The notes under the pieces were generated by a model. It ran no database searches. It was given only the letters and a program-made list of their open reading frames with translations, and had not been told where the DNA came from. Positions 1 through 5,082 of a stretch of 5,082 bases of DNA are shown here, piece after piece. Numbering within the stretch: the stretch's first letter is position 1; the number at the start of each line of letters is the position of its first letter. The DNA lies in the IMG/VR virus record IMGVR_UViG_2579778652_000011; one strand, written 5' to 3'. Source of the stretch: a virus. Lineage: Duplodnaviria; Heunggongvirae; Uroviricota; Caudoviricetes. Both the position numbers and the translations under genes were made by a program.

Positions 1-159
1 CTCAGTAATTGCCGCGTTCGCCAGCTTCAGTTCTCTGGCATTTTTGTCGCGCTGTTCTTTGTAGGCGATGGCGTTATCACGGTAATGATTAACACCCCAT
101 GACAGGCAGACGACGATGCAGATAACCAGAGCGGAGATAATCGCGGTTACTCTGCTCAT
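1..159 (-). CDS. Rz: Spanin inner-membrane subunit Rz, N-terminal 53 codons only (continues beyond window start)
   Basis: Minus-strand translation from ATG at 159-157 gives [53 protein letters not shown], matching the lambda Rz N-terminus as I recall it. Its ATG overlaps the R stop as ATGA. Frame is open to position 1. Confidence 0.9.
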
Positions 160-632
160 ACCTCAATCTCTCTGACCGTTCCGCCAGCTTCTTTGAATTT
201 TGCAATCAGACTGTCAGCCTTATGCTCGAACTGACCATAACCAGCGCCCGGCAGTGAAGCCCATATATTGCTGCAACGGTCGATAGCCTGACGGATATCA
301 CCGCGATCAATCATCGGCAAAGCGCCACGCTCTTTAATCTGCTGCAGCGCTACAGCATCCTGACTTTCTGGAGAAAAATCTTTCAGGCCAAGTTGCTTGC
401 GGTAGGCATCCCACCAGCGTGAAAGAAGCTGGTAACGTCCAGCGGCTGTTGATTTGAGTTTCGGATTTAGCGTGACAAGTTTGCGGGGGTGATCGGAGTA
501 ATCAGTGAACAGTTCGCCACCGACAATAACATCATAACCGTGATTTCTGGTTTTCTGCCGTCCGTTATCTGTTCCTTCTGACCATGCCACCATATCAAGG
601 AAAGCTTTACGCTGGGAATTAAGTGTCTGCAT
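156..632 (-). CDS. R: Endolysin R, lambda-type lytic transglycosylase, 158 aa
   Basis: Provided ORF translation matches lambda R along its whole length as recalled ([55 protein letters not shown]). AAGGAG Shine-Dalgarno 6 nt upstream of the ATG at 632. Sits between holin and Rz. Confidence 0.95.
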
Positions 633-635
633 TAA

Positions 636-977
636 TTACTCCTTATGGGCACCGAACTTGTTACCGATGACCCTCATTGCCGCACCACGAATAGCATCAA
701 CACCAATCAGCCCCACCCCACCACCAATGGCAACAGAAAGTGATTTAGGCCATCCGACATACTCAAGCGCGGATGCAAAGGTCAGCGTCAGAGCACCACA
801 AAGCAGAATCTCAAGCGTTTTTCGTTTCCAGCCGCCGCCACCGCCAAAATAGGCAATGCGCAAACCAGCCATAATAATTGACATAACCACTGCACCCAGC
901 GGCGTATCTCCACGCCACCAACTTTGTAAGAGTTCCAGTAAGTCAGGCCAGGAATGAGGGGCATTGTGCATTTTCAT
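636..977 (-). CDS. Holin, class I-like with three predicted TM segments, not a lambda S homolog; probable dual start (Met at 977 and Met at 971)
   Basis: ORF immediately upstream of R. Three hydrophobic stretches (LGAVVMSIIMAGLRIAYF, TLEILLCGALTLTFASALEYVGW, SLSVAIGGGVGLIGVDAIRGAAM) and a short charged C-terminus. GGAGGTGAGG Shine-Dalgarno followed by CTT ATG AAA ATG gives an M-K-M motif like lambda S107/S105. The annotated GTG at 986 lies inside the Shine-Dalgarno, so it is unlikely to be the start. Confidence 0.7.
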   Translation of the reverse strand: MKMHNAPHSWPDLLELLQSWWRGDTPLGAVVMSIIMAGLRIAYFGGGGGWKRKTLEILLCGALTLTFASALEYVGWPKSLSVAIGGGVGLIGVDAIRGAAMRVIGNKFGAHKE

Positions 978-1075
978 AAGCCTCACCTCCGAGAGTTCGG
1001 ATGGTGCTAAGTGTAAGATTCAGGCTCTCAGGCTTGCTAACAAGAAGTCGAGGATGTTTCCGGAGCCTAACAACG

Positions 1076-1099
1076 AAAAAGCCCCGGGACATGCCGGGG
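1076..1099 (-). terminator. Intrinsic terminator-like hairpin downstream of the moron and upstream of the holin
   Basis: GC-only 6-bp stem (CCCCGG 1082-1087 pairs with CCGGGG 1094-1099) with a 6-nt loop. On the minus strand it is followed by C then TTTTT (plus-strand AAAAA at 1076-1080). Confidence 0.5.
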
Positions 1100-1194
1100 T
1101 CAGATGGAGTGCCAGATTAAGCTTCTGGCGGTATATACTCGTGTTTGATATCGTTAAATCGCCAAAAGTAACAATTCAAACAAAGAGGATTTTT

Positions 1195-1356
1195 ATGTCT
1201 GAAAAAAACAAGCCACAAGATGAAAATAAACCTCAGCAACCCGTGGCACCAAAACCAACTCCAACACAAAGTACTACAGACTTTGCTACACGTCGTGTTT
1301 TTGTTGGAGATTCTGCCGACTCAGTCATTGAACATATAAAAAAACAGCCGAGATAA
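1195..1356 (+). CDS. Candidate small protein, 53 aa, hydrophilic and Pro/Lys/Gln-rich, convergent with and overlapping the 3' end of the membrane-protein gene
   Basis: ATG at 1195 preceded by AAGAGGA Shine-Dalgarno with 5-nt spacing. Translation MSEKNKPQDENKPQQPVAPKPTPTQSTTDFATRRVFVGDSADSVIEHIKKQPR. Overlaps the minus-strand gene by 32 nt. No homolog recognised, and low-complexity composition makes a chance ORF possible. Confidence 0.3.
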   Translation: MSEKNKPQDENKPQQPVAPKPTPTQSTTDFATRRVFVGDSADSVIEHIKKQPR

Positions 1357-1894
1357 ACATCGCCGCTACCGGAGCAAGGATGGTATACATCCTTGCTTTA
1401 TCGAGACTCGTGCGGATTTTCTCATTTTCCAACAGTAACTCTCTTGCTGTATCACTCAAGTCAACAAGGCGATACCTTCGTATAAGCGGCAATAACTTAT
1501 CAGGTCCTAAATATCCTGCATCAGCGAATATTTTAAAGCTCGAGGGCTCCATATCCTTATATTTTTCATGATATAGATGATCAGGAGGGGCATTGATCAG
1601 GCCCCTAACCTTCACAGATAAACCAGTACATACCAAGTAAATGGCGCACCATGTCCATAGTAATGTAAATGTGGTAATTCCGGCGGTGAGAAAATCGAAA
1701 TTAGTTTTCTGTGTCAGCAATAAAAAAGATGAACCAATTCCAACAATCTGAATGTTCAGAAGTTTGTATCCATTCTCAACATTGGTTTTGTTAGAAAGAT
1801 GAATCTCTCGTATCGTCTCTTCCCCTTGTTTTTCAAGATAATCGACGAGCTCATCATCTACTCCTAAAAAATAATCTTTAGGTAGTTCTCTCAT
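1325..1894 (-). CDS. Uncharacterised membrane protein, 189 aa, moron cargo between Q and the lysis cassette
   Basis: Strong GGAGGTGAG Shine-Dalgarno directly upstream of the ATG at 1894. Predicted soluble N-terminus of about 55 aa, two adjacent TM helices (LLNIQIVGIGSSFLLLT, FLTAGITTFTLLWTWCAIYLVCTGL), a charged helical segment of about 60 aa, and a C-terminal hydrophobic helix (MYTILAPVAAMFISAVFLYV). Markedly more AT-rich than the flanking phage genes. No family recognised. Confidence 0.7.
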   Translation of the reverse strand: MRELPKDYFLGVDDELVDYLEKQGEETIREIHLSNKTNVENGYKLLNIQIVGIGSSFLLLTQKTNFDFLTAGITTFTLLWTWCAIYLVCTGLSVKVRGLINAPPDHLYHEKYKDMEPSSFKIFADAGYLGPDKLLPLIRRYRLVDLSDTARELLLENEKIRTSLDKARMYTILAPVAAMFISAVFLYVQ

Positions 1895-1922
1895 CTCACC
1901 TCCACATCCTGTACTGAAAACA

Positions 1923-1931
1923 ATTTTACCA
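1923..1931 (-). promoter_or_regulatory. Candidate extended -10 element (TGgTAAAAT) for the moron gene's own promoter
   Basis: Minus-strand sequence TGGTAAAAT lies about 30 nt upstream of the ATG at 1894 and fits the TGn-TATAAT pattern. No good -35 is present. By sequence only. Confidence 0.25.
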
Positions 1932-2001
1932 GAATGTCTCGATTCTAGGTATTCCGCCAGGAATCGCGCTCCAGAAATGAAACATCAGGTTCGCCAGTAC
2001 C

Positions 2002-2032
2002 AGAAACAACAAAACCCGCTCAATGGCGGGTT
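2002..2032 (-). terminator. tR'-like intrinsic terminator about 85 nt downstream of the Q stop
   Basis: Perfect 7-bp stem (AACCCGC 2013-2019 pairs with GCGGGTT 2026-2032) with a 6-nt loop. On the minus strand it is followed by TTGTTGTTTCT. Position after Q is analogous to lambda tR'. Confidence 0.55.
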
Positions 2033-2115
2033 CTGGTAAAGTTCATGCGCTTGGTTCGCCTCGCGATACAGCTTTGCGAAGCATACCGGAATTGAAGCAG
2101 TTTATGCGTAAAAAA

Positions 2116-2658
2116 TCAAGCTATTTTTTGAGCAAATGATTCTCGCATGGGAATATATAGGGCATACTCAGCAACAGCCAACCAATTAGCAATTCGCTTT
2201 TCGCATGTGCTAAAACACCACTCAGGATGTGCATCATTTAGCAATTCAGCCATTTTGCGCTTAGTCATCCCCCGTCCTTCATACCGTTGCCGGAGGACAC
2301 TAATCAATCCAGGATGCTCTGCCAGCACCTCACTTATGACTCTATCAATACATAACGCCTCTGCATCAGTACAATGCGCCAGCCAGGTCTTTTGCTTGCC
2401 ATTGATCATCTCTCGCAAAAACGCTTCCAGCTCAGGTTTCTCTATTCCCGCTTTTTTCATCCTGCGCAGGGCTTCATTGACGGCTGTTTTCGTCAATTTT
2501 TTGGATGCCAGCAACTGGTTAAACATATTTCCCGTCTTACCGCCGCCAATATACGACCAGCGCCCCCACATGCGCAGTTTTCCCTGAATCCAGACACTTT
2601 CCAGCGTGGTGAGACGAAGGTGTTCCCCGCTTTTGCCTGTATTTGTTGGGTAAATCAT
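2116..2658 (-). CDS. Late-gene antiterminator Q, Q82/QuuD-like family, 180 aa
   Basis: Sits immediately upstream of the terminator and lysis genes, as in lambdoid phages. Motif pattern (LRMWGRWS, paired Cys/His-containing segments) resembles my recollection of E. coli QuuD and phage 82 Q. Start chosen at ATG 2658, which has a GGAGAAAGGAAGG Shine-Dalgarno and overlaps the upstream stop as ATGA. The longer annotated ORF to 2778 overlaps the upstream gene. Confidence 0.6.
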   Translation of the reverse strand: MIYPTNTGKSGEHLRLTTLESVWIQGKLRMWGRWSYIGGGKTGNMFNQLLASKKLTKTAVNEALRRMKKAGIEKPELEAFLREMINGKQKTWLAHCTDAEALCIDRVISEVLAEHPGLISVLRQRYEGRGMTKRKMAELLNDAHPEWCFSTCEKRIANWLAVAEYALYIPMRESFAQKIA

Positions 2659-2945
2659 AAATAACCTTCCTTTCTCCAGATTTCTTGTGTGCGAAAAACA
2701 CCTTCTGCATGCATCAGGCGTAATTCTTCTTTGGTGTAATCGCTGGTTTTTACCCGCCCGTCGATTAAATCGTGGCATGAGCTACAGGCAATCGCTGCCT
2801 GCATATCGTGTGGTTTTGTCGCTGTTCCGCACGTCCCCGCCAGCCTGTAATGCGCCAGCACAGAGGTTTCGGGATTGTGATTGCAGTAGCCAGGGATTCT
2901 GATCTGGCACATCTGGCCTTTAGCCGCTTTACGTAAATTCACCAT
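2655..2945 (-). CDS. ybcO: YbcO-like DUF1364 protein (Cys/His metal-binding putative nuclease of the lambdoid nin region), 96 aa
   Basis: Translation (LRKAAKGQMCQIRIPGYCNHNPETSVLAHYRLAGTCGTATKP...IACSSCHDLIDG) matches recalled E. coli DLP12 YbcO in length and conserved Cys/His pattern. Start overlaps the upstream stop as TAATG. Confidence 0.75.
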   Translation of the reverse strand: MVNLRKAAKGQMCQIRIPGYCNHNPETSVLAHYRLAGTCGTATKPHDMQAAIACSSCHDLIDGRVKTSDYTKEELRLMHAEGVFRTQEIWRKEGYL

Positions 2946-3544
2946 TACGCAAACTCCAGTAGTTGTGCGGCCACATTTTCAACTTCCTCCTGAGAGGAGA
3001 ATTTACGGAACAGAATCCAGTTCCACAGCACATTCAGAACAGATTTATAAACCTGCTGAAACTCGGTTTCGTCCATATTCGCAAACGCGATGGATTTCGC
3101 CCTGCGCCCACGGCTACCGTCCGGATAAATATGCTCGGTGTAAAATCCGGCCTGAATGGTTACCCACTCGCGGAAAGCCTCAAACGACTTTAGCAATGCC
3201 GTATCCCGAGTTCTGCGTGTCGCAACTGTATTTAGATATTGCTCTGCGGCATCACTCAGGGCTGGTGTGTGTTCCCGACCAACTGATTCGCACAAGTAAT
3301 CCACGAAACCAGACAGCAGTTCTCGTTCGCGAGGTGTGATCGCCCCACCGACCGGAGTCCAGTAATCGAATCCCAGTTGCAGGAGTTTGAAAAAACGCTT
3401 GTGGAATGCGTAGTTACGCACACGCTTAAAGTCTGCGTGTATCCACTCACCTATTTTGATTTGATGCAGAAAATCGCAACTCTCCGGCGTCGCCGGGAGA
3501 AGTAAACCAGAAGAGGTTTGTTTGACCAGTTGTATATGCGCCAT
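2945..3544 (-). CDS. Phage nin-region protein, probably DUF1367 family, 199 aa
   Basis: Long ORF directly upstream of and translationally coupled to the YbcO-like gene, the usual DUF1367 to DUF1364 to Q arrangement in lambdoid prophages. Family assignment is from recollection, not a search. Confidence 0.6.
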   Translation of the reverse strand: MAHIQLVKQTSSGLLLPATPESCDFLHQIKIGEWIHADFKRVRNYAFHKRFFKLLQLGFDYWTPVGGAITPRERELLSGFVDYLCESVGREHTPALSDAAEQYLNTVATRRTRDTALLKSFEAFREWVTIQAGFYTEHIYPDGSRGRRAKSIAFANMDETEFQQVYKSVLNVLWNWILFRKFSSQEEVENVAAQLLEFA

Positions 3545-3602
3545 TTCTCAATCTCTCGATGGCGCAGCGCAGCAGATGCCAGTTGTTCAGGCTGACGAAT
3601 AA

Positions 3603-3630
3603 AGTATAAATAAACTGGCTATGGTGTAAA
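3603..3630 (-). promoter_or_regulatory. Candidate sigma70 promoter for the DUF1367/YbcO/Q operon
   Basis: On the minus strand, TTTACA (plus 3625-3630), a 16-nt spacer, then TATACT (plus 3603-3608), about 60 nt upstream of the ATG at 3544. By sequence only. Confidence 0.3.
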
Positions 3631-3824
3631 GCCCCACATAGCATGAACAAACACTACATATCAAATAGCTGGTACAAGGATAGAAATACGACATTTATTA
3701 TTAAAAACGATTAGATAAATTACATTTTAATGTTATGCAAAAGTTCTTTTTTATCATAACATTTCAATAAAAGCATTACAGATGCAATCATCCCGTCATC
3801 ATCAATTATTTAAGGTGGTTAAAC

Positions 3825-3911
3825 ATGGAAAATAACAAGTTCGCACATCTCGCTCCTTTTTTATCCGTAATCCTTTTCGCTTGTTGTTTTATATGGGCAT
3901 TATTTTTATAA
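3825..3911 (+). CDS. Candidate small hydrophobic protein, 28 aa, single predicted TM helix
   Basis: ATG at 3825 preceded by TAAGGTGG Shine-Dalgarno with 6-nt spacing. Translation MENNKFAHLAPFLSVILFACCFIWALFL. Lies in AT-rich intergenic DNA. Confidence 0.35.
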   Translation: MENNKFAHLAPFLSVILFACCFIWALFL

Positions 3912-3984
3912 AGTAGCCACATGATAAGTTGCTGGAATCATATTTCCCACTCAAGTCATTAACATTTGATAAGATATATCTAAA

Positions 3985-4045
3985 AGGACACCTTTACATT
4001 ATTTATGTGTATATAATTTATTTATATACACAGTAAAGGTATCCT
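3985..4045. repeat. Composite imperfect palindrome: perfect 10-bp inverted repeat TGTGTATATA / TATATACACA with 7-bp spacer, flanked by 13-bp arms AGGACACCTTTAC / GTAAAGGTATCCT (12/13)
   Basis: Read directly. Inner arms at 4006-4015 and 4023-4032, outer arms at 3985-3997 and 4033-4045. The left side carries an 8-nt insertion (ATTATTTA) between outer and inner arms. Confidence 0.6.
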
Positions 4046-4302
4046 GGGAAAATATTTATCGTTAAAAAATACATCATAAATAATTAAGCTGAAATTTCAG
4101 AACACAACTAATACACACAATAAGGTTCAGTAACAATAATCTATGTGGACTACATCGAGATTTTTTGATTAAACTTTAATAACTTATTCCTAACACACAG
4201 AATGCATAAACTAAAAGTAAAACAAATAGTTATACGAAAAACAACCATATTTATTATATCTTCTCCTCTAATCAACATATCAATTATGTGTTTCATAACA
4301 GC

Positions 4303-4350
4303 TTGACATAACCCTCAAAAACACGCATTTATAATGCATGTTTTTGAGGG
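4303..4350 (+). promoter_or_regulatory. yeaR-like promoter region with an NsrR-like operator palindrome centred on the -10
   Basis: Perfect TTGACA (4303-4308) and TATAAT (4330-4335) separated by 21 bp. 17-bp arms CCCTCAAAAACACGCAT / ATGCATGTTTTTGAGGG (16/17) centred at 4331. The core AACACGCATTT-A-TAATGCATGTT (4320-4342) matches about 18 of 22 positions of the NsrR 11-1-11 consensus as I recall it (AAGATGCATTT n AAATACATCTT). Confidence 0.5.
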
Positions 4351-4357
4351 GGTGGTT

Positions 4358-4696
4358 ATGACACACAAGAGAATTCCTAAAGATTGGGTAATCAAACGCT
4401 CAACTCCGTTCTTCACAAAAGAGAACGTACCTTCAGCGTTATTAACACATCATAATACAGCAGCAGGTGTTTTTGGGCAGTTGTGCGTAATGGAAGGCAC
4501 TGTAACATATTATGGTTTTACTGATGAGAATGCTACTGAACCGGAGATAAAAGTAGTCATTAATGCTGGCGCTTTTGCAACAAGCCCACCACAATACTGG
4601 CACCGTGTTGAACTAAGCGATGATGCTCAGTTTAATATTAACTTTTGGGTCGCTCCAGACTTCTCGGGCGAAAAAGTCTATAGCACCAAAAAATAG
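4358..4696 (+). CDS. yeaR: YeaR-like DUF1971 protein, 112 aa
   Basis: Size and motifs (RSTPFF, FNINFWVAP) resemble my recollection of E. coli YeaR. The NsrR-like operator upstream fits known NsrR/NarL regulation of yeaR. Start taken at ATG 4358 after a GAGGGGGTGG Shine-Dalgarno, because the annotated ATG at 4334 lies inside the -10 hexamer. Confidence 0.6.
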   Translation: MTHKRIPKDWVIKRSTPFFTKENVPSALLTHHNTAAGVFGQLCVMEGTVTYYGFTDENATEPEIKVVINAGAFATSPPQYWHRVELSDDAQFNINFWVAPDFSGEKVYSTKK

Positions 4697-4725
4697 ATGA
4701 TCATATTAAAAATGCTTTAACAGTC

Positions 4726-4762
4726 AGACCCGGCAGGGCTATCCCCGACGGGTCTCATTTTT
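4726..4762 (+). terminator. Intrinsic terminator downstream of the yeaR-like gene
   Basis: 7-bp stem AGACCCG (4726-4732) pairs with CGGGTCT (4749-4755), with additional imperfect inner pairing. Followed by CA then TTTTT (4758-4762). Confidence 0.6.
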
Positions 4763-4914
4763 GTAAATATATTGGTTCTACATTGACAGGAGACTTCAAC
4801 CATAAGAAGTAATCTGAATACTTGAGCAATAAATTTACTTAAGATTAATGAGCGCACCTTGCCGGACAAAGATAAACCAAGGTAACACCTTTTTTCTAGC
4901 CAGTATGTAATCAA

Positions 4915-5082
4915 TCAGAAAGCCGCTCCATAAGAACAACAGCAAGACAATAAATTGCCATTACAGCCGCAATAGCCAGCGCACATTTGAGAACCAGCAC
5001 GACAACCCCCTGTATTAGACGCACACCAGTCCTGATAAATATGTAGACTGGCCCCCTGAATCTCCAGACAACCAATATCACT
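4915..5082 (-). CDS. Possible 3' end of a gene entering from beyond the window (55 open codons, Cys-rich C-terminus)
   Basis: Minus-strand frame is open from 5082 to a TGA at 4917-4915. Translation ends ...QDWCASNTGGCRAGSQMCAGYCGCNGNLLSCCCSYGAAF. No start or Shine-Dalgarno is visible in the window, and an open frame of this length can occur by chance. Confidence 0.15.
   Translation of the reverse strand, partial: SDIGCLEIQGASLHIYQDWCASNTGGCRAGSQMCAGYCGCNGNLLSCCCSYGAAF

Follow-up and report, generated by a model that had tools for sequence, protein, structure and literature searches.

The window analysed here, a stretch of 5,082 nt, corresponds to the late region of an E. coli prophage of the Rac-like lambdoid type, and it raises the question of what an AT-rich gene for a small membrane protein, hereafter orf189, does in the cargo slot between Q and the holin gene. 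A sequence-only reading had described this cargo as a single gene laid out as a moron, whose product could be a superinfection-exclusion, abortive-infection or pore-forming effector. That orf189 occupies the cargo slot between Q and the holin in a lambdoid prophage is confirmed. However, the cargo is not a single-gene unit: orf189 stands as described, but a convergent small gene, orf53, had been overlooked. The features of the locus are collected in Table 1.

Table 1. Features of the Q-to-holin interval, with positions in the 5,082-nt window
Feature	Position	Strand	Description
Holin gene	636..986		Adjacent gene, lambda family (PF05106, 2e-27; TIGR01594, 5e-41); MKM dual start
Second intrinsic terminator	1076..1099	-	Gap between cassette and holin; stem 1099-1082, then CTTTTT
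Inverted repeat GCCAGA-TTAAGCT-TCTGGC	1111..1129	.	Read from the sequence; between terminator and leader core
Leader/flank core TTTGATATCGTTAAATCGCCAAAAGTAAC...	1144..1176	+	20-25 nt 5' of the orf53 start
orf53 Shine-Dalgarno AAGAGGA	1183..1189	+	Read from the sequence; purine-rich GGAG-like block at the same place in other loci
orf53	1195..1356	+	53 aa, hydrophilic, Pro/Lys/Gln-rich; phrog_14506 (2.4e-31); WP_240763414.1
orf189	1325..1894	-	Intact 189-aa ORF, ATG start; predicted inner-membrane protein
orf189 Shine-Dalgarno GGAGG	1899..1903	-	Read from the sequence; 4 nt ahead of the ATG
Predicted orf189 promoter, TGgTAAAAT	1923..1931	-	TG 1931-1930, -10 TAAAAT 1928-1923; from the sequence
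tR'-like intrinsic terminator 3' of Q	2003..2035	-	Stem 2035-2010, 10 bp, 6 GC pairs; T-rich tail to ~2003

The cargo is an exchangeable two-gene cassette

The interval ~1173-1999 constitutes a cargo cassette (moron) of two genes that is self-contained and has been exchanged horizontally. Its limits follow from L109, a related E. coli prophage in which flanks identical to 960-1172 and 2000-2110 enclose another pair of convergent genes. The cassette is delimited by the leader core on the left and by the tR'-like terminator on the right; the latter has the same sequence in L109, whose cargo differs. Related prophages that share both Q and the holin have other cargo in the slot: one contains a different gene pair and an ORF6N gene, another tRNAs together with TolA-like and esterase genes. 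Other genes take the place of the cassette in related phages, between identical flanks in L109 and beside the same Q family elsewhere. Known defence genes were absent from the other same-slot cargo tested, which comprises DUF2441, a Zn-ribbon protein and unknowns, and therefore present evidence does not justify describing the slot as a hotspot for defence. In most enterobacterial loci, the orf189 homologue lies directly 5' of the holin gene on the late-operon strand.

The composition of the cassette is unlike that of its flanks. The GC content is 0.389 for orf189 and 0.401 for orf53, against 0.513 for the holin, 0.493 for the endolysin and 0.471 for Q, in line with the AT-richness seen earlier (38.9% GC vs 47-51% in the flanks). 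The hairpin terminators said to bracket orf189 were found again, one on each side, and terminator-like hairpins occur at both sites (2035-2010 and 1099-1082) in most of 30 homologous loci, with varying sequences; the counterpart of the terminator at 1076..1099 is, in most of the aligned loci, a hairpin rich in GC and accompanied by an A/T run. The number of terminator-like hairpins on the minus strand is by itself unremarkable (2 vs 1.1 ± 1.1 in shuffles). Deviant composition, a predicted -10 of its own and predicted terminators on both sides give orf189 the moron layout that had been proposed.

On its downstream flank, the cassette has a conserved leader that is common to unrelated cargo and that had escaped the earlier reading. 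The leader core is near-invariant among loci whose proteins are just ~50% identical. A total of 106 IMG/VR stretches fit its pattern exactly, and about half of the distinct instances stand ahead of unrelated genes. The arms of the neighbouring inverted repeat show paired changes in other instances (GCCAGT/ACTGGC, CCAGAT/ATCTGG and AACCAT/ATGGTT). A search of Rfam over the whole window returned nothing, RNAalifold gave no consensus fold for the leader (-0.5 kcal/mol), and a sigma-70 consensus scan detected no promoter there.

orf189 encodes a predicted three-TM membrane protein

orf189 is a real, constrained and conserved gene. Its frame is intact in every divergent locus compared. Differences at codon positions 1, 2 and 3 (27589/20336/50268) follow a coding-type pattern, and the length of the homologues stays at ~189 aa in Escherichia, Klebsiella, Citrobacter, Serratia, Yersinia, Morganella, Providencia, Proteus, Pantoea and Salmonella.

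The three TM helices ascribed to the 189-aa product were recovered as three hydrophobic segments in Kyte-Doolittle windows (~45-62, 68-94 and 168-189). From hydropathy and charge distribution, we predict a topology in which an N-terminal cytoplasmic helix leads into TM1 (~45-62), followed by TM2 (~68-94), a cytoplasmic segment (95-167) and TM3 (~168-189). TM1, with the motif VGIGSSF, is the best-conserved stretch of the protein. A confident AF2 model (pLDDT 83) contains helices at 14-62, 68-92 and 134-188, and a helical bundle beneath the membrane is predicted for the N-terminus together with the 95-167 segment.

Searches of Pfam, NCBIfam and PADLOC with orf189 gave no match. When orf189 and orf53 were compared with Pfam, NCBIfam, PHROGs and PADLOC, the sole matches were PHROG families of unknown function: orf189 belongs to phrog_11870 (PHROG 11870; E = 6e-108), which has no assigned function, and its RefSeq entry (WP_001208722.1) is annotated 'hypothetical protein'. 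A comparison of the orf189 profile with PDB sequences yielded nothing meaningful (top match GpsB, E = 0.07), and a search of the literature found no description of the family. As previously stated from the sequence, no lysis, Q or nin family fits orf189 in the profile libraries, nor does any known family match it confidently. Holin families likewise gave no match. A holin/antiholin role was considered and rejected, since a dual-start holin is already encoded by the phage and, in other phages, the pair is found away from lysis genes; with a lambda-type holin bearing an MKM dual start, an antiholin role is unneeded.

The strong Shine-Dalgarno sequence of orf189 was confirmed. The possible extended -10 was upheld in part: the TAAAAT hexamer is conserved, as a motif (C/T)(A/T)GGTAAAAT stands ~25-35 nt 5' of the start codon in most of 30 aligned loci, but the TG extension is peculiar to the lineage of this orf189, AGGTAAAAT being present in most loci. 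A consensus promoter scan did not flag this -10 because it has no good -35. The conserved hexamer suggests that orf189 may be transcribed from a promoter of its own.

A convergent partner gene is conserved with orf189

orf53 and orf189 share 32 nt at the 3' end of the latter, and an overlap of 20-35 nt is conserved among loci. As the two genes are transcribed convergently, their mRNAs are complementary at the 3' ends. orf53 is intact, with its ATG aligned, in 30/30 divergent enterobacterial loci, in which differences at the three codon positions number 8745/6803/12495. Its product is a disordered hydrophilic protein of ~50 aa with the conserved motif DF-x3-R-x2-VGDSA. A 71-aa form of this small ORF was rejected, because the upstream frame is lost in several loci and the ATG and ribosome-binding site align in 30/30. 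An orf53-like gene stands beside nearly all orf189 homologues, and the two thus show the tight linkage and co-occurrence that characterize toxin-antitoxin pairs.

The orf189 family is small, with 103 cluster representatives among 1.84 billion. The cassette occurs in ~4% of complete E. coli genomes (223/5426) and in prophages of many Enterobacterales, and the context of family members was phage-like in every long enough case examined. The pair is kept in Pantoea prophages whose Q belongs to an unrelated family (PF06530) and in Pasteurellaceae, and in one lambdoid prophage it adjoins repressor and Bro-N genes instead of lying between Q and S. Two beta-proteobacterial relatives (Burkholderia, Ralstonia) have a 43-aa Pro/Lys-rich partner with a 52-nt overlap. 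A partner gene also accompanies the very distant relative P0189. That of P0127, by contrast, encodes an acidic rather than a basic product.

A possible link of one family member to Pycsar and CBASS effectors

The one new sign in favour of the functional reading proposed earlier, weak and indirect, is a possible relationship with the membrane effectors of Pycsar and CBASS. It came from a single member of the family, P0129, which matches the orf189 family profile over its full length (E = 7e-22). P0129 also matches the PADLOC PycTM model (1.5e-8; residues 17-182 on model positions 7-152 of 160) and the CBASS 2TM effector model PDLC00700 (4e-5). However, its match to Pfam PycTM (PF18967; E = 0.016) covers one TM helix and reaches 16 bits vs a cut-off of 27.2 bits. 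Because this match is below threshold, the PycTM link is suggestive only. Weaker similarities were obtained for P0127 and P0189 with the same PADLOC model (0.011 and 0.046), for P0114 with the CBASS 2TM model PDLC00668 (0.0042) and for a relative with SLATT_3 (0.13). Matches among TM-rich proteins are prone to composition artefacts. orf189 itself and all its close relatives tested had no match in PADLOC, Pfam and NCBIfam, PycTM and CBASS 2TM included, and a wider family alignment search returned family members only, none of them annotated PF18967. Moreover, no nucleotide cyclase was found among the called neighbours of the family members looked up, two of whose contigs (<2 kb) are little informative, and no CD-NTase/SMODS nucleotidyltransferase neighbour in the contexts examined.

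A membrane-acting exclusion module as the best reading

We propose, with a probability of roughly 0.4, that orf189/orf53 is a toxin/antitoxin-like, membrane-acting exclusion moron under partner control. In such a module, orf189 would be a membrane-perturbing effector of the Pycsar/CBASS TM-effector kind working without a cyclase, and orf53 would restrain it as a protein and/or via its antisense transcript. orf189 would be freed when a second phage infects the cell or when orf53 is lost, and the freed protein would compromise the membrane, so that the infection is aborted or excluded. The toxicity of orf189, the inhibitory role of orf53 and the anti-phage effect are deduced from sequence and gene arrangement, and orf53 could equally be an activator, a sensor, or functionally unrelated to orf189. 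Further points against this reading are the lack of Pfam, NCBIfam and PADLOC matches for orf189 and its close relatives, the subthreshold Pfam match of P0129, the lack of known defence genes among the same-slot cargo tested and the acidic partner of P0127.

Among the alternatives, a non-lethal superinfection exclusion, in which orf189 in the inner membrane of the lysogen blocks incoming phage DNA without killing, in the manner of HK97 gp15, T4 Imm and P22 SieA, and orf53 is a regulator or cofactor, appears unlikely. Blockers of phage DNA injection are typically small prophage-borne inner-membrane proteins, and orf189 resembles them as a small prophage inner-membrane protein with a predicted promoter of its own, insulated from late transcription, in a family of phage-only distribution. 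However, it has no sequence match to any Sie family, SieB is already encoded by Rac, and a controlled effector would better explain both the strict conservation of the overlapping partner and the weak similarity to PycTM/2TM.

We regard as quite unlikely that orf189 is a lysogenic-conversion or host-fitness gene unrelated to phages, with a membrane function connected, for instance, with ions or stress. Cargo of the Q-S slot often consists of conversion genes, such as Stx, porins are present in DLP12/PA-2, and the lack of known defence genes among the co-slot cargo tested is in keeping with this. On the other hand, orf189 has no transporter or enzyme signature, its family is limited to phage contexts in gamma- and beta-proteobacteria of very different lifestyles, and the pairing with an antisense-encoded peptide is left unexplained.

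The late-operon strand, the location immediately 5' of the holin in most enterobacterial loci and three TM helices, as in class I holins, would suit a late lytic accessory, expressed by read-through from PR' by Q-modified polymerase and tuning lysis timing or membrane state. This is very unlikely in our view: in other phages the pair lies next to the repressor, within early regions or amid tail genes, the lambda-type lysis set of the phage is already complete, dual-start holin included, orf189 is missing from related phages that have these lysis genes, and the predicted N-in topology is unlike that of lambda S. Finally, a counter-defence decoy, that is, a phage copy of a host TM effector that co-assembles with and poisons host Pycsar/CBASS effectors, is highly improbable despite the effector-like architecture, phage carriage and lack of a cyclase, as the similarity to effectors is marginal, disabling host immunity would be of little benefit to a prophage that expresses orf189 in the lysogen from a promoter of its own, and the conserved partner gene is not accounted for.

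Comparison with known systems and significance

Like PycTM (PDLC02364/02363; PF18967), the orf189 family consists of small helical membrane proteins of ~160-190 aa with short cytoplasmic helical parts. However, orf189 itself does not match PycTM, and family members have no PycC among their called neighbours, are phage-borne in the contexts examined and are paired with a convergent small ORF. CBASS 2TM and SLATT-type effectors share paired TM helices with flanking helices and a presumed membrane disruption, whereas orf189 has three predicted TM helices instead of two and no CD-NTase/SMODS neighbour. Lambda RexA/RexB is also a two-gene module expressed by a prophage, one component of which lies in the membrane and is believed to depolarise the superinfected cell. 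It has no sequence relation to the present pair, RexB has four TM helices and the genome position differs; moreover, RexA is a large sensor whose gene shares an operon with that of RexB, whereas orf53 is an antisense-encoded peptide of ~50 aa.

HK97 gp15, T4 Imm, P22 SieA and Rac SieB are likewise small inner-membrane proteins from a prophage or moron, but no homology to orf189 was detected, and a convergent partner that is conserved is not known for any of them. With classical morons and cargo of the Q-S slot (stx, lambda bor/lom, nmpC/lc) the cassette shares deviant composition and presence/absence between syntenic genes, and its predicted promoter and terminators would be a further likeness; here, however, the cargo is a convergent gene pair and one flank is a leader common to unrelated cargo. 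In type I toxin-antitoxin systems, the 3' end of a membrane-protein gene is also overlapped by a convergent transcript. Unlike these, orf189 is large (189 aa), the antisense transcript codes for a conserved protein, and the toxicity of orf189 is presumptive.

In its boldest form, which we find rather doubtful, the proposal is that of a new kind of Abi/exclusion module, in which a cyclase-independent, PycTM-like three-TM effector is controlled by a Pro/Lys-rich peptide encoded antisense to the 3' end of the effector gene in phages from Enterobacterales to Burkholderia, and that of a 27-nt leader acting as an unrecognised exchange point that drives many two-gene cassettes in the lambdoid late region. 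If orf189/orf53 is indeed a membrane-acting exclusion module, it would add a compact, cyclase-free relative to the Pycsar/CBASS membrane effectors and would present an unusual control logic, with a protein-coding antisense partner overlapping the 3' end of the effector gene. The shared leader would then provide a sequence handle with which more uncharacterised cargo pairs may be harvested from the lambdoid Q-to-lysis slot.

Genomic context and cargo slot of orf189

Read on the minus strand, the window corresponds to the late-control and lysis region of a lambdoid prophage (see table). Many E. coli strains carry identical DNA in their Rac prophage, adjoining trkG, ynaK, ydaY, stfR, sieB, kilR and recE, and it recurs in several records of induced 'vB_EcoS' phages; coverage of the stretch 1000-2120 reaches at least 80% in 223 of 5426 complete E. 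coli genomes. The RefSeq start of the holin gives an MKM dual start of the lambda S107/S105 type, so that the phage has an antiholin form of its own. The 56-aa ORF at the window edge, unannotated and without a match in Pfam, is strongly hydrophobic in its C-terminal half, and in a related prophage a Hok/Gef gene lies at about this place.

Features of the window and their coordinates
Feature	Position	Strand	Remark
Rz		-	start only; after endolysin in minus-strand order
GH24 endolysin	156-632	-	
Lambda-family holin	636-986	-	RefSeq start at 977
Terminator-like hairpin	1099-1082	-	
Inverted repeat	1111-1129		GCCAGA-N7-TCTGGC
Leader element	1144-1176	+	27-33 nt; core 1146-1172
Cassette	~1173-1999		
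orf53	1195-1356	+	53 aa
orf189	1325-1894	-	189 aa; between Q and holin
Terminator-like hairpin	2035-2010	-	
Candidate late promoter/Q-loading region	2000-2110	-	
Q antiterminator, DUF1133-type	2116-2658	-	
YbcO/DUF1364 nuclease-like gene	2655-2945	-	
DUF1367 gene	2945-3544	-	
Second variable slot	3545-4700		AT-rich stretch (GC 0.30), then DUF1971 gene
DUF1971 gene	4358-4696	+	
Unannotated ORF	4911-5081	-	56 aa

The sequence-only reading had placed orf189 in a cargo slot between Q and the lysis genes, and comparison with other prophages bears this out. L109, a related E. coli prophage, is essentially identical to the window at 960-1172 and 2000-2110; between these flanks it carries a different convergent pair, of 93 aa (+) and 77 aa (-), which sets the bounds of the cassette, and an ORF6N gene is also inserted closer to Q. 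Further prophages that share this Q family hold tRNA genes, a TolA-like gene and an esterase in the slot. The presence of different cargo at one position supports well the cargo-slot reading. The structural reading of orf189, as a moron in the Q-S slot encoding a three-TM protein of no known family, is supported.

The segment 2000-2110 is kept together with DUF1133-type Q genes in L109 and in two further loci (L060 and L081), even where the cargo differs. It contains TATGCTTCGCAAAGCTGTATC, followed by the terminator; by analogy with lambda biology, it may comprise a late promoter or Q-loading region and a short tR'-terminated RNA of ∼70 nt. The second variable slot is occupied in strain AR_0369 by the anti-phage genes iteA/iteS, and in strain Br_178_kylling genes for SIR2-like, adenosine deaminase and NTP pyrophosphatase proteins lie just beyond it.

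The orf189 gene and its product

Every element that had been listed from the sequence is present. The ORF translates to 189 aa, its GC content is 0.389 against 0.47-0.51 for the flanking phage genes, and a strong Shine-Dalgarno sequence (GGAGG) lies 4 nt ahead of the ATG. The proposed extended -10 (TGgTAAAAT, ∼30 nt upstream) also exists, but its TG is specific to this lineage; across 30 divergent homologous loci, the alignments reveal a conserved (A/T)GGTAAAAT ∼25-35 nt ahead of the start codon. The gene is also flanked, as claimed, by two terminator-like hairpins on the minus strand. By count, two hairpins per 1.3 kb are not above chance (1.1 ± 1.1 in shuffles); most of the 30 loci have such a hairpin at each of the two positions, with differing stem sequences.

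Hydropathy agrees with the three predicted TM segments (∼45-62, 68-94 and 168-189). The positive charges of the protein cluster in residues 95-168, which, by the positive-inside rule, argues for an N-in/C-out topology with both soluble parts cytoplasmic. AlphaFold2 with the family alignment gave a confident all-helical model (pLDDT 83, pTM 0.65), in which residues 14-62 and 134-188 form two very long helices, both starting in a cytoplasmic part and continuing into a TM segment, the third TM helix being 68-92. Fold searches with this model returned generic long-helix matches, none of them significant, and a sequence-profile search of the PDB with the family gave no meaningful match.

The assertion that the protein matches no known lysis, Q or nin family also stands: PHROG 11870 (function unknown) matches it end to end (6e-108), there is no match in Pfam, NCBIfam or PADLOC, and the RefSeq entry, WP_001208722.1, is a hypothetical protein. 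Among 5.8 billion proteins there are 104 matches, nearly all of 189 aa and from Enterobacterales, with identity down to ∼40%; at E ≤ 1e-3, the family profile picked up no more than 103 of 1.84 billion cluster representatives, mostly of 160-200 aa. The most conserved features of the family are the acidic N-terminal motif DYFLDADDxLVDFLEKQGEE, TM1 (KLLSILIVGIGSSFLLLTQ), P104-x2-LY, RRYRL and P175 within TM3.

A conserved convergent partner

orf53 is convergent with orf189, whose last 32 nt it overlaps. A ribosome-binding site (AAGAGGA) precedes it; RefSeq annotates it as WP_240763414.1, with a 71-aa form in other records, and it matches PHROG 14506. In most of the ∼100 loci retrieved, tblastn places it directly downstream of, and convergent with, the homologue of orf189, at identities as low as 38%. 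All 30 diverse loci keep the ORF intact (47-64 aa, ATG aligned), and the differences per codon position (8745/6803/12495) follow a coding pattern. Its product is hydrophilic, rich in Pro, Lys and Gln, and has a basic tail and the conserved motif DF-x3-R-x2-VGDSA.

The pair also occurs in Pantoea prophages, whose Q family (PF06530) is unrelated, in an early region of Pasteurellaceae prophages and, for the relative P0129 of a lambdoid prophage, near repressor and Bro-N genes; in Morganella, the partner ORF was located in this analysis. The overlap is always 20-35 nt in the loci compared; for Burkholderia and Ralstonia it is 52 nt, the partners there being uncalled convergent ORFs of 43 aa, rich in Pro and Lys. 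P0189, a very distant relative, has a 47-aa partner, and that of another relative, P0127, is convergent and overlapping too, but acidic. Since the pairing outlasts large evolutionary and positional jumps, we take the pair to be the unit of function. The beta-proteobacterial partner peptides (L102 and L104), just downstream of the homologue, are very proline-rich (e.g. MSTSKNKAPAPRPNPQPIYRGPAKDGFNRAPQKGNQPAKPVKK); their resemblance to proline-rich antimicrobial peptides is only superficial.

A shared leader element at the left boundary

A near-invariant core, TGATATCGTTAAATCGCCAAAAGTAAC, forms the left boundary of the cassette; it lies 20-25 nt ahead of the orf53 start and exceeds either coding sequence in conservation. 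Scanning IMG/VR for the exact pattern yielded 106 such stretches. Of the 69 distinct ones, 31 are followed by orf53-like genes and 35 by other or no recognisable genes; in the remaining 3 the ORF call is disturbed and an orf189 homologue lies downstream. The other genes are of at least nine unrelated kinds, among them DUF2441 proteins, a Zn-ribbon protein of 67 aa and several unknowns, and often have a convergent partner of their own; PADLOC recognised no known defence protein among them. This other cargo often forms 3'-adjacent or overlapping convergent pairs (L109 2134-2628 and loci L114, L117, L138, L149, L158 and L163), for example 93 aa versus 77 aa, or DUF2441 (∼178 aa) versus 74-84 aa. 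Convergent pairs may be a general format of Q-S slot cargo.

Upstream of the core lie a variable inverted repeat and then the terminator. Paired changes in the repeat in other instances (GCCAGT/ACTGGC, CCAGAT/ATCTGG and AACCAT/ATGGTT) suggest a conserved hairpin or dyad binding site. The leader element has no sigma-70 consensus, Rfam family, consensus RNA fold or literature match to its sequence; promoter, operator, RNA leader and recombination linker are all candidates.

Possible relation to Pycsar and CBASS effectors

PycTM, the Pycsar transmembrane effector, was the top family in a PADLOC scan of 32 diverse orf189 family members. P0129 matched PDLC02364 (PycTM) at 1.5e-8, residues 17-182 aligning with model positions 7-152 of 160, and a CBASS '2TM effector' model at 4e-5. 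P0127 matched two PycTM models (0.011 and 0.0073), P0189 matched PycTM (0.046) and a fourth relative, P0114, matched another 2TM effector model (0.0042). P0129 is securely a family member, given its scores of 7e-22 to the family profile and 2e-12 to P0099 (itself 42% identical to orf189) and its convergent partner. Against Pfam PycTM, it scored only 0.016, a match that falls short of the gathering threshold and covers one TM helix, and spurious similarities arise among TM-rich proteins. No cyclase or CD-NTase was found among the called neighbours of the family members looked up. On this thin evidence, we give true homology to these effectors about an even chance; homologous or not, the orf189 family would work without their signalling enzyme.

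Proposed function of the pair

The best-supported reading, which we consider reasonable to infer, is that the pair forms a prophage-carried, insulated two-gene module that acts against other phages by exclusion or abortive infection. The large product would be a membrane-acting effector, and the small product, or the antisense transcript of its gene, would control it. Given the convergent layout, any orf189 transcript that stops at the 1099-1082 terminator would be fully complementary to the mRNA of orf53, and strong Q-dependent late transcription would collide head-on with that of orf53. The alternatives to this exclusion module are a block of injection that does not kill the cell, a conversion function, an accessory role late in the lytic cycle and a decoy that counters defence. 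The initial observation is confirmed and extended; orf189/orf53 is a good target for experiments rather than a proven novelty.

Follow-up and report, generated by a model that had tools for sequence, protein, structure and literature searches.

A conserved small-protein gene in convergent overlap with a prophage membrane-protein gene: evidence for a candidate two-gene moron of temperate phages

Does a 53-codon open reading frame (ORF) that runs head-on into the 3' end of a prophage membrane-protein gene encode a protein, and what might it have to do with the gene that it overlaps? The question is raised by a window of 5,082 nucleotides, the whole stretch of DNA analyzed here, which comes from a lambdoid (Rac-type) Escherichia coli prophage and spans its region of late-gene control and lysis, reading on the minus strand. 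From right to left, the window holds a DUF1367 gene (2945-3544, minus strand), a 96-aa gene annotated as a DUF1364 domain protein in E. coli AR_0369 (2655-2945, minus), a Q-type antiterminator gene of the DUF1133/Phage_antitermQ kind (2116-2658, minus), the gene for a 189-aa membrane protein of PHROG 11870, regarded as a moron (1325-1894, minus), a lambda-family holin gene (636-986, minus), and an endolysin gene annotated as a family-24 glycoside hydrolase (156-632, minus). These genes lie in a stretch that is 100% identical in E. coli AR_0369, where it adjoins trkG. The small ORF lies on the opposite strand (1195-1356, plus), between the holin and membrane-protein genes, and both it and its partner are annotated solely as hypothetical (PHROGs 14506 and 11870, respectively).

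The small ORF starts with ATG, encodes 53 amino acids followed by a stop codon, and translates as MSEKNKPQDENKPQQPVAPKPTPTQSTTDFATRRVFVGDSADSVIEHIKKQPR. A Shine-Dalgarno sequence, AGAGGA (1184-1189, plus), lies 5 nt ahead of the ATG, and other loci carry GGAG- or GAGG-type sites at the same position. The small and membrane coding sequences share 32 nt (1325-1356), comprising the C-terminal end of both proteins, and across homologous cassettes the overlap measures 20, 23, 26, 32, or 35 nt. The anatomy proposed in the initial annotation, i.e., a 53-codon frame with a good Shine-Dalgarno sequence, convergent to the membrane moron and overlapping it by 32 nt, is therefore borne out by the sequence.

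A frame of this kind could also have opened by chance in an A-rich 3' untranslated region, as the initial annotation had allowed, and loci in which it is broken beside an intact membrane gene would speak for such an origin. Homologues of the 189-aa protein were gathered in the form of 104 protein clusters, 8 genome loci, and 80 viral contigs, a set that also includes four E. coli phages and the Actinobacillus phage vB_Apl-pPE4 (hereafter pPE4). Sixty-eight distinct cassettes with an intact membrane gene were considered, with membrane-protein identity down to 50%, and in 64 of these the frame is kept as a convergent ORF of 47-64 aa that overlaps the 3' end of the membrane gene by 20-35 nt. The pPE4 cassette, for example, has both genes and a membrane protein just 53% identical to that of the window. 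Across 38 unique family sequences, the small-gene frame is open in every one, relative to 0-7 of 38 for the other five frames, and indels in the gene preserve the frame. The comparison of synonymous with non-synonymous change likewise indicates purifying selection, with a pN/pS of 0.47 overall and a median of 0.21 across 60 moderately diverged pairs; summed entropy at codon positions 1, 2, and 3 is 44, 32, and 62, making the third position the most variable. The protein matches PHROG 14506 along its entire length (E = 2.4e-31, residues 1-53; family function not annotated), and a profile search with the small protein found a further 77 clusters across Enterobacterales, none of them named. Short, low in complexity, and A-rich as it is, the frame has next to no probability of being accidental, since its openness in 38 of 38 sequences, the selection acting upon it, and the spread of the family together exclude a chance ORF. 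On this comparative evidence, ORF 1195-1356 is judged to be a genuine small-protein gene.

The four cassettes that were not counted each have their own history. One (L002) has lost C1345, so that both genes differ at their C-terminal ends; a second (L030), from a draft viral contig, has an A7-to-A6 slip that shifts the frame at codon 4-5; a third (L018) contains an N; and a fourth (L084) does possess a 51-aa ORF that was missed by the filter used to collect small proteins. Several E. coli isolates from humans (XYEH3314, the source of L002, and hits H20-H22) share the C1345 deletion, which lies in the 32-nt overlap. The deletion changes the final six residues of the membrane protein, giving a product of 190 aa, and lengthens the small protein to 80 aa, and in these versions the small gene is no longer annotated by PGAP. 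Two homopolymer A7 runs occur in the small ORF (1201-1207 and 1338-1344), and it is the first of these that reads A6 in L030, perhaps through sequencing error or slippage.

PGAP lists the small ORF as a hypothetical protein (e.g., WP_240763414.1) in the majority of the E. coli records that were inspected, and annotated versions of 71, 100, or 130 aa extend it upstream in frame. These extensions were rejected, because in pPE4 a stop codon lies two codons ahead of the ATG, and in other loci the upstream sequence is in another frame. A 50-aa hydrophobic ORF on the antisense strand (1117-1269, minus) was likewise rejected, because in the majority of loci the minus-strand frames are not open.

The 38 unique small proteins form a nearly gap-free alignment, with an MS(E/Q)xNKP start, a disordered stretch rich in Pro, Gln, and Lys, a DFxxxRxxVGDSA motif, and a basic tail. 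The product had been described at the outset as hydrophilic and of low complexity, a description that holds; AlphaFold2 predicts a mostly disordered chain with one short helix at residues 40-49 (mean pLDDT 68.6). Its partner matches PHROG 11870 from end to end (E = 6e-108, residues 1-189; family function not annotated) and is predicted with confidence (pLDDT 85.6) to form three long helices, at residues 14-62, 68-92, and 134-188. Membrane-spanning segments were assigned by eye to approximately residues 45-62, 68-92, and 170-188; the first two hydrophobic stretches appear to form a hairpin, and the third is C-terminal. The N-terminal helix, also read by eye, is acidic, conserved, and probably cytoplasmic, and a GIGSS small-residue motif is conserved in the first transmembrane segment. 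Scans of both window proteins against Pfam, NCBIfam, and PADLOC gave no match, fold searches with the membrane protein returned generic helical matches only, a profile search against PDB sequences yielded nothing relevant, and searches of the literature by accession, PHROG identifier, and peptide string found no paper on either protein. A broader literature search on small convergent proteins and antitoxins yielded background papers only.

Each gene of the pair appears to possess signals of its own. Upstream of the small gene lies an extended -10 element, TGATATCGT (TGnTATnnT; 1146-1154, plus), as a conserved pattern: of 34 unique upstream regions, 28 contain TGnTA[T/C]nnT, as a rule 49 nt ahead of the small-gene ATG, and variation is confined to the n positions, except for a C at the third hexamer base in a single locus (L051). 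Six loci of one subfamily have another upstream region without the TGnTATnnT box. Transcription of the small gene would start near G1161. A classical -35/-10 reading, TTGATA...TAACAA, was rejected in favor of TGnTATnnT, as the latter alone is essentially invariant.

Immediately downstream of this element is a conserved block, TTAAATCGCCAAAAGTAAC (1155-1172, plus), which corresponds to the discriminator and the start of the 5' untranslated region (UTR) and, on the opposite strand, to the 3' UTR of the membrane mRNA. The block is nearly identical in the E. coli prophage and in Actinobacillus phage pPE4, and is nearly invariant across genera, beyond the conservation of either coding sequence and beyond what a promoter requires. 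The string GTAACCAC recurs in the 5' leader of a remote module, L093. Between the membrane-gene terminator and the small-gene promoter there is also a palindrome or hairpin, GCCAGA-ttaagct-TCTGGC (1115-1134), that many loci keep with altered sequence and that is absent from several; it displays no strand asymmetry and could be an operator or an RNA element. In one locus, L081, the terminator and small-promoter region are almost identical to window positions 1075-1160, even as its membrane protein is just 58% identical to that of the window and its small protein is clearly diverged as well. This mosaic suggests recombination with a breakpoint at the small-gene promoter.

For the membrane gene, a promoter-like -10 box, TGGTAAAAT (1923-1931, minus), is found about 35 nt upstream of the ATG, with TAAAAT itself at 1923-1928. 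An exact TAAAAT lies 34-41 nt upstream of the membrane-gene start in 36 of 46 unique upstream regions, within surroundings that vary, and the remaining ten carry close variants such as TAAGAT; the box would be expected to have promoter activity. In most loci it is directly preceded by a tR'-like hairpin, which in the window is a tR'-like terminator just past the Q-type gene (2010-2035, minus), at the upstream edge of the cassette. At the other end, the membrane-gene transcript is predicted to stop at an intrinsic terminator (1074-1099, minus) with the stem CCCCGG/CCGGGG followed by CTTTTTCGTT. Of 53 unique loci, 40 have a terminator-like hairpin with a T-run beyond the small-gene promoter, variable in sequence from locus to locus. 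In some relatives (L045, 4820-5127, and L050, 4820-5053), the cassette is followed on the late-operon strand by three or four clustered tRNA genes (Met, Phe, Thr, and Gly), which replace the terminator.

A further element is found inside the codons of the partner gene. Fifteen nucleotides past the small-gene stop codon begins an RNA hairpin on the plus strand, GGAGCAAGGATG-gtata-CATCCTTGCTTT (1371-1399), which coincides with codons 166-175 of the membrane gene, and a strong hairpin is found at this place in every locus. When 37 distinct sequences are aligned without gaps, 92% of the cells are paired and five pairs have changed on both sides, giving a covariation score that was reached by none of 500 shuffles. 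Two of the covarying pairs are synonymous third positions of membrane-gene codons; a third couples Ala/Val167 with Ala/Thr174, and its C-A state is never seen. Read in the plus orientation, the cells include 94 G-U pairs vs. 6 A-C, and this asymmetry, together with the covariation, argues that the structure is selected in the plus-strand RNA, i.e., in the small-gene transcript. The folding z-score of the window sequence is -3.09. A scan with a consensus terminator model did not call the hairpin, owing to its short U-tract, and it is consequently described here as a terminator-like 3' stem-loop that may serve as a 3' stabilizer or pairing element instead of a terminator. An Rfam search of the whole window returned only two sub-threshold microRNA matches, both located elsewhere in the window.

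Taken as a whole, these observations make it very probable that the small ORF is a real gene, that it forms an obligate pair with the membrane gene, and that the two share an antisense architecture. The initial suggestion that the small ORF or its transcript is antisense to the 3' end of the moron mRNA gains strength from the conserved promoter-like boxes of both genes, from the covarying 3' hairpin within the partner's coding sequence, and from the position of the partner's terminator past the small-gene promoter. Specifically, the small transcript would run from approximately 1161 to the stem-loop at 1371-1399, within the partner's last 25 codons, and the membrane-gene transcript would pass through the whole small gene in antisense before reaching its terminator at 1099-1074. 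Since that terminator lies beyond the small-gene promoter, the membrane-gene mRNA should hold the entire small gene in antisense, giving some 240 nt of RNA complementarity.

The predicted full complementarity of the two transcripts raises the alternative that the plus-strand transcript is an antisense RNA only, akin to a type I antitoxin or regulator, and that its open frame is incidental. The 3' hairpin kept on the plus strand would suit this alternative, as would a nucleotide conservation that is higher in the promoter and 5' UTR than in the coding sequence, and a peptide whose middle is variable and of low complexity. However, the frame is open in 38 of 38 sequences and preserved by indels, its start codon and Shine-Dalgarno sequence are conserved, and its substitutions are of the coding type (pN/pS of 0.2-0.5, with the third position most variable). 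In addition, remote modules with unrelated nucleotide sequences have small proteins of the same style, starting with MSx or MEE. As such, a purely non-coding role is very unlikely, and the small-gene transcript may instead have an RNA role in addition to its coding one.

The depth of the pairing was examined with a membrane-protein profile search of 1.84 billion representative proteins, which returned 99 clusters, mostly of 160-200 aa. Nine remote loci, at approximately 20-35% identity, were inspected, eight of which had sufficient downstream DNA. In six of the eight there is a convergent hydrophilic ORF of 42-53 aa that overlaps or abuts the 3' end of the membrane gene by 0-30 nt, starts with MSx or MEE, and is unrelated in nucleotide sequence. 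The predicted proteins read MSNQKSSQSKSPK... in L093, MEEKNNDQPKQPEKPK... in L097, MSNKPDNKPVKP...VVFAMDEAIKNKK in L099, MSNKKEKSPPPPPPPPPQ... in L100 (532-660, minus), MSDKKQDN...TFIGDSVNK... in L102, and MSEDKNESTEQ... in L104; in the other two, L105 and L106, the small ORF is absent. The small gene of L093 has a near-consensus promoter, TTGTTA-17-TATAAT. A significant 3' hairpin was not found in the remote modules by folding z-score. In L100, the small partner has nine consecutive prolines (MSNKKEKSPPPPPPPPPQ...). Ribosomes would stall on such a stretch without EF-P, which hints that translation of this small ORF could itself be regulatory.

Several of the remote modules adjoin genes for a CI-like repressor, Cro/CII, or Bro-N/AntA, outside the late region. 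Co-inheritance of adjacent genes is by itself no proof of interaction, and the two genes, both annotated as hypothetical, could in principle be functionally independent cargo, adjacent by descent. A joint function is favored by a convergent 3' overlap that is retained to a membrane-protein identity of approximately 20-35% and in different genomic slots, and by the codons of the partner, which house and co-evolve with an RNA structure belonging to the small transcript. Independence is given only a slim chance.

As judged from its composition and surroundings, the two-gene cassette has the behavior of a mobile moron. Examples of morons, as Hendrix and colleagues use the term, are gp15 of HK97 and bor and lom of lambda, and the rexA/rexB genes of lambda are an established exclusion pair. 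Like morons, the cassette is a GC-poor insert between conserved phage genes, with a GC content of 0.36-0.43 (1050-1950) vs. approximately 0.50 in both flanks. It also has the makings of a self-contained inserted unit, with its own promoter-like -10 box (36/46) and terminator (40/53). Like morons and rexA/rexB, it encodes a membrane protein and sits in slots used for lysogen-expressed exclusion genes; unlike them, it is built from a convergently overlapping gene pair. The main-family cassette is flanked on one side by any of three Q families (PF03589, PF06323, and DUF1133/PF06530) or by a KilA-N insert, and on the other by any of four holin families (PF05106, PF04971, PF16931, and PF16083). The membrane protein comprises about 100 clusters at 50% identity from Enterobacterales and Pasteurellaceae, and the cassette was found in 257 of 5426 complete E. 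coli genomes; on plasmids it is almost absent, with two matches only.

The constant position of the main-family cassette between the Q antiterminator and the holin gene, where Q-modified polymerase would read through it, invites the idea of a late-operon accessory that tunes lysis timing, i.e., a membrane protein that resembles an antiholin or modulates the holin, together with its regulator. Such a function appears improbable, however, given that the cassette has its own -10 box and terminator, travels with four unrelated holin families, and is found in its remote versions close to immunity or early genes, not to lysis genes.

A second AT-rich island is present in the window at 3545-4950 (GC 0.26-0.41), comprising a 112-aa DUF1971/TehB-like gene (4358-4696, plus) and about 750 nt without a convincing ORF. 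In E. coli AR_0369, the slot of this island, upstream of the DUF1367 gene, is occupied by the iteA/iteS anti-phage system, and the slot thereby resembles a hotspot for variable cargo. In phage pPE4, a gene for a "tellurite resistance protein" is the immediate neighbor of the two-gene cassette. A strongly hydrophobic 56-aa ORF with a GTG start (4911-5081, minus) lies at the right end of the window.

Which known systems does the cassette resemble? Its layout is most like that of the type I toxin-antitoxin pairs with a convergent 3' overlap, such as txpA/RatA, bsrG/SR4, and yonT/SR6 from prophage-like elements of Bacillus subtilis, and par of Enterococcus. In these, the toxin is a small hydrophobic peptide, usually of fewer than 60 aa, and the antitoxin is a non-coding antisense RNA. 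Like them, the cassette combines a membrane-protein gene with a convergent partner whose RNA would be complementary to the 3' part of the mRNA; at the level of sequence, it also shares with them promoter-like boxes for each gene, predicted overlapping and complementary transcripts, and carriage by a prophage. Two defining features of the class are nevertheless lacking, in that the candidate toxin is a protein of 189 aa with three long predicted helices rather than a small peptide, and the antisense partner is not non-coding but carries a conserved ORF under purifying selection. It differs from type II systems too, as its genes are convergent and have separate promoter-like boxes instead of forming a co-directional, autoregulated operon. 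A toxin/antitoxin or regulator pair, as raised in the initial annotation, is a plausible reading of the cassette. The type I class in general has been the subject of a review (PMC8309996).

A further point of comparison is provided by the dual-function RNAs, among them SgrS/SgrT and SR1/SR1P, which encode a small protein and act in trans on distant targets. In the cassette as well, one short transcript would putatively both base-pair and encode a small protein, but its pairing partner would be the overlapping gene itself. Small RNAs and small proteins in B. subtilis have been reviewed elsewhere (PMC7430163).

For the membrane protein, a lead comes from P0206, a bona fide remote member (hhalign probability 99.3) that matches the PADLOC models for PycTM (1.5e-8) and for a CBASS 2TM effector (4e-5) over nearly its full length, and that scores 16.1 bits against Pfam PF18967, below the cut-off of 27.2. 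The relatives of P0206 retrieved by homology search are unnamed Pasteurellaceae proteins. Like the PycTM and CBASS 2TM effectors (PDLC02364, PDLC00700; PF18967), the family consists of small all-helical membrane proteins of 160-190 aa. Matches to these models were obtained for just 2 of 73 remote members, and the membrane protein of the window has no match to them at E <= 1. Unlike in PycTM and CBASS, the partner is a small convergent gene, and no adjacent nucleotide cyclase is present among the neighbors examined (Q-type gene, holins, CI-like repressor, Bro-N, and AntA); an unrelated guanylate-cyclase-domain gene lies about 1.2 kb away in L106, itself a borderline match. The PycTM link of the membrane protein is thus a weak one, a lead and not membership.

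The explanation that accounts best for the locus as a whole, and which is held to have a somewhat better than even chance of being correct, is an obligate two-gene moron of temperate phages with reciprocal control. Both genes would be transcribed in the lysogen, where the polymerases would collide head-on; transcriptional interference and the formation of an RNA duplex would then couple the expression of each gene to that of the other. The disordered 53-aa product may additionally act on, or together with, the membrane protein, and Q-modified polymerase reading through from pR' would be expected to overrun the small-gene promoter. In the preferred reading, the small gene would be a brake on a membrane effector. 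As to what that effector does, it is a tentative suggestion that it is a lysogen-expressed, membrane-active protein of exclusion or abortive infection, or a toxin-like protein, checked or tuned by its small partner.

Still more speculative is the possibility that the cassette represents a new type of prophage defense or addiction unit, in which a PycTM-like effector is placed under the control of one doubly acting convergent gene. The small gene would then provide both a cis-antisense RNA against the effector mRNA and a disordered peptide serving as antidote or sensor, which would combine the logic of type I toxin-antitoxin systems with that of type II. Strong late transcription from an induced or invading phage, or host shut-off, might silence the small gene and thereby release the effector.

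The main rival of the brake turns its sign around. Here the small protein would be a positive partner of a membrane exclusion or abortive-infection system, as its sensor, activator, or subunit, comparable to RexA with RexB, and the convergent overlap would merely set the stoichiometry. The pair is kept in lysogeny-associated slots, downstream of Q/tR' and beside CI/Cro, its genes have separate promoter-like boxes, and the conserved motif of the disordered peptide could dock on the acidic N-terminal helix of the membrane protein, all of which would agree with such a partnership. On the other side there is one locus (L010) in which the small gene is intact and the adjoining membrane gene is frameshifted; as a single case, it slightly favors an antidote. 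A positive partnership seems rather unlikely, and the small gene as a brake on the membrane effector is preferred.

If this picture is correct, a widespread prophage cassette that now consists of two "hypothetical proteins" would become a defined two-gene module with a control circuit. It would provide a clear case in which the codons of one gene carry, and co-evolve with, the RNA structure of a conserved coding gene transcribed from the other strand. Likewise, a candidate membrane effector with an unusual regulator would join the defense and addiction functions that are encoded by lysogens. Finally, small convergent ORFs at the ends of genes are often dropped by annotation pipelines, and the present case shows that comparative data alone can validate them.

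Follow-up and report, generated by a model that had tools for sequence, protein, structure and literature searches.

How are the lysis genes of a lambdoid phage, and a cargo gene placed before them, switched on when a transcription terminator separates both from the gene for a Q-like antiterminator? This question is raised by a stretch of phage DNA of 5,082 nucleotides (hereafter the window), analysed here at its full length. An earlier note on it had described the terminator and proposed that the cargo is under late antitermination, a reading that our computational analysis supports. Judged by its sequence, the locus is the late-gene switch of a Rac/Gifsy-type lambdoid E. coli prophage, a fresh and well-supported example of a textbook arrangement; the model of a cassette of Q, promoter and terminator is already established in the literature. 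The order on the minus strand is antiterminator gene, short promoter and terminator unit, mobile two-gene cargo and lysis genes, and the relevant genes (those for the Q-like protein, the 189-aa cargo protein and lysis) all lie on this strand. The module is carried by 1,487 of the 5,426 complete E. coli genomes. We consider it probable that the full computational explanation as a late cassette, made up of Q, promoter, terminator, cargo and lysis genes, is correct. All of these elements were found to be present, and the analysis established their positions, their conservation and the homology of the Q-like protein to Q of phage 21 (Q21). The features are listed below.

2116..2658, minus strand: gene for the Q-like antiterminator, 180 aa, Pfam DUF1133, with its stop codon TGA at 2118-2116
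2114..2119, minus strand: -35-like hexamer TTGATT, overlapping the Q stop codon
2097..2113, minus strand: 17-bp spacer TTTTACGCATAAACTGC, candidate Q-binding element, with a homologous spacer motif across the family
2091..2096, minus strand: first -10-like hexamer TTCAAT (homologous register TCAATT, 2095-2090)
2080..2085, minus strand: second -10-like hexamer TATGCT, 5 nt past the first; TAnGCT is the family hallmark
2057..2079, minus strand: initial transcribed region TCGCAAAGCTGTATCGCGAGGCG, conserved and predicted to form the 5' hairpin of a short RNA
2000..2035, minus strand: predicted intrinsic terminator (tR' equivalent), stem 2032-2013, T-run from 2012 to about 2000
1923..1931, minus strand: extended -10 TGGTAAAAT for the cargo gene, whose ATG at 1894 follows after 29 nt
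1325..1894, minus strand: gene for a 189-aa helical membrane protein, phrog_11870, with the Shine-Dalgarno sequence GGAGGTGAG at 1903-1895
1195..1356, plus strand: convergent small open reading frame (ORF), phrog_14506, 53 aa from ATG or 71 aa from the GTG at 1141
1072..1099, minus strand: second terminator-like hairpin, separating the cassette from the holin gene, CCCCGG-CATGTC-CCGGGG and then CTTTTTCGTT
636..977, minus strand: holin S (lambda family), the first lysis gene, PF05106 at E=1.9e-27
156..632, minus strand: endolysin R; matching records annotate it as endolysin / glycoside hydrolase family 24

The antiterminator gene and its terminator

The Q-like protein matched the DUF1133 family of Pfam (PF06576) at E=2.8e-109 and belongs to PHROG 753, 'anti-termination protein Q-like'; it had no match to PF03589, the family of Q-lambda. 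As a single sequence, it gave marginal results against the Q21 family, with a weak match to PF06530 (Phage_antitermQ; 28 bits at a cut-off of 26) and an E value of 0.15 in a phmmer search of the PDB. A profile of its family matched the Q21 structures 6P18 and 6JNX at E=1.8e-9, and the N- and C-terminal halves were collinear. An AlphaFold2 model made from a 12-sequence alignment had a pLDDT of 53, too poor to confirm the Q21 fold. From these comparisons, DUF1133 Q is to be regarded as a distant homologue of phage 21 Q. The structural literature counts three Q families, and DUF1133 is not among them; a literature search under 'DUF1133' found no papers. DUF1133 Q also appears to share a family with AntQ of the Salmonella prophage Gifsy-1, for which antitermination activity has been reported (PMC4825925). 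This assignment was made through the synteny of isrK and not from the SL2579 sequence itself: in sister loci of the window, the DUF1133 gene lies immediately upstream of isrK, which is the place of antQ in the Gifsy-1 paper.

The hairpin behind the Q gene had been accurately placed by the earlier note (2002-2032, about 85 nt past the Q stop). It begins 86 nt past the stop codon, and its stem is perfect (AACCCGC/GCGGGTT around the loop CATTGA) and followed by TTGTTGTTTCTG up to about position 2000. A consensus scan placed the terminator at 2035-2010 with 10 pairs. The 51-nt sequence folded with -18 kcal/mol (z = -3.9), and none of 200 shuffled versions folded as well. Across Enterobacterales, a terminator ended 63-116 nt past the Q stop in 37 of 41 family loci. 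These features identify the hairpin as a predicted intrinsic terminator that is conserved and positionally fixed behind DUF1133 Q.

The putative late promoter and its conserved core

The earlier note had reasoned that the late promoter must fit into the short interval before the terminator or overlap the 3' end of Q, and this expectation was borne out by a conserved promoter-like core at 2057-2119 that overlaps the Q stop codon. Its further statement that no convincing -35/-10 pair could be found did not hold: TTGATT-17-TTCAAT lies at 2119-2091, at a position conserved in relatives. An automatic promoter scan also missed TTCAAT because this hexamer has no A at position 2. We designed a composite promoter pattern after seeing the sequence; its low chance expectation was discounted, and it is not an independent test.

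All 82 close loci, defined as those with a Q at least 94% identical, contained the 63-nt core (2119-2057), and at least four different terminators followed it among them. Homology among these loci broke at 2000-2011 or at 2055-2057, which indicates that Q, promoter and terminator form one unit and that the cargo starts directly after it. Some loci were free of cargo, as in L068, where the holin gene started 202 nt past the -35 hexamer. Since cargo-free loci exist, the late promoter must be within the unit of Q, promoter and terminator, and the terminator must be overcome for the lysis genes to be expressed.

These loci bear on another explanation, in which the hairpin is a plain terminator of the early operon (irsA, ybcO and Q), the core is a 3' untranslated region, other promoters drive the late genes and the cargo, and Q has no role here. 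A terminator about 90 nt past the last gene of an operon would be unremarkable, and the Gifsy-1 antQ transcript reportedly starts about 1.6 kb upstream of antQ (PMC4825925), so an operon ends nearby. However, in the cargo-free loci the gap from the terminator to the holin gene is too short to house a further late promoter, and the promoter-like hexamers keep a fixed spacing across genera. Moreover, in two loci (L087 and L166) an inserted antirepressor module splits the core and terminator from Q, so that they follow an unrelated antirepressor gene and still stand directly before the cargo and lysis genes, which argues that the core is not a 3' untranslated region of Q. We judge the early-operon explanation to be very improbable. 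The TTGCAT of L087 had also been considered as an independent -35 beside a different Q; this was rejected, as L087 carries a DUF1133 Q and an inserted isrK/C4/antirepressor module, with the core after the module.

For the late cassette, we found that a TTGnnn hexamer is present at constant spacing in every subgroup (TTGATT, TTGCAT, TTGCAA or TTGACT). The spacer motif TTRCGCRnAAACTGCT is found family-wide, even where it is inside the Q coding sequence, and the position of the Q stop codon shifts across the promoter elements between subgroups. The first hexamer, TTCAAT, is unchanged in near-identical loci with the exception of one TTTAAT; other subgroups have TAAATT, TGAATT or TATCTT at the aligned place. 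TAnGCT, in which T1, A2 and T6 are kept and position 3 is variable, follows the first hexamer 4-5 nt later in nearly all family loci. The layout across genera is a -35 element, 16-18 bp, the first hexamer, 4-5 nt and TAnGCT, with a near-consensus version in Serratia loci (TTGACT-16-TAAATT-4-TAAGCT). The region downstream of DLP12 quuD, which encodes a PF06530 Q, had no comparable layout. In sister loci, a promoter whose -35 overlaps the stop codon of DUF1133 Q agrees with the known 5' end of isrK, an RNA that has been characterised: isrK starts 36 nt past the DUF1133 stop, and its Rfam model begins at the seventh nucleotide past a TATATT hexamer.

Two hexamers could serve as the -10 element. 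TTCAAT is a poor -10, with T at position 2 here and A, G or C in relatives, whereas A is normally critical there; by sequence, TAnGCT makes the better -10, with a TGn extension in many relatives. We propose that TATGCT is a sigma-dependent pause element, or else the true -10, and the predicted transcription start is accordingly placed at about A2084 (TTCAAT as -10) or at about 2073-2075 (TATGCT as -10). Under the second register, the terminated RNA would be about 66-70 nt long, TTGATT and TTCAAT would not be a promoter and may belong to the Q-binding region, and the pause element would be further downstream or absent. Such a register would explain neither the TTG-type -35 that, across four distinct flanking contexts, always precedes the first hexamer by 16-18 bp, nor the strong TTGACT-16-TAAATT promoter in the Serratia loci. 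It would agree with the retention of T1, A2 and T6 of TAnGCT in essentially all family loci, with the variation of the first hexamer at the critical position 2 (TGAATT, TAAATT, TCAATT) and with the TGn (n variable) that precedes TAnGCT in the subgroup with a 192-aa Q and in many close relatives, an extended -10 signature. In the window, however, TATGCT is preceded by CGG rather than TGn and has no -35 at 16-18 bp upstream, and there is no good -10-like pause candidate past it. We regard TATGCT as a possible rather than a probable -10 (2085-2080) and proceed with TTCAAT in this role.

The cargo cassette and the lysis genes

The earlier note had placed a moron gene past the terminator, to be transcribed with the lysis genes as stx is. 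Our analysis agrees with this placement, as the 189-aa gene sits in a variable slot on the same strand as the lysis genes and would be read with them; the description as a single gene has to be revised, as the cargo is a convergent two-gene cassette with its own terminator. The cargo DNA is present in some relatives and absent in others, between conserved genes, and its GC content is 36-43% compared with 47-52% in the flanks. In sister phages, the slot between terminator and lysis genes holds tRNAs, toxins, regulators or nothing; in Rac-SA53, the toxins eplBA follow the module. The cassette also occurs behind three other Q types; the Q proteins ahead of it include the PF03589, PF06323 and DUF1133 types. 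This distribution marks the cargo as a presumably mobile moron with two parts, the gene for the 189-aa membrane protein and the small ORF that converges on it. According to Hendrix and colleagues, a moron is said to be a promoter, a gene and a terminator inserted between conserved genes. The cassette resembles lambdoid morons in its patchy presence, lower GC content, own conserved -10, own terminator and occurrence in several backbones, and differs from them in having two genes, one of them a convergent, overlapping small ORF, and in occupying almost always one slot, just past the late terminator.

The AlphaFold2 model of the 189-aa protein was all-helical (pLDDT 82), and a fold search with this model, which covered the PDB and viral structures, found nothing beyond generic long-helix matches (E>0.1). 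The small ORF, which RefSeq annotates in its 71-aa form, matched phrog_14506 at E=2.4e-31 and shares 32 nt with the 3' end of the 189-aa gene. It accompanied this gene in 14 of 14 tested loci, including all divergent ones, with 46-97% amino-acid identity. Pfam, NCBIfam and PADLOC returned nothing for either cargo protein, with no match to PADLOC defence models at E up to 0.1. Past the cassette, the second hairpin folded weakly when taken alone (z=-1.2); a terminator is present at the equivalent place in five of eight cassette classes and has a different sequence in each. The holin, endolysin and Rz genes are all on the minus strand, downstream of the terminator.

Upstream of the 189-aa gene, TGGTAAAAT is the sole match to TGNTAWAAT on either strand of the window. 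Chance would yield about 0.9 such matches over the whole window; taken by itself the match is therefore weak evidence, and its position and conservation carry the weight. The possible extended -10 that the earlier note had pointed out at 1923-1931 appears to belong to a -10 element, TAARAT with G at -14. This element is kept, about 30 nt ahead of the gene, even in copies that are only 61-74% identical and in unrelated contexts. Across eight divergent upstream regions, the T, A and AT of the -10 were invariant, and G at -14 was present in seven; the case for the cargo's own promoter is this conservation of sequence in the eight copies.

One alternative is that GGTAARAT is inactive as a promoter in the lysogen and the cargo gene is expressed late only, with no separate lysogenic expression and no lysogenic conversion. 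This would fit the single extended -10 match expected by chance in a window of this size, the lack of T at -15 in most of the divergent copies, where AGG or GGG precedes the hexamer, the absence of an apparent -35 and the near-constant position of the gene just before the lysis genes, which could mean that its product acts during lysis. By contrast, it would not account for the constancy of the -10 and of G at -14 while the surrounding sequence diverges, for the perfect TGaTAAAAT of one copy (L121) that is behind neither Q nor terminator, or for the cassette's own terminator in most versions. We consider late-only expression unlikely and favour a promoter that would also be active in the lysogen.

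Proposed mechanism and related systems

That the promoter is active, that polymerase pauses, that Q loads and allows read-through, and that the lysogen expresses the cargo are inferred from the arrangement described above. In the lysogen, the promoter would be constitutive, with a start at about A2084. RNA polymerase reaching TATGCT could hold sigma there, which would pause the enzyme, and transcription would end at the 2032-2000 terminator to leave a short RNA of about 78 nt. On induction, DUF1133 Q would bind the promoter-spacer region and load onto the paused polymerase. The modified polymerase would then pass the 2032-2000 terminator and the weaker one at 1099-1082, and this read-through would transcribe the cargo cassette, followed by the genes for holin, endolysin and Rz. 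The cargo's own extended -10 (1931-1923) and terminator would permit low-level expression in the lysogen without lysis being switched on.

The order of Q, promoter, promoter-proximal -10-like element, intrinsic terminator and lysis genes is shared with the Q/pR'/tR' system of lambda, which also has two tandem -10-like hexamers a few nucleotides apart. The lambda promoter is constitutive and its transcript is terminated in the lysogen, and by analogy the same is expected here. The short terminated transcript from lambda pR' is the '6S' RNA. Unlike in lambda, the -35 hexamer of the window overlaps the Q stop codon, and the promoter and terminator are about 80 nt apart rather than about 194 nt; Q-lambda is unrelated to DUF1133 Q. 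The only solved relative of DUF1133 Q is phage 21 Q (PF06530; 6P18 and 6JNX), which loads at a Q-binding element beside a sigma-dependent pause and then forms a nozzle on the RNA exit channel. As the two proteins are related, the same kind of mechanism is expected, and by analogy with lambda and phage 21 the promoter spacer may be the site that Q binds. The phage 21 system differs in that DUF1133 is a separate Pfam family and that the two tandem direct 8-bp repeats of the Q21 site are not clearly seen here; we found no convincing direct-repeat site of this type.

The Gifsy-1 locus of Salmonella (antQ-isrK-orf45-anrP-isrJ; PMC4825925) shares its upstream genes with the window (DUF1367/irsA, ybcO and DUF1133 Q). 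A core and terminator of the window type sit where isrJ is drawn, at the end of a read-through transcript of about 910 nt. The window differs from Gifsy-1 in that it lacks the isrK/C4/antirepressor module and its core abuts Q directly. With E values of up to 1 allowed, the Rfam models of isrK and isrJ did not match the window, and there was no other meaningful Rfam match there; isrK was found only in sister loci. Among 24 sister loci, isrJ was not found at gathering score, and its weak match to L166 (18.6 bits against a cut-off of 37) covered the terminator half only. The core is possibly the equivalent of IsrJ, by position only. Two Salmonella island RNAs, IsrK and probably IsrJ, would thereby be linked to the architecture of the Q cassette.

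In Stx phages (933W and Sakai Sp5), the order is Q-pR'-tR'-tRNAs/stx-lysis, and the cargo likewise follows the late terminator and precedes the lysis genes; with this placement, the cargo of the window would be induced together with lysis. Their slot contains tRNA genes, as do sister loci of the window, and the terminated pR' transcript (the sRNA StxS) is stable in lysogens. They differ in having a Q of another subfamily, a spacing of 258 nt compared with about 80 nt here and a toxin as cargo rather than a membrane protein.

The analysis locates, to the base, the probable late promoter, pause element and terminator of a Q family still listed in databases as 'DUF1133', and the module would control whatever cargo follows, be it toxins, tRNAs, regulators or the present cassette. 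With these elements known, Q21-like loading, StxS-like action of the short RNA as an sRNA and co-induction of the cargo with lysis become testable. A more speculative reading, which we hold to be doubtful, joins these points: DUF1133 would be a deep Q21-like branch with a site of its own (the conserved spacer and a tandem pair of -10-like hexamers, the last of them TAnGCT), the short RNA of about 78 nt would be a constitutive regulatory sRNA, and induction could flip the ratio of the cargo products. If so, about one in four complete E. coli genomes would encode, in this RNA, a counterpart to StxS and possibly to IsrJ of Salmonella, and Q-driven read-through across the cargo would run antisense to the convergent small ORF, by which the ratio of the two cargo products could change on induction.

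Gene order and the terminator behind Q

The minus strand is the functional strand of the window, and its genes are listed here from right to left.

Features of the late region
3544-2945, minus: DUF1367 (irsA-like) gene
2945-2655, minus: YbcO gene
2658-2116, minus: 180-aa Q-like ORF; Pfam DUF1133 (E = 2.8e-109) and a weak match to Phage_antitermQ PF06530, above cut-off (28 bits versus 26)
1894-1325, minus: 189-aa ORF without a Pfam family
1195-1356, plus: convergent small ORF, phrog_14506 (53 aa from an ATG with a good ribosome-binding site)
1099-1082: cassette terminator, window copy
977-636, minus: lambda-family holin gene
632-156, minus: endolysin gene, followed by the start of Rz

Among deposited phages, the nearest are prophages induced from E. 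coli (ON470614 and relatives, at 97% identity), in which the 180-aa ORF is annotated as antitermination protein Q. In complete E. coli genomes, trkG follows the same gene block, which marks the block as a Rac-type prophage. Upstream, an otherwise ORF-poor stretch of 26-31% GC (about 3600-4330) holds a very hydrophobic 28-aa ORF (MENNKFAHLAPFLSVILFACCFIWALFL; 3825-3911, plus strand; ribosome-binding site AAGGTGG) that resembles a small membrane toxin; related loci have hok/sok instead upstream of the DUF1367 gene. We also observed a near-perfect long inverted repeat at 4312-4350 (CCCTCAAAAACA...TGTTTTTGAGGG; -26 kcal/mol, z = -5.8), which adjoins a TTGACA hexamer (4303-4308) and lies just upstream of a DUF1971 gene (4358-4696, plus strand), extending into its start region. 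This repeat, which accounts for a spurious Rfam microRNA match, may be an operator or attenuator.

The earlier note had placed a terminator shortly after the Q stop, and we found one there. A stem AACCCGC/GCGGGTT (2032-2013, loop CATTGA), followed by TTGTTGTTTCTG, begins 86 nt past the stop codon TGA (2118-2116); its folding energy is -18 kcal/mol, which no shuffled sequence out of 200 matched. We surveyed 41 loci, comprising 38 from different Enterobacterales species found by a family-alignment search plus representatives of other sets. A perfect-stem intrinsic terminator ended 63-116 nt (median 94) past the Q stop in 37 of them, indicating that the compact interval is a trait of the DUF1133 Q family and not of the window phage alone.

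The candidate late promoter core

The same note had seen no convincing -35/-10 pair in this interval, but a candidate pair, TTGATT-TTTTACGCATAAACTGC-TTCAAT, is present at the end of Q. The minus strand there reads GC-TTGATT-TTTTACGCATAAACTGC-TTCAAT-TCCGG-TATGCT, with the Q stop codon inside TTGATT (2119-2114). The automatic scan missed the pair because TTCAAT lacks an A at position 2. Rac and Rac-SA53, whose Q gene regions are about 84% identical in DNA to that of the window, show this arrangement in other letters, TTGATT-17-TATCTT-5-TAAGAT, with a terminator of their own behind it. Across the family the common layout is TTGnnn, 16-18 bp, a first -10-like hexamer (TAAATT, TGAATT, TCAATT or TATCTT), 4-5 nt and TAnGCT, the most conserved non-coding element, which served as the alignment anchor. 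Serratia loci are near consensus (TTGACT-16-TAAATT-4-TAAGCT), and TTGCAT or TTGCAA occurs at the same 17-bp spacing in other flanking contexts. The Q stop falls inside the -35 hexamer in the window, Rac and some Serratia loci, inside the first -10-like hexamer in the subgroup with a 192-aa Q, and inside TAnGCT itself in locus L152, which argues that these DNA elements are conserved independently of the reading frame.

Either hexamer might serve as the -10. With TTCAAT in this role, transcription would start at about A2084 from TTGATT-17-TTCAAT, and TATGCT, at about -1 to +5, would act as a sigma-dependent pause element, a placement much like that in lambda. Alternatively, TATGCT would be the -10 and transcription would start at about 2074. 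In a -10 element, position 2 is usually the base that matters most; it varies among A, G, C and T in the first hexamer, whereas T1, A2 and T6 of TAnGCT are always kept and many relatives have TGn ahead of it. However, every subgroup has a -35 hexamer properly spaced from the first hexamer and none has one so spaced from TAnGCT, and the window has CGG, not TGn, ahead of TATGCT. For these reasons we regard TTCAAT as the probable -10 and TATGCT as the less likely but serious candidate. Under either reading, the terminated RNA is predicted to be about 65-80 nt long and to fold into a 5' hairpin plus the terminator hairpin.

The promoter-like core, from the -35 hexamer to about +28 (2119-2057), was present in all 80 IMG/VR loci with a Q 94-100% identical to that of the window, and in ON470614. 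At least four different terminator sequences follow it at similar distances. Homology to the window stops just past the terminator T-run (2000-2011) or within the short transcript (2055-2057), where another terminator takes over. Judged by these alignments, the core is a unit that accompanies Q. Of 5,426 complete E. coli genomes, 1,487 contain it, and in 763 of these the match takes in 80% or more of the query, with the terminator. As a modest addition to what is known, the core defines the likely recognition site of an under-studied Q family. The only promoter called by the scan, TTGGCT-18-TATATT (2152-2181, minus strand), lies inside the 3' coding end of Q and was not taken as the late promoter: the encoded protein accounts for its conservation in Rac, and loci whose core is separated from Q lack it.

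The cargo slot and its two-gene cassette

The content of the slot past the late terminator is highly variable among loci.

Contents of the slot
189-aa gene (18 loci, window and ON470614 counted)
tRNA-Thr and tRNA-Gly
AraC-type regulator
TerB-like proteins
two TolA/TonB-C-like lipoproteins
small proteins of 66-69 aa
eplBA pertussis-like toxin genes (Rac-SA53)
essentially none (L068; holin gene start 202 nt past the -35 hexamer)

From the cargo-free loci it follows that the late promoter must lie within a unit of about 120 nt and that the terminator must be overcome for the lysis genes to be expressed. The STnc100 and AgvB (anti-GcvB) sRNA genes occupy this slot in other sister loci (L178 and L184, about 4400-4725), further evidence that it gathers both protein cargo and regulatory RNAs. 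One E. coli genome (NZ_CP047594; L126 4672-6041) has an IS150 element between the cargo cassette and the holin gene, which would uncouple the lysis genes from the late promoter.

The 189-aa protein belongs to phrog_11870 and has homologues of 40-99% identity across Enterobacterales, nearly all of 189 aa and all annotated as hypothetical. Its model is of good confidence (pLDDT 82) and all-helical, with hydrophobic segments at about 46-62, 70-90 and 170-188; fold searches returned no significant structural neighbour, and the protein had no defence-system match. The small ORF, annotated in RefSeq as 71 aa from GTG 1141, overlaps the 3' end of the 189-aa gene by 32 nt. All 14 loci tested contain it alongside this gene, at 46-97% amino-acid identity, which makes the cargo a cassette of two genes. 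The cassette lies directly past the late terminator in phages with Q of the PF03589 (Q-lambda), PF06323 (Q82) and DUF1133 types, and in an unrelated context in one case.

The possible extended -10 proposed earlier at 1923-1931 is indeed present, as TGGTAAAAT (1931-1923), 29 nt upstream of ATG 1894 and ahead of the ribosome-binding site GGAGGTGAG. It is the only such motif in the window, with about one expected by chance in 5 kb. A comparison of eight divergent upstream regions showed no change in the T, A and final AT of TAARAT and a G at -14 in seven, against a background of diverging sequence. A terminator lies 225-290 nt beyond the stop codon in five of eight cassette classes, different in sequence in each. 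The cassette has a GC content of 36-43% (flanks, 47-52%) and fits the classical definition of a moron, plus an antisense partner gene. In L118 (2040-2380), a small 79-aa gene without a family lies past the terminator of a DUF1133 Q of 61% identity and has the identical TGGTAAAAT. A second terminator and then the 189-aa cassette come next, giving two stacked morons in one slot.

Reading the observed anatomy, conservation and homology through the established Q paradigm, we infer the activities of the system as follows. In the lysogen, the late promoter would be active but its transcripts would end at 2032-2000 as the short RNA, and the cargo promoter would yield a transcript of about 835 nt ending at 1099-1082, which would leave the lysis genes silent. 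On induction, Q would engage RNA polymerase at the core and take it past both terminators, so that the cargo would be co-expressed with holin, endolysin and Rz. Late read-through would run antisense to the small ORF and, speculatively, may lower its expression. The observation in the earlier note was therefore correct, and the comparisons support its interpretation that the cargo is under late antitermination by Q; the window is a well-delimited new example of an already known type of system.

The DUF1133 family and the Gifsy-1 locus

The structural literature counts three Q families (PF06530 Q21, PF03589 Q-lambda and PF06323 Q82) and does not mention DUF1133, a term found in no searchable paper. 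With the single Q sequence, Q21 was the top PDB match but not significant (E = 0.15). A profile of 14 family members matched Q21 (6P18, 6JNX) at E = 1.8e-9, collinear over both protein halves. Only a few full-length clusters at 50% identity make up this narrow family, and the confidence of the predicted Q structure was too low for use.

The Rfam isrK model matched relatives carrying a DUF1133 Q (L129, L087, L132, L166, L172-L207) at 64-78 bits. The match starts exactly 36 nt past the stop of a 184-aa DUF1133 protein and at the seventh nucleotide after TATATT of a TTGACT-18-TATATT promoter, the -35 of which overlaps that stop codon. A promoter placed over the DUF1133 stop thus agrees with the established 5' end of a characterised RNA. 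For Gifsy-1, Hershko-Shalev et al. (PMC4825925) report the order antQ, isrK, orf45, anrP, isrJ and then the lysis genes, and a global interference with termination on AntQ overexpression that is rescued by Rho. Since isrK directly follows the DUF1133 stop, AntQ appears, by synteny, to be a DUF1133 protein.

In the subgroup with the 184-aa Q, isrK overlaps c4-a1b1 target sites. Together with the C4 antisense RNA elements and the ORF6N antirepressor gene that come after it, isrK forms a P1 immI-like module (for example, L166 4575-5394) between Q and a window-type core. IsrK/AnrP of Gifsy-1 looks like such a C4/ant-type immunity module ahead of a late promoter. The core (TTGCAT-17-TTCAAT-5-TACGCT) and terminator stand directly past the ORF6N gene (L166 5407-5520; L087 about 2265-2400), where isrJ is drawn in Gifsy-1. 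In L166 they lie at 4588 plus about 910 nt, a distance equal to the published length of the read-through transcript from isrK to isrJ. The Rfam isrJ model matched the L166 core weakly and in its terminator half only (18.6 bits), and it found no true isrJ among 24 such relatives. A start at the A of TACGCT in L166 would give an RNA of 74-77 nt, close to the size of IsrJ (75 nt in the Rfam model; reportedly 74 nt in the original description). As a lead, IsrJ may be the terminated late-promoter transcript of Gifsy-1, and these comparisons connect the DUF1133 Q family to the IsrK/IsrJ locus.

What the first reader, a model, noticed from the sequence alone, without database searches (positions are those of the whole stretch)
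3800..3915. Small hydrophobic 28-aa ORF with a strong Shine-Dalgarno in AT-rich intergenic DNA
MENNKFAHLAPFLSVILFACCFIWALFL has a short polar N-terminus followed by a single TM-length hydrophobic stretch, the same build as small membrane proteins and type I toxins (Ibs, ShoB, TisB, ZorO). It has a near-consensus Shine-Dalgarno at ideal spacing and sits alone in about 700 bp of AT-rich DNA between the prophage edge and the yeaR-like gene. No antisense RNA can be called from sequence alone.
Basis: partly seen in the sequence, partly recalled or inferred. Interest (0 to 1): 0.5.

Follow-up and report, generated by a model that had tools for sequence, protein, structure and literature searches.

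The report
Unannotated 28-codon prophage membrane-peptide gene
The 28-codon reading frame is very probably a real but never-annotated gene for a tiny membrane peptide, carried with its own conserved control region in prophages of about a fifth of E. coli genomes; it may be a new RNA-controlled toxin, but that is not shown.

Summary
The ORF (3825-3911, +; MENNKFAHLAPFLSVILFACCFIWALFL) and its Shine-Dalgarno (TAAGGTGGT, 3811-3819) are there as described. Comparative evidence says the ORF is a real gene.

- **Distribution:** related DNA occurs in 1175 of 5426 complete E. coli genomes, and no listed match has an annotated feature under it.
- **Integrity:** the frame is exactly 28 codons in all ~160 prophage copies examined, including those found through an upstream non-coding block rather than the ORF.
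- **Selection:** changes fall mostly at third codon positions (pN/pS about 0.2). There are no indels in the ORF, while the leader diverges to 45-49% identity with indels.
- **Boundaries:** homology between clades ends at the stop codon.

The ORF is not at a prophage edge. It lies inside a Rac-like prophage, at a cargo site upstream of the nin/Q genes, next to hokD, IteAS or a DUF1971 gene in different strains.

It belongs to a ~230-bp cassette with a very conserved 45-nt block, a conserved leader stem-loop, and a candidate antisense RNA. That RNA has a promoter over the start codon and a covarying terminator-like hairpin. This layout is type I toxin-antitoxin-like, but expression, the antisense RNA and toxicity are all untested. 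No known family matches. K-12 lacks it in the three prophage regions checked.

The parts
3825..3911 (+). 28-codon ORF (stop included). Predicted single-pass membrane peptide with a polar N-terminus and a 20-residue hydrophobic segment. Cys21 and Trp24 are unchanged in every intact copy.
   Evidence: All complete copies (about 160) keep 28 codons; variable sites by codon position are 6/6/17; pN/pS is about 0.2; there are no indels.
3811..3819 (+). Shine-Dalgarno TAAGGTGGT, 5-6 nt from the ATG.
   Evidence: -8.4 kcal/mol with the 16S 3' end. Kept as TAAGGTGAG, TAAAGTGAG or TAAGGTAGT in other clades. Predicted to be mostly paired in the leader (mean unpaired probability 0.31; AUG 0.1).
3693..3737 (.). 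Very conserved non-coding block (CTTATTATTAAAA..G.TTA.A.AAATT..ATTTTAATGTTATG). It marks the left end of the cassette.
   Evidence: 87-91% identity between clades, against 79-81% for the ORF and 45-49% for the leader. Used as an ORF-independent search anchor. Retained in L085, where the flanks are unrelated.
3696..3701 (+). Candidate sense-promoter -10 hexamer TATTAT. The -35 is weak in the window; in clade B it is TTGCCG or TTGCTG at 16 nt. It would start the mRNA near 3708, giving a leader of about 117 nt.
   Evidence: TTGCCG-16-TATTAT, 9 of 12, in L002. (a -10 at this position in 52 of 52 unique sequences). Inferred, not mapped.
3730..3762 (+). Conserved stem-loop. The 8-bp arms are ATGTTATG and CATAACAT; the 17-nt loop varies but forms its own inner stem in each clade.
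   Evidence: 52 of 52 unique sequences are fully paired, the only changes are G-C to G-U and U-A to U-G (both tolerated only on the + strand), and the inner-stem pairs change on both sides; z = -4.3 against shuffles. repeat I5.
3763..3810 (+). Poorly conserved leader segment with indels, lying between the two conserved islands.
   Evidence: 45-49% identity and 2-5 gap columns between clades.
3805..3831 (-). Candidate antisense promoter. The -35 TTTCCA (3831->3826) is the reverse complement of the start of the ORF; the -10 AATAAT is at 3810->3805, with a 15-nt spacer in the window.
   Evidence: The scan tool calls it in clade B as TTTCCA-16-TATGAT. A -10-like hexamer (TATGAT, CATAAT or AATAAT) is at this position in 52 of 52 unique sequences. 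The window's version is not called by the tool because of its 15-nt spacer.
3680..3709 (-). Terminator-like hairpin on the minus strand (arms 3709->3705 and 3696->3692, loop UUAAUAAU) followed by a U-rich tail (3691->3680).
   Evidence: The tool calls it in L002 and L004. All cells are paired on the minus strand in 38 distinct sequences, and 2 of 5 pairs show compensatory changes. In the window's clade the stem is weak: CGUUU/AAAUG in the window (one G-U pair), CGUUU/AAGUG in most clade A copies (two).
3683..3798 (-). Candidate cis-antisense RNA of about 110-116 nt, complementary to the leader of the small-ORF mRNA.
   Evidence: Inferred from the promoter and terminator-like elements above. 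Folds are (z from -0.3 to -2.5). There are no expression data.

Best explanation
The ORF is a real, translated gene for a 28-residue inner-membrane peptide. The peptide has a short polar N-terminus and one transmembrane helix that runs to the C-terminus, with Cys21 and Trp24 unchanged in every intact copy. The gene is carried on a self-contained cassette of about 230 bp (window about 3683-3911) at a cargo site of Rac-like and lambdoid prophages in E. coli and Shigella.

The most likely working model is a type I toxin-antitoxin-like module. In this model:
- The mRNA starts at a weak promoter inside the conserved block (-10 TATTAT, 3696-3701).
- It carries a leader of about 117 nt with a conserved stem-loop and a largely paired SD and AUG.
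- A cis-antisense RNA of about 110 nt starts from a promoter that overlaps the start codon and ends at a small hairpin inside the conserved block.
- That RNA pairs with the leader and keeps peptide synthesis low.
- When the peptide is made, it inserts into the inner membrane and disturbs it, or disturbs a membrane protein.

What is shown: the ORF, the SD, conservation of the frame, a purifying-selection signature, the conserved non-coding elements and the genomic context. What is inferred: transcription start sites, the existence of the antisense RNA, membrane insertion and toxicity.
For: **The gene is real.**
- Related DNA is in 1175 of 5426 complete E. coli genomes. In the diverged copies the homology runs only from the SD region to the stop codon.
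- All 127 copies found through an N-terminal pattern are 28 codons long.
- Among 157 loci found through the upstream block, independently of the ORF, every copy complete in its locus is 28 codons long.
- Variable sites by codon position are 6/6/17. pN/pS is about 0.2 in the ORF frame, against 1.0-1.5 in the other frames apart from the antisense frame that shares the wobble position (0.25), which has a stop in most alleles.
- The ORF has no indels; the leader does.

**The cassette is autonomous.**
- The right-hand neighbour varies among 163 loci: hokD, a TehB-like gene, IteS or others.
- In L085 the block and ORF sit beside tail-fibre genes, with unrelated flanks.

**RNA-level control is plausible.**
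- The block is 87-91% identical between clades, more than the ORF.
- The stem-loop at 3730-3762 is paired in 52 of 52 sequences, with changes tolerated only on the + strand and compensatory changes in the inner stem.
- The tool calls a minus-strand promoter and a terminator-like hairpin in L002 and L004.
- A -10-like hexamer sits at that position in 52 of 52 sequences, as three different hexamers.
- The terminator stem is fully paired on the minus strand in 38 sequences, with 2 compensatory pairs; 13 of 500 shuffles reach the observed values.
- The SD and AUG are predicted to be mostly paired.

**Build and neighbourhood.** The hydropathy profile fits a membrane peptide. The neighbours are toxin or defence genes: hokD, IteAS, SIR2.
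Against: - There are no expression data of any kind.
- The promoter and terminator calls are consensus matches in AT-rich DNA, where 1.7-5.7 promoter-like hits per region are expected by chance.
- The terminator stem is only 5 bp. In the window's clade it contains G-U pairs (one in the window, two in most clade A copies), and in L085 it lacks a U-rich tail.
- In the window the antisense promoter has a 15-nt spacer, and the sense promoter has no recognisable -35.
- The whole mRNA is no more stable than shuffled sequence (z = -0.33).
- The -35 of the antisense promoter is dictated by the codons Met-Glu-Asn, so its conservation is not independent evidence.
- Nothing matches in any profile library searched, the Hok/Gef model included.
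- There are only 1-2 copies per genome and no tandem copies.
- Many small E. coli membrane proteins with the same build are not toxic (general knowledge).
Confidence: 0.4

Rival explanations
1. The gene is real and makes a membrane peptide, but the peptide is not a toxin. It is a prophage accessory ('moron') protein expressed in lysogens. It would work by binding a host or phage membrane protein, for example to block superinfection or to tune a transporter or sensor, as many small E. coli membrane proteins do. On this reading the conserved block and stem-loop are an ordinary promoter, operator and leader, and the antisense promoter is a chance match.
For: - All the evidence that the gene is real applies here too.
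- The ORF points against the phage early-gene direction, in a cargo slot.
- Cys21 and Trp24 are unchanged in every intact copy, which suggests a specific contact rather than generic membrane damage.
- There are only one or two copies per genome.
- The terminator is weak and the promoter is off-spacing in the window's clade.
- From general knowledge, many non-toxic small membrane proteins share this build.
Against: - It does not explain why a non-coding block is better conserved than the ORF.
- It does not explain why the small hairpin in the block changes only in ways that keep pairing on the minus strand.
- It does not explain why a -10-like hexamer persists at one minus-strand position in 52 of 52 sequences.
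- No partner protein co-occurs consistently, because the neighbours vary.
Confidence: 0.38
2. The conserved unit is a non-coding element, either an RNA or a DNA-binding site. The 28-codon frame stays open only by chance or because of nucleotide-level constraint, and no peptide is made.
For: - The best-conserved part of the cassette is non-coding.
- Some synonymous positions are fixed across clades, namely GCTCCTTTTTTA (codons 10-13) and the last 18 nt.
- No protein evidence exists.
Against: - Substitutions fall mostly at third codon positions and pN/pS is about 0.2.
- The most diverged allele (L085) differs from the window by 10 synonymous and 5 non-synonymous changes.
- There are no indels or stops in about 160 copies, although the adjacent leader has both indels and 45-49% identity.
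- Homology ends exactly at the stop codon.
- A strong SD is kept at a fixed distance.
Confidence: 0.08
3. The ORF is the leftover N-terminus of a longer gene, either a signal peptide or a lipoprotein signal, or it is a leader peptide that regulates a downstream gene.
For: - It gives weak, sub-threshold HMM matches to lipoprotein or spanin signal regions (NF033515, E = 0.03; phrog_6073, E = 0.24).
- The window has an L-F-A-C string that resembles a lipobox (sequence).
Against: - The length is fixed at 28 codons in all clades under purifying selection.
- The lipobox-like string is not conserved: the residue before the Cys is L or F in clade B.
- In a word-indexed search of a 5.8-billion-cluster database, the only relatives are three aberrant alleles, one fusion and two frameshifts.
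- The downstream gene differs between loci and is often convergent, so a leader-peptide role is excluded.
Confidence: 0.04

Closest known systems
Type I toxin-antitoxin loci whose antisense RNA covers the toxin mRNA leader (hok/sok, ldr/rdl of E. coli)
   Same: A small hydrophobic peptide gene with a long leader. A candidate antisense RNA starts inside the leader or start region and runs away from the ORF. The location is on a mobile element. In most clade B loci the cassette lies tail-to-tail with hokD, with the two stop codons about 110 nt apart.
   Different: There is no sequence similarity to Hok/Gef or to any other toxin model. There is no overlapping mok-like reading frame. The antisense RNA and the toxicity are unproven. 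The peptide is shorter (28 aa) and lacks a polar C-terminal domain.
Short type I toxins Ibs (19 aa) and ShoB (26 aa)
   Same: Very short peptides that are almost entirely hydrophobic and end in hydrophobic residues without a charged tail (sequences recalled from memory).
   Different: No HMM match. Ibs genes are fully overlapped by Sib RNAs and occur in several copies; ShoB's antitoxin OhsC is divergent. Here the candidate RNA covers only the leader and the gene is single-copy.
Non-toxic small inner-membrane proteins of E. coli K-12 found by small-protein screens
   Same: Size, a single predicted TM helix, a good SD, and being missed by annotation because of length.
   Different: This gene was not found in the K-12 prophage regions checked (DLP12, Rac, nin-hokD part of Qin). 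It is prophage-borne and comes with an unusually conserved non-coding block and a candidate antisense RNA.
Prophage 'moron' genes (for example bor and lom of lambda, by general knowledge)
   Same: A cargo gene in a lambdoid prophage with a candidate promoter of its own. Its orientation suggests independence from the phage lytic programme (inferred), and its position is variable: L085 carries it beside tail-fibre genes.
   Different: It is far smaller. It has no strong terminator of its own in the window. Its function is unknown.

Membership tests
Type I toxin-antitoxin system (generic definition: Fozo et al. 2010, PMC2887945 abstract) | A small hydrophobic protein, typically under 60 aa, with a predicted transmembrane segment. 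| tested here: met
   28 aa. Residues 9-28 have a mean Kyte-Doolittle value of +2.5 and residues 1-8 are polar.
Type I toxin-antitoxin system (generic definition) | An sRNA gene, in cis or nearby, that is complementary to the toxin mRNA. | tested here: inconclusive
   The minus strand has a promoter-like site over the start codon and a terminator-like hairpin. The tool calls both in clade B, they are positionally conserved in 52 of 52 sequences, and the stem covaries. Both elements are weak in the window's clade, and there are no RNA data. No trans-complementary partner was found in the window.
Type I toxin-antitoxin system (generic definition) | The protein is toxic when over-produced, and the sRNA represses its synthesis. 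| not testable with these tools
   This needs inducible expression and antisense-promoter mutants.
Known toxin families (Hok/Gef PF01848 and any other toxin models held in Pfam-A and NCBIfam) | A significant match to the family profile. | tested here: not met
   Three peptide variants gave no hit at E up to 10 in Pfam-A and only a sub-threshold lipoprotein hit in NCBIfam. As a positive control, the truncated HokD of L005 scores 3e-16 against PF01848.
Known anti-phage defence proteins (PADLOC) and phage protein families (PHROGs) | A significant match to a family profile. | tested here: not met
   PADLOC gave no hits. PHROGs gave only E = 0.1-0.3 matches to hydrophobic stretches.
Bacterial lipoprotein signal peptide | A conserved lipobox, [LVI][ASTVI][GAS]C, at the end of the hydrophobic region. 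| tested here: not met
   The window has LFAC and one variant has FAGC, but most variants have VLC or VFC before the conserved Cys. The best HMM hit, NF033515, scores 14 bits against a cut-off of 35.
Known RNA families (Rfam 15) | A match at or near the gathering score. | tested here: not met
   Only spurious microRNA-type matches to AT-rich palindromes, far below the gathering scores, and none over 3680-3915.
Protein-coding gene (operational test) | The frame is kept open, substitutions are biased to synonymous sites, and a ribosome-binding site is kept, across diverged copies. | tested here: met
   The ascertainment through the upstream block does not depend on the ORF.

The most novel reading that the evidence does not exclude
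The cassette is a new family of type I toxin-antitoxin module: a 28-aa membrane toxin with a cis-antisense RNA of about 110 nt against its leader. It is present in roughly one in five E. coli genomes yet absent from every annotation and protein database, probably because the ORF is shorter than the usual gene-calling length cut-offs. Its role would be to stabilise prophages or to abort infection by competing phages from a prophage cargo slot. A second unannotated small hydrophobic ORF in the same window (5000->4911, minus strand) hints that such cassettes may be common in these AT-rich prophage islands.
Probability: 0.35. Interest if true: 0.65.

Novelty: new member of a known kind. Interest (0 to 1): 0.5.

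Why it matters
If the peptide is made, this is a widespread E. coli and Shigella gene that no listed genome record annotates and no protein database holds in its normal form.

- None of nine exact peptide variants is present among about 15 billion database proteins.
- The only relatives found are three aberrant alleles that happen to be long enough to be called.
- It was not found in the K-12 prophage regions checked, which would explain why K-12 small-protein screens did not report it.

The cassette sits among prophage toxin and defence genes. It could therefore affect prophage stability, phage resistance or persistence in clinical and veterinary isolates. It is also a concrete example of what length cut-offs of about 30 aa hide. 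The conserved non-coding block and candidate antisense RNA give a compact, directly testable regulatory model.

Tried and rejected
**Searches that found nothing**
- The search for homologous proteins refuses queries under 40 aa. A 56-aa concatenation of two variants was used instead. It found only three aberrant alleles and no longer or foreign homologues.
- Structure prediction and the search of protein representatives need at least 30 aa, so they could not be used.
- Pfam, NCBIfam, PHROGs and PADLOC gave nothing significant.
- Rfam gave only spurious microRNA hits.
- Full-text search for the peptide strings returned 0 papers.
- The held supplements of the Sakai small-gene paper and of Sberro et al. 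do not contain the peptide. Fozo 2010 has no supplements held. The hokW-sokW paper says nothing relevant.
- K-12 MG1655's DLP12 and Rac regions and the nin-hokD part of Qin have no homologue.
- The one-genome-per-species scan found only Shigella flexneri, with a strict N-terminal pattern, so more distant relatives may have been missed.

**Readings considered and rejected**
- The 38-aa antisense ORF at 3806..3922 (-): its frame is interrupted by a stop in most alleles outside the window's clade.
- An upstream ORF starting at the ATG at 3735: its length and frame differ between clades.
- A second sense promoter, GTTATG-17-CATAAC (3732-3760): the -35 is poor, the last -10 base varies (C/T), and the two hexamers behave as arms of a hairpin.
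- A trans-encoded complementary RNA elsewhere in 3400-4400: only AT-rich chance matches.
- An antisense promoter just past the stop codon (3927->3899): its -10 is lost in the GCGGTA alleles and its -35 lies in non-homologous DNA.
- A globally stable mRNA fold: z = -0.33.
- A long-range helix seen in clade B antisense folds: it competes with the terminator hairpin and was not pursued.

One search was an unneeded two-sequence alignment.

Full report
**1. The observation**

TAAGGTGGT at 3811-3819 matches 8 of 9 positions of the Shine-Dalgarno consensus and lies 5-6 nt from the ATG. Its predicted pairing with the 16S 3' end is -8.4 kcal/mol, the 4th strongest among the 80 ORFs of at least 20 aa in the window.

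Residues 1-8 are polar and residues 9-28 are strongly hydrophobic. GC falls to 0.26-0.31 across 3601-4200, against about 0.5 in the phage genes to the left. ORF length alone means little here, because 21 ORFs of at least 20 aa overlap 3300-4400.

**2. Where the window comes from**

The intergenic stretch 3560-4340 is 100% identical to several E. coli chromosomes. In strain USDA-ARS-USMARC-49610 it lies inside a Rac-type prophage at ttcA.
- To the left, on the minus strand, are Rz, lysozyme, holin, a DUF1133 Q-like gene, DUF1364 and DUF1367.
- To the right are a TehB/DUF1971 gene, SIR2, an NTP pyrophosphatase, an amidohydrolase, TetR, ydaF, sieB, kil and an integrase remnant.

So the ORF is at an internal cargo site, not at a prophage edge. 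No feature is annotated under the match in any listed genome.

**3. Is it a gene?**

*Distribution.* A 221-nt query around the ORF matches 1175 of 5426 complete E. coli genomes. In the roughly 700 genomes with diverged copies (about 79% identity), the match runs only from the SD region to the stop codon.

*Frame integrity.* I fetched copies in two independent ways.
- A degenerate pattern for the N-terminal codons gave 127 copies. All are 28 codons long, with 10 peptide variants and 13 DNA alleles.
- A pattern for a non-coding block about 87 nt upstream of the ATG gave 157 loci. Every copy that is complete in its locus again has an intact 28-codon frame, including new variants A7V, A10V and F12S.

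*Selection.* Variable sites fall 6/6/17 by codon position. pN/pS is about 0.2 in the ORF frame and 1.0-1.5 in the other frames. The exception is the antisense frame that shares the wobble position, which carries a stop in most alleles. The most diverged allele (L085) differs from the window by 10 synonymous and 5 non-synonymous changes.

*Contrast with flanks.* The ORF has no indels, whereas the adjacent leader is 45-49% identical between clades and has gaps. Downstream of the stop codon, homology vanishes. Cys21, Trp24 and the length are unchanged in every intact copy.

I conclude that the frame is under purifying selection as a coding sequence.

**4. Why nobody has it**

None of nine peptide variants exists as an exact sequence among about 15 billion database proteins. 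A search with two variants joined end to end found only three relatives: one N-terminal fusion and two frameshifted alleles, each long enough to be called.

At 87 nt with its stop codon, the ORF is under the length cut-offs of about 30 aa that annotation has historically used (my recollection that Prodigal's minimum is 90 nt is from memory).

K-12 MG1655 has no copy in DLP12, in Rac, or at the equivalent site of Qin. In Qin, homology resumes only at the hokD 3' terminator. The peptide is absent from the full text of the paper library and from the supplements I could search.

**5. Context**

Among 163 loci:
- The left neighbour is the first nin-region gene: DUF1367 in 93, an alternative small gene in 60.
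- The right neighbour varies: hokD convergent in 100 (in most, the stop codons are about 110 nt apart), the TehB-like gene in 34 (6 of them also carry hokD), IteS of the IteAS defence system in 15, and others.

In L085 the block and ORF lie beside tail-fibre genes with unrelated flanks. The ORF also occurs in induced phages. The unit that travels is therefore the block, the leader and the ORF together, about 230 bp.

**6. The non-coding part**

*The conserved block.* The block at 3693-3737 is 87-91% identical between clades, more than the ORF at 79-81%.

*The stem-loop.* Next comes a stem-loop at 3730-3762 with 8-bp arms.
- It is fully paired in 52 of 52 unique sequences.
- Its two kinds of change (G-C to G-U, U-A to U-G) keep pairing only on the + strand.
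- The variable loop forms a different inner stem in each clade, with changes on both sides.
- The local fold is unusual (z = -4.3), although the whole mRNA is not (z = -0.33).

*The sense promoter.* A -10 TATTAT at 3696-3701 is present in 52 of 52 sequences. It is paired with TTGCCG or TTGCTG at 16 nt in clade B but has no good -35 in the window. If it is used, the leader is about 117 nt and contains the stem-loop, which fits the + strand bias of that stem. The SD and AUG are predicted to be mostly paired.

**7. A candidate antisense RNA**

In clade B loci the scan tool calls a promoter on the minus strand, TTTCCA-16-TATGAT. Its -35 is the reverse complement of ATGGAAA, the start of the ORF, and its -10 lies just upstream of the SD. 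The tool also calls a terminator-like hairpin, CGCUUUUAAUAAUAAGCG followed by a U-rich tail, inside the conserved block.

*Promoter.* A -10-like hexamer with A2 and T6 sits at this position in 52 of 52 unique sequences, as TATGAT, CATAAT or AATAAT. In the window it is AATAAT (3810->3805) with a 15-nt spacer, so the tool does not call it.

*Terminator.* The stem is paired in every one of 38 distinct sequences on the minus strand. Two of its five pairs show compensatory changes, and its G-U variants would be A-C mismatches on the + strand. Thirteen of 500 shuffles reach the observed values.

*Predicted product.* The RNA would run from about 3798 to about 3685, roughly 110 nt, and be fully complementary to the leader.

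*Weaknesses.*
- Consensus hits are common in AT-rich DNA.
- The stem is only 5 bp and is weak in the window's clade.
- L085 lacks the U-rich tail.
- The -35 is fixed by coding.

I put the chance that this RNA exists at a little under one half.

**8. What it most likely is**

I put the probability that it is a real gene at about 0.85 to 0.9. It would make a peptide with one TM-length hydrophobic segment. Topology was not predicted; the only charged residues are in the N-terminal eight.

A small hydrophobic ORF with a long leader, an occluded SD and an antisense RNA over the leader is the layout of hok/sok and ldr/rdl. The neighbours are toxin and defence genes. I therefore rank a type I toxin-antitoxin-like module first (about 0.4).

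A non-toxic accessory membrane protein comes close behind (about 0.38). A purely non-coding element (about 0.08) and a gene remnant or leader peptide (about 0.04) are poorly supported.

**9. Membership**

The peptide matches no Pfam, NCBIfam, PHROGs or PADLOC model, and the region matches no Rfam family. It is not a member of any named toxin family. The lipobox-like LFAC in the window is not conserved.

For the generic type I definition: the hydrophobic-peptide criterion is met, the sRNA criterion is inconclusive, and toxicity cannot be tested here.

**10. Verdict**

This is a new member of a known kind: an unannotated, conserved small membrane-protein gene on a mobile cassette, possibly a new type I module. 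Interest is moderate (0.5). It is solid and widespread, and easy to test, but not conceptually surprising.

Noticed in passing
window 4911-5000, minus strand (leader runs past the window end at 5082; L001 9340-9640): A second unannotated small hydrophobic ORF. It has a GTG start 5 nt after a GGGGG Shine-Dalgarno and encodes 29 aa, (M)LVLKCALAIAAVMAIYCLAVVLMERLSD: a TM segment followed by a charged tail, which is a type I toxin-like build. Twelve DNA alleles in the fetched loci differ mostly at synonymous sites. Its 301-nt region is in 1950 of 5426 E. coli genomes, and no small ORF is annotated under any listed match. It has no Pfam hit and is absent from the K-12 regions checked.
   Followed up: partly
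window 4303-4357: An 18-nt near-perfect palindrome (4312-4329 / 4333-4350, 94% complementary) lies just upstream of the DUF1971/TehB-like gene (4358-4696). It sits between a perfect TTGACA (4303-4308) and over a perfect TATAAT (4330-4335), which are 21 bp apart. Its core, AACACGCATTT-A-TAATGCATGTT, resembles the 11-1-11 NsrR operator known for yeaR-yoaG, hmp and ytfE. That resemblance is from memory and was not tested. It would suggest nitric-oxide control of this prophage yeaR paralogue.
   Followed up: no
window 3985-4045: A large imperfect palindrome (22-nt arms, 77% complementary, 17 nt apart; the inner 11-nt arms are perfect) in the AT-rich spacer downstream of the small ORF (repeats I2 and I13). 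It is present in the clade A relatives L005 and L074. Its function is unknown. Rfam gives only spurious microRNA matches.
   Followed up: no
window 3603-3630, minus strand: A promoter-like site, TTTACA-16-TATACT (10 of 12), about 60 nt upstream of the DUF1367 gene start (3544). The same site is called in L002 and L004. The nin-region genes may therefore have their own promoter, divergent from the small-ORF cassette.
   Followed up: partly
proteins P0001-P0003: The only database proteins related to the peptide are aberrant alleles. One is fused to an upstream frame (58 aa) and two are frameshifted after residue 20-23 (58 and 36 aa). Rare disrupted copies therefore exist, and only they pass the gene-calling length limits.
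   Followed up: yes
window 4727-4762: GC-rich inverted repeat AGACCCG...CGGGTCT followed by TCATTTTTG, right after the DUF1971 gene's stop codon. It looks like an intrinsic terminator when read directly from the sequence. The scan tool did not call it, perhaps because the loop exceeds its 3-8 nt limit.
   Followed up: no
L001 4827-6004, compared with window about 1350-1900: In the otherwise identical prophage of strain USDA-ARS-USMARC-49610, an IS3 element lies next to the minus-strand hypothetical gene that seems to correspond to window 1352-1894. That gene is only 339 nt there, which suggests truncation; I did not align the two. The window has no IS3 there.
   Followed up: no

What the first reader, a model, noticed from the sequence alone, without database searches (positions are those of the whole stretch)
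4300..4360. NsrR-like operator centred on the -10 of the yeaR-like gene, with a 21-bp promoter spacer
Consensus TTGACA and TATAAT hexamers are present but 21 bp apart, too far for a normal sigma70 promoter. A 17-bp-arm palindrome whose core resembles the NsrR 11-1-11 site is centred exactly on the -10. This fits nitric-oxide-responsive repression of a yeaR-type gene, and the odd spacing suggests either a different -35 is used or an activator is needed (E. coli yeaR is NarL-activated).
Basis: partly seen in the sequence, partly recalled or inferred. Interest (0 to 1): 0.4.

Follow-up and report, generated by a model that had tools for sequence, protein, structure and literature searches.

The report
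Prophage-borne NsrR operator on NO-stress gene
A small gene carried by an E. coli prophage sits behind a promoter that overlaps a strong binding site for the host's nitric-oxide sensor NsrR, the same wiring already known for the matching Salmonella gene, so the finding is real but mostly ordinary.

Summary
TTGACA (4303-4308) and TATAAT (4330-4335) are 21 bp apart. An 18-nt-arm palindrome with one mismatch (4312-4329 / 4333-4350) is centred on base 4331.

Its 23-bp core (4320-4342, AACACGCATTTATAATGCATGTT) scores 20.9 and 21.4 bits on two independent NsrR matrices (p about 4e-8). That is 8.5 and 12 bits above the next site in the window.

The gene (4358-4696) is only 41% identical to YeaR. It is the STM1808/"tehB^" type of DUF1971 protein, 75-82% identical to chromosomal genes of Kluyvera, Citrobacter, Klebsiella and Salmonella. 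Nearly all enterobacterial orthologues carry a 20-30-bit NsrR site at the same place. Vibrio orthologues sit behind norVW instead.

In 53/53 orthologue promoters that have the site, the -10 lies at operator positions 7-12, 17-18 bp from the -35, and the operator's central base is T. Here that base is A. This spoils the ancestral -10 (CATTTA) and creates TATAAT 4 bp downstream. No NarL or FNR site is present.

The module is prophage cargo in about 8% of complete E. coli genomes. The arms beyond the NsrR core are lineage-specific and hypervariable, and they would bury the ribosome-binding site in read-through RNA. Their function is unproven. This is a new member of a known kind.

The parts
4303..4308 (+). 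-35 hexamer TTGACA. It is invariant in all 14 prophage alleles and homologous in position to the TTTACA/TTGACG/TTGCCT of the orthologues.
   Evidence: The geometry of -35, then 11 nt, then the operator is the same as in the Kluyvera and Klebsiella orthologues.
4326..4331 (+). Ancestral-register -10 hexamer (operator positions 7-12), 17 bp from the -35. It reads CATTTA here: A at position 2 is kept, T at position 6 is lost.
   Evidence: 53/53 orthologue promoters have A2 and T6 in this hexamer (TATTTT, TATATT, CATATT). 7/42 prophage loci keep CATTTT.
4330..4335 (+). Consensus TATAAT, 21 bp from TTGACA (operator positions 11-16). It is derived: base 4331, the operator's central base, is its critical A at position 2.
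   Evidence: None of the 53 orthologues has A2 and T6 in this register. Prophage alleles read TATAAT, CATAAT or TTTAAT.
4320..4342 (.). NsrR operator, 11-1-11 inverted repeat AACACGCATTT-A-TAATGCATGTT.
   Evidence: 20.9 bits, p 4.4e-8; 21.4 bits, p 3.8e-8 on a second matrix. The site is conserved in orthologues at 24-30 bits. Prophage alleles score 17.7-28.6 bits.
4312..4350 (.). Extended palindrome: 18-nt arms, one mismatch, 3-nt centre. The 8 bp on each side of the operator (CCCTCAAA / TTTGAGGG) lie outside the NsrR motif.
   Evidence: DNA hairpin -16.3 kcal/mol, z -7.6. K-12 NsrR operators extend only 0-3 bp. The segment is a diversity hot spot with 17/41 segregating sites.
4287..4299 (.). 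Outer left arm TGTGTTTCATAAC, complementary to 4355-4367.
   Evidence: 13 nt, 92%. It is part of the -36.7 kcal/mol RNA fold. It is invariant among alleles, so it carries no covariation information.
4355..4367 (.). Outer right arm GTTATGACACACA. It contains the start codon.
4346..4352 (+). Shine-Dalgarno sequence GAGGGGG, 5 nt before the ATG. It lies in the right arm of the palindrome.
   Evidence: In every allele it pairs with a CCUC-type left flank.
4358..4696 (+). DUF1971 gene (112 aa) of the STM1808/tehB^ type. The in-frame ATG at 4334 inside TATAAT is an annotation artefact.
   Evidence: Pfam PF09313, E 2e-26. 75-82% identity to enterobacterial and Vibrio orthologues. PDB 3DL3, E 3.5e-59. 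RefSeq annotates the 112-113-aa form.
4726..4763 (+). Terminator-like hairpin GACCCGG...CGGGUC followed by UCAUUUUUG. It makes the gene a one-gene unit.
   Evidence: (I4). The z-score is only -1.7, so this is a plausible terminator, not a proven one.

Best explanation
The segment 4303-4342 is the promoter-operator of a self-contained prophage cargo gene (promoter, DUF1971 gene, terminator).

The host repressor NsrR, an Rrf2-family [Fe-S] protein and NO sensor, binds as a dimer to the 23-bp inverted repeat 4320-4342. That repeat covers the -10 region and the transcription start, so RNA polymerase is excluded. Nitrosylation of the NsrR cluster by NO releases the repressor and the gene is expressed. 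This puts a phage-borne STM1808-type NO-stress gene under the lysogen's NsrR regulon.

Shown in silico: the operator match, its position, its conservation across orthologues, and the prophage context. Inferred: actual NsrR binding and NO induction.

The 21-bp spacing comes from the promoter's history. TTGACA is the conserved -35, and the ancestral -10 is operator positions 7-12 at 17 bp. In this allele lineage a T-to-A change at the operator's central base, which the NsrR motif does not specify, removed the key T at position 6 of that hexamer. The same change created a perfect TATAAT 4 bp downstream. Which hexamer is used now cannot be decided from sequence, but NsrR covers both.

The palindrome arms beyond the 23-mer are not part of NsrR recognition. 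They most likely arose by arm-to-arm copying (template switching in a quasi-palindrome). Whether they have a function is open.
For: Operator match. Two independent NsrR matrices give 20.9 and 21.4 bits, p about 4e-8, with the next best site in the window 8.5 and 12 bits lower. The matrices were built.

Conservation. 53 of the 79 non-prophage orthologue loci scanned have a site of at least 17 bits (mostly 24-30) centred 27-39 nt before the ATG (55 in one Photobacterium locus), and these include nearly all enterobacterial loci. Most Vibrionaceae orthologues lack it and lie directly after norV-norW. That matches the NorR-controlled norVW-tehB^ operons listed by Rodionov 2005.

Literature on the orthologue. 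STM1808 (tehB^) has a predicted NsrR site GgTGtATaTTAAATaCATC. It is cited as an NsrR-regulon and virulence gene after Karlinsey 2012. The Salmonella orthologue locus is nhaB-dsbB-DUF1971.

Promoter geometry. In 53/53 orthologues the hexamer at operator positions 7-12 has A2 and T6. A -35-like hexamer with at least 4/6 matches lies 17-18 bp upstream in 46/53. The central base is T in 53/53. The classic K-12 operators of hmp, ytfE, hcp and ygbA also sit 26-38 nt before the ATG.

Cargo status. The module always occupies the same slot of Rac-like lambdoid prophages, between the DUF1367 gene and the replication genes. It is also present in three deposited phage genomes. It occurs in 457-464 of 5426 complete E. 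coli genomes.

Arm copying. The derived alleles differ from the ancestral-like ones by two clusters of changes, each making one arm the complement of the other (alignment).
Against: There is no binding or expression evidence for this copy; everything is sequence-based.

The left half-site (AACACGCATTT) has C at position 5, which none of the 27 sites in Table 4 of Mehta 2015 shows. This allele scores 6-8 bits below its sister alleles.

Neither candidate -10 makes a canonical promoter. CATTTA lacks the T at position 6, and TATAAT has no usable -35 at 16-18 bp (CATAAC, ATAACC, ACATAA) and no TG extension. The promoter scan does not call the site. The promoter might therefore be weak or dead in this allele.

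The primary paper on STM1808 (Karlinsey 2012, PMC3438343) could not be read, so experimental support rests on secondary citations.

The operator segment is a diversity hot spot, which is not what simple purifying selection on an operator predicts.
Confidence: 0.75

Rival explanations
1. The extra palindrome arms (4312-4319 / 4343-4350 and 4287-4299 / 4355-4367) act at the RNA level as a fold-back insulator. Transcripts entering from upstream contain both arms and fold into a long hairpin that buries the Shine-Dalgarno sequence and the AUG, so they are not translated. Transcripts from the NsrR-controlled promoter start inside the hairpin (about 4338-4343), lack the left arm and are translated. 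This would add to NsrR control, not replace it, and resembles the fold-back inhibition described for IS10 and IS50 transposase mRNAs (from my own knowledge, not checked in a paper here).
For: The RNA 4287-4367 folds at -36.7 kcal/mol, z -7.4 to -7.6, with the SD and AUG paired.

All prophage alleles tested keep the fold (z -3.6 to -6.4) although this is the most variable segment of the locus.

Two base pairs change on both sides: C-G to A-U in allele a8, and A-U to C-G in a3, a10 and a13. Each allele's own arms pair better than chimeric arm combinations (mean -17.8 vs -15.3 kcal/mol; permutation p 5e-5, not corrected for shared descent).

A Phytobacter orthologue also pairs CUCC with GGAGG around its operator.
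Against: No upstream same-strand promoter is established; the only match is a weak 9/12 one at 4112-4140.

The SD-burying fold is absent from Kluyvera, Klebsiella and Salmonella orthologues, and the long Citrobacter hairpin does not include the SD.

Overall covariation is weak: 2 pairs, and the count of such pairs does not exceed shuffles (263/500).

Arm-to-arm copying produces the same pattern without any selection. No Rfam family matches; the only hits are sub-threshold generic hairpin hits.
Confidence: 0.2
2. The arms beyond the NsrR 23-mer have no function. They are a mutational by-product. An operator that is already an inverted repeat is prone to intra-strand template switching during replication, which copies one arm from the other, lengthens and perfects the palindrome, and makes the segment a mutation hot spot.
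For: The extension is lineage-specific and arose at least twice, with different sequences: 8 bp in the prophage lineage, 7-11 bp in Citrobacter and Yokenella, and 0-5 bp in Kluyvera and Klebsiella. K-12 operators extend 0-3 bp.

The derived alleles (a1, a4 = this window) differ from the ancestral-like a2 by two clusters of three changes. Each cluster converts one arm into the complement of the other, at the cost of 6 bits of NsrR score.

Allele a8 restores pairing that was broken in a5. Diversity is concentrated in 4312-4352: 17/41 segregating sites against 169/846 in the remaining aligned columns, Fisher p 0.002.
Against: The direction of change is inferred from outgroups only. The pattern cannot be told apart from selection for pairing. 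No experiment was possible. Recombination among prophages could also shuffle alleles.
Confidence: 0.5
3. One reading: the 21-bp spacing means the promoter depends on an activator such as NarL, as at E. coli yeaR, or on spacer-untwisting of the MerR type.
For: The consensus hexamers are too far apart for unaided sigma-70 use. E. coli yeaR is NarL-dependent.
Against: No NarL 7-2-7 match with 3 or fewer mismatches lies anywhere near 4250-4350; the three window hits are at 1859, 2356 and 5030, as expected by chance. There is no FNR site near the promoter and no Fur box.

Orthologue promoters have an ordinary 17-18-bp geometry without any conserved upstream site.

The dyad is centred on the -10, not in the spacer as at MerR-type promoters.

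At yeaR the NsrR operator overlaps the NarL site and the -35, which is a different layout.
Confidence: 0.05
4. In this allele the promoter is effectively dead. The T-to-A change destroyed the -10, and TATAAT at 21 bp cannot be used. The operator is then a relic and the gene is silent, or expressed only by read-through.
For: CATTTA lacks the T at position 6, which is kept in 53/53 orthologues. The canonical promoter scan does not call the site. The half-site is degraded.
Against: The A-centre alleles are the majority (35/42 loci) and have diversified into 11 alleles. The CDS stays intact and at least 95% identical in 457 genomes, which argues for continued use. A perfect TATAAT can drive -35-independent initiation in AT-rich DNA (general knowledge, not tested here).
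Confidence: 0.1

Closest known systems
STM1808 (tehB^) promoter of Salmonella enterica and its enterobacterial orthologues, members of the NsrR regulon
   Same: Orthologous protein, 79% identical. A single NsrR 11-1-11 site lies just upstream of the gene, overlapping a -10 at operator positions 7-12. The gene is monocistronic.
   Different: Location: here the gene is cargo of a Rac-like lambdoid prophage in E. coli, not in the chromosomal nhaB-dsbB locus.

Sequence: the central operator base is A, not T, which shifts the consensus -10 by 4 bp. The left half-site is degenerate. The palindrome is extended by 8 bp per side and reaches the SD.
E. coli K-12 yeaR-yoaG control region (NarL-activated, NsrR-repressed)
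   Same: A DUF1971 gene with an NsrR 11-1-11 operator in its control region.
   Different: The proteins are only 41% identical. The yeaR operator is centred 78 nt before the ATG and overlaps the NarL 7-2-7 site at -43.5 and the -35. Here it is 27 nt before the ATG, over the -10 and start site. There is no NarL site and no yoaG partner.
Classic E. coli NsrR operators of ytfE, hmp, hcp and ygbA
   Same: A 23-bp 11-1-11 repeat with an ATGCAT core, centred 26-38 nt upstream of the ATG. The score lies within their range of 20-30 bits.
   Different: Those operators are palindromic for only 0-3 bp beyond the 23-mer. This one continues for 8 bp and has a further outer arm pair.
Vibrio norVW(-fpr)-tehB^ operons under NorR
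   Same: The same protein family at 75-80% identity, again tied to NO detoxification genes.
   Different: There is no own promoter or NsrR site. According to Rodionov 2005, expression comes from the sigma-54/NorR promoter of norV.
Phage morons (independent promoter-gene-terminator units in lambdoid prophages)
   Same: A one-gene unit with its own promoter and a terminator-like hairpin. It is set against the direction of the flanking phage genes, is variably present among related prophages, and sits in a slot that holds other cargo.
   Different: Its promoter carries an operator for a specific host stress regulator, inherited together with the gene from a chromosomal ancestor.
Fold-back inhibition hairpins of IS10/IS50 transposase mRNAs
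   Same: An inverted repeat upstream of the element's own start site can pair with the ribosome-binding site in read-through transcripts only. The comparison with IS10/IS50 is from my own knowledge.
   Different: This is unproven here. The hairpin core is also a repressor operator, and no read-through transcript has been demonstrated.

Membership tests
NsrR (Rrf2-family) operator | 23-bp 11-1-11 inverted repeat that matches the NsrR weight matrix above the threshold used for genome scans | tested here: met
   20.9 bits, p 4.4e-8, ln p -16.9, against the published cut-off of -14.28 on that paper's own matrix. 21.4 bits, p 3.8e-8 on an independent matrix.
NsrR (Rrf2-family) operator | Operator overlaps the core promoter or start site of the regulated gene (repressor logic) | tested here: met
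   The operator 4320-4342 covers both candidate -10 hexamers and the expected start at 4338-4343. The distance to the ATG is similar to that at hmp, ytfE, hcp and ygbA. The start site itself is not mapped.
NsrR (Rrf2-family) operator | Site conserved upstream of orthologous genes in species that have NsrR | tested here: met
   53 orthologue loci have a site of at least 17 bits at a fixed distance. All 14 prophage alleles keep 17.7-28.6 bits.
NsrR (Rrf2-family) operator | NsrR binds the site, and NO or nsrR deletion de-represses the gene | not testable with these tools
   This needs EMSA, footprinting, ChIP or reporter assays. Only the orthologue STM1808 is reported as NsrR-regulated, and only through secondary citations.
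NsrR (Rrf2-family) operator | The host encodes NsrR | not tested
   The window does not contain nsrR. That E. coli carries nsrR is established knowledge (e.g.: NsrR is identical in CFT073 and K-12).
yeaR-yoaG type control region | NarL 7-2-7 site centred near -43.5 | tested here: not met
   No match with 3 or fewer mismatches lies near the promoter.
yeaR-yoaG type control region | NsrR operator overlapping the -35 and the NarL site, far upstream of the ATG | tested here: not met
   The operator centre is 27 nt before the ATG here, against 78 nt at yeaR.
yeaR-yoaG type control region | Gene is an orthologue of YeaR and is followed by yoaG | tested here: not met
   41% identity to YeaR. PDB 3DL3 is far closer than YeaR 3BB6. 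The gene is followed by a terminator-like hairpin and no yoaG.
STM1808/tehB^ group of DUF1971 proteins | Full-length, high-identity orthology to the Salmonella, Klebsiella and Vibrio tehB^ proteins | tested here: met
   75-82% identity over 111-112 of 112 residues. Pfam DUF1971, E 2e-26. The Salmonella orthologue lies after nhaB-dsbB, and its upstream site matches the STM1808 site printed by Rodionov 2005.
STM1808/tehB^ group of DUF1971 proteins | Histidines reported as needed for zinc binding and NO resistance in STM1808 (H32 and H82, as I recall from Karlinsey 2012; the paper could not be read) | tested here: inconclusive
   His32 and His82 are present in the window protein (translation). 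The requirement itself rests on memory (one search failed).
Phage moron | Independent promoter-gene-terminator unit inside a prophage, variably present among related phages | tested here: met
   The module always lies between the DUF1367 gene and the replication genes of Rac-like prophages and in phage genomes. It is present in 457 of 5426 genomes. A terminator-like hairpin follows the gene. Promoter activity is not shown.
MerR-type long-spacer promoter | 19-20-bp spacer with the regulator's dyad inside the spacer | tested here: not met
   The spacer is 21 bp, and the dyad centre (4331) lies in the -10 hexamer, not in the spacer.
Fold-back inhibition hairpin (IS10/IS50-like) | Upstream arm pairs with the ribosome-binding site, and the element's own start site lies inside the hairpin | tested here: inconclusive
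   Pairing is predicted in all prophage alleles, with weak covariation. The start site and any read-through transcripts are unknown.

The most novel reading that the evidence does not exclude
The operator doubles as the core of a translational insulator. The palindrome has been lengthened until its left arm pairs with the ribosome-binding site and start codon. RNA entering from the surrounding prophage is then untranslatable, and only transcripts that NsrR allows to start inside the hairpin make protein. The structure is built and kept in step by arm-to-arm template switching. A single change at the operator's central base moves the -10 between two registers 4 bp apart, so prophage populations would carry promoter alleles of different strength.
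Probability: 0.15. Interest if true: 0.5.

Novelty: new member of a known kind. Interest (0 to 1): 0.3.

Why it matters
If the operator works as predicted, about one in twelve sequenced E. coli strains carries a prophage that adds an NO-inducible STM1808-type gene to the host's NsrR regulon. E. coli K-12 has only the distant paralogue YeaR, and no other copy of the gene turned up in the E. coli genomes searched. In Salmonella the orthologue is reported to contribute to nitrosative-stress resistance and virulence. The prophage copy would then be a case of lysogenic conversion that comes already wired to a host stress sensor, which is relevant to survival in the inflamed gut or in macrophages.

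For annotation, the lesson is that perfect TTGACA and TATAAT hexamers can mislead. The conserved promoter register is the unremarkable-looking one. The locus is also a compact natural example of a quasi-palindromic operator evolving by clustered, arm-templated changes.

Tried and rejected
- NarL 7-2-7, FNR and Fur consensus scans found nothing at the promoter.
- The standard sigma-70 scan does not call the site, so it could not decide between the two -10 registers. A frequency-based hand score was considered and dropped, because the penalty for a 21-bp spacer cannot be set reliably.
- An Rfam search gave only sub-threshold generic hairpin hits (miRNA precursor models at 27.7 and 23.2 bits, against gathering scores of 100 and 81), so there is no known RNA family.
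- The primary STM1808 paper (Karlinsey 2012, PMC3438343) is not held. Searches for DUF1971, STM1808 and NsrR plus prophage found no report of the prophage copy.
- The first literature search was polluted because 'yeaR' matched the word 'year'.
- A terminator role for the palindrome was rejected: no U-run follows it on either strand.
- A MerR-like mechanism was rejected on geometry.
- NCBIfam found no family for the 28-aa upstream ORF or for the 189-aa and 53-aa ORFs near the lysis genes; Pfam also found none for the latter two.
- Structure prediction was not run because the question concerns the operator, not the protein fold.
Full report
CONTEXT

The window is part of a Rac-like lambdoid prophage of E. 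coli. On the minus strand lie:
- a lysozyme ORF (156-632; annotated glycoside hydrolase family 24 in the matching genome);
- a lambda-family holin (636-986);
- a Q-like antiterminator (DUF1133, 2119-2658);
- YbcO (2655-2945);
- a DUF1367 gene (2945-3544).

To the right is an AT-rich cargo region. It holds one plus-strand gene, 4358-4696, a DUF1971 protein (Pfam E 2e-26). The same arrangement is found in E. coli chromosomes next to ydaU, ydaV, recE, recT and trkG and in three deposited phage genomes.

THE OBSERVATION

It is correct. TTGACA is at 4303-4308 and TATAAT at 4330-4335, with 21 bp between them. The inverted repeat has 18-nt arms (4312-4329 / 4333-4350), one mismatch and a 3-nt centre. 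Its centre, base 4331, is the second base of TATAAT.

It is far beyond chance. Shuffles of the AT-rich region never reach it, and the hairpin z-scores are about -7.5.

With it the quasi-palindrome spans about 80 bp and takes in the Shine-Dalgarno sequence (4346-4352) and the start codon.

IS THE CORE AN NsrR SITE?

I built one from the 23-mers in Table 4 of Mehta et al. 2015 (PMC5320621). The candidate AACACGCATTTATAATGCATGTT (4320-4342) scores 20.9 bits, p = 4.4e-8 (ln p = -16.9). It ranks 10th of 26 among the training sites and is 8.5 bits above the next site in the window. With the local AT-rich background p is still 3e-7.

A second matrix used 24 enterobacterial sites of Rodionov et al. 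2005, leaving out all tehB entries to avoid circularity. It gives 21.4 bits, p = 3.8e-8, above 7 of 24 leave-one-out training scores.

WHAT THE GENE IS

It is not a yeaR orthologue: identity to K-12 YeaR is 41%. It is 75-82% identical, over its full length, to chromosomal DUF1971 genes of Kluyvera, Leclercia, Citrobacter, Klebsiella, Raoultella, Salmonella, Vibrio, Aliivibrio, Photobacterium and Shewanella. The closest solved structure is 3DL3, 'tellurite resistance protein B' (E 3.5e-59), well ahead of YeaR 3BB6 (E 1.6e-24).

The Salmonella orthologue follows nhaB and dsbB. Its upstream site is the one Rodionov et al. list as 'STM1808 (tehB^) GgTGtATaTTAAATaCATC'. STM1808 is cited as an NsrR-regulon gene with a role in virulence, after Karlinsey et al. 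2012. I could not read that paper itself.

COMPARATIVE FOOTPRINT

Of the 79 non-prophage orthologue loci, 53 have an NsrR site of at least 17 bits. Most score 24-30 bits, and the site is centred 27-39 nt before the ATG (55 in one Photobacterium locus). These loci include nearly all enterobacterial ones.

Most Vibrionaceae lack the site. There the gene lies directly after norV (flavorubredoxin) and norW, which matches the NorR-controlled norVW-tehB^ operons of Rodionov et al.. The family is thus tied to the NO response throughout the gamma-proteobacteria, by NsrR in enterics and by NorR in vibrios. It also shows that this kind of regulation is already known.

THE 21-BP SPACER

The orthologues explain it. 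In all 53 promoters that have the operator:
- the hexamer at operator positions 7-12 has A at position 2 and T at position 6 (TATTTT 19, TATATT 15, CATATT 13, others 6);
- a -35-like hexamer lies 17-18 bp upstream (at least 4/6 matches in 46/53);
- the central base of the operator is T in 53/53;
- the hexamer at positions 11-16 never has both key bases.

The NsrR motif leaves that central base free, and here it serves as the last T of the -10.

The window keeps exactly this geometry: TTGACA, 11 nt, then the operator. Its central base, however, is A. The ancestral hexamer therefore reads CATTTA, and the same A becomes the key second base of TATAAT 4 bp downstream.

Among 42 prophage loci (14 alleles), 7 keep T (CATTTT at 17 bp, with TTTAAT in the other register). 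The other 35 have A (TATAAT, or CATAAT in one allele). The consensus TATAAT is therefore a derived feature made by one substitution, and TTGACA is the old -35.

Which -10 is used now cannot be settled from sequence:
- CATTTA lacks the key T;
- TATAAT has no -35 at 16-18 bp and no TG extension;
- the expected starts are A4338 for CATTTA and T4341-4343 for TATAAT.

Either way the operator covers the -10 and the start.

THE NarL IDEA

At K-12 yeaR the NarL 7-2-7 site TAACCAATAAATGGTA at -43.5 (PMC10853779) overlaps the left half of the NsrR operator. That operator therefore lies over the -35, 78 nt from the ATG. The window has no NarL 7-2-7, FNR or Fur match near the promoter, and the orthologues show no conserved upstream element. 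The analogy with yeaR does not hold. A MerR-like mechanism does not fit either, because the dyad is on the -10 and not in the spacer.

WHY THE PALINDROME IS LONGER THAN AN NsrR SITE

The K-12 operators of hmp, ytfE, hcp, ygbA and yeaR are palindromic for only 0-3 bp beyond the 23-mer. The window continues for 8 bp.

Among orthologues, long extensions occur only in Citrobacter and Yokenella (7-11 bp, with matching changes such as CATTTAT/ATAAATG, CATCTAT/ATAGATG and CACCTAT/ATAGGTG) and in the prophage lineage.

Within E. coli the CDS is at least 95% identical in all 457 genomes that have it. The 41 bp 4312-4352, by contrast, have 17 segregating sites, against 169 of 846 in the remaining aligned columns, and far fewer in the immediate flanks.

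The alleles keep pairing between a CCUC-type left flank and the GAGG of the ribosome-binding site. Two pairs change on both sides. Each allele's own arms pair better than swapped arms (p 5e-5, not corrected for descent).

The window's allele group (left half-site AACACG) differs from the ancestral-like AAGGTG and AAGATG alleles by two clusters of changes. Each cluster makes one arm the complement of the other, and the NsrR score falls from 26.6-27.8 to 20.7 bits. This is the signature expected from template switching in a quasi-palindrome (inference). I consider that the most likely origin of the long arms.

A functional reading is not excluded. RNA entering from upstream would fold at -36.7 kcal/mol and bury the ribosome-binding site and AUG. 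RNA started at the NsrR-controlled promoter would lack the left arm. The evidence for this reading is weak: no upstream promoter is established, the SD-burying fold is confined to the prophage lineage, and no known RNA family matches.

VERDICT

- The feature is real and is best read as an NsrR operator over the promoter of a prophage-borne STM1808-type NO-stress gene.
- The mechanism (repression by NsrR, relief by NO) is inferred from sequence, conservation and the literature on orthologues. It is not shown for this copy.
- It is a new member of a known kind. The new points are the prophage location in about 8% of complete E. coli genomes, the shifted consensus -10, and the evolving extended palindrome.
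- Interest is modest.

Noticed in passing
window 3825-3911 (+): A 28-codon ORF (MENNKFAHLAPFLSVILFACCFIWALFL) with a strong Shine-Dalgarno sequence (AAGGTGG) 6 nt upstream. It is very hydrophobic and resembles a small membrane or toxin-like peptide. NCBIfam finds no family.
   Followed up: partly
window 3985-4045: A second long inverted repeat in the AT-rich cargo region: 22-nt arms, 77% complementary, with a perfect inner palindrome TGTGTATATAA/TTATATACACA at 4006-4032. Rfam gives only a sub-threshold generic hairpin hit. Its function is unknown; it may be a terminator or small-RNA element after the small ORF.
   Followed up: no
window 4150-4296 (-): A 48-codon minus-strand ORF whose start (GTTATGAAACACA, MKH...) is the mirror image of the DUF1971 start (GTTATGACACACA, MTH...). 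The outer palindrome arms therefore look like an inverted partial duplication of the gene start. One phage record annotates a shorter hypothetical protein (43 codons, 132 nt) on this strand at roughly this position; RefSeq does not.
   Followed up: partly
window 4287-4312: Two tandem 13-nt units, TGTGTTTCATAAC and AGCTTGACATAAC, both end in CATAAC and both are complementary to GTTATG at the start codon (I5 and I10). The -35 hexamer lies inside the second unit.
   Followed up: no
window 4334-4357: The ATG inside TATAAT is in frame with the gene, and some databases list 120-121-aa products from it. Orthologues and RefSeq start at 4358.
   Followed up: yes
window 5042-5082: The last 40 bases match the end of insertion sequence IS2, as annotated in several records. 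Most related E. coli genomes stop matching at about 5050. The window therefore ends at an IS2 insertion in the cargo region.
   Followed up: partly
window 1325-1894 (-) and 1195-1353 (+): A 189-aa ORF with no Pfam or NCBIfam match lies between the Q-like antiterminator and the holin, the position where lambdoid phages often carry late-expressed cargo such as stx. A 53-codon ORF lies on the opposite strand. In other prophages this position holds tRNA genes or an IS150.
   Followed up: no
L001 10920-13245; L083 4543-4668; L084 5069-5737: The slot next to the DUF1971 gene holds different cargo in different prophages: a SIR2-family deacylase with a non-canonical purine NTP pyrophosphatase and an adenosine deaminase (possibly an anti-phage system), a Hok/Gef toxin, or QueH.
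   Followed up: no
L026, L029, L049 and other Citrobacter loci, about 40 nt upstream of the orthologue: Citrobacter and Yokenella orthologues carry a 43-bp near-perfect palindrome around the NsrR site, with compensatory changes between species in the flanks. It does not include the ribosome-binding site. This is an independent case of operator palindrome extension.
   Followed up: partly
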